From Archaeoglobaceae archaeon (GTDB taxonomy: Archaea; Halobacteriota; Archaeoglobi; Archaeoglobales; Archaeoglobaceae), in assembly GCA_038893835.1 (NCBI GenBank), contig JAWAQR010000027.1:1-15395 (forward strand): a stretch of DNA of 15,395 bases, read 5' to 3'. The notes under the pieces were generated by a model. That model was not told where the DNA came from. It was given only the letters and a program-made list of their open reading frames with translations, and searched no databases. Positions within the stretch are counted from its first letter, which is position 1. Each line of letters begins with the position of its first letter. Position numbers and translations under genes: made by a program. Below, one piece after another: positions 1 through 15,395 of this stretch.

Positions 1-65
1 CCAACTCCTACCCCATAGCCGACTCCAAAACCTCCTATTCCACCATATCCTACTCCAGAACCCAT
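1..65 (-). CDS. 5' end of a glycine-rich (Gly-X repeat) protein, truncated by the window edge
   Basis: My translation from ATG at 65 reads MGSGVGYGGIGGFGVGYGVGVG... and stays open to the edge. It is preceded by an RBS-like AGTGGT and an upstream A-rich BRE/TTTAAAA box (~101-116). Not in the supplied ORF track. Confidence 0.7.
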   Translation of the reverse strand, partial: MGSGVGYGGIGGFGVGYGVGV

Positions 66-307
66 TTGAAAACAACCACTTAATTTTTAATATTCTTATC
101 TTTTAAATTATTTTTTACATCTATTAAAAACAAAGCAATCCCCAGCTCTCTTGGATCCTTACGCTTTAAAGCTAACAAACTTTCGAGATTACAATTACTG
201 CCTAAACTACATTATTCCAGCCCTTCTCAAAGCATCCTTCGAATTTATTTCCTTAAGATTTGTTTCCAGATAATCCCTGAAATCATATCTCAGCATTTCA
301 AGCATTT

Positions 308-361
308 GCACGGATTACGCTTAGCGTCCCAGATTGGCTTTACGAGATAATGAAGAAATAG
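308..361 (+). pseudogene. Remnant of an RHH/CopG-type antitoxin-like gene
   Basis: Reads ARITLSVPDWLYEIMKK then TAG. This matches the beta-strand/helix start of archaeal RHH antitoxins (xITLSVPD/ExLYxxMKK). There is no in-frame start codon (TTT precedes it) and the stop is premature. Confidence 0.45.
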
Positions 362-442
362 AGGACTTTCAAAAGAATTCGAAATCCCAGATGATCTATC
401 TGGCGATAGAATTAAATATTTGAAGAAAATTAAATTAGTTGG

Positions 443-2095
443 ATGATGAACAGCAAAGCAGTCTCGCCACTGATCGGATTCATACTTTTGATGACAATAG
501 TGATGGGATTAATTGGCATTCTGCAATCAACCGCAGTTCCGCAGTGGAATAAGGCAGTTGAGGCAAAGCATCTCAGCGAGCTAAAGTATGGGATTGCTGA
601 TGTTAGCAAAGCTATTTCGCTCTCAGCTTCAACAGGAAATCCAGCAAAGATAGTTTTAAAGGCTGGTGTAGATTATCCGAATTATTACGTTCTCGTTTCC
701 CCATCGAAGGCTTCGACAACGATTTCGGCAAAGGATTTAAAGATAAGAGTTGATGGAACAATTGCAATCGAAGAAAAAACCTCGGCAATTTTAGTGGAGC
801 CGAACTACTTTTACTCTTCGCGTTCAAAGCTAATCTACGAGCACTCGGCAGTTTTAAGGCTTGAGAATTCTTTTGTTTTAAAGGAATCAGATCAGAGCTC
901 CTTTAGCAACAATTCGATTTCGCTGTACATAATAAGGGCGAACTTTAACAGCTTTGCAACAACTGAGAGTGCAAATCTGATCTTCATCCCCATCTCCGTT
1001 GGAGGCAGAAATCTTTTCAGCGGAAACATTGGCTTTGAATGCTTTGATGAGAAAACTGCGGAGTGGTGGAATTCTACGCTCAGCGAGGTTTATAGGAATA
1101 ATTCGGAAGTAAGGGTTAGCAGAAATGGAAACGTTGTTAACATTGAGAATCTCAAAAACATCACTCTTTCGATTTCCGTTTTTGAAGTCTATGCTGCTAT
1201 TGGTGGAGAAACGTCTCAAGCTTTTGGATTAACACCAGAAAAATTCATTCCGCTAACTGAAACCCAGTTTGAGGTTTATCAATACTCTACTGTGATGCTT
1301 GGTGCTAAGCTTGTAGATAAGTTCGGAAATCCTGTCAAAAATCATCCTGTAACAATATCTGTGTTTTCAAGCAACGGAATTTGTAATTCCAACCAATATC
1401 AAACTGTTACAAACGAAAGGGGTGAGATTTGGTATTACTTCAACGCAAATGTCATCCCCTCTAATAACGAGACAATAGTTACGTGCACCGTATCCTTTAC
1501 AGCTGCGGATGGAGTAGAACAATCCTTCACGATAAAAGTTAATGCATCCATCCCTTTCTGCGAAGAGTGTCCAGCTAATGGAGGGTGCCCTCCCTGTCCG
1601 CCAAGTGGGGGTCTTTCGGGAGTGAGGGGGGCAACTCTGTCGAATATATCTTGTTCGCCCGAGTGCAGCAGTTACAACAGCTCTTTTGTAGGATGGATTG
1701 ACGATCTATCTATTTGGGCAAACTCTACAAAAGATTGTGCATGGCAAAACTTTAATTTCACATTGCCATATCCTATTAATTCGAGTGTTTCTCCCATACT
1801 TATATGGAATGGCACTTGCATAGAAAAAGGAAAGGATGGATGTGTGTTGATATTTCTTAACGACAATCTTGCGAATCCGAGAGGAAAAAAGGAACCTAGG
1901 GATAAGGAACCTGATTTGGAGGTTCAGCTAAATGCAAGCGACTTTGTTAATCAACAAATCTCGGTGCATATTGTTTGTTCTCATATAGATTCTTGTCATA
2001 AAGAAGAAATACACTGTCCTCCTGGCCAAGAGTTTAAGCTAAGCACCAACTATATCGAAATTCTTTTTGTGAAACAGGAACAACAGAAACGATAA
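443..2095 (+). CDS. Large archaeal type IV pilin-like surface protein with an Ig-like domain and a Cys-rich C-terminus
   Basis: Class III signal peptide SKA|VSPLIGFILLMTIVMGLIGILQ followed by VPQWNKAVEAKH. Invasin/Big_1-like motif AKLVDKFGNPVKNHPVTISV...TVTNERGEI. Many N-x-S/T sequons and 12 Cys in the last ~180 aa. Confidence 0.8.
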   Translation: MMNSKAVSPLIGFILLMTIVMGLIGILQSTAVPQWNKAVEAKHLSELKYGIADVSKAISLSASTGNPAKIVLKAGVDYPNYYVLVSPSKASTTISAKDLKIRVDGTIAIEEKTSAILVEPNYFYSSRSKLIYEHSAVLRLENSFVLKESDQSSFSNNSISLYIIRANFNSFATTESANLIFIPISVGGRNLFSGNIGFECFDEKTAEWWNSTLSEVYRNNSEVRVSRNGNVVNIENLKNITLSISVFEVYAAIGGETSQAFGLTPEKFIPLTETQFEVYQYSTVMLGAKLVDKFGNPVKNHPVTISVFSSNGICNSNQYQTVTNERGEIWYYFNANVIPSNNETIVTCTVSFTAADGVEQSFTIKVNASIPFCEECPANGGCPPCPPSGGLSGVRGATLSNISCSPECSSYNSSFVGWIDDLSIWANSTKDCAWQNFNFTLPYPINSSVSPILIWNGTCIEKGKDGCVLIFLNDNLANPRGKKEPRDKEPDLEVQLNASDFVNQQISVHIVCSHIDSCHKEEIHCPPGQEFKLSTNYIEILFVKQEQQKR

Positions 2096-2498
2096 AATAT
2101 TATTTTTTATAGCAAATTCATAAATCAAGACTTTTCAAAATCTCCATTCCAGATGGAATAAAACCATTTTTAGCAAACAGCTATTCGCCGAAACCGCAAA
2201 CTACAGATGGTGCATAAAGTCGAGCAACGAAGATCAGGCTACAAGAGATACTGCGACGAGATCATTTCTTTGCATTGAATTTTTTCATTCTGGGGACCAA
2301 TGGTTAAGAGTGGAACTCTAAAAACCCTTTAAGCAAAAATTATTCTGCCTTTTTGAAAAAAGCCGTATAATTTATTGCTTTTCGATTGAGGTTCAAAAAT
2401 CCAAGGTTAGAGCTTAAAAGAGGATCGCAGAAAGATAATTATGCAAAAGTCAAAAGATTTGGAATAGCTCAAATTGGTTAGGGGTAAAATCCTTTCAA

Positions 2499-2527
2499 CT
2501 TTCAATCCTTTTTAGTCTGATTTCAAC
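2499..2527 (-). CRISPR. Solitary CRISPR direct repeat (no array)
   Basis: Minus strand reads GTTGAAATCAGACTAAAAAGGATTGAAAG (29 nt). The Archaeoglobus fulgidus repeat as I recall it is GTTGAAATCAGACCAAAATGGGATTGAAAG, a difference of 2 substitutions and 1 deletion. The ATTGAAAG 8-nt handle is intact. No second repeat is visible at spacer distance on either side. Confidence 0.8.
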
Positions 2528-2700
2528 CTATGAATTCCCCTTTCTCAATTTAAAGGTTTTTATTTATATATTCCTGCAAATAATCTCTTTTAAAAAGCTT
2601 TTAAAGATCAGAGAAATTTCAGCGATAAGAATAAAAATATTAAAGCTCCAATTTGAAAAAGAAGAGTTTTAAGGGATTTGCTTAGAATACGGTTTGTGAT
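2528..2700 (-). promoter_or_regulatory. CRISPR leader-like AT-rich region with BRE/TATA elements
   Basis: Non-coding and directly 5' of the repeat in the crRNA orientation. Minus strand ends ...GGAATATATAAATAAAAACCTTTAAATTGAGAAAGGGGAATTCATAG|GTTGAAATC, with TATA-like boxes ~20-40 nt before the repeat. Contains a near-palindrome TTTAAAAAGCTTTTAAA (~2589-2605). Confidence 0.55.
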
Positions 2701-2957
2701 TGTTTTCCCCATACATTCTGCATCTTGCCTCAAAATTCGGAGTAAAAGCATATAATCAAAGAAATCTTAGAGAATAGTATTGCGAATCACACAAAAATAA
2801 TTTCTTGACGAGAGTCTTTCTCTAGAAACGATAGTTTACTGCTACCGCCTAAGCTAATTACATCCTCAAAAACTGTGCTAGCCTGTTTGGAAGTTAAAAG
2901 GTTGATGGACTTCTTTGGATAAAGTCAACTCCAAGGATGCTTGACTTGTTTACATAC

Positions 2958-2976
2958 AAAAATTAAAAAATAAAAA
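2958..2976 (-). terminator. Oligo-T terminator of the parA cassette
   Basis: Consecutive T runs on the minus strand (TTTTTATTTTTTAATTTTT) about 20 nt after the stop codon at 2994. Confidence 0.5.
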
Positions 2977-2993
2977 TTTAAACTTAACCTTAA

Positions 2994-3446
2994 CTATGTC
3001 ACTTGTTGGTTTTGTTCTTTAACAAATTTAACAAATTTCTTTAAAATATATTTATATTTAGATATGGTGCTATGTTTAATGGATTTCCCTGACATGTAGT
3101 TCTCGAGAAACTTTTCCGCACTCTCTTCATCAATCTCTAGCTTGTTTTCACGAATCCATGCAACAAATTTGTCGAGTAAATATTTATCTTTTTTACGCCA
3201 TCTATTATCAAGAAGTGCTTGCAGCTTTGTAACGATATCGGTCTCCTGTACTTCTTCTTTCTTAATGTGAGGTTGAGGTCTTAGGTCTGCAGACTGCTCA
3301 TAACCTATCTTCCAAGCTTCATAATAGTATTCTAATATATTTGCCAGCAGTTGACCTGGTGTCATCTTTAAAGTATTGCTGAACTCTATGAGCCATTCCG
3401 CAAGCCGTTTCGGCAATTCTATTTCAAGTTTACTCATCTCCACCAT
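2994..3446 (-). CDS. ParA partner: putative N-terminal ribbon-helix-helix domain plus C-terminal integrase SAM-like (core-binding) domain
   Basis: Starts directly after the parA stop (TAAATG). N-terminus KLEIELPKRLAEWLIEFSNTLKMTPGQLLANILEYYY fits an RHH pattern. C-terminus LLDKFVAWI...IDEESAEKFLENYMSGKSIKHSTISKYKYILKKFVKFV fits the Xer/integrase N-terminal helical bundle pattern. Confidence 0.6.
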   Translation of the reverse strand: MVEMSKLEIELPKRLAEWLIEFSNTLKMTPGQLLANILEYYYEAWKIGYEQSADLRPQPHIKKEEVQETDIVTKLQALLDNRWRKKDKYLLDKFVAWIRENKLEIDEESAEKFLENYMSGKSIKHSTISKYKYILKKFVKFVKEQNQQVT

Positions 3447-4307
3447 TTATTCCACACTCCTAAAGTCGTTCATTCGAGTTAAGACTTCGTTAGTAAAAGC
3501 TTCTGCATCCTGTTTGAGAGCATCATTGCTCCTCAAAGTTCTGTCGAGCGGTACTTCCCACCTTCTAGGTCTGTAAACGAGATCTGTTAACTCGCTGTGT
3601 TTATGAATGATAGTATCAAAAAGAGGTTTTCTGTATACGTTTCTGGTTATAGATGATGGTAATCCGCGAAGTATTTTAATGATGTCGTTCTTTACCTTTT
3701 CGAATCTTTCTTGCTTAATACGCCTATCTACCCTCACCATGACAATCCCAAGTACTTTTAGATTATGTTCATATAACATAACATCTGGAAGGACTTCTTT
3801 AAGGAGAAGTTTTACACCAAGTAAAGATAATTCCTCCATATTTGATGGTATTATTATATAATCGGCTGCATAAAGACCCCATAAAGTAGGTGGAAAGAGC
3901 TCCGGTGGAGTATCGCATACTACAAAGTCGTAGTGCCCAGTGATTGCTGGCTCTCTTGATATCCTTCTCTTAATAGCGTATTGGTCCCATGCTGGTATCC
4001 TTCCACGATATACATCTAGGATGTAGTTTAGTCCAGAAGGAACTAAACCGATCTTACCTTCAACGTTTAACTCAATTTTTTTAATATTAAATTTTTCATC
4101 TCTTGCCATCTCGAATGTTCCGTGATTGACCTTTTCTATATCATTTTGTTTTAAAAAGAGAGATGACAGATGTGCTTGGGGATCCAAATCTAACATCAGG
4201 ACATTGTATCCTTTACTTGCTAATCCATAGGATAACAGAGCTGTTAACGTAGTCTTACCCGTACCACCTTTTTGATTAGTTATAGTAATGACTTTTGGAA
4301 CTGGCAT
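3447..4307 (-). CDS. parA: ParA/Soj-family ATPase
   Basis: Deviant Walker A NQKGGTGKTT, A' motif LMLDLDPQAHLS, Walker B YDFVVCDTPP and ADYIIIP. No N-terminal HTH extension (type Ib/Soj-like). Confidence 0.92.
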   Translation of the reverse strand: MPVPKVITITNQKGGTGKTTLTALLSYGLASKGYNVLMLDLDPQAHLSSLFLKQNDIEKVNHGTFEMARDEKFNIKKIELNVEGKIGLVPSGLNYILDVYRGRIPAWDQYAIKRRISREPAITGHYDFVVCDTPPELFPPTLWGLYAADYIIIPSNMEELSLLGVKLLLKEVLPDVMLYEHNLKVLGIVMVRVDRRIKQERFEKVKNDIIKILRGLPSSITRNVYRKPLFDTIIHKHSELTDLVYRPRRWEVPLDRTLRSNDALKQDAEAFTNEVLTRMNDFRSVE

Positions 4308-4350
4308 TTCTCTTAAGTATAACTAATAACTTACACTTAAACTTTTTTAT
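4308..4350 (-). promoter_or_regulatory. Putative parA promoter (BRE + TATA, leaderless transcript)
   Basis: Minus strand AAAAAAG-TTTAAGTG (4334-4348) lies 26 nt before the ATG, with no obvious RBS. Confidence 0.5.
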
Positions 4351-4598
4351 TTTTATGATGTGCATAATTGCTGAGATTAGGTTTAAGGTCTCGAGCGATT
4401 GTTATCGATAGACAAGGAATAAAAGTTGTTGATAACCTTAGACCTCTTAGTCCAAGCATTCGGCATCTGCATGAGATAACCAATTTATCATTCTCTGCGC
4501 ATACGGAATCTGCATGTTAGAATCTGCTTTGATTTTTATTTACCAACTCAAAGTTGCATGCTAGTTAAATATCATCTTACTCCCAACTTTCTCAATAG

Positions 4599-4671
4599 GG
4601 CCCGGAGCGGGATTTGAACCCGCCTCCTGGGATCCACAGTCCCAGAGGATAGCCGCTACCCCATCCGGGCC
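4599..4671 (-). tRNA. tRNA-His (GUG)
   Basis: Acceptor stem GCCCGGA/TCCGGGC, anticodon arm TGGGA-CTGTGGA-TCCCA, T arm GCGGG-TTCAAAT-CCCGC. Encoded G-1 (4671) opposite discriminator C (4599). CCA is not encoded and there is no intron. Confidence 0.97.
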
Positions 4672-4692
4672 ATTGAAAAGAGTTTTCTTTGG

Positions 4693-4706
4693 ATATAAAT
4701 CTCTTA
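4693..4706 (-). promoter_or_regulatory. TATA box of tRNA-His
   Basis: Minus strand TAAGAGA-TTTATAT about 21 nt upstream of the tRNA 5' end. Confidence 0.6.
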
Positions 4707-5366
4707 CTATATCCTCATCCCTCTAACTCTGTCTATGTCGAACTTCGCTCTATCGCTTATGTGCATAACTGCAATAGTGCCAGCCATCACGGGATCGCTT
4801 ACAACGACATCGCTCACATCTGGAACGCTGCCAAACATGCTTAGGGATATAACTCTTATTCCCTTTTTTCTCAGCTTTTTAACTTCTTCAGCAATCTTCC
4901 CTCCCATCAATCCGCCTGCAAGAACGAGCACTTCAGCCCTATGAAGCCTTGCTACTGCTTTAACAGCTTCTGCTATCTCCTCTTCACCAACTACTGGCAT
5001 AGTGTCTACACTTATCCTTTCTCCTCGCAAATTATGTCTGTCCGCCTCGCTTATCGCACCTATTGCAACTTGAGAAACGAGAGCACCTCCGCCGAGTATT
5101 ATCACTCTCTTTCCATAAACTTGCTCAAAGGGTTTCTCTTCTTCGATTTCAACAACGAAATCCAATTTTTTTATCTTTTCAATCATCTTTTCAAAATTTC
5201 CTCCCTCTATTTCAAAATAAACCAAAGCTCTGCCTGCATGTTCTCCAAATCGGATCGGAAAGCTCTGTGCATATTGTATATTTCCTCCCTCTTCAGCAAT
5301 TATGGTTGTCAAGTCTCTGAGCACACCAATTCTATTTTCAGCAACAATTCTCAAGCCCCTAAGCAT
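4707..5366 (-). CDS. ACT-domain regulator (COG2150 / DUF5612, AF1403-like)
   Basis: N-terminal ACT motif AENRIGVLRDLTTIIAEEGGNI. Conserved euryarchaeal C-domain GKRVIILGGGALVSQVAIGAISEADRHNLRGERISVDT...LVLAGGLMGG...DPVMAG. Confidence 0.88.
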   Translation of the reverse strand: MLRGLRIVAENRIGVLRDLTTIIAEEGGNIQYAQSFPIRFGEHAGRALVYFEIEGGNFEKMIEKIKKLDFVVEIEEEKPFEQVYGKRVIILGGGALVSQVAIGAISEADRHNLRGERISVDTMPVVGEEEIAEAVKAVARLHRAEVLVLAGGLMGGKIAEEVKKLRKKGIRVISLSMFGSVPDVSDVVVSDPVMAGTIAVMHISDRAKFDIDRVRGMRI

Positions 5367-5599
5367 CAGAACTTTGCCCCCGTAAGAGTTTTCGTTTCAA
5401 GAACACCTTCTATAGTTCTGATCTTGTTTATCACTATTTCGCTCAACTCTTCAAAATCCTCAACAACGACCTTTGCGATTAAGTCGTATTCTCCAAAAAG
5501 GGGACATAATTCTTTCACTTCCTTTATTCCCGCTATTTTATCGTAAACTTTTCTTTCTTTTCCCGGAACTACTTTTATCAAAACGAATCCAATAGCCAT
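5366..5599 (-). CDS. Stand-alone Lrp/AsnC ligand-binding (RAM) domain protein
   Basis: GFVLIKVVPGKE...LFGEYDLIAKV...KIRTIEGVLETKT. 77 aa with no HTH. The stop overlaps the next start (TGATG). Confidence 0.88.
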   Translation of the reverse strand: MAIGFVLIKVVPGKERKVYDKIAGIKEVKELCPLFGEYDLIAKVVVEDFEELSEIVINKIRTIEGVLETKTLTGAKF

Positions 5600-5613
5600 A
5601 ATAGGAGTTGTTT

Positions 5614-6213
5614 TTAGGATTTAAAATTTACCAGTAGCCCATTTTTGAGCAGGAATATTGGCAACTCTGCACAGCAAACTGGTCCGAGGATGACGTGTCC
5701 GAGAACTTCTTCTATTTCATCCCTGAATTTTTCAGCAAGACCAGGTATTACGATCTTTTTCCTATCCACTTTTTCCAGTTCCTCAATTTTTTCCGCTATC
5801 TTTTCAGCTCTAAATAAACCAAGATACACCGCCATGTCAATGGAATATCCTTCCGTATCGATGATCAGAAGATTGAAATCTATTCCTGCTCTTACCATCA
5901 CTTCCGAAACTGCAGCCTGTGTATAGGGATAATTGGCCGTAACAAGGGTAACGGCCCTTTTATTGCTGAAAATAAGCCCTGTCTTCGTCTTTATTGTAGT
6001 TGAATATATTGGAATCTTTAAGAAATTCTTTGCATCAACTGCAAGATTCAGGAATTTTACTTCAATTTCTTTCAAATAAGGACATTTTTCAGCCCTATCT
6101 CCCTTCTTTAACTTTTCAGCAAATTCTTTACAATTAAATCCACATTCACCACAATCCTTTTTTGGCAGATATTTGTAGAAATCTATTCGGTCAAAGTATA
6201 AATCTGCGTTCAA
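5614..6213 (-). CDS. Small FeS protein: [4Fe-4S] domain plus AcsC/CdhE-like corrinoid-binding domain
   Basis: LPKKDCGECGFNC...CPYL (CX2CX3CX15CP) followed by LVTANYPYT...LLIIDTEGYSI...KIVIPGLA...VILGP. These match the N- and C-terminal domains of the CFeSP large subunit. Confidence 0.75.
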   Translation of the reverse strand: MNADLYFDRIDFYKYLPKKDCGECGFNCKEFAEKLKKGDRAEKCPYLKEIEVKFLNLAVDAKNFLKIPIYSTTIKTKTGLIFSNKRAVTLVTANYPYTQAAVSEVMVRAGIDFNLLIIDTEGYSIDMAVYLGLFRAEKIAEKIEELEKVDRKKIVIPGLAEKFRDEIEEVLGHVILGPVCCAELPIFLLKNGLLVNFKS

Positions 6214-6667
6214 GCAAATACCTCCATATCCTATCTTTTAAATGGTGCACGTTCTTCACAGCCTTCCCCTTTCCCTTCATATTTTCAGCGCTGCAGAGTG
6301 CAATTCCAATAGCAATCGGAGTATCTTTAGGCTCAGCTGTAACGTATACAAAGTCTCCTTCTTTAACTCTAGGATCCACATAAACTATTCCTGGCTTCAT
6401 AACGTCAGCTCCGTTGATTATATGCTCCACAGCCCCCAAGTCGACAACAACTTTGTACTTCTCGGGTTTTAGCTTTATTGCTCCATAAACTGAGACATAT
6501 CTCTTTCCATCATATTCCAAAAGCAGTGGTTCGTTCTTTACGAGTATTATTTTTATTTCTTCAAAGTCTAAAACATCCATTTCACCTTCAACGAGCACTC
6601 CTGCTCTCTCTTGAACTTCTTTACTTATTTCTCTAGCCTCCTTTTTCCTTAACCTTCTCCTATGCAC
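6191..6667 (-). CDS. PUA-domain RNA-binding protein (pre-PUA + PUA, MCT-1/DUF1947-like)
   Basis: RRRLRKKE N-terminus and VVVDLGAVEHIINGADVMKPGIV...PIAIGIAL...KGKAVKNVHHLKDRIW. GTG start. Confidence 0.9.
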   Translation of the reverse strand: MHRRRLRKKEAREISKEVQERAGVLVEGEMDVLDFEEIKIILVKNEPLLLEYDGKRYVSVYGAIKLKPEKYKVVVDLGAVEHIINGADVMKPGIVYVDPRVKEGDFVYVTAEPKDTPIAIGIALCSAENMKGKGKAVKNVHHLKDRIWRYLLERRFIL

Positions 6668-6742
6668 ACAACGTCTTCTGTTTTGATATTTAAAAAATTT
6701 CTCAAAAACCCAGAATTTTATAAACTGAAAGCAGATCTGAGG

Positions 6743-8104
6743 ATGATGTGGAGCATATTAAAAGCTCTAAGAGAGAATCCCAGCATTTTATATGAGTCTC
6801 AAAAAAAGCGTGATTTGAGCACAGAAATTATAGACAGAGCAATTGAACTGGATAGAAAATGGAGAGAAAAGCTAAAAGAAACAAACATGCTTAGAAAAAG
6901 AAGAAATGAGCTTTCAAGAATTTTAAAAGAAAAAAAAGATGAAAAAATCGTAGAAGAGGCAAAAATTTTGAGTGAAAATGTAAAAAAGGCTGAAGAAGAG
7001 CTGAAAATGATCGAAGAAGAATTAGAAAAGGTTCTTCTTTCAATTCCAAACATCGTACACGATTCAGTTCCTGTTGGTAAGGATGAGAAAGATAATGTTC
7101 CAATTCGTTACTGGGGGAGAGCAAAAGTCTACTTTGAAGACGTGGACAAATTCCTTAGGATTACAAATGGAATGGCAAGCTATGAGGTCTGCGATTACAA
7201 ACCAGTTGGACATGCGGATGCTGTAGAGCTATTTGGTTGGGCAGATATTGCAAGGGCTGCAAAAGTTGCGGGTTCGAGATTTTACTATATATTTGACGAC
7301 ATAATCTGGCTAGACTTTGCCCTGACATTGTATGCTTTGGATTTTCTATCAAAGAGCGGGTTCAGAATAGTATTTCCACCCTTAATGCTGAAAAGGGAAG
7401 CTTATCGTGGAGTTACAGCTTTCAGCGATTTTGAGGAAGTGATTTACAAAATAGAGGGTGAGGACTTATATCTCATCGCGACAAGCGAGCATCCAATTGC
7501 AGCGATGTACATGAATGAAACGCTCGAAGAAAGTGAATTGCCTTTGCTTTATGCAGGCTTTAGCCCATGTTTCAGAAAGGAAGCTGGAGCGCATGGAAAG
7601 GATACAAAGGGGATTTTCAGAGTCCATCAGTTCAACAAAGTTGAGCAATTTGTCTTCTGTTTACCAGAACAGAGCTGGGAATGGCATGAGAAGCTAATAG
7701 AAAATGCTGAAAGGCTCTGGCAGGGATTGGGGATACCTTATAGAGTTGTAAATATCTGTACTGGAGATCTTGGAATAGTTGCAGCGAAAAAATACGATCT
7801 CGAAGCTTGGATGCCTGCTCAGGCTACATATAGAGAAATGGTGTCCTGCAGCAACTGTACTGACTGGCAAAGTTATAGATTGAAGATAAGGTATGCGGAA
7901 AAAAGAGGAATGCCGAGCAAAGGCTTTGTGCATACCCTTAACTCAACTGCGATAGCAACGACCAGGGCTATAACTGCAATAATCGAGAATTACCAGCTTG
8001 AAGACGGAAGAGTGGAAATTCCGAAGGTTTTAAACAAATACTTGGAGAACATAGATTCTGCACCAAAGGATTACATCATACCAAGAAACGCTCGAAAGGA
8101 GTGA
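6743..8104 (+). CDS. serS: Seryl-tRNA synthetase (bacterial/standard type)
   Basis: N-terminal coiled coil, LIATSEHP, motif 2 CFRKEAGAHGKDTKGIFRVHQFNKVEQF, EMVSCSNCTDWQS and HTLNSTAIATTR. Start moved to the ATGATG at 6743/6746, which follows GAGG. The 6662 start would overlap the divergent gene and its promoter region. Confidence 0.97.
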   Translation: MMWSILKALRENPSILYESQKKRDLSTEIIDRAIELDRKWREKLKETNMLRKRRNELSRILKEKKDEKIVEEAKILSENVKKAEEELKMIEEELEKVLLSIPNIVHDSVPVGKDEKDNVPIRYWGRAKVYFEDVDKFLRITNGMASYEVCDYKPVGHADAVELFGWADIARAAKVAGSRFYYIFDDIIWLDFALTLYALDFLSKSGFRIVFPPLMLKREAYRGVTAFSDFEEVIYKIEGEDLYLIATSEHPIAAMYMNETLEESELPLLYAGFSPCFRKEAGAHGKDTKGIFRVHQFNKVEQFVFCLPEQSWEWHEKLIENAERLWQGLGIPYRVVNICTGDLGIVAAKKYDLEAWMPAQATYREMVSCSNCTDWQSYRLKIRYAEKRGMPSKGFVHTLNSTAIATTRAITAIIENYQLEDGRVEIPKVLNKYLENIDSAPKDYIIPRNARKE

Positions 8105-9176
8105 GAATTTCGCAATCGTTTTTTCTGATCAAAACAACATCTTCAACCCTCACTCCTCCAACTTTTTTGTAGTACAATCCAGGCTCAACTGTAACGACCA
8201 TCCCGCTTTTAAGGATAACATCCACATCCCCAATTCTGGGCTTCTCATGTACTTCAAGACCAACTCCGTGGCCTGTGGAGTGTATAAATCCTTCGCTTTT
8301 GCTACTCTTAAATCCATGACTCTCTATTGTCTCCTTAACGGCAATGTGCACTTCTCTACCATTGATCCCTTCCCTAAGTTTTGAGAATGCGACTTTTTGT
8401 GCATCTATCACAGCCATTAGCATTTCCTTCAGCTCGGCGTTTTGCTCTAGAAGTATCGTTCTCGTGAAATCTGCATAATATCCTCTTTTATTCTTGGGAA
8501 AGACATCTATGAGTATATGTTCCTCTATCGGCCCCTTTCCAAGTTCATGCGGGTCTGCGGATAGCTTTCCTGAAACGCAGATCGTGTTTTCAGCTATTAA
8601 ACCTCTCAACCAGAGTTCTCTTTCCAGAATTTCTCTAGCTCTCTCGCAGGAAATCTTGCGATTTCTGATAATTTTAAGAATCTTTGGAAAAACTTGTACG
8701 ATCTTTTTGCAGTTTTCTCTTATTTCAGCCAGCTCATGATCTCTCTTCACAGCTCTCATCTCTGAAAACGGATTTTCAACGGTTTCAACTTCGAAGTTTT
8801 TCTGCAATTCAAAGGCGAAGAAGGCTGGAAAATCGTTTGGAATCAAAATCTTTCTAGCTCTCCCCTCTTTAAGAACCTGAACGACTATTTCAGCAATCGC
8901 CTTTCTCGGATCACCAACTTCCTTAAGCTTATCTTCATAGCCAAGCATTTCATAACTCGCGATTTCCTTAACTCTACTCTCCCTCACAGCTCTACCAAGC
9001 TCCATTTCGGGGAGAAGTAATAGCTCTGTCCCATCAATTCCTGCAAAGTAGAACATCGTTGAAGTGCTTCGAAACTTAGTTGCGTAAAGGAAATTTGCCC
9101 CTCCTGACTGCATTACAAAGAATTCTGCCGATTTTTCTTTTAGAAGCTCTATTACCATATCAAAATCCTTACCCAT
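8076..9176 (-). CDS. Xaa-Pro peptidase, M24B family
   Basis: Metal ligands in ADPH, IDVFP, GYYADFTRT, HSTGHGVGLEVHE, TVEPGLY and GGVRVEDVV. The true start may be the ATG at 9158. Confidence 0.92.
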   Translation of the reverse strand: MGKDFDMVIELLKEKSAEFFVMQSGGANFLYATKFRSTSTMFYFAGIDGTELLLLPEMELGRAVRESRVKEIASYEMLGYEDKLKEVGDPRKAIAEIVVQVLKEGRARKILIPNDFPAFFAFELQKNFEVETVENPFSEMRAVKRDHELAEIRENCKKIVQVFPKILKIIRNRKISCERAREILERELWLRGLIAENTICVSGKLSADPHELGKGPIEEHILIDVFPKNKRGYYADFTRTILLEQNAELKEMLMAVIDAQKVAFSKLREGINGREVHIAVKETIESHGFKSSKSEGFIHSTGHGVGLEVHEKPRIGDVDVILKSGMVVTVEPGLYYKKVGGVRVEDVVLIRKNDCEILTPFERFLV

Positions 9177-9604
9177 CCATCAACCACTTTCTTCTCATCA
9201 ACCTTGCACTCAACCTTAACCTTATATCTATTCTTTTCCCTTTCAACGATCTCACATTCAACGTTAACAACATCTCCGATGCGAACTGGGGCTAAGTAAT
9301 TGAAGTTAGTTTCAAGAAGCACCACTATTCCTGGAAGCATTGCAACGGCGGTTGAAACCAGACTTGTAGTCAGCATACCATGAACAACTCTGCCAGCAAA
9401 TTTTGTTTGCTTTGCAAAGTTTTCATCAAAGTGAATTGGATTCATGTCTCCAGAGATTAGACCAAAGAGATTAACGTCGGCCTCGCTTATTCTTTTTGAA
9501 TATGAAAACCTAAATCCAACGTCCAACTGTGCAGAAATCTTTTTGAATTCCTTAAAATCGCCACCCCATTTTTTGTAAAATTCCAACAGTTCAGAAAAAT
9601 TCAT
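9152..9604 (-). CDS. MaoC-family (R)-specific enoyl-CoA hydratase/dehydratase
   Basis: Hydratase motif FGLISGDMNPIHFDENFAKQTKFAGRVVHGML and hot-dog fold YLAPVRIGD. Confidence 0.92.
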   Translation of the reverse strand: MNFSELLEFYKKWGGDFKEFKKISAQLDVGFRFSYSKRISEADVNLFGLISGDMNPIHFDENFAKQTKFAGRVVHGMLTTSLVSTAVAMLPGIVVLLETNFNYLAPVRIGDVVNVECEIVEREKNRYKVKVECKVDEKKVVDGWVRILIW

Positions 9605-9637
9605 AAAAAAATTTCAAAAAAAGATTTAAAAATCTTT

Positions 9638-10267
9638 CTATCTTTTCATCCTCTTCATCTTGAGTTTCTTCAACCTTATTATATTCTCCCTATCCATTTC
9701 CTCAAGCTTGAATGCGATGAACTTCGCCAATTCCTGCATTCTGGGTATAACTCTATATTCCAAAGCGTTAACTCTCCTCTTTGTCCTCTCTATTTCCTCA
9801 AGCAATCTTCTTATCGTAGTTTCAATTTCTGCAACTTCCAGAATTGAATCCACAAGCTCCTCATAAGCAGTTACAGCCTCATCTACCCTTATACTTGTGC
9901 TTAGAATGCCATAAGGCTTTTCAATCGCCTTTCTAGCAACTTTCTCTCTTTTTATCACCGGAACAACAACACCCATTATGCTCTTTCTCTTAACCGTAAA
10001 ACTTGGCTGAATTTGACTGCAAGACAAAGCTATTGAACGAAGGGCAACATAGCCATCGACCGCCATTGCAATTAGAAGTTTCTGTTGCGCCTTTTTGTAA
10101 TTTTCTACCATTTTCTGTATCGCAACTTTTGCTTCCTCCAGCAATCCTCTGAACTCCATTATTAGACCATCCCTTTTCATCTTAAGCAAGGCATGACCTC
10201 TAATTGCCATTCTGATTCTTCTTCTGAGCTTGATAAGTTCCATTCTTGTCGGTTGAACCTCTGGCAT
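9638..10267 (-). CDS. atpD: A/V-type ATP synthase subunit D
   Basis: PTRMELIKLRRR...GHALLKMKRDGL and EIERTKRRVNALE, plus operon position. Confidence 0.96.
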   Translation of the reverse strand: MPEVQPTRMELIKLRRRIRMAIRGHALLKMKRDGLIMEFRGLLEEAKVAIQKMVENYKKAQQKLLIAMAVDGYVALRSIALSCSQIQPSFTVKRKSIMGVVVPVIKREKVARKAIEKPYGILSTSIRVDEAVTAYEELVDSILEVAEIETTIRRLLEEIERTKRRVNALEYRVIPRMQELAKFIAFKLEEMDRENIIRLKKLKMKRMKR

Positions 10268-10285
10268 CGCTATCCCTCAAAAAAA

Positions 10286-11677
10286 TTAAGATGCAGCTTG
10301 GGCTTTCTTCTTATAAGCTGGATGGTACTTTTCAATGTACTTCCTTTCGATCTTTGTCAATTCTCTCTCTGGCAACATTGCAAGAAGTTCCCAGCCTAAA
10401 TCGAGCGTCGTTTCTATATCTCTGTCCTCATACTTTCCTTGACCTACAAATCTCCTTTCGAATTCATCAGCAAATTTTAGGAACAATCTGTCTCTTTCAC
10501 TCAGCGCTTCTTCACCGACGATTGCAACTAAACCTCGCAAGTCCACACCTTCAGCATATGCTGCGTAAAGCTGATCGCTAAGCTGTCTGTGATCTTCCCT
10601 AGTCATTCCGGGCCCAATACCTTCCTTCATCAGCCTGCTGAGTGATGGAAGTACGTTTATTGGCGGATAAATGCCCTTTGCATGTAATTCTCTGCTCAAA
10701 ACTATTTGTCCTTCGGTAATGTAACCAGTCAAATCGGGAATTGGATGTGTTATATCATCAGCTGGCATCGTCAAAATTGGGAACTGGGTGATCGTACCCT
10801 TCCTTCCACGAATTCTTCCAGCCCTTTCATATATCGTTGCTAGATCCGTGTACATGTAACCTGGATAACCTCTCCTTCCTGGCACTTCTTCCCTTGCAGC
10901 ACTTATTTCTCGCAGAGCTTCGCAGTAGTTAGTCATGTCTGTCAGAATGACAAGAACGTGGTAGTCATAGGTGTAAGCTAGGAACTCCGCAGCTGTTAGC
11001 GCCATTCTTGGAGTTATCAACCTTTCAATCGCCGGATCTTTTGCGAGATTGAGAAAAACCACTGCTCTTTCGAGTGCACCGGTTCTTTCGAACTCCTTCA
11101 TGAACTGATGCGCTTCTTCATAAGTTATTCCCATCGCAGCAAAGACGACTGCAAATTCCTCTTCCTGACCACGGACCTTTGCTTGTCTAGCTATCTGTAA
11201 TGCGATATCGTTGTGAGGTAAACCGCTACCACTGAAAATCGGCAACTTTTGCCCCCTAACTAAAGTGTTCATTCCATCTATTGCAGAAATCCCCGTTTGA
11301 ATGAACTCTCTTGGATACTTTCTAGCATATGGATTTATGGCAGCTCCAACAATTGGAATTCTCTCCTCTGGAATTATCGGTGGACCTCCATCTATTGGAT
11401 CACCTGATCCACTCAGAATTCTTCCTAGTAGATCTTTGGAACAGTTGAGTTTAATGATGTCCCCAGTGAAGCGAACGCTGCAAGCTTTATCTATACCTCT
11501 CGTACCCTCAAAAACTTGAACCACAACTATGTTCTTCGAAGTGTCTAGTACTTGACCTCTCCTAATACTACCATCTGGCAAAGTTATCTGCACGAGCTCT
11601 CCATATGCAACGGGTTTCGTTTTTTCAACAAAAAGTAATGGACCAGCAACTTGGGTTATAGTCCTGTACTCCTCCAT
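10286..11677 (-). CDS. atpB: A/V-type ATP synthase subunit B
   Basis: [45 protein letters not shown] and [16 protein letters not shown]. Confidence 0.98.
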
Positions 11678-11679
11678 AA

Positions 11680-13410
11680 TTACACCCCCAGGTTTGCCTT
11701 TATCTTTTCCATAGCTTTACTCATCGCAGTCTTGTAGTCAACTTCAAGTTTGCTCCTCATAAACTCGTCGAGACCTTCAACTCTTTCTATTTCATCATAA
11801 GTCTTACCCATTTCCAGAGCCTTGTAGAACCAGTCGTTCAGCGTTCTTATGGCTTTAAGCATGTCGTATTGTTTCTTAACATCGCAATAGCTGTCAACTT
11901 CATGATAAGCGTGCTGGGCAAGGTAGAATTCTCTTATTATCCTAGCGACGAGCAACAGAACTCTTTGCGACTCAGGCAAAGCGTCGCTACCGACCAACAT
12001 GACTATCTCCTGCAAAGTAGCCTCTTCCTGCAAAATGCTCATCGCCCACTTTCTCAGCTCATTCCAGTCAGGAGCAACATTCTTCTCAAACCATTCTGCA
12101 AGTGTTTCTGTGTAAAGGCTATAGCTTATTAGCCAATTGATCGCCGGGAAGTGTCTTCTGCTGGCAAGCTTTGCATCCAGTCCCCAGAAGGCCTTGACTA
12201 TTCTCAAAGTGTTCTGCGTAACAGGCTCACTGAAATCTCCTCCGGGCGGCGAAACTGCACCAACTACGCTTACACTTCCAATTTCACCGCACAAGGTTCT
12301 CACTCTTCCAGCCCTTTCATAGAACTCTGCAAGTCTCGAAGCAAGATAGGCTGGATAACCCTCTTCTCCTGGCATCTCCTCAAGTCGTCCAGATAGCTCT
12401 CTCATCGCCTCCGCCCAGCGAGAAGTTGAATCTGCTTGCAAAGCAACGTCGTAACCCATATCTCTGAAGTATTCCGCAATCGTGATTCCTGTGTAAACGC
12501 TAGCCTCCCTTGCAGCGACTGGCATGTTCGAGGTATTGGCAACGAGAACCGTTCTGAGCATCAATGGTTTTCCAGTTCTTGGATCTATCAACTCTGGAAA
12601 CTCTTCTAGAACCTCTGTCATCTCGTTGCCCCTTTCGCCGCAACCGATGTAAACGATTACGTTTGCATCACTCCATTTTGCAAGCTGATGCTGCATCACG
12701 GTCTTACCGCTTCCAAATGGTCCAGGAATTGCTGCAGTTCCGCCTTTTGCAATTGGGAAGAATGTATCAAATATCCTCTGCCCAGTGATCAGAGGAACAA
12801 TAGGGGGTAGCTTTTCGATATAAGGTCTTGGAATTCTTACAGGCCATTTATGAGCCATCTTTAGCTCTGTACCATCTTCCAGTACTGCAACTGTTTCATC
12901 TACGGTGAAGCTTCCAGAATAGACTTCCTTAACTCTCCCTCCTTTAACGTTTGGCGGAACTAGGATTCGATGCTCTATGACTTCAGTTTCTTGAACCTTT
13001 CCAATTATCTGTCCAGGTTTTACTTCATCACCCTTCTTTATCACAGGCTGAAATTCCCACTTCTTCTTCTTATCAATTCCTGGAGCTTCAATTCCTCTGG
13101 TTATGAAATCCCCACTCTTTTCTTTTAGCACGGGCAATGGTCTTTGGACTCCATCGTATATGTTCCCTATCAATCCTGGACCAAGATCCACGCTCAGTGG
13201 CATTCCAGTGTTTATCACTTTCTCTCCAGGCCTTAGACCAGAAGTATCCTCGTAAACTTGTATGAGCACTTTATCCCCAGCCAGACCAACAACTTCACCC
13301 ATCAGTTTCTCTTCCCCAACTCTACAGAGATCGTACATCCTTGCCTTCAAACCTTCAGCAACTACAAGAGGTCCCGAAATCCTAAATATTTCGCCTACGC
13401 TCACTTCCAT
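11680..13410 (-). CDS. atpA: A/V-type ATP synthase subunit A
   Basis: P-loop [42 protein letters not shown] and AVSPPGGD. Confidence 0.98.
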
Positions 13411-13703
13411 AGGTCAACACCTATCGCCTTTCTAATCTTTTCCCTAATCTCCTCAACACCACCCGTCACTCCAACTGCAACAAAGGTGGGTTCAACTCTC
13501 TCCTCAATCTCCCTACGAAGAGTGACGGGCAACTTTTTGAGGAATTCAGGTTTTATCGCAACAACTCCAATATCATTCCTTTTTAAAACATCCTCAACAG
13601 CCTTAACGATTTCCTCATCGTTCTTAACTTCATATATATCAACGATTCCCGCAAGCATAAAGCCAATTACAAAGTTCATGTCTCCAATCACTGCCATCTT
13701 CAT
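13401..13703 (-). CDS. atpF: A/V-type ATP synthase subunit F
   Basis: [18 protein letters not shown]...[11 protein letters not shown]. 100 aa, immediately upstream of subunit A. Confidence 0.95.
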
Positions 13704-14719
13704 ATGATCACCATCTGCTTCTCTATTTCTTCATTCGGCAACCCAAACCATTTTCCCCATCCAAGAATTCGCAGATCATCTACTTCAACCTTTTTTAGAA
13801 CTATGTATTGAAGCACAGGTAAAATGCTCAGCGGATAATTGCTTGCCCTCTTCGCAATAGCTTCAATCCAGATTTTATCAAATTCTATTTCTGTCCTTGC
13901 CAAATCTGTAACACCAGATACTTTCCAGAACCAGAATCCTTCTAAACTTTTCACCATTTCATCAAACGACATCGTGGCAAGCTTTCTAGCTTCATCTTCT
14001 GTTAATTCATAACCTCCCGGAATTATGCGGGCAATTATTTCTTCGGCAGTATCTCCTTCTGCTTTTAAGCGTAACAATGTTTTAACGTTCCTCAAGTCTA
14101 TCTCCATCTTTACGAAATTCAAGAAAACTCTACTCTCAAAGTCGCTCGCCTTTATTGCAAGCAAGTTCTTATAGTAGATCTTCCAAAGTTCGTCCTCAAT
14201 TGCACTCATAGGTGCACTTCCAAATTTGGACAAAGCCTCATGATATGGTGTACCTTCAAGATCCTTAACGATTTCGCTGATATCCTTTGTGAGTAGAGAT
14301 CTCAGATAGTCGATGCTGAATTCTCCAGCTGGTACAAGTGTTTCTTCGATGACTTCACTTGGCAAATTTGCATTTTTTCCTCTAAGGATGTTTATTATGT
14401 TCCAGACATCCCATCGCTTTAAGTAGTTACCTATGAGCATCTTTGCATCCCCGAAGGATACATTGTATATTTTTCTATAAGTCTTTGCAAGGTTCGTGAA
14501 CAGGGCATAATCGAGAAGTTTTGGACCAGTATATTTATAGGCCATTTCATCTATTTCCTTCTTATACTCTGTCTCTTCCAAGAACCGCATTATTTCATCG
14601 AAGCTCATGTTGAGGAGTTTTCTAAAGTCCTCCGGTTTTAGAAGTTTGCTCTTCATCACCTTTGTCCTTGCAACTATGTAGGCATATGCTGCCTTCGCTC
14701 TGGAGATCATTCTTATCAC
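13700..14719 (-). CDS. atpC: A/V-type ATP synthase subunit C
   Basis: YAYIVARTKVMKSKLL, WDVWNIINILRGK and EIDLRNVKTLLR, plus operon position. Confidence 0.95.
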   Translation of the reverse strand: MIRMISRAKAAYAYIVARTKVMKSKLLKPEDFRKLLNMSFDEIMRFLEETEYKKEIDEMAYKYTGPKLLDYALFTNLAKTYRKIYNVSFGDAKMLIGNYLKRWDVWNIINILRGKNANLPSEVIEETLVPAGEFSIDYLRSLLTKDISEIVKDLEGTPYHEALSKFGSAPMSAIEDELWKIYYKNLLAIKASDFESRVFLNFVKMEIDLRNVKTLLRLKAEGDTAEEIIARIIPGGYELTEDEARKLATMSFDEMVKSLEGFWFWKVSGVTDLARTEIEFDKIWIEAIAKRASNYPLSILPVLQYIVLKKVEVDDLRILGWGKWFGLPNEEIEKQMVII

Positions 14720-15282
14720 CCAAACAACGTCTTTGCCACTTCATTAAGCTTTTTCTCATAAAGCTGCGCAAGCAACTCATCGAAGGTTAGATTTATTCTC
14801 ACCTCCCCACTTGGGTCTTCAAGCACTATACCGCCCAGGCCAGAAATATTTCCAGCTATTTTCAAATTTAGCTTTAACTCTTTGATTATCTCTTTGACAA
14901 TTTTCTCATCTTCTTTTCTAATGTAAATGTTCATGTTATCCCTTGCGTTTTTCTCGATCAAAGCCTTTAGTAAACTCCTCCTTGTTTTATCATCCATTTC
15001 TGAAATCTTTTTCTTCAACAATTTGAAGACTTCATCCGTTATTTCTTTTTGTTTTGCTAGCATTAATCTCTTCATTTCTAGATTTAAACTTGAAATTTCT
15101 TGTTTTCTCAAAGCTTCTCCTTCTTTCTCCGCCTCTTCCTTTGCCTTCTTTAATATAGCCTCAGCCTCCGCCTTTGCTTCGCTAATTATCCTTTCAACCT
15201 CCTTCTTCGTCTCTTCCTCTATCTTCCTAACTTCCTCATCAGCCTTGCTCTTGATCTCTCTCAATACAGCTTCGAGAGGCAT
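14716..15282 (-). CDS. atpE: A/V-type ATP synthase subunit E
   Basis: MPLEAVLREI N-terminal coiled coil and C-terminal LGGIVLE...INLTFD. The ATG at 15282 follows a GGGTGA RBS, so it is preferred over the 15291 GTG. Confidence 0.93.
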   Translation of the reverse strand: MPLEAVLREIKSKADEEVRKIEEETKKEVERIISEAKAEAEAILKKAKEEAEKEGEALRKQEISSLNLEMKRLMLAKQKEITDEVFKLLKKKISEMDDKTRRSLLKALIEKNARDNMNIYIRKEDEKIVKEIIKELKLNLKIAGNISGLGGIVLEDPSGEVRINLTFDELLAQLYEKKLNEVAKTLFG

Positions 15283-15287
15283 CACTT

Positions 15288-15395
15288 TCACCCGTACGCA
15301 AACATCAGAATGAAGCTGATGACAAGACCGAAGATCACAATGGTTTCTGGAATAACCGTGAACAGAAGACCTAGTCCAAGGAATCCTCTATCCTC
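15288..15395 (-). CDS. atpK: A/V-type ATP synthase proteolipid subunit K/c, 3' part
   Basis: My translation is ...EDRGFLGLGLLFTVIPETIVIFGLVISFILMFAYG*, with the conserved ion-binding Glu in PET. It lies upstream of subunit E and is truncated by the window edge. Confidence 0.93.
   Translation of the reverse strand, partial: EDRGFLGLGLLFTVIPETIVIFGLVISFILMFAYG

Follow-up and report, generated by a model that had tools for sequence, protein, structure and literature searches.

A solitary degenerate CRISPR repeat behind a shortened leader in an Archaeoglobaceae genome, probably the remnant of a lost array

Genomic context of the locus

The DNA analysed here (the window) comprises 15,395 nucleotides and is the whole of contig C27 in an Archaeoglobaceae genome assembly of 1.17 Mb (35 contigs, 97.4% complete). 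It carries an A-type ATP synthase operon and genes for seryl-tRNA synthetase, a peptidase and tRNA-His, an ordinary chromosomal set. Among these genes lies a segment of approximately 2.1 kb (2466-4584) that holds a lone CRISPR repeat with its leader, an ORFan and a parA gene (Table 1). On neither side did the congeners compared, which are hot-spring Archaeoglobales MAGs, show an equivalent of it. The block to its left is syntenic with congener genomes, and right of position 4585, from the tRNA-His gene on, synteny with two of them (G005 and G017) resumes. The GC content of the segment is 34.9%, lower than in 99.4% of same-size windows, and its tetranucleotide usage is ordinary.

The partition ATPase is of the plasmid and phage kind, and its relatives in IMG/VR and on plasmids are at most 36% identical. 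The neighbouring 150-aa ORFan yielded weak matches only against Pfam and PHROG and none in IMG/VR, and a search of a large protein database returned the protein itself alone. No integrase, no viral genes and no att-like copy of the tRNA-His end were detected in the parA segment, and a plasmid search with positions 2455-2760 gave no match. In addition, a repeat of the family described below was absent from an IMG/VR search, from a consensus-pattern scan of viral_contigs and from 80 viral ParA loci. The segment 2466-4584 may be old mobile DNA. The stop codon of the ORF on the parA side lies 467 nt from the repeat, on the same strand, in agreement with the original prediction, which had placed the repeat about 470 nt downstream of the parA cassette and co-oriented with it.

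To the left of the segment, positions 2096-2465 follow a gene for a 550-aa surface protein and show two gaps (of about 27 and 38 columns) relative to the congeners, in a stretch that looks coding there, and the block at about 2290-2440 appears more conserved than the surface-protein gene. From its alignment, the region 2096-2465 may consist of a decayed 3' end and a conserved non-coding element. A 54-nt element with a 7-bp stem was also seen at two intergenic sites, at 2896-2949 of the window and at C20:24875-24928 (L008), the two copies being 85% identical.

Table 1. Features of the locus and of a related remnant elsewhere in the genome. Positions refer to the window unless a contig is named.
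Feature	Position	Strand	Basis or remark
Block syntenic with four congeners that lack the repeat there; left edge of the lineage-specific segment	2096-2465	.	Synteny; outside the relic
33 lineage-specific bases downstream of the repeat, originally proposed as a guide	2466-2498	-	No target found
Solitary degenerate 29-nt CRISPR repeat	2499-2527	-	Sequence and comparison with congener arrays
ATTGAAAG, would-be 8-nt 5' tag of a processed RNA	2499-2506	-	Sequence; processing inferred
Shortened leader, homologous to the approximately 333-nt leader of congener arrays	2528-2664	-	Alignment upstream of first repeats
TATA-like box AATATATAAATAA kept from functional leaders	2560-2572	-	Alignment; putative promoter
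Imperfect palindrome within the leader	2581-2618	-	95% identical copy on contig C18
150-aa ORFan upstream of the leader	2994-3446	-	No homologue in 40 relatives or a large protein database
ParA-type partition ATPase, accessory	3447-4307	-	No congener match at E<=1e-20
tRNA-His; right edge of the lineage-specific segment	4598-4670	-	Congener synteny resumes
Second relic, distal half of the leader with a 17-nt repeat end	C21:49-165 (L006)		

A single repeat of the CRISPR type

The minus-strand sequence of the repeat is GTTGAAATCAGACTAAAAAGGATTGAAAG. Its position and strand, its intact ends and the confinement of changes to its middle had been predicted correctly, and it is the sole copy in the 1,169,739-base genome when up to six substitutions are allowed. 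Neither a full nor a partial repeat accompanies it within 100 bp, and local alignment against shuffled sequences revealed no second repeat-like stretch within 130 nt on either side: the best alignments downstream were equalled by 101 and 167 of 500 shuffles, and those upstream by 432 and 171 of 500. Scans of genome_contigs, metagenome_contigs and viral_contigs for the exact 29-mer returned no matches.

The arrays fetched from three congeners (G008, G013 and G019) have the consensus 30-nt repeat GTTGAAATCAGACCAAAATGGGATTGAAAG, from which a variant in G019 differs by two letters. Relative to this consensus the lone repeat carries the substitutions C14T and T19A and has one G deleted, all of them mid-repeat. 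The repeat together with the adjacent leader matches the array heads of the congeners with E values down to 4.9e-12, and the Rfam model CRISPR-DR6 scores 22 bits on the repeat, under the model cut-off of 39. On these sequence comparisons, the element at 2499-2527 is a real CRISPR-type repeat, far beyond chance.

With all three changes in its centre, the repeat has retained both the Cas6-binding end and the tag. The tag that had been predicted for a processed RNA is correct by sequence and is identical to the final eight nucleotides of the resident 24-nt repeat on contig C10. The proposed guide fared less well, and the search for its targets, which the original prediction had recommended, yielded matches at chance level only: the 33-44 nt downstream of the repeat gave matches of at most 14 nt in the genome, where short partial matches are hard to exclude, and positions 2455-2498 gave chance matches to bacterial phages among phage records (best E 0.8).

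A shortened leader in front of the repeat

The AT-rich stretch upstream of the repeat (24.6% GC), which had been described as leader-like on account of its composition and TATA boxes, proved to be a true leader homologue on the correct side of the repeat, with a conserved TATA-like box. When 40 related genomes were searched with positions 2096-2993, the congener arrays were matched through the repeat, and the array heads were matched both via the repeat with 2528-2562 and via 2581-2664. Compared with the leaders of these arrays, that of the window has suffered four deletions, by which about 141 of about 333 nt are gone, and one of which takes out a TATA-like stretch present in both functional leader lineages. 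The junction between leader and repeat is 2 nt shorter than in the congener arrays. The TATA-like box that is kept sits about 39 nt upstream of the repeat, and the 17-nt block CTTTAAATTGAGAAAGG immediately before the repeat is identical to that of the functional leaders.

Among the array-bearing genomes the leaders are 92.5-97% identical over about 362 nt, above the identity of their DNA at an unrelated locus (82-92%). The window leader is 70-74% identical to these leaders over 222 aligned columns, and the gene that flanks it, at 77-83% identity to the same relatives, exceeds this value. No coding synteny upstream of the leaders is common to the window locus and the array loci of the relatives. 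As a separate observation, the 39-nt palindrome of the leader recurs with 95% identity at C18:4022-4060 (locus L007), directly behind a tRNA gene, and may act as a terminator-like element or as a binding site for a protein.

A further trace of the same leader family was found on contig C21, where positions 66-165 match leader positions 49-151 at 85% identity and are joined directly to the last 17 nt of the repeat. In the remaining 48 nt to the contig end no further repeat follows this half-repeat. Judging by its alignment, the unit looks like the product of a deletion between leader and repeat.

Resident CRISPR system and cognate cas genes

The original prediction had reported neither an array nor cas genes near the repeat, a statement that holds for the window and does not extend to the genome. 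Contig C10 (43862-44377, L005) carries an array of at least eight copies of a 24-nt repeat on the minus strand, which runs off the contig end; the final two spacers of this array duplicate an earlier pair, as an assembly loop or a duplication. The 24-nt repeat is present in none of 19 congeners, its exact sharing with the lone repeat is limited to the last 8 nt, and the array was probably acquired. Contig C5 (1-2782, L004) begins inside cmr4 and continues with cmr5, cmr6 and a csx1/TM1812-like gene, a partial type III-B module.

Cmr2 was not found in the assembly, and C5 begins within the cmr operon, so that half of this operon lies in an assembly gap. Because of this truncation and of the C10 array, which is cut off by its contig end, genes for Cas6, Cas1 or Cas2 could be hidden in unassembled DNA. 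Family searches of the genome, with its assembly gaps at the cas region, found no Cas1, Cas2, Cas6 (two models) or Cas7/DevR. Furthermore, a tblastx comparison of the genome with the type I-B island of congener G013 (cas4, cas1, cas3, cas5b, cas7, cas8b1 and cas6) gave no match; the genes flanking this island on both sides have orthologues in the genome.

Measured against a canonical array, which has at least two direct repeats with spacers, a leader and promoter before the first repeat, and cognate cas genes, the locus holds one repeat copy, possesses the leader by homology and a putative promoter in the form of the TATA-like box, and lacks detectable cognate cas genes in a 97.4% complete assembly with gaps at the cas region.

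Arrays in related genomes

Between 4 and 56 repeats were counted in each of the loci fetched from G008, G013 and G019. After the G013 array come cas4, cas1, a HepT-like gene, cas3, cas5b, cas7, cas8b1 and cas6, which constitute the type I-B island; the gene between cas1 and cas3 (L136:4306-4710, G013:C8) is of the HepT family of toxin-antitoxin RNases. Of the five genomes searched for Cas6, the three that have full arrays contained it, and it was not found in the two with a lone repeat. Cas1 was likewise present in three of five, but these were G013, G019 and G005 and not G008 or G017, and the correspondence between Cas1 and arrays is therefore imperfect.

The single-repeat state recurs in the genus. 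G017, which is another species, has a leader with one perfect repeat (L014/L128, a 4312-base contig), and three metagenome contigs of the same leader lineage (L139, L140 and L142) have two or three full repeats. Very short arrays, with perfect repeats in these cases, thus seem to be common in the genus; one-repeat states arise readily and are by themselves no proof that an array is dead.

In one array of G019 (contig C10 of that genome; L030/L126, one array fetched twice) a degenerate unit directly follows the last good repeat with no spacer between them. This unit has CTAAAAA in common with the window repeat, followed by TTGAAAG as in the window. Such a terminal degenerate unit is absent at most array ends among the 16 loci scanned, which overlap and represent fewer distinct arrays. 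The likeness hints that the lone repeat could descend from a terminal degenerate repeat, which we regard as a lead. G013 shows a weak match to the repeat in its syntenic spacer region; 16 of 300 shuffles equalled this match, which is for that reason not counted as evidence.

Assembly and strain comparison

The locus occurs in public sequencing runs, which are metagenomes of hot springs. Contigs from three of them, which belong to two studies and one of which is possibly the source sample, extend across the single repeat into unique flanks on both sides (X1, 2324-2655; X2, 2395-2655; X3, 2480-2655). The strain represented by X1 and X2 differs from the window at nine positions over 2324-3400 and at none within 2433-3008, a stretch for which p is about 0.001 if the differences are spread evenly (a post hoc value). 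Three of the differences fall in the 109 nt before this stretch and six in the 271 nt after it. The SNP-free stretch could reflect constraint or a recombination tract.

Origin of the lone repeat

We consider the unit at 2499-2664 to be a decayed leader-repeat remnant of a lost ancestral CRISPR array, with a probability of about 0.68. The former array would have been of the 30-nt-repeat kind that stands beside the type I-B cas island in G013. In the present lineage this 30-nt-repeat/I-B system would have disappeared from the assembled genome, in which the 24-nt-repeat array and the type III-B module are found instead. The spacers and the other repeats would have been lost, probably through recombination between repeats, and the unit left behind would afterwards have gained point changes and deletions. 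Residual transcription from the surviving TATA-like box is possible, with no indication of a selected function.

This reading is carried by the homology of the unit to the working leaders and repeats of relatives and by its decay in comparison with these working copies, visible in the loss of leader sequence, the drop in identity and the repeat's three changes. It is further backed by the cognate machinery that was not found in the assembly, by the resident 24-nt repeat that congeners lack, by the 29-mer without matches elsewhere, by the bridging contigs and by the Francisella precedent (PMC10120712). Erosion of 30-nt-repeat arrays in this genome is supported by the unit on C21, a second relic. 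A collapsed array had been named in the original prediction as the mundane alternative; it is now the favoured one in view of the worn, genus-typical leader and repeat, the I-B cas genes that were not found and the relic on C21. What speaks against a relic is that the repeat is better preserved than the leader: with the divergence of the leader taken as neutral, three or fewer changes in 30 positions have p = 0.01-0.03, and the location of all three within nine central positions has p = 0.027 (post hoc). The surviving TATA-like box and 17-nt block, the tag shared with the resident array, the SNP-free stretch between strains, the assembly gap at the cas region and the very short arrays of the genus also count against it.

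The same preservation counts in favour of a working orphan crRNA-like RNA. Such an RNA would be transcribed from the kept promoter, cut by the Cas6 of the resident system 8 nt from the 3' end of the repeat and loaded into the type III-B complex via its AUUGAAAG tag, where it would serve as a guide or would tune the complex through harmless competition. As the resident array has an identical 8-nt tag, the III-B complex could in principle load this RNA; cmr4, cmr5, cmr6 and a csx1-like gene are present in the genome, the TATA-like box and both ends of the repeat have been preserved, and the repeat is better kept than the leader and lies in the SNP-free stretch between strains. However, neither the genome nor the phage records (best E 0.8) offered a match above chance level to the 33-44 nt downstream, there is no second repeat to set the 3' end, the body of the repeat is unlike the resident repeat beyond the tag, Cas6 was not found in the assembly, about 141 nt of the leader are gone, and the unit was not found outside this genome in the collections scanned; an orphan RNA is thus unlikely. 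We regard as quite unlikely the specific course of events in which type I-B was lost, the promoter-repeat unit was kept, and the tag now lets the acquired III-B complex load the transcript as an orphan guide or buffer. Within this scenario selection for reuse by III-B would have left its mark in the unharmed repeat ends and in the stretch without strain variation, and the scenario is kept alive by the TATA-like box, the repeat ends, the tag, the conservation of the repeat, the SNP-free stretch and the short arrays of the genus. Should the relic prove to supply the new effector, one CRISPR system would neatly be making use of a piece of another. A different regulatory role had also been suggested, that of CreA/CreR, names given to crRNA-like regulators with degenerate repeats. 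It is not borne out, as no second pseudo-repeat exists, the unit is outside a cas locus and the 33-44 nt downstream matched nothing in the genome or in phage records above chance level.

The context of the repeat raises the question of delivery by a mobile element, with the parA-ORFan segment as the leftover of a plasmid or virus whose leader-repeat mimic acted as an RNA anti-CRISPR against the type I-B system typical of the genus. Anti-CRISPRs that consist of a solitary repeat behind a promoter are known from mobile elements (PMC10651486), the segment 2466-4584 is without counterpart in the congeners compared, adjoins a tRNA gene and has a GC content (34.9%) below that of 99.4% of same-size windows, its ParA is accessory and of the plasmid and phage partition kind, and the neighbouring ORF is an ORFan. 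Yet the segment has neither an integrase nor an att-like copy of the tRNA end, and its tetranucleotide usage is ordinary; the repeat family was not found in IMG/VR, in the exact-pattern scan or at 80 viral ParA loci, nor did the plasmid search with 2455-2760 find a match. Moreover, a decoy would be expected to copy the consensus repeat and not a worn version of it, and the C21 relic occurs without a parA context. We hold this origin to be improbable, and the Racr or decoy proposed earlier lacks its main supports: a virus or plasmid copy of the repeat, an integrase and att bounds were not found, and the match to the resident repeat is confined to the last 8 nt.

Also improbable is an empty but usable array or landing pad, which would have been retained as the least that spacer uptake requires or as a site where recombination could restore an array. 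Arrays of the same leader family with one to three full, good repeats do exist, 10 bp of leader, one repeat and one spacer are sufficient for integration in vitro in the related Pyrococcus furiosus system (PMC6698737), and a role in recapture has been proposed for a Francisella remnant (PMC10120712). Against this, Cas1, Cas2 and Cas4 were not found in the assembly, the repeat is 29 and not 30 nt long with centre and junction changed, and junction and repeat centre are essential for accurate integration in P. furiosus (PMC6698737), a different organism that serves here as an analogy. The empty array primed for acquisition that the original prediction had envisaged is therefore unlikely, as Cas1 and Cas2 were not found (the cas region being partly unassembled) and changes affect both the leader junction and the middle of the repeat.

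An artefact, in which the assembler collapsed a multi-spacer array to one repeat, appears scarcely credible. Arrays often break or collapse in metagenome assemblies, and the C10 array of this very genome ends with a repeated spacer pair; nevertheless, the single repeat is spanned by independent contigs of three runs and two studies, evidence against a collapse, although a minority strain with spacers is possible, given that contigs drop rare variants. In addition, the degenerate variant was found nowhere else, and collapse of identical repeats would not yield it. On the evidence of the bridging contigs, the collapse during assembly that had been listed as a refuting possibility is improbable.

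All in all, the original interpretation is partly supported. In our view the lone repeat is most probably an ordinary relic rather than a regulator of a new type. Under this reading it documents the turnover of CRISPR systems in a genus of small-genome hot-spring Archaeoglobales, with at least two relics left in the genome. It also calls for caution: a lone repeat behind a promoter-like region mimics an RNA anti-CRISPR or a regulatory crRNA, and comparison with relatives reveals the worn head of an array.

Comparison with known systems

In the definition given by Camara-Wilpert et al. (2023, PMC10651486), Racrs are located on viruses or plasmids and mostly match the CRISPR subtype of the host itself. 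The window unit resembles the Racrs of that study in having one repeat with no partner within 100 nt, a promoter-like region and a position that is not beside cas genes (PMC10651486). It differs from them in that it lies on a chromosome contig where any mobile element is conjectural, and in that it matches a system which the host no longer shows (PMC10651486). The setting is a low-GC, lineage-specific segment with an accessory ParA and an ORFan, in which an integrase, att sites, viral genes and viral or plasmid copies were not found. The repeat also does not mimic that of the host, since the resident repeat is a different 24-mer in which the last 8 nt are alike, and the I-B system was not found.

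As a rule, the crRNA-like regulators and mini-arrays treated by Shmakov et al. (2023, PMC10120712) consist of a spacer between two repeat-like arms, occur within or next to cas loci and show a partial match to a target promoter. Regulators of this kind, CreA/CreR among them, and the window unit have in common a degenerate repeat that could give rise to a tagged small RNA. In contrast to them, a second arm, a position in a cas locus (the cmr genes are on C5) and a spacer partly complementary to a promoter target were not found here. As for adaptation, the minimal array integrated in vitro by the P. furiosus machinery, in which the junction and the A-rich repeat centre are essential (PMC6698737), shares with the window unit the arrangement of a leader and a single repeat and belongs to a related repeat family (Rfam CRISPR-DR6-like). 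The window unit departs from this minimal array in its repeat length and its altered centre and junction, and no Cas1-Cas2 was found to go with it.

A close parallel concerns a remnant. In Francisella, a degenerate repeat and a solitary repeat have been read as what remains of a lost V-A locus (Shmakov et al. 2023, PMC10120712), and here too a degenerate repeat stays where the cognate cas genes were not found. In contrast to the Francisella case as described there, none of the array loci of the compared congeners shows synteny with the relic locus, the leader survives beside the repeat, and the host has since gained another CRISPR system with the 8-nt tag in common (PMC10120712). With the lost-locus remnants of the same study (PMC10120712) the window shares the trait that a repeat-derived unit stays in one genome, and the homologous units of its relatives head full arrays.

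Follow-up and report, generated by a model that had tools for sequence, protein, structure and literature searches.

A candidate partition cassette in an archaeal genome encodes a ParA ATPase and a small partner protein built from a probable ribbon-helix-helix and a recombinase core-binding domain

We analyzed a stretch of 15,395 nucleotides from an Archaeoglobaceae archaeon (hereafter, the window) and found a two-gene cassette that we read, with slightly better than even confidence, as a ParA-type partition cassette resembling the type Ib systems. Its second gene would encode the centromere-binding partner, a member of an unnamed protein family in which a probable ribbon-helix-helix (RHH) is followed by a linker and a tyrosine-recombinase core-binding domain, with no catalytic domain. 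We found no published description of this partner layout in the literature.

Both genes lie on the minus strand, with parA (286 aa) at 3447-4307 and the partner gene (150 aa) at 2994-3446. The parA stop codon TAA directly abuts the partner ATG, and an AGGAG sequence is located 13 nt upstream of that ATG. This agrees with the original prediction of a translationally coupled two-gene operon, both reading frames being present where it placed them. The promoter and terminator that it assigned to the operon are likewise visible, as read by eye, the scan model being bacterial and uninformative here: an A/T-rich TATA-like box, the candidate parA promoter, lies about 35-50 nt before the ATG, and T-runs occur at 2958-2985, after the partner stop. 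The features of the region are as follows.

4598 to 4670, minus strand: tRNA-His(GTG) gene, identified by ARAGORN and by Rfam tRNA (52.5 bits), which bounds the cassette
4308 to 4597, minus strand: parA upstream region; an A/T-rich, TATA-like box near 4335-4352, plus boxes that are candidates for an operator or centromere
3447 to 4307, minus strand: parA, predicted deviant-Walker-A ATPase of the pNOB8-ParA type, 286 aa (Pfam, PHROG, and PDB profile matches)
3300 to 3434, minus strand: partner residues ~5-49, probable RHH (beta strand LEIELP, then two helices)
3231 to 3299, minus strand: partner residues 50-72, variable polar linker, gapped and unconserved in the family alignment
3012 to 3230, minus strand: partner residues 73-145, predicted tyrosine-recombinase core-binding (SAM-like) domain (Pfam and hhalign)
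2958 to 2993, minus strand: T-rich stretch that follows the partner stop, by eye a plausible terminator of archaeal type, with an A/T tandem repeat
2666 to 2957, no strand assigned: genome-specific noncoding DNA from the cassette to the CRISPR leader remnant, with no long open reading frame (ORF)

The parA product matched Pfam AAA_31 (4e-29) and CbiA (6e-19), as well as a ParA-like family in PHROG (2.5e-46). Indeed, the deviant Walker A (NQKGGTGKTT, with KGGTGKT), DLDPQ, and CDTPP motifs were intact and invariant across 10 aligned orthologues, and the residues characteristic of ParA/Soj proteins, namely, the signature lysine of the deviant Walker A and the aspartates of Walker A' and Walker B, were all present. 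The best PDB matches were 5u1j and 5k5z (E value of 5e-18, residues 3-278), and the match to 7dut, which is labeled 'SOJ protein (Soj)' and which we take to be SegA, was weaker (2.4e-9). PDB 5K5Z is named as pNOB8 ParA in PMC5393062, and by these profile matches the window ParA is closest to pNOB8 ParA among solved structures.

The partner on its own gave only subthreshold matches, to Phage_int_SAM_1 (E value of 0.0013) and SAM_4 (0.046) in Pfam and to XerA in NCBIfam (0.001). At the family level, 32 of 34 members matched Phage_int_SAM_4 (best, 4.7e-14) or SAM_1 (best, 1.5e-9), and hhalign of the family profile against nine XerA-like integrases (Prob 97.4, E value of 1.2e-11) placed residues 73-144 on integrase residues 10-91 of 310. 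Besides, the recombinase helix S/T-x3-Y-x3-L-x2-F is kept in the family, with Y131, L135, and F138 found in at least 90% of the members. As quoted in the original prediction, the polar linker contains EQSADLRPQPHIKKEEVQE, and the C-terminal half carries AEKFLENY...IKHSTISKYKYILKKFVKF. On these homologies, the C-terminal half can be firmly assigned to the tyrosine-recombinase core-binding (SAM-like) domains. The R-H-R-Y catalytic domain of these enzymes is absent, the protein ending after the core-binding domain.

The N-terminal half is probably an RHH, judging from weak sequence scores and the ESM Atlas's own model. CopG (1b01/2cpg) was the top PDB match of the family profile, at an E value of only 0.03 over 39 aligned residues, and a profile of the N-domain alone reached only 0.81 against the PDB and did not sharpen the call. 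P0004 matched a CopG-like family in PHROG at 0.0034. The Atlas model of residues 1-55 (pLDDT of 0.68, pTM of 0.40) matched RHH clusters at TM scores of 0.50-0.62, depending on the row. The two-domain layout originally proposed thus stands for the core-binding half and is only probable for the RHH half, and the profile matches anticipated for the two halves came out accordingly, Phage_int_SAM being found and RHH/CopG appearing weakly. The family alignment revealed neither a conserved ParA-contact motif nor the basic N-terminal ParA-activating tail that type Ib partners usually have; the strand of the probable RHH begins near residue 5, and the preceding 3-20 residues are unconserved. By our own reading, K-E-E occupies the DNA-facing strand positions of the window partner, an unusual set for an RHH.

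An integrase-like core-binding domain close to a tRNA gene, a classic integration site, might suggest that the 150-aa gene is what decay has left of the N-terminal part of a tyrosine integrase after loss of the catalytic domain. We consider this hardly credible. An exhaustive phmmer search of 1.84 billion representatives yielded 49 relatives at an E value of ≤1e-3 (26 at ≤1e-10), all of 58-179 aa and none of integrase length. This upholds the earlier statement that the partner lacks a catalytic domain and contradicts the possibility, raised along with it, of a degraded integrase whose relatives run on into one. The 34 full-length members have both ends in common and share an extra N-terminal domain without a counterpart in the nine XerA-like integrases. 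Downstream, the ORF ends at 2994, and the following 2096-2993 region (about 900 nt) contains no stop-to-stop frame of >77 aa and no readable catalytic remnant; a PF00589 search of the genome gave no match within the window. Furthermore, the partner is under purifying selection, with Ka/Ks values of 0.20-0.37 in five pairs; by segment, the values were 0.04-0.21 for the N-domain, 0.13-0.50 for the core-binding domain, and 0.10-3.3 for the linker, which has few sites. A degraded integrase was rejected on the missing downstream catalytic frame, the lengths of the relatives, and Ka/Ks.

The pairing with parA is conserved and is seen again in other archaea of hot springs. The possibility that homologs of the partner are not linked to parA, also considered with the original prediction, was not borne out, since of the 21 loci whose partner is intact, 18 encode ParA directly upstream, at 47-69% identity to the window ParA; the exceptions are L078, L088, and L095. 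A same-strand ParA gene was directly upstream at 5 of 5 genome-contig loci and 9 of 12 metagenome loci (54-69% identity at both), and a class survey of 351 genomes added four intact loci with an upstream ParA, one of them (L089) only 47% identical. The two proteins are also coinherited: across 14 loci, the identity matrices of ParA and partner correlated with an r of 0.86, and none of 2,000 Mantel permutations was as high.

The family comprises about 50 clusters at 50% identity, and where named, its sole annotation is "hypothetical protein." With the window partner as a single query, the homologue search returned only the partner itself, and the family profile brought this to 15 proteins. All five titled relatives are from Thermoproteota metagenome-assembled genomes, and Desulfurococcus is among the genera with the family. 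The survey of the Thermoproteota class detected the family, patchily, in 15 of 351 genomes. Besides, about 8 of about 27 related loci were frameshifted or fragmentary (including L068, L075, L079, L090, L092, and L094), which fits weak selection in chromosomes. Rather than a general system of archaea, this is a rare, patchy, and often decaying accessory cassette. Searches for the partner by tblastn in PLSDB plasmids and INPHARED phages, for ParA in plasmids at 1e-20, and for the family in IMG/VR all gave no match; the contents of PLSDB are largely bacterial, and the plasmid result therefore says little about archaeal plasmids. In the ESM Atlas, two bacterial clusters of 165-166 aa ranked first for two family members (scores of 0.86-0.91), a lead that the architecture of RHH plus core-binding domain may not be specific to archaea.

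The region upstream of parA contains candidate cis sites. Two 18-nt direct repeats (4456-4473 and 4499-4516) match at 16 of 18 positions, a level reached by none of 500 dinucleotide shuffles. ATGC boxes occur seven times versus 1.45 expected (0 of 300 shuffles), CATGCA occurs three times versus 0.07 expected, and an inverted repeat (4275-4291/4311-4327) spans the parA start codon. Among related loci, L070 has 18 CTAG boxes in the 341 nt upstream of parA versus 5.6 expected (0 of 300 shuffles), often spaced by 9 nt, and L073 has clusters of TTAGC/GCTAA repeats downstream. Comparison of the upstream regions from 11 loci gave no common operator motif, and only a few loci had strong box arrays.

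As a partition cassette, the two genes might work as follows. RHH dimers of the partner would bind short iterated boxes beside the operon, thereby repressing the promoter as well as nucleating the partition complex; in the window, the candidate sites are the ATGC/CATGCA boxes and, at 4456-4516, the 18-nt repeats. The two core-binding domains of each dimer could add major-groove contacts that thicken or bridge the complex, which may then stimulate the ATPase of nucleoid-bound ParA, so that the cargo DNA would be moved. It is quite improbable, in our estimation, that the core-binding domain has kept a dif- or att-like core-site specificity by which the protein tethers ParA to Xer or integrase sites. 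If it has, there would be a physical link between partition and either dimer resolution or integration and excision.

The homology of this domain to the part of integrases that binds recombination sites also accords with another role, in which the protein regulates the transcription or recombination of a mobile element (e.g., an integrase core-site occupier acting in immunity or directionality) and ParA is accessory or positions something other than DNA. The lack of a recognizable ParA-activating tail points the same way, as do the defense and addiction genes (HEPN/NTase, AbiEi, Cas4, and PaREP1) that often neighbor related loci and the CRISPR leader that the window copy abuts. Moreover, ORFs with an RHH-like N terminus (judged by eye, and not confirmed as RHH by hhalign) lie directly upstream of XerA-like integrases at 5 of 11 loci in the same phylum. 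Nevertheless, we regard a regulator as unlikely: a Pfam scan of 13 related loci found no adjacent integrase, nor is one adjacent in the window, PADLOC found only P-loop matches and no other defense family, and the tight coupling, coinheritance, and fixed order with a pNOB8-type ParA are the signature of a partition cassette. Besides, hhalign detected no relation of the partner's N-domain to the integrase-linked RHH-like ORFs. A fusion origin from such an ORF and a XerA-like integrase was considered as well; the hhalign comparison with the RHH-like ORFs was not significant (Prob 0.6), and this origin is thus unsupported.

The genomic setting bears on whether the preferred partition cassette is still at work. 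The cassette lies between the tRNA-His gene and a solo CRISPR repeat accompanied by a leader. In blastn comparisons with the flanks of 15 relatives, same-genus DNA similarity stops at the 3' end of tRNA-His (ends at 4584-4597). A chimeric or misbinned contig was considered too but is unlikely, as same-genus genomes match the DNA on either side of the cassette (443-2282 and 4585-5366). A search of 91 other same-family genomes for cassette DNA (spacers and homologues) gave short A/T-rich matches only, leaving the cassette unique among the 92; in the same 91 genomes, the 2666-2957 region gave only such matches and one 30-nt match to the leader flank. The 19 same-genus genomes searched gave no ParA orthologue, nor was a full-length partner detected with the family profile in 400 other genomes of the same phylum. 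Being unique in its own lineage and lying between tRNA-His and a solo CRISPR repeat, the window copy is probably an isolated, horizontally acquired one. Most likely, it is what survives of a plasmid-like element that came from a Thermoproteota-type donor and integrated, and we infer that such cassettes move as units, as accessory or mobile genes, the window copy being a single intact one that would have arrived next to tRNA-His.

These same circumstances make it possible, although somewhat doubtful, that the cassette is an inert relic, i.e., the former partition genes of a plasmid-like element captured at tRNA-His, with frames still open and no present cargo or function. In the window, neither a replication gene nor an integrase nor an att repeat lies beside the cassette, and thus no cargo replicon is evident; a search for att-type copies of tRNA-His sequence gave no repeat of more than 11 nt. 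The tRNA-His gene has other neighbors in relatives, which marks a rearrangement breakpoint, the opposite flank is a collapsed CRISPR locus, and the broken loci noted above are frequent. On the other hand, the window copy keeps both ORFs and every ParA motif intact, and the candidate repeat boxes upstream are preserved; furthermore, ParA cassettes on chromosomes can act on the chromosome itself.

If it functions in partition, the combination of a recombinase core-binding domain with an RHH would be a new build of centromere-binding protein and a concrete example of how a DNA-binding module from mobile elements is put to new use. The window copy is, in addition, evidence for the crossing of phylum boundaries by such cassettes among hyperthermophiles. 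To our knowledge, the ParA partners described from archaea are very few (SegB, AspA-ParB, and HpaB), and the present proteins define a fourth, unnamed family alongside these.

Among the known systems, the cassette is similar to type Ib (ParF-ParG of TP228 and delta-omega of pSM19035) in that its ParA is a small Walker-box protein lacking an N-terminal HTH and that parA is immediately followed by a small partner gene whose product probably uses an RHH. ParG and omega have a flexible N-terminal tail followed by a C-terminal RHH, whereas the window partner has its probable RHH at the extreme N terminus, followed by a recombinase core-binding domain; unlike type Ib, the window ParA is of 286 aa with a pNOB8-like C-terminal extension. 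The candidate centromeres here are short iterated boxes, comparable to the tetramer boxes described for parH (PMC3130281). A direct contrast is provided by two loci in the same archaeal family (L003 and L004), which encode classical partners with a tail and a C-terminal RHH beside ParAs of 262-264 aa and Orc1/Cdc6-like genes.

The pNOB8 AspA-ParB-ParA system has the closest solved ParA and shares an archaeal hyperthermophile host, but in the window parA comes first and is followed by a single partner; no ParB_N (PF02195) was found in the genome or in 94 ORFs of 13 related loci. Like SegAB of Sulfolobales, the cassette is chromosomal and has an archaeal gene for a ParA-type ATPase, which is overlapped or abutted downstream by a gene whose small product is predicted to bind specific DNA sites. 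In bioRxiv 10.1101/2025.04.15.649018, SegB is described as having a C-terminal signature motif and conserved N and C termini, the N terminus binding SegA. That motif and those termini, as given there, are absent from the 150-aa partner, and SegB chains in the PDB did not match the family profile at an E value of ≤10. The same preprint reports SegB to be absent from Desulfurococcus, where the present partner family occurs. In HpaAB of Haloferax volcanii pHV3, the gene for a ParA-like ATPase likewise precedes one for a partner of about 150 aa with predicted RHH DNA binding. In HpaB, as described in PMC13722703, an N-terminal helix contacting HpaA is followed by a disordered region and an RHH at about residue 70, and by that description it is without a core-binding domain, unlike the window partner. 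The layout was originally proposed to be unlike those of SegB, ParG/omega, and AspA-ParB; this was borne out, and HpaB differs as well.

Outside partition, the C-terminal 75 residues of the partner align to the N-terminal core-binding domain of XerA, XerC, XerD, and phage integrases. In contrast to these recombinases, the partner has no catalytic domain, carries an added N-terminal probable RHH, and is linked to ParA rather than to an att site or the end of a mobile element. Pfam Ndc10_N matched the window partner weakly and insignificantly (E value of 0.14). Ndc10 (CBF3) of the yeast kinetochore differs in being eukaryotic and far larger, in keeping a catalytic-like lobe, and in having CBF3 and microtubules rather than ParA as partners. 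Nonetheless, Ndc10 offers, by analogy only, a precedent for the reuse of a tyrosine-recombinase-derived DNA-binding domain to mark a centromere (Perriches and Singleton, 2012, cited in PMC5771398). If the core-site specificity were true, the window partner would be a prokaryotic parallel to this recombinase-fold reuse at the yeast point centromere.

The parA gene and its 150-aa partner gene follow a tRNA gene, and the features are listed here in minus-strand order.

4598-4670, minus strand: tRNA-His(GTG), called by ARAGORN and Rfam
Between tRNA-His and parA: 290 nt of non-coding DNA
3447-4307, minus strand: parA, 286 aa
2994-3446, minus strand: partner gene, 150 aa
2500-2529, minus strand: solo CRISPR repeat (Rfam CRISPR-DR6, E 0.078)

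The parA stop directly abuts the partner start (TAA followed by ATG), with AGGAG 13 nt upstream; T-runs stand 3' of the partner stop, and no frame longer than 77 aa was found in the ~900 nt downstream of it. The coupled gene pair of the original prediction was confirmed as written. The window ParA matched AAA_31 (4e-29), CbiA, and a PHROG ParA-like family (2.5e-46), and the deviant Walker A, A', and B motifs are all intact, with no variation across 10 orthologues. A more distant match (2.4e-9) was 7dut, labeled "SOJ protein (Soj)" in the table, which we take to be SegA. The top full-length PDB matches were 5u1j and 5k5z (E 5e-18, residues 3-278), the latter being pNOB8 ParA-AMPPNP (PMC5393062).

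On sequence evidence, the partner is a real protein family, not an integrase stub. The single 150-aa sequence gave only sub-threshold matches, to Phage_int_SAM_1/4/5 and XerA, and none to PDB sequences. An exhaustive phmmer search of 1.84 billion representatives, by comparison, returned 49 relatives at E<=1e-3 (26 at <=1e-10), ~34 of them full length (129-179 aa) and the remainder 58- to 122-aa pieces. The alignment of 34 full-length members has two conserved blocks separated by a gapped polar linker. Scanned singly, 32 of these members matched Phage_int_SAM_4 (best 4.7e-14) and SAM_1 (best 1.5e-9), and 16 matched SAM_5. Furthermore, profile-profile comparison of the family with nine XerA-like integrases of 310-332 aa from the window's phylum gave Prob 97.4 at E 1.2e-11. 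The alignment pairs residues 73-144 of the partner with integrase residues 10-91; past this region the integrases extend ~220 residues more, whereas the partner ends. The predicted C-terminal core-binding (CB) domain, with no catalytic domain after it, thus holds. We rejected the reading of the gene as a degraded integrase, since all 49 relatives are short, none being of integrase length, and Ka/Ks between close pairs is 0.20-0.37 overall (N-domain 0.04-0.21, CB domain 0.13-0.50, linker looser).

Regarding integrases themselves, no tyrosine recombinase above the Pfam/NCBIfam cut-off was found in the 97%-complete genome holding the window, the best match, at C7:51576-51914, being a 226-aa ORF with 23 bits. 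An archaeon lacking XerA would be unusual; alternatively, the gene may fall within an assembly gap. Besides, in 5 of the 11 same-phylum integrase loci read (L054, L055, L056, L059, and L063), a conserved 173- to 182-aa ORF overlaps the start of the XerA-like integrase gene. Its N-terminus reads RHH-like (..IYVYLPS..W...A......S.SKFV.E.V) and its C-terminus looks winged-helix; hhalign gave no significant relationship between this ORF and the partner family.

The partner N-terminal domain is probably an RHH, as had been proposed, and this assignment stands in part. The best PDB match of the family profile was CopG (1b01/2cpg; E 0.03, 39 of its 45 residues aligned), and one family member matched a PHROG CopG-like repressor family (E 0.0034). 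In the ESM Atlas's own model (pLDDT 0.68), residues 1-55 resemble RHH clusters (FitA-like, RelB, and Arc; TM 0.50-0.62 by row), and residues 41-148 match a 135-aa SAM_4 cluster (TM 0.49/0.53). However, a profile of the N-domain alone gave a weaker PDB match than the full profile (CopG-family 9kkd, E 0.81).

Linkage to ParA was surveyed by gene neighborhood. In all five genome-contig loci (MAGs titled Desulfurococcaceae, Thermoproteota, Desulfurococcus, Infirmifilum, and Thermoprotei), the gene immediately upstream, on the same strand, encodes a ParA with 54-67% identity to that of the window, and it frequently overlaps the start of the partner gene. The arrangement is the same in 9 of the 12 metagenome loci (one of the 12 duplicates a genome locus). 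L078 carries a MarR/ArsR-like gene in ParA's place, and at L079 and L080 the partner survives only as broken pieces. When the class around one carrier was surveyed, 15 of 351 genomes matched at <=1e-8. These gave four new intact pairs (L082, L084, L087, and L089) and two decayed pairs (L092 and L094/L097). The remaining places had no adjacent ParA: L090, L091, L093, and L096 are fragments, L088 is an intact partner whose contig reaches only ~290 nt farther upstream, and L095 is a distant homologue of 153 aa. Overall, ParA is adjacent in 18 of 21 loci with an intact partner, in agreement with the predicted conserved pairing. Conservation is much higher in ParA than in the partner (mean identity, 59% versus 36%). 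Their identity matrices correlate across 14 loci (r 0.86, 0/2000 permutations), which shows co-inheritance and not contact because kinship inflates this test. Genes beyond the pair are not conserved; neighbors include housekeeping genes, HEPN/NTase, AbiEi, Cas4, PaREP1, a 638-aa PolB, and a resolvase fragment, and a Pfam scan of them found no integrase catalytic domain or ParB_N.

The window's genome (1.17 Mb, archaeal) holds the cassette on a contig of 15.4 kb, which is the entire window. Orthologous ParA was absent from all 19 same-genus genomes, which hold only a 253-aa paralogue (28-34% identity); cassette DNA was absent from 91 same-family genomes, and a full-length partner from 400 other same-phylum genomes, where nearly all other partner matches are integrase N-termini. 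The carriers are titled Thermoproteota, and the carrier-class survey and the phylum sample have no genome in common among the matches listed. DNA similarity to the genus stops exactly at the tRNA-His 3' end, the neighbors of this tRNA gene vary among relatives, and no att-like repeat was found. We infer that the cassette was acquired horizontally; it probably arrived within an integrated element that was later lost.

On the other side of the cassette, the ~135 nt after the solo repeat (window 2500-2665) match the flank of the last repeat in many same-genus CRISPR arrays and are therefore leader-like; two further leader copies lie near contig ends of the same genome (C18 and C21). This resembles an array that has shrunk to its leader and a single repeat, immediately next to the cassette. 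Farther along, 443-2095 (plus strand) encodes a protein of 550 aa whose signal sequence is of the archaeal class-III (pilin-like) kind; the protein also has a Cys/Pro-rich segment and weakly matches DUF7289, Pilin_N, and Big_1. Two same-genus genomes conserve it at 66-72% identity, in inverted orientation with respect to the ACT-DUF5612 gene. The intergenic DNA after this gene (2096-2252, and 2178-2466) shares 90-92% identity with two same-genus genomes, versus ~77% for the coding DNA beside it; the relatives' version has an extra insert of ~57-67 nt, and no Rfam match or covarying structure (RNAalifold, 3 sequences) was found.

Upstream of the window parA, two 18-nt direct repeats (16/18 identical, 43 nt apart) score above all 500 dinucleotide shuffles, and ATGC occurs 7 times versus 1.45 expected and CATGCA 3 times versus 0.07; these might be cis sites of the cassette. 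Two metagenome relatives have dense box arrays that are candidate centromeres: 18 CTAG boxes within 341 nt preceding parA versus 5.6 expected, commonly at 9-nt spacing (L070, 1560-1900), and TTAGC/GCTAA repeat clusters downstream over ~1.4 kb of ORF-free DNA (L073, 6800-8180). No motif common to different loci was found, as expected if specificity drifts with a fast-evolving partner.

Classical modules also occur within the family of the window's genome. At L003 (G024:C4) and L004 (G021:C75), a 262- or 264-aa ParA precedes a partner of 115 or 141 aa that has a basic tail and, C-terminally, an RHH-like segment, the tail-plus-RHH type. The modules neighbor Orc1/Cdc6-like or winged-helix genes and probably represent integrated plasmids.

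The layout of the cassette's partner differs from known partners, as originally predicted. SegB was rejected since its signature motif (bioRxiv 10.1101/2025.04.15.649018) is absent and the family profile does not match it; HpaB was rejected on layout (PMC13722703); and AspA-ParB was rejected for want of ParB_N. Full-text literature searches found no description of an RHH-CB layout in a ParA partner, and to our knowledge a recombinase CB domain has never been reported in one. Ndc10, from eukaryotes, sets a precedent for placing a recombinase fold at a centromere. Two bacterial clusters of 165-166 aa, one auto-named RHH/CopG, rank first in the ESM Atlas for two family members (scores, 0.86-0.91), so the layout may, as a lead, also exist in Bacillota. 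The interpretation as a partition-type system with a two-domain partner is partly supported, and would be of moderate-to-good interest for the archaeal segregation field. As judged from sequence alone, the cassette is alike overall to type-Ib ParA systems, but its partner lacks one of their defining features, the tail-then-RHH order, and carries the CB domain as an addition.
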